Positions 1 through 12,106 of a DNA stretch of 12,106 nucleotides are shown in pieces. The notes under the pieces are model-generated. The model worked only from the letters and a program-made list of their open reading frames with translations. It was not told where the DNA came from and made no database searches. How positions within the stretch are numbered: position 1 is the stretch's first letter; each line of letters starts with the position of its first letter. Origin of the DNA: Archangium sp. (GTDB taxonomy: Bacteria; Myxococcota; Myxococcia; Myxococcales; Myxococcaceae); NCBI GenBank assembly GCA_031367385.1, contig JANLPS010000296.1:1-12106 (forward strand), given 5' to 3'. Both the position numbers and the translations under genes were made by a program.

Positions 1-166
1 TGTGCGCGCTTCCCGCATCGCTGTGCGCGCTCCCCGCATCGCTGTGCGCGCTTCCCGCATCGCTGTGCGCGCTCCCAACAGGCCTGTACGCGCTTCCCGC
101 ACGGCTGTGCGCGCTCCAACAGGCCTGTACGCGCTTCCCGCCTCGTTGTGCGCGCGCCGGCATCGC
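1..166. repeat. Degenerate ~21-bp tandem repeat (at least 8 units, truncated at window start)
   Basis: Units start at 1, 22, 43, 64, 85, 106, 126 and 147. Consensus is TGTGCGCGCTTCCCGCATCGC, with variants TGTGCGCGCTCC(C)AACAGGCC and TGTACGCGCTTCCCGC. Units 6 and 8 are 20 nt. No unique spacers. Confidence 0.95.
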
Positions 167-260
167 TGCACTGGGAAGATCGCTCGCAACAGGTCCTCAC
201 GACGGTGGTCATCAAAGACCTCTGACCGCGATCTGGGTGCCCGTCAGCGGGGTACTGCAA

Positions 261-1217
261 CTAAGTCATTTTGGTCGAACCAGCTTCGGTGAGGGGCTGC
301 GCAAGCTCGGCGGCGTCGAGCTTGGCGTAGCCACTCTGGCCCGCGCCTCGGTAGACGAGAGGCTTGAGGCCCTTTTCTTCAGCGACCTTGGCCGGCACCA
401 CCACGTAGCCGAGGGTCGCCCACTGCATCACCTCGGGCCGCGTCGTGCCCTCTTCGAGCGAAGCCGGCTTGTTTTTGACGACCTTGGCCACCGAGCCACC
501 GTGCGCGCCGTACTCAGCCAACATCGGCCCGTACGCATCGACCACTTGGTTGAGGTGCGGCAGCGCTTGGTCGCCTTCGATGTTGACGAACTTCTCGCCC
601 ATCAAGCGGCTGGTGAGGTTCGCCATTTGGGCGTTCGAGGCGTAGTCACCGTCGCCCTTGAGCGTCGGTTTCTTGCCGATGTTTTTTTCTTTGAGCAGGT
701 GGTTGAGCGCGCCCCACAAGCGGTCAGCCGCCGGCTCCGAGCCGTAAATGCTCTTGAGCGGAAACGACTTGGGGTTCCACTTCACTTCGATGCCACTGGC
801 CAGCGTGACCTTGCCGTCAACTGCCAGGCCGGTGACCAAGCGGGTCATCTCGGCGGCATGGTGAACCGAGTACACGGTGTGGTTCGTGCGGGCGTAACAG
901 CGGCCGAACTCGGCCTGACGGGCTCGCCCTGCCAGGGCGAAGAGGTCAGCCGCCATCTCGGCAGACGGAGAGCCATCGACCAAGGTCTTGGCCTTGGCCA
1001 ATCGCTCGATGTGCTCGAAGGTGGTGGCCTGGCCTTCGAAGTCGACCTGGTGCAGCGCTGCGAGCCGGTTTGGGCTGCGCGTAATCGTCGACTCGGCCCG
1101 CTTTGAAACCTCGACGCCCTCCGCGCGGAGCAGATCGGCCATGGCGGTGGCGCTCGGCCTCCGCGTTGCGTCGGTCAACAATGAGAATTTCTGGCTGCTG
1201 AGAAATGCGAGTTTCAT
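261..1217 (-). CDS. Hypothetical protein, 318 aa; putative papain-like cysteine protease/amidase fold
   Basis: ATG with AGGGG 7 nt upstream. Protein-like composition, unlike the overlapping + strand ORF. Q101-x5-C107 (QAEFGRCY; the only Cys) and H239 (YGAHGGSV). The CDS is well supported; the function is tentative. Confidence 0.75.
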   Translation of the reverse strand: MKLAFLSSQKFSLLTDATRRPSATAMADLLRAEGVEVSKRAESTITRSPNRLAALHQVDFEGQATTFEHIERLAKAKTLVDGSPSAEMAADLFALAGRARQAEFGRCYARTNHTVYSVHHAAEMTRLVTGLAVDGKVTLASGIEVKWNPKSFPLKSIYGSEPAADRLWGALNHLLKEKNIGKKPTLKGDGDYASNAQMANLTSRLMGEKFVNIEGDQALPHLNQVVDAYGPMLAEYGAHGGSVAKVVKNKPASLEEGTTRPEVMQWATLGYVVVPAKVAEEKGLKPLVYRGAGQSGYAKLDAAELAQPLTEAGSTKMT

Positions 1218-1223
1218 GCGTGG

Positions 1224-1250
1224 ACCCCTGCAAGCCTTATCGGCAGGGGT
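1224..1250. repeat. 8-bp perfect inverted repeat ACCCCTGC-N11-GCAGGGGT
   Basis: Arms at 1224-1231 and 1243-1250. It brackets the putative -10 box and covers the Shine-Dalgarno of the minus-strand gene. Confidence 0.7.
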
Positions 1251-1263
1251 TGCTCAAGAGTTC
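1237..1263 (-). promoter_or_regulatory. Putative sigma28 (FliA/WhiG-type) promoter of the 261..1217 gene
   Basis: The minus strand reads GAAC-N15-GCCGATAA. The -10 (1244-1237) is an exact match to the sigma28 consensus GCCGATAA and lies 19 nt before the ATG. The -35 deviates from enteric TAAA. Confidence 0.5.
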
Positions 1264-1429
1264 GCTCGACATCGAGATTAACGAATTTTCAGGTACTGAG
1301 AGCGCCTGCTTCGAAGTCTTTTCAGCACCTTGGCCTCGAGCGATGCTGCGCGACGTGCACGTAAGTCGCTGTTTCTGATGCGCGTTTCGTTCGGAGGGAA
1401 GGAACACCAGCGCGCGCGGCAAGAACAGA

Positions 1430-2305
1430 ATGGAGCTACCGATGTTGTCGCAAGGCCGCGCGGAAACCCGGCCACCCCCGGCAGAGAACGCGTCGCCCCC
1501 AGACGCCTACAGCATCGAACCCGGCAATAGGTACTTCGACGCGATCAGCGCGGTCGCCAACTTCGAATTACGGCCCGGGCCGTCGGTCTCATTCATGGCC
1601 GAGGTCGACCTGACCCAGGTACACGCTGTTCGCCAGCGCGCGGCAGCCGGCGCGAAGCCCTCGTTCACCGCCTTCGTCGCCAAGGCCATCGCCGTCGCCT
1701 TGAAAGAATTTCCGTACGCCAACCGCCGGGTGTGCCGCCCGCCCTCGCTGCTGTGGTTGGTGACGCGGTTGCAACGCTTCACCCGGTGCGACATCGCAAT
1801 CGCCTCGGAGCGTGATGTGCCCGGCGCCGAGTCGGTGGCCTTCTTCGACGTGTTTCGCGACGTCGACCGGCTTACGCTCGAGGGCTTGACCCACGGCCTG
1901 CGCGAGCTCTCGACCAGCGACGCATCAACCAACGCGCAGTGGCGTGCATTCAGCACGCTCGTGACCCGGTTGCCGGCATGGCTGTCGACCCTGCTGATCC
2001 GCCTGCCCTACTTCTTCCCCCACCTGTGGGTGCGCTACCGCGGGGCGGCAGTGCTGATCAGCTCACCCGCGAAGTACGGCGTCGATGCCGTGATGGCAAC
2101 GCAGTCGTTCCCCTTGTCGGCGGCGTTTGGGCTCGCCAAGCTGCGGCCAGTGGTTCGCGATGGGCGTCTCGAGCCGTGCCTCACCTTCGCCCTGACGGTC
2201 AACTTCGACCGGCGCATCATGGCCGGCGCCCAGGCCGCGCGCTTCTTTCGGCGCGTCGTCGAGGTGCTCGAGTCGGCTGAAACCTCGCTCTCGCACTCGC
2301 CATGA
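1430..2305 (+). CDS. Stand-alone 2-oxoacid dehydrogenase E2-like acyltransferase catalytic domain, active-site motif degenerate
   Basis: AEVDLT, FTAFVAKAIAVALKEFPYAN and RPVVRDG...LTVNFDRRIMAGAQAARFF align with the E2 catalytic domain. No lipoyl or E3-binding domain. The start may be ATG 1442 (GGAG at 1432-1435). Confidence 0.85.
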   Translation: MELPMLSQGRAETRPPPAENASPPDAYSIEPGNRYFDAISAVANFELRPGPSVSFMAEVDLTQVHAVRQRAAAGAKPSFTAFVAKAIAVALKEFPYANRRVCRPPSLLWLVTRLQRFTRCDIAIASERDVPGAESVAFFDVFRDVDRLTLEGLTHGLRELSTSDASTNAQWRAFSTLVTRLPAWLSTLLIRLPYFFPHLWVRYRGAAVLISSPAKYGVDAVMATQSFPLSAAFGLAKLRPVVRDGRLEPCLTFALTVNFDRRIMAGAQAARFFRRVVEVLESAETSLSHSP

Positions 2306-2751
2306 CCATGCGCTCCATCGAGACTTCAATCGAGATCGCCGCACCCCTCGAGCGAGTGTGGGCGATCTTGAGCGATCTGTCGGCCTATCACGAGTGGAAC
2401 CCTTTGATTCGCGAAGCGAGCGGCGACTTGCAACCGGGCGGCCTGGCGCAGCTGTTCATCGCCACGCCTGGCCTGGCCAAAAGGCGCGTGGCAGTCAGAG
2501 TGCTCGCGCTCGACCCTTTGAAAGAAATTCGCTGGCTCGGTCGGCTCCTGCTGCCGGGCGTGCTCGATGGCGACCACCGCTTCGTGTTGAGCCCACTGTC
2601 AGCCGGGCGGGTGCGGGTGGTTCAGCAAGAGGCGTTTCGCGGGCTCTGCGTGCCCTTCGTCGAACGGTGGCTGTTGCCCAAAATGACGCTCGGCTTTCAG
2701 GCCATGAACGAGGCGCTTCGGCAGCGAGCGGAGGCGCCCGTGCCCGGTTGA
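2302..2751 (+). CDS. SRPBCC (polyketide cyclase/START-like) domain protein
   Basis: IETSIEIAAPLERVWAILSDLSAYHEWNP N-terminus and GFQAMNEALRQRAE C-terminal helix. ATGA overlap with the upstream stop; alternative start 2308. Confidence 0.9.
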   Translation: MTMRSIETSIEIAAPLERVWAILSDLSAYHEWNPLIREASGDLQPGGLAQLFIATPGLAKRRVAVRVLALDPLKEIRWLGRLLLPGVLDGDHRFVLSPLSAGRVRVVQQEAFRGLCVPFVERWLLPKMTLGFQAMNEALRQRAEAPVPG

Positions 2752-4055
2752 AGCGGCCGACGAACAACGCAGGGCGCCCGCCACCGGCGCTGTTCTCGGG
2801 CCTTCTTCTGCTGAGTCTGGGGCTCATGAGCGCGTGCTCAGGCGAGCGAGTCGTCGCCATTCAAGGCGGAGCCGACGCGGGGCCCGACGAGGTGACCCTC
2901 GAGCGGCAGTGGGGCGTGTACGCGCTCTCGTTTGCGATTGATCGCTGCCCCGATGCCGGCCTGCTGGTTGTTGATACCCTCGCAGACGAGCTCGAGGGCG
3001 GCGCAGGGCTCAACGCGCGCGCCGGTGCGGGGCTGCGGCTTTCGCTGCGCGAGGCACTCTGGCTCGCCGCCAATACGCCAGGGCAACACCTGATCACCTT
3101 CGACCCGATGGTGTTCGCGCCGAGCTCGGGCGCGACCATCTCGATGACTGACGACGCGGAGCCGTTTCCGCCTCCTCTGGTCGACACGTGCATCGATGCT
3201 CGTGGCCTCAGCGTCATCGTCGACTTTCAGGGCTGCGCGCGAAACTGCGCCTGGTCACTCGACCGCCGGTCACAGATGATCGGCCTGGTGCTCAAGGGCG
3301 ACATGGCCATGATGCGCGCGTCAGACGCAGTGGTGGCGGGCAACCGTTTCATGGTGAGGGGCGTCGCCGTTCAAGCCGCGAACGGAGCGGTCATCGGCCC
3401 GTCGAACGTGTTCGGGCACGGCGGCACCGCGGTGCGCATCGACGCCAGCGCCTCCGGGGCAACCACCATACCCAGCGTCGAAGAAAATTCATTCGGCGTC
3501 GAGCCAGCCACGGGCGCAGACCTGGGCCTGGGCGTAGCGGTGTCAGCGGTGGGCCGGCTTCGAATCATCAACAACGTCAGCAACGCGGCGATGGAGCTGG
3601 GCGGCAACGAAGGGGGAGGACTTTCGGCCAACCAGCTCGTTCACAGCGGTGCCAAACCGCCGCGAGTCACCCTGAGTGGAGACGGTTGGCTCATCAGCCA
3701 GAACCTGCTCGGGGGCGGGGTGGAGAACAGCCCCCCAGCGGGGCAAGGCAATACGGTGATTCAAAACATCATCGACGAGAGCCTGGTCAGCGTCGGCGCA
3801 GTCGCTCCACCGACCGATGGGGGCGTGGGCTCGGTCAGCGGTACCTGCCCACCGGTGGTGGGCATGGTCGAGCTCTACTCACATCTTGGAGCGCGGTGGT
3901 CTCCGGTCGCTTTCACGACGTGCGAACCAGGCGCAGAGTGGAGCCTGACCTCGGCGTCGCTCGTGCCCGGAGTCGAGGTGAGCACGCTCTTTACCGTGAC
4001 GACCAAGCCCAACACCGGGCCGTTCAGCGCGCCGTTGACGATTCACGCCCCGTAG
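2748..4055 (+). CDS. Putative lipoprotein with CSLREA-like motif and right-handed beta-helix region (~435 aa)
   Basis: TTG at 2748 overlaps the SRPBCC stop (TTGA). A hydrophobic stretch ends in LMSA-C (Cys codon 2835). VVDTLADE...LSLREALWLAANTPGQHLITFD (LSLREA at 3039-3056) is followed by Asn/Gly-rich strands (VAGNRF, IGPSNVF, EENSFG, IINNVS, SQNLLG, IQNII). The track's 2358 start overlaps SRPBCC and is unlikely; the true start is uncertain. Confidence 0.75.
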   Translation: MKRPTNNAGRPPPALFSGLLLLSLGLMSACSGERVVAIQGGADAGPDEVTLERQWGVYALSFAIDRCPDAGLLVVDTLADELEGGAGLNARAGAGLRLSLREALWLAANTPGQHLITFDPMVFAPSSGATISMTDDAEPFPPPLVDTCIDARGLSVIVDFQGCARNCAWSLDRRSQMIGLVLKGDMAMMRASDAVVAGNRFMVRGVAVQAANGAVIGPSNVFGHGGTAVRIDASASGATTIPSVEENSFGVEPATGADLGLGVAVSAVGRLRIINNVSNAAMELGGNEGGGLSANQLVHSGAKPPRVTLSGDGWLISQNLLGGGVENSPPAGQGNTVIQNIIDESLVSVGAVAPPTDGGVGSVSGTCPPVVGMVELYSHLGARWSPVAFTTCEPGAEWSLTSASLVPGVEVSTLFTVTTKPNTGPFSAPLTIHAP

Positions 4056-4058
4056 CGC

Positions 4059-5438
<1,380 letters not shown>

Positions 5439-5485
5439 GGCTCCTCTATTCCACAACCACTCCTTCTGCGTTAGAGCCGCCGTTC

Positions 5486-6502
5486 ATGATTCGGGTCGCC
5501 GTCATCGGAGCGGGCCATTGGGGCCCCAACCTCGTTCGAAACTTTCATTCTGGGCAAGGCAGCGTGGTGACGCACGTGGTCGACACGCGGGCGCAGCGCC
5601 TCGAGCAACTCGCGCCCCGCTACCCCGGCGTGCACTTCGGGGCCGACGCCTCGGTGCCGCTTCGTGACCCGGCGGTCGACGCGGTGGTGGTGTCGACTCC
5701 CACCGCGACGCACTACGAAGTGGTTCGCCAGGCCCTCGAGGCCGGCAAGCACGTGTTGGTCGAGAAACCCATCACCACCACCGTGCGTGAAGCCGAGTCG
5801 CTCAACGCATTGGCGACCAAGCTGCACAAAGTGCTGATGGTCGGGCACGTTTTTTTGTTCAACCCCGCCGTACAGCGGGTCAAGCAGCTGCTTCAGAAGA
5901 ACGAGCTGGGCGGCATTCACTACATCTCGATGGTGCGCACGAACTTAGGGCCCATTCGAGCCGACGTGAACGCCGCGTGGGACCTGGCGTCGCACGACAT
6001 CTCGATCGCCGATTACTGGTTGGGCCACGGCGCGGTCGCGGTGTCGGCCGTCGGTGGCAGCTACGTGAACCCGGGCATTCAAGACGCCGTGTTCGCGACG
6101 CTGACGTACCCGAACAAGGTGTTGGTCAACGTGCACTGCAGCTGGCTCAACCCGCGCAAGGCCCGCGACATCACCGTGGTCGGAGATCGCCGCATGCTCA
6201 CCTTCGACGACATGAACTTGAACGAGCCGGTGCGGGTGTACGACAAGGGCATGGTCGACCCGGCTCCGGCGGCGGTGGTCGATACCTTCGCCAGCTTTCG
6301 CGCGTCGGTGCGCGAGGGTGACATCACCATTCCCAAAGTGGCGATGGGCGAGCCGCTCAAGACTGAGTGCGAGCACTTCTTGGAGTGCATCGCGAAGGGC
6401 TCCGAGCCCCTGACCAACGCGACGCGCGCGGCTTCGGTGGTGCGAGCGCTCGAGGGCATCGCCCGGTCGCTTACGCTGCGCGGTGCCGAGGTGACGCTGT
6501 GA
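5486..6502 (+). CDS. Gfo/Idh/MocA family oxidoreductase, probable NDP-sugar dehydrogenase
   Basis: Rossmann VAVIGAGHWG, HVLVEKP, MVGHVFLFNP and WDLASHD motifs. Coupled to a DegT aminotransferase. Confidence 0.93.
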   Translation: MIRVAVIGAGHWGPNLVRNFHSGQGSVVTHVVDTRAQRLEQLAPRYPGVHFGADASVPLRDPAVDAVVVSTPTATHYEVVRQALEAGKHVLVEKPITTTVREAESLNALATKLHKVLMVGHVFLFNPAVQRVKQLLQKNELGGIHYISMVRTNLGPIRADVNAAWDLASHDISIADYWLGHGAVAVSAVGGSYVNPGIQDAVFATLTYPNKVLVNVHCSWLNPRKARDITVVGDRRMLTFDDMNLNEPVRVYDKGMVDPAPAAVVDTFASFRASVREGDITIPKVAMGEPLKTECEHFLECIAKGSEPLTNATRAASVVRALEGIARSLTLRGAEVTL

Positions 6503-7605
6503 TACCGCTGGTCGACTTAAAGGCGAATTACCTGAGCATCGAGGCCGAGGTGCTCGAGGGCATGCAGCGCGTGCTCTCGACCACCGCCTTCATTCTCGGG
6601 CCCGACGTCGCTGAATTCGAAAAAGAATACGCGGCCTTCGTTGGCGCCAAGCACTGCATCGGCGTCGCCAATGGCACCGACGCGCTCGAGCTGCTCGTTC
6701 GCGCAGCGGGGTTGAGCGGTCAAGACGAAGTGCTCGTGCCCGCCAACTCGTTCATCGCGAGCGCGCTCGGCGTTCAGCGAGCCGGAGCCACCGTGCGCTT
6801 CGTCGACTGCGACGATGACGGGCTGATTGACGTCGAGTCGTGCGCGGCGCGAGCGACGGCGAAGACCCGGGCGGTGTTGCCGGTGCACTTGTATGGGCAG
6901 TGCGCCCCCATGGAGCGGGTCGAAGCCTTCGCGTCGTCAGTGGGGCATGTGCTGATCATCGAAGATGCGGCGCAGGCACAGGGCGCTCGTCGCAACGGGC
7001 GCTCGGCTGGCACCTGGGGCTTCGGCGCGGGCACCAGCTTCTACCCGGGCAAGAACCTGGGCGCCTATGGAGACGCGGGCGGCATCACCACCAATGACGA
7101 CGCCGCCGCGAAGAAGCTTCGAGCGCTGCGAAATTACGGCAGTGAGGTGAAGTACTTTCACCCCGAGGCCGGGTTCAACAGCCGCCTCGACACGATTCAA
7201 GCAGTGGTCTTGCGCGCGAAGCTCAAGCGCCTGAGCGAGTGGAACGCAGCTCGCCGTGCCGCAGCCGAGCGGTACGTGAGCCTGCTGGGCGGCTTCAAAG
7301 ACCTTCGCTTGCCCCGCGTGGTGCCCGGCAACGAGCACATCTGGCACCTCTACCCGGTGCGCGTGCCCGCGACGCTTCGCGACGCGGTCGTCAAGTCGAT
7401 GCAAGCCGCCGGAGTGGGTGTGGGCATTCACTACCCCGTGCCGATTCATTTGCAGGGCGCGTACGCGTCGCTGGGGCACGCGGCCGGTGATTTTCCTCGG
7501 GCTGAGGCGCAGGCGGCCGAGATGATCAGCTTGCCGATGTACCCAGAGCTCACGGTTGATCAGCAAGCGCACGTGGCCGACGCGCTCAAGAAGGCCATGG
7601 CGTGA
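6499..7605 (+). CDS. DegT/DnrJ/EryC1/StrS PLP-dependent NDP-sugar aminotransferase (368 aa)
   Basis: IPLVDLK, GVANGTDAL, PVHLYGQ, IEDAAQAQG, SFYPGKNLGAYGDAG (PLP Lys) and NSRLDTIQA. GTG at 6499 overlaps the upstream TGA. Confidence 0.95.
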   Translation: MIPLVDLKANYLSIEAEVLEGMQRVLSTTAFILGPDVAEFEKEYAAFVGAKHCIGVANGTDALELLVRAAGLSGQDEVLVPANSFIASALGVQRAGATVRFVDCDDDGLIDVESCAARATAKTRAVLPVHLYGQCAPMERVEAFASSVGHVLIIEDAAQAQGARRNGRSAGTWGFGAGTSFYPGKNLGAYGDAGGITTNDDAAAKKLRALRNYGSEVKYFHPEAGFNSRLDTIQAVVLRAKLKRLSEWNAARRAAAERYVSLLGGFKDLRLPRVVPGNEHIWHLYPVRVPATLRDAVVKSMQAAGVGVGIHYPVPIHLQGAYASLGHAAGDFPRAEAQAAEMISLPMYPELTVDQQAHVADALKKAMA

Positions 7606-8384
7606 TTCGAAACTTACGAGAGTTGTACCAGTACCGCGCGCTCCTCTGGGCGCTCACCGTTCGCGAGCTCAAGGCCCGCTACCGCGCCAGCGTGCTCGGC
7701 TTTCTGTGGACGTTCTTGAACCCGACGCTGAGCATGGCGGTCTACGTGCTCGTCTTCGGCTGGCTGATGGAGTCAGACACGCCGAGATTTCCCTACTACG
7801 TGTTCTCGGGCCTCCTGCCGTGGATCTACTTCTCGAGCTCGGTCGGCGCGGGCACCAGCGCGGTCAGCGAGCGCCGTGACCTGCTGACCAAAGTGCGTTT
7901 CCCCGCGCAGGTGTTGCCGGCGACGGTGGTGCTCACCAACGCGATCAACTTTCTGCTCTCGATACCGCTGCTGGTGTTGCTCGGGTTGGTTTACCGCCAG
8001 TTTCCAACCTGGCACTTCGTGTTCATCGTGCCGCTGCTGCTGGTGCAGACCTTGTTCACCCTGGCGATCACCTACGTGCTCTCGGCGATCAACGTGGCCT
8101 TTCGCGACCTGCAGCACATCATCGGCAACGTGCTGCAGCTGGCCTTCTTCGTTACGCCGATCATCTGGCGCCTCGAGCAGGTGAAGACGGTCGAGCAGCA
8201 GCACCTGGTGCTCTACGTGAACCCGATCGCCGCGCTGGTCGAGGCCTGGCACGACGTGCTGTTTCGCCAGAAGGTGCCCGAGACGATGCCGCTGCTGGTG
8301 GTGAGCGTGCTCTCGGTCGTCATGATGTGGCTCGCTTCAGGCGTGTTCGAGCAACGCCGTGAAGAGTTCGCGGAGCTCATCTAG
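7602..8384 (+). CDS. wzm: ABC-2 type polysaccharide export permease
   Basis: RELKARYRASVLGFLWTFLNP, GLLPWIYF, FRDLQHI, FFVTPIIW and several hydrophobic segments. GTGA overlap with the upstream gene. Confidence 0.93.
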   Translation: MIRNLRELYQYRALLWALTVRELKARYRASVLGFLWTFLNPTLSMAVYVLVFGWLMESDTPRFPYYVFSGLLPWIYFSSSVGAGTSAVSERRDLLTKVRFPAQVLPATVVLTNAINFLLSIPLLVLLGLVYRQFPTWHFVFIVPLLLVQTLFTLAITYVLSAINVAFRDLQHIIGNVLQLAFFVTPIIWRLEQVKTVEQQHLVLYVNPIAALVEAWHDVLFRQKVPETMPLLVVSVLSVVMMWLASGVFEQRREEFAELI

Positions 8385-8385
8385 A

Positions 8386-9675
8386 ATGGCGGGCGACAAG
8401 CACGCAGTCGTGGTGACCAACGTCACCAAACACTTCAAGAAAGTGGCCAAGCGCCGCGAGTACACGACCTTCAAGAGCGAGCTGGTGCGCTTCATCAAGG
8501 GTGACCGCGGCGTCAACGAGCCGACGCAGTACATCGAGGCGCTCAAGGGCGTCGACCTGGTGGTGCCCAAGGGCTCGACGGTCGGCATCATCGGCCGCAA
8601 CGGGTCGGGCAAGAGCACGCTGCTCAAGCTGATCACCGGCATCTACGCGCCGACCTCGGGCACGGTGCAGGTCAACGGGCGAATCTCAGCGCTGCTCGAG
8701 CTCGGCGCTGGCTTTCACCCCGACTTCAGCGGCCGAGAGAACATTTTGATCAACGGCATCATTCTCGGCATGAGCCGCGCCGAGGTGAAAGACCGCATGG
8801 AGGAGATCATCTCGTTCGCCGAGCTCGGTGAGTTCATCGATGAGCCGGTGCGCACCTATTCGAGCGGCATGTTCATGCGCCTGGCCTTCGCGGTCGCCAC
8901 CCACGTCGACCCCGAGCTGCTGATCGTCGACGAGATTCTCTCGGTCGGTGACGAGCACTTCGCCAAGAAGAGCCAGGCGAAGATGACCGAGTTCAAGACC
9001 TCGGGCAAAACGATTCTGCTGGTTACCCACGGTCTCGATGCGGTCGAGAAGTGGTGCGACCTCGCGGTGTGGATTGATGGGGGCAAGACCCGGTTGATGG
9101 GGTCTCCGGCGCACGTGGTGGCGGAGTACCGGCGCGCGGTGAACGCGGCTGAAGCACAAGACGCGAAGACCGGGCACTCGGCGTTGTCGGCGCCTGGGTT
9201 GGCGTTGCCCGAGATGGTCACTCCACCTTCGGCGCAAGAATCATTGCGCGCGGTGAGCGTGTCGGTGGTCGACGGCTCGGGGCAGCGGCCGCAGGCCTTC
9301 TTGGCCGACGCGAAGCTCGACGTGCTGGTCGACTTCGAGGCGACCGTGGCTCAGGCCGGCGAGTGCAGCGTCGATGTGCAGACCGCCGACGGTCGTCTGC
9401 TGTTCAGCTCGATCTTCTTGACCGGGTCGCTGCCGGTGGGCACCGGGCGGGCGCGAATGACGATCGCGCGGCTGGGCCTCGGTGAAGGCTCGTGGACCAT
9501 CGCAGCCTCGGTGCACGCGCCGGGAGCGACTCCGATGACCGCGGCGACGACGTCGTTCTTGGTGGCGCCGCACCCGGGTACCGGGTTGGTGCGCTTGCAG
9601 CACACCTGGTCGGTCGAAGGCCGCCCCCCCGAAGTCGATGCCCCCGTGCCCGGTCAACCGGTGGCGCGCGCGTAA
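8386..9675 (+). CDS. wzt: Polysaccharide export ABC ATPase with C-terminal extension (putative carbohydrate-binding domain)
   Basis: Walker A GRNGSGKS, ELGAGFHPDFSGRENI, signature YSSGM, Walker B LLIVDE and H-loop VTH, then a beta-rich C-terminal domain ending GLVRLQHTW. ATG lies 1 nt after the wzm stop. Confidence 0.93.
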   Translation: MAGDKHAVVVTNVTKHFKKVAKRREYTTFKSELVRFIKGDRGVNEPTQYIEALKGVDLVVPKGSTVGIIGRNGSGKSTLLKLITGIYAPTSGTVQVNGRISALLELGAGFHPDFSGRENILINGIILGMSRAEVKDRMEEIISFAELGEFIDEPVRTYSSGMFMRLAFAVATHVDPELLIVDEILSVGDEHFAKKSQAKMTEFKTSGKTILLVTHGLDAVEKWCDLAVWIDGGKTRLMGSPAHVVAEYRRAVNAAEAQDAKTGHSALSAPGLALPEMVTPPSAQESLRAVSVSVVDGSGQRPQAFLADAKLDVLVDFEATVAQAGECSVDVQTADGRLLFSSIFLTGSLPVGTGRARMTIARLGLGEGSWTIAASVHAPGATPMTAATTSFLVAPHPGTGLVRLQHTWSVEGRPPEVDAPVPGQPVARA

Positions 9676-10952
9676 TGGCCACGGTCGGTGACCTGCGCAC
9701 CCTGGTCGCGCGCCGCGTGGGCTTGAAGCGCCGGGTGGCCATGCTGGGCAGTGACGCGGCGTTGGTGAATTCACTGCAGCAAAACGGCTGCGAGCTGTTG
9801 GTCGACCCGGGCTCCCTCGAAGAAATCGCAGGGTTCTCGCCAGAGGTCGTGGTCGCCTTCGACGGGTTCGTGCTCGACGATGGGCGCGCGGCGTTTGCGA
9901 TGCTGGCGAAGGCAGTGCCGGCGGCCGAGGTGGTGTTCTCTTTCGCGCATGCGGGCTCGGCGACGGCCACGGTGACCGCGCTGACCGGCGCGAGCCCCGT
10001 CAAAGCCTTCGCCGAGCGCGACGTGAATGACTGGTTGGGCGCGGCTGGGTACGCAGTGACGTCTCGTGACGTGGTGGTGGTGCCGCATGTCGCCTCTGGG
10101 CTCTCGGCCGACACCGAGTCAGCGCTGCGGCAGCTCTTCGAGCAGCTGAACCCCGATGCGGCGGCCGACCGCCTGCTCGTCGTGGCCAAGCGCGGATCCG
10201 CGGTCACCCGGCCAGAGCGCACCAAAGGCCTGATCTCGGTCGTGATTTCAGCAGGGGCCGACGGGCCAGCGCTCGAAGGCACCCTGGCGTCGCTGGTCGG
10301 TCAACAGCAGCGCCCGATGGAGCTGGTGCTCAGCTCGGCGTTGTCGCTCGAGAAGACCGACGCGCTGCTCTCGAAGGCGCGGGCCCGTGCGGGCATCACC
10401 CCGGTGGCGGTGAGTTGCACGTCGAATGACTGGGCCGCGCGAACGAACGCAGGGCTCGCGCAGGCGCAAGGGCAATACCTCGCGTGCGTCGAGGCCGGAG
10501 ACCTGCTCACGCCGTTTCACCTGGCGGCGTTGGTGAAGCGCTTGGCCGATGGCACGCGGGCCTGGGCCTTGAGCGCGTCGGCGACGGGGCTGCCTTCAGC
10601 GTTCTCTTTGGCGACGTGGCTTCAGAGCGGTGCGGTGGCGCGGCAGAGCTACGTCATCGATCGTGATCGCACCGCGGCCTTTCCCCTCACGTTCGCCGAG
10701 GGTGTCGCCGGCGCCGAGGCGATGCGCTTCGCGCGACTGGCTGCGTTGTTCGAGCCCGAGTGGCTGTGCGGCGCTCCGAGCATCGAAGGTGTTCAGCCCG
10801 CGGTGGGTGGCCTCGAGACGCTCCTCGAGGCAATGCGTACCAGGCCGTTGCGAATGGTGACTGCCTTGAGCGAGGTGCTGAAGGTGCCCGCTGCGCCGCG
10901 GCTTCGAGACGTGCTGAGCGCTCGTGTCAAAGGTCTGACCCGTTCGCGCTGA
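9675..10952 (+). CDS. Fusion of degenerate class I SAM-methyltransferase-like domain and degenerate GT2 (GT-A) domain (425 aa)
   Basis: TAATG overlap with wzt. The C-terminal half (LISVVI...LEGTLASLVGQ...ELVL...AARTNAGLAQAQGQYLACVEAGD...P.HLAALV) follows the GT2 pattern. The N-terminal half (RRVAMLGS...GC...EVVVAFD...VVFSFAH...WLGAAGY...NPDAAADRLLVVA) follows glycan-cluster methyltransferases. Confidence 0.75.
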   Translation: MATVGDLRTLVARRVGLKRRVAMLGSDAALVNSLQQNGCELLVDPGSLEEIAGFSPEVVVAFDGFVLDDGRAAFAMLAKAVPAAEVVFSFAHAGSATATVTALTGASPVKAFAERDVNDWLGAAGYAVTSRDVVVVPHVASGLSADTESALRQLFEQLNPDAAADRLLVVAKRGSAVTRPERTKGLISVVISAGADGPALEGTLASLVGQQQRPMELVLSSALSLEKTDALLSKARARAGITPVAVSCTSNDWAARTNAGLAQAQGQYLACVEAGDLLTPFHLAALVKRLADGTRAWALSASATGLPSAFSLATWLQSGAVARQSYVIDRDRTAAFPLTFAEGVAGAEAMRFARLAALFEPEWLCGAPSIEGVQPAVGGLETLLEAMRTRPLRMVTALSEVLKVPAAPRLRDVLSARVKGLTRSR

Positions 10953-11011
10953 GCGACCGCTGCAAAAGTGATGGGGCGCCTCGCCGCTTCAGGGCAGACT
11001 GCCCGCTGCGA

Positions 11012-11950
11012 ATGCGAAAATTTGGGCTCGTGTGTGGCGCGGTGGTGATGACCGTCTTGGGTGGCTGCATCTGCTCAGGTGGGGTCGATGACGCAGACCC
11101 GTGCGCGCACAGCCTGTGCCTTGACGCAGGGGGCGGGCCCTCCGGTGATTCGGGAGTGCCCGATGCTGGTCAGCGCTCCAACGACGCGGGGGTCGCCACG
11201 GGAGACGCGGGCACCAGCCCCGCTGACGCCGGGCGCAACCCTGCTGACCCGGTGTATGACGGGCCCACTTCACTCTCGTGCAGCGACGTCGGCGAGGTCT
11301 GCGCGACGACGTGTGCCGATGGTGGGTGCCCCACCTGCAAGACGAGTGGTTCTTGCATAGCGCACTGTGATGACGGGCATTGCCCTCAGAGCTGCAGCGA
11401 CGACGCCAGGTGCACGCTGTGGTGCGACCGGGGTGACTGCTCGCAGGCCTGCATTCACTCCAGCCTGCAGTGTGCTGCGTCGTGTACCCAGGGCCGGTGT
11501 CGTCAGGTCATGTATCAGCAGCCGGGTGACACGAGTTTGTGGTGTGACGATGGGTCGTGCGACCAGGCCTGCGCTGAGACCATTGGGAGTTGCTCGCTGT
11601 GGTGCAACCGCGGCTCATGCCGTCAACAGTGCACCTCGCCAGGCACGGGGTGCTCGCTGGAGTGCGAGAAGGGTTCGTGCGACCAACGCTCCTATTCCCA
11701 GAGAGCTCCACGCCCGACCGATGGCACGAACGCGTTCTGGTGCAGCGAGGGTACGTGCTCGCAGCGCTGCGGCGGCAACCAGACCTGTGTCATGCGCTGC
11801 ATGGACGGCGGCTGCACGATGAGCTGTCTCGACTCGGCGACGTGTCTGTTCGACTGCAGCGGGCCTGGGGGCCATTGCAAGACCCACTGCGAGCCGGGCG
11901 CGCACTGCACCGAGCAGTGTCGGCCTGATGGCGGCTGCACTCGTTTCTGA
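11012..11950 (+). CDS. Cys-rich repeat lipoprotein (312 aa)
   Basis: MRK, a hydrophobic stretch and LGG-C lipobox (Cys19); a Gly/Asp/Pro linker with five DAG motifs; then 40 Cys in residues 90-309 arranged in ~19-20 aa repeats. The track's 10760 start overlaps the upstream gene. Confidence 0.85.
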   Translation: MRKFGLVCGAVVMTVLGGCICSGGVDDADPCAHSLCLDAGGGPSGDSGVPDAGQRSNDAGVATGDAGTSPADAGRNPADPVYDGPTSLSCSDVGEVCATTCADGGCPTCKTSGSCIAHCDDGHCPQSCSDDARCTLWCDRGDCSQACIHSSLQCAASCTQGRCRQVMYQQPGDTSLWCDDGSCDQACAETIGSCSLWCNRGSCRQQCTSPGTGCSLECEKGSCDQRSYSQRAPRPTDGTNAFWCSEGTCSQRCGGNQTCVMRCMDGGCTMSCLDSATCLFDCSGPGGHCKTHCEPGAHCTEQCRPDGGCTRF

Positions 11951-11967
11951 GTGCGGCGCCTTAGTCG

Positions 11968-12106
11968 CAATGCCGATCAGTTAGGACGGCGCTTGTGCGG
12001 GCGTCGCGGGAGGATCATAGAGGGAGCTCTGGTTTGCGGGGAGCTTTCATATGCGGCTCGAGGATTCGTTCGCGGTAGTTCCTCTGGGGTTGCCGGGCGA
12101 CTTCGA
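11968..12106 (+). mobile_element. Probable left end of an IS4-family insertion sequence (truncated)
   Basis: 11968-11985 CAATGCCGATCAGTTAGG matches 16/18 the E. coli IS4 terminal repeat as I recall it (TAATGCCGATCAGTTAAG). An SD-preceded ATG follows 83 nt inside. The other end and the DDE domain are outside the window. Confidence 0.65.
12051..12106 (+). CDS. 5' fragment of a CDS (MRLEDSFAVVPLGLPGDF...), probably the IS4-family transposase
   Basis: GGGGAG (12038-12043) lies 7 nt before the ATG and the frame is open to the window end. Identity is inferred only from its position inside the putative IR. Confidence 0.5.
   Translation, partial: MRLEDSFAVVPLGLPGDF

Follow-up and report, generated by a model that had tools for sequence, protein, structure and literature searches.

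What is a stand-alone E2 acyltransferase domain for, when the histidine at the centre of its active site has become an arginine? All E2 sequences are described as sharing a conserved D-H-R motif (PMC8421416), but the gene considered here departs from it. The gene lies in a 12,106-nucleotide stretch of Archangium sp. DNA (contig JANLPS010000296.1), referred to below as the window, in which the following features matter for the argument.

1430..2305, + strand: stand-alone protein P0001 with an E2 fold, a member of the Arg-for-His family, from the ORF, the PF00198 match and an AlphaFold model
1934..2038, + strand: residues 169-203, predicted as three helices, within which lies an insertion of roughly 30 residues, from alignment and the AlphaFold model
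2054..2080, + strand: L209-I-S-S-P-A-K-Y-G217, with Ser211 (2060-2062) at the position of Ser558 of A. vinelandii E2p, from alignment
2207..2227, + strand: D260-R-R-I-M-A-G266, Arg261 standing where the catalytic His would be and Ala265 where Asp or Asn would be, from sequence and alignment
2302..2751, + strand: SRPBCC/Polyketide_cyc2 protein, its start overlapping the stop of the E2-like gene
2748..4055, + strand: uncharacterised protein with a lipoprotein-like signal (judged by eye), overlapping the SRPBCC stop

The frame at 1430-2305 is open over 291 amino acids. The likely start is Met5 at position 1442, since a GGAG lies close upstream, the Atlas record starts at residue 5 and most homologues start later still; a scan of positions 1150-1500 found no promoter or terminator. 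The product matches PF00198 at 63.7 bits (cut-off 23), and no NCBIfam family is matched above its cut-off, the E2 models giving 39 bits against 722. An AlphaFold model (pLDDT 89, pTM 0.86) has E2 catalytic domains as its best Foldseek match (E 4e-16), with Z 24.3 and an rmsd of 2.4 Å over 220 aligned residues at 21% identity; CAT comes next (Z 14.7), and then condensation domains. The helical insertion is common to His-bearing stand-alone relatives, whereas canonical E2 lacks it. Its residues W171, P182, P193, P197 and W200 are invariant among close homologues, and it is a candidate lipid, membrane or partner surface.

The rest of the window is varied in content. Its first 168 bases, at the contig end, are a 21-base tandem repeat of about eight copies with a 42-base higher period, and a 318-residue ORF at 261-1217 on the minus strand, divergent from the E2-like gene, has no Pfam family and a weak match to PseC (E 0.039). 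Positions 4059-10952 encode a fumarase and then a Gfo/Idh/MocA oxidoreductase, a DegT aminotransferase, an ABC-2 permease with its ATPase and a GT2, which together look like an ordinary surface polysaccharide cluster. A repetitive Cys-rich ORF without a Pfam family lies at 10760-11950 on the plus strand. A domain scan of the 11 ORFs of the window found no lipoyl, E1 or E3 domain, in agreement with the initial annotation.

The motif itself was read again from the sequence, and its codons (GAC CGG CGC ATC ATG GCC GGC), like the PF00198 match, bear out the earlier report of D-R-R-I-M-A-G in an intact ORF. That report went on to say that both catalytic residues are replaced and that LISSPA stands where TISNLG is usual. 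The His and the Asp are indeed lost, and the second motif does differ, but Ser211, the third catalytic residue, is retained within LISSPA. E. coli E2p catalyses with His603, Asp607 and Ser551, and an Asp602-Arg604 salt bridge positions the His (PMC8421416); the corresponding structural pair, Asp260 and Arg262, is kept here. Ser211 is identified through the S558A mutant structure 1DPD, which reads TIASLG where 1EAA reads TISSLG, the changed position being the one that aligns with it. In a broader alignment of 112 rows, which left out His-bearing paralogues, Arg261 is present throughout (112/112), position 211 is Ser in 93 rows, Asn in 13 and Thr in 6, and S212, P213, K215, Y216 and G217 are nearly invariant. 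The spread at position 211 points to a hydrogen-bond donor rather than a fixed nucleophile. Active A. vinelandii E2p has Asn at the Asp position (DHRVING), so it is the loss of the His that is decisive. We also looked in this alignment for another His that might serve the active site; no His column rises above 26/112, so that no general base is evident, and no Cys column rises above 36/112. The conserved acids are E46, E127 and D219, of which E127 is common to His-bearing relatives. As the motif contains no base, acyl transfer of the CoA type is unlikely.

The substitution is a property of the family and not of this copy. A homologue search gave 376 matches among 7999 scored candidates; in the best 120 of these (54-97% identity), aligned together with the query, Arg261, Ala265 and Gly266 occur in 121/121 sequences, as DRRVMAG (97), DRRIMAG (18), DRNVMAG (3) and three singletons. 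Contigs from three of four sequencing runs span the motif without a single differing letter (two of these runs, but not X6, are marked as possible sources of the DNA), and a sequencing error is rejected on both counts. When a profile search was made without a word filter, His was found at this position in only seven rows among the best 150 listed, all at 120 bits or below. Position 261 in 124 domains from the fetched loci is Arg in 116, His in 4, Val in 1 and a gap in 3, counts that are not independent because the loci were found partly with motif patterns; the Arg is encoded by all six Arg codons across these loci. Fixation of the same Arg across the family is not chance, and its retention where the flanking motif residues differ (NRELSNG, QRELTTG) suggests that it has a positive role. 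Selection was estimated from 50 pairs with at least 75% identity and dS of 0.1-1.5, giving a median dN/dS of 0.10 (range 0.02-0.27); the window gene compared with its two closest loci gives dN 0.23 and dS 0.82-0.88. The proposal that DRRxxAG is a conserved clade motif under purifying selection thus stands, and the signs of decay that were looked for, namely close homologues retaining DHRxxDG or relaxed selection, were both missing from these sets. We reject simple decay on the strength of this purifying selection.

A quickly built tree of 77 rows, rooted at its midpoint (deep supports 86-87), separates the Arg sequences from canonical E2 and from stand-alone relatives that bear His, two His tips falling within the Arg group. 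Three changes on this tree fit a single gain of Arg and two returns to His, and in one tandem paralogue, reading DHRLMTG, the His has probably been regained. The family is spread through Planctomycetota, Acidobacteriota, Geobacteraceae, Bdellovibrionota, Myxococcota and Proteobacteria, and cultured carriers include Geobacter hydrogenophilus DSM 13691 and Tundrisphaera lichenicola P12.

Gene neighbourhoods were compared over 122 loci (43 from genomes, 78 from metagenomes, and the window), with genes called by our own script and recurrent clusters named from representatives. Flanks of 3 kb on either side are present in 46 of the loci, and 41 were left after removing copies of at least 90% identity. 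The most constant neighbour in this non-redundant set is a glycosyltransferase of one GT1 family, found in 34 loci and adjacent (within 400 bases) in 22. A nitroreductase of the Rv1355c/Acg type is found in 24 loci and a ThiF protein of family PRK08223 in 23, all 23 having both; a synthase of N-acyl amino acids, FeeM or ExoAT (TIGR03694), is likewise in 23, a PepA-like secreted or PEP-CTERM protein in 21 and a GMC oxidoreductase in 5. Exporter genes of FtsX/HlyD/OEP, MMPL and LolA-like types recur nearby, NDP-sugar genes of RmlA/B/D type occur in three loci, hexapeptide acetyltransferase-like genes in four and a FabH-like gene in only two. No acceptor-making gene recurs among the neighbours, and the idea of an amino-sugar acceptor was rejected since no aminotransferase recurs. 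The window's Gfo/Idh/MocA, DegT, ABC and GT2 genes are not recurrent in these neighbourhoods either, unrelated ABC ATPases aside. The SRPBCC family of the downstream gene is present in 11 of the 122 loci. The family of the 2748-4055 protein has four copies in the window's genome, with paralogues near GT1, GMC and FeeM genes on contig C203, and on C43; its relatives adjoin an E2-like gene in two Myxococcota loci (L025 and L039). The PepA-like domain is seen near the clusters both in secreted or PEP-CTERM proteins of small size and in large ones of the DUF7507/SdrD-repeat type (L006:3898-4863, L137:540-4775, L141:13160-18301). One Planctomycetota genome has at least six copies of the E2-like gene, with a large sigma-54 regulator at each locus (L012, L015, L019, L023, L026), together with GT1-FeeM and B12 radical SAM-FeeM fusions.

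Lipoyl N-termini and E1 fragments were also used as queries (E3 was not among them), and neither was found in the 122 loci. An inactive variant of E2 is known in E3BP (PMC7494870), to which the model aligns at Z 22.5. This speaks for reading the protein as an E2 copy in decay, or as an inactive E3BP-like member of a 2-oxoacid dehydrogenase core; yet the dN/dS values, this lack of lipoyl and E1 sequence, and the failure to find the gene in 40 relatives of the window's genome make either reading extremely improbable. The suggestion of an inactive partner to an active E2 paralogue is not supported either. The His-bearing paralogue accounts for only 4 of the 124 domains, all from tandem-copy loci, and the three canonical E2 genes of the window's genome are on other contigs.

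Eight longer forms of the protein are seen. Four consist of three tandem copies, and the other four are all GT1 fusions, one arranged E2-like-GT1-methyltransferase and three GT1-(nitroreductase)-E2-like. From the fold and the four natural three-copy chains a trimer is likely, as had been put forward, while a cage role finds no support here. The tandem E2-like paralogues, one reading DHRLMTG, are at L009:728-8736, L057, L076 and L083, and possibly form a heterotrimer. At L009 and L057 an E2-like-GT1 fusion is followed by three stand-alone copies, the L009 fusion carrying the methyltransferase domain; when this natural fusion was folded, its E2-like half was poorly modelled (pLDDT mostly <65, pTM 0.64).

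Genome-level data extend the association. Among 121 genomes from the order of G041, centred on Geobacter, the E2-like protein is in 4, the GT1 in 7 and ThiF in 11; all four carriers have both partners, with the GT1 adjacent. Among 121 genomes from the family of G043 (Isosphaeraceae), the E2-like protein is in 7, FeeM in 6 (5 shared) and a strong GT1 match in 5 (4 shared). Fisher p values for co-occurrence run from 6e-7 to 4e-5, and they overstate the case, since related genomes are not independent of one another and some searches scored only 15-21 candidates in each genome. Eight of ten tested loci that lack a nearby GT1 carry one elsewhere in the genome. In two genomes of the Geobacter order the locus is reduced to GT1, E2-like and PEP-CTERM genes, with ThiF and the synthase elsewhere in the genome. 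The window's genome has one member of the E2-like family; on contig C203 a single GT1 of this kind adjoins a GMC gene, with a FeeM gene not far off, C291 carries ThiF with FeeM, MMPL and LolA-like genes, and no nitroreductase or PepA-like match was found at E 1e-4. Among 40 relatives of this genome the E2-like gene is found in none and FeeM in one, so the gene set is patchy, and it has probably moved sideways.

The dependence appears to run one way. GT1 genes without the E2-like protein are found in three of the seven GT1 genomes of the Geobacter-centred sample, in 3 of the 40 relatives and on two plasmids (genomes with the GT1 alone include G085, G120, G158 and G276), and locus L136 keeps GT1, nitroreductase and ThiF with the E2-like gene absent. 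The E2-like protein is therefore not obligatory for the whole GT1 family. No GT1 was found in G218, G281, G284 and G292, although their E2-like motif is intact; G281 and G284 have lone copies, and in G218 this ThiF was not found. The natural GT1 fusions would suit a protein that purely activates the GT1 (and nitroreductase) allosterically or serves as their scaffold, in the manner of EryCII or the X domain, Arg261 doing no more than block or brace a dead site. The X domain has Arg at the same His position of the CAT fold and recruits P450s (PMC11546977), and the GT1 matches the 'activator-dependent' glycosyltransferases of TIGR04516, though its scores of 37-92 bits are far short of the cut-off, 440. 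However, near-invariance of the channel-motif residues S212, P213, K215, Y216 and G217 goes beyond the needs of a plug, and the existence of close GT1 relatives lacking an E2-like protein also counts against this role, which we consider improbable.

One-way dependence on the GT1 would also fit optional tailoring, in which the protein, as an O-acyltransferase drawing on acyl-CoA or acyl-ACP, would decorate the GT1-added sugar in the style of the tetronate enzyme Agg4, with the conserved acids E46, E127 and D219 to hand and its base being something else than His. Acetylation of natural products by stand-alone E2 domains is on record (PMC5819245), and a GT1-GMC cluster without the E2-like gene (L138:2433-9329) contains instead, along with an AMP-binding enzyme, a condensation-domain protein with an HHxxxDA motif. 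Against this, E127 is also found in His-bearing relatives, and hexapeptide acetyltransferase-like genes are already at hand in four loci. The motif has no base, and Arg is a poor one; we rate this decoration of the sugar as less likely still than pure activation.

What, then, do the neighbours make? In the OxzAB system, which was expressed in E. coli (10.1101/2020.06.11.147165), tyrosine is acylated by OxzA, and OxzB, a ThiF-nitroreductase, forms the oxazolone (10.1101/2020.06.11.147165; PMC12596934); predicted glycosyltransferases lie clustered with some of the oxzB genes (10.1101/2020.06.11.147165). The same trio of synthase, ThiF and nitroreductase has been connected with the stieleriacines and kindred N-acyl dehydrotyrosines (PMC12479983; for the ExoAT link, see PMC11072679 and PMC4897644). 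We regard it as very probable that the E2-like protein belongs to an oxazolone/N-acyl-tyrosine pathway that includes the GT1. The GT1 of these loci has a near-invariant His17 and an invariant Asp102, which we take to be its catalytic residues. One relative is annotated as a PGL/p-HBAD glycosyltransferase and another adjoins, downstream, a tyrosine isonitrile synthase; an isonitrile synthase followed by a glycosyltransferase is the arrangement of the rhabduscin cluster (PMC6386379). A rhabduscin-like arrangement of isocyanide synthases with this GT1 family is also seen on a Burkholderia stagnalis plasmid (L134:5355-11266). The GT1 is likely an aryl O-glycosyltransferase that would add a putative sugar to the phenol of a presumed tyrosine, and the neighbour set likely makes an exported phenolic glycolipid.

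The reading that we favour, with a probability of roughly 0.4, is that the E2-like protein forms a trimer without classical acyltransferase activity, which would bind an N-acyl-tyrosine or oxazolone lipid and present it to the co-encoded GT1. The FeeM or ExoAT synthase would make N-acyl-tyrosine; ThiF and the nitroreductase, judging by family membership and the OxzAB precedent, would cyclise and desaturate it to an oxazolone. The former inter-subunit channel of the trimer would hold this lipid, with Arg261 and Ser211/Ser212/Lys215 binding it through the carboxylate or the carbonyl of its ring, while the hydrophobic insertion would take up the acyl chain or contact the membrane. The GT1 would add a sugar, possibly rhamnose, to the phenol, and ABC or MMPL/LolA-like systems would export the product alongside PEP-CTERM surface proteins. 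Persistence of Arg261 together with the near-invariant residues at 212-217 argues that the site is not drifting, and a cationic, hydrogen-bonding pocket next to a hydrophobic insertion suits the binding of an acyl-amino-acid lipid. The GT1 is both the tightest partner (34/41 loci, 22 adjacent) and the fusion mate in all four long forms that are not tandem, which favours presentation by the trimer, and the X domain (HRxxxDD; PMC11546977) and EryCII (PMC3391682) provide precedents. Other observations fit less well: GT1 genes occur without the E2-like protein (L136 and the two plasmids among them), intact-motif proteins occur in the four genomes where no GT1 was found, the partners in the window's genome are on other contigs with nitroreductase and PepA-like genes not found, and the condensation protein of the L138 cluster keeps an intact HHxxxDA motif, which one would expect in a replacement acyltransferase. 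Retention of Ser211, and the probable regain of His in a tandem paralogue, fit a site capable of chemistry.

These last points lead to a His-free catalyst, a doubtful but possible reading that stands close behind the lipid-presenting trimer in our favour. Of the roles offered in the initial annotation, ligand binding and a different chemistry are the two still in play. Arg261 and Ser211 would polarise the carbonyl of the ThiF-made oxazolone, and an amine, a sugar hydroxyl or water would open the ring, so that the N-acyl-dehydrotyrosyl group is transferred or released. The invariant Arg261 and the kept Ser211 are consistent with this, as are the pairing of ThiF with nitroreductase in 23/41 loci and the GT1-nitroreductase-E2-like fusions; the probable regain of His and the HHxxxDA protein in a cluster without the gene point the same way. 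Acid and alcohols are reported to open oxazolones (PMC12856293), some condensation domains work with their His mutated or with Gln in its place (PMC11546977), and N-acyl dehydrotyrosine producers that carry ThiF show no oxazolone in the published account (PMC12479983). However, position 211 is Asn in 13/112 rows, no acceptor-making gene recurs, coupling to ThiF is looser than to GT1, the window's genome gave no nitroreductase match, and G218 has the E2-like protein without this ThiF. A bolder form, which we think unlikely, dispenses with the thioester donor as well as the His base and has the Arg/Ser oxyanion site ligating a glycosylated N-acyl-dehydrotyrosyl lipid, by way of the ThiF-made oxazolone as activated donor, to an acceptor on its way to the cell surface, alongside PEP-CTERM proteins.

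Whether the protein presents a lipid or acts on one, the Arg-for-His E2 family is real and conserved, with a function that we infer, and as far as we searched it is undescribed: we found no account of it in the literature, subscription papers and the bioRxiv supplements of the OxzB paper aside, the latter of which may bear on novelty. An Arg is fixed in place of the textbook E2 His across several phyla, and because the family is routinely annotated as an E2 subunit, metabolic reconstructions are misled. The family also marks an uncharacterised branch of the oxazolone/N-acyl-tyrosine pathway, likely ending in an exported phenolic glycolipid.

Compared with known systems, the family shares with the E2 of 2-oxoacid dehydrogenases (PF00198; 7B9K, 1EAA, 1B5S) the fold, the Ser at the Ser558 position and the flanking Asp and Arg, but differs in His to Arg, Asp/Asn to Ala, the lack of a lipoyl domain, the insertion of about 30 residues and the lack of E1 neighbours. 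It differs from E3BP (protein X) in having neither a lipoyl nor an E3-binding domain and in its gene context. The tetronate acetyltransferases Agg4, QmnD3 and AbmA4 likewise reuse a lipoyl-less E2 domain of about 280 residues in a small-molecule pathway (PMC5819245; see also PMC7489565 for stand-alone E2 acetyltransferases of such pathways). As described there, however, they are active O-acetyltransferases beside FkbH, ACP, FabH-like and Agg5-like genes, a distinction drawn from description and not from sequence, whereas the recurrent neighbours of the Arg family are GT1, nitroreductase, ThiF and FeeM/ExoAT. Its nearest outgroup is formed by His-bearing stand-alone E2-like proteins (P0295 from a Halorussus plasmid, P0270, P0252, P0265), which share the insertion and an ER motif but keep DH[RD]xxDG; two annotated archaeal loci among them lack the GT1/ThiF/FeeM set. 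Stand-alone E2-like genes occur in varied contexts on haloarchaeal plasmids (L132:5944-6705, L133:5911-6684), that of L132, when translated, having the His and the same insertion; these are a second uncharacterised family.

With the OxzAB and stieleriacine pathways the family shares the set of N-acyl synthase, ThiF and nitroreductase, of which the window's own genome gave the first two and not the nitroreductase; those publications, in the portions available, describe no E2-like component or glycosylated product. In the X domain of glycopeptide NRPS (HRxxxDD) a CAT fold likewise carries Arg where the catalytic His would be, and the domain recruits rather than catalyses (PMC11546977); its structure 4TX3 aligns to the model at Z 11.8. 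Unlike the Arg family it is a two-lobed condensation-type domain within an NRPS that recruits P450s, and the two are presumably unrelated by descent within the superfamily. EryCII/DesVIII is an enzyme homologue co-encoded with a GT1, which it stabilises and activates (PMC3391682); the Arg family shares the co-encoding, but EryCII/DesVIII has a P450 fold where the Arg family has an E2 fold, and the GT1 of the Arg family falls far below the TIGR04516 cut-off. By analogy, the E2-like protein may work most like the X domain or EryCII, while being a member of neither group.
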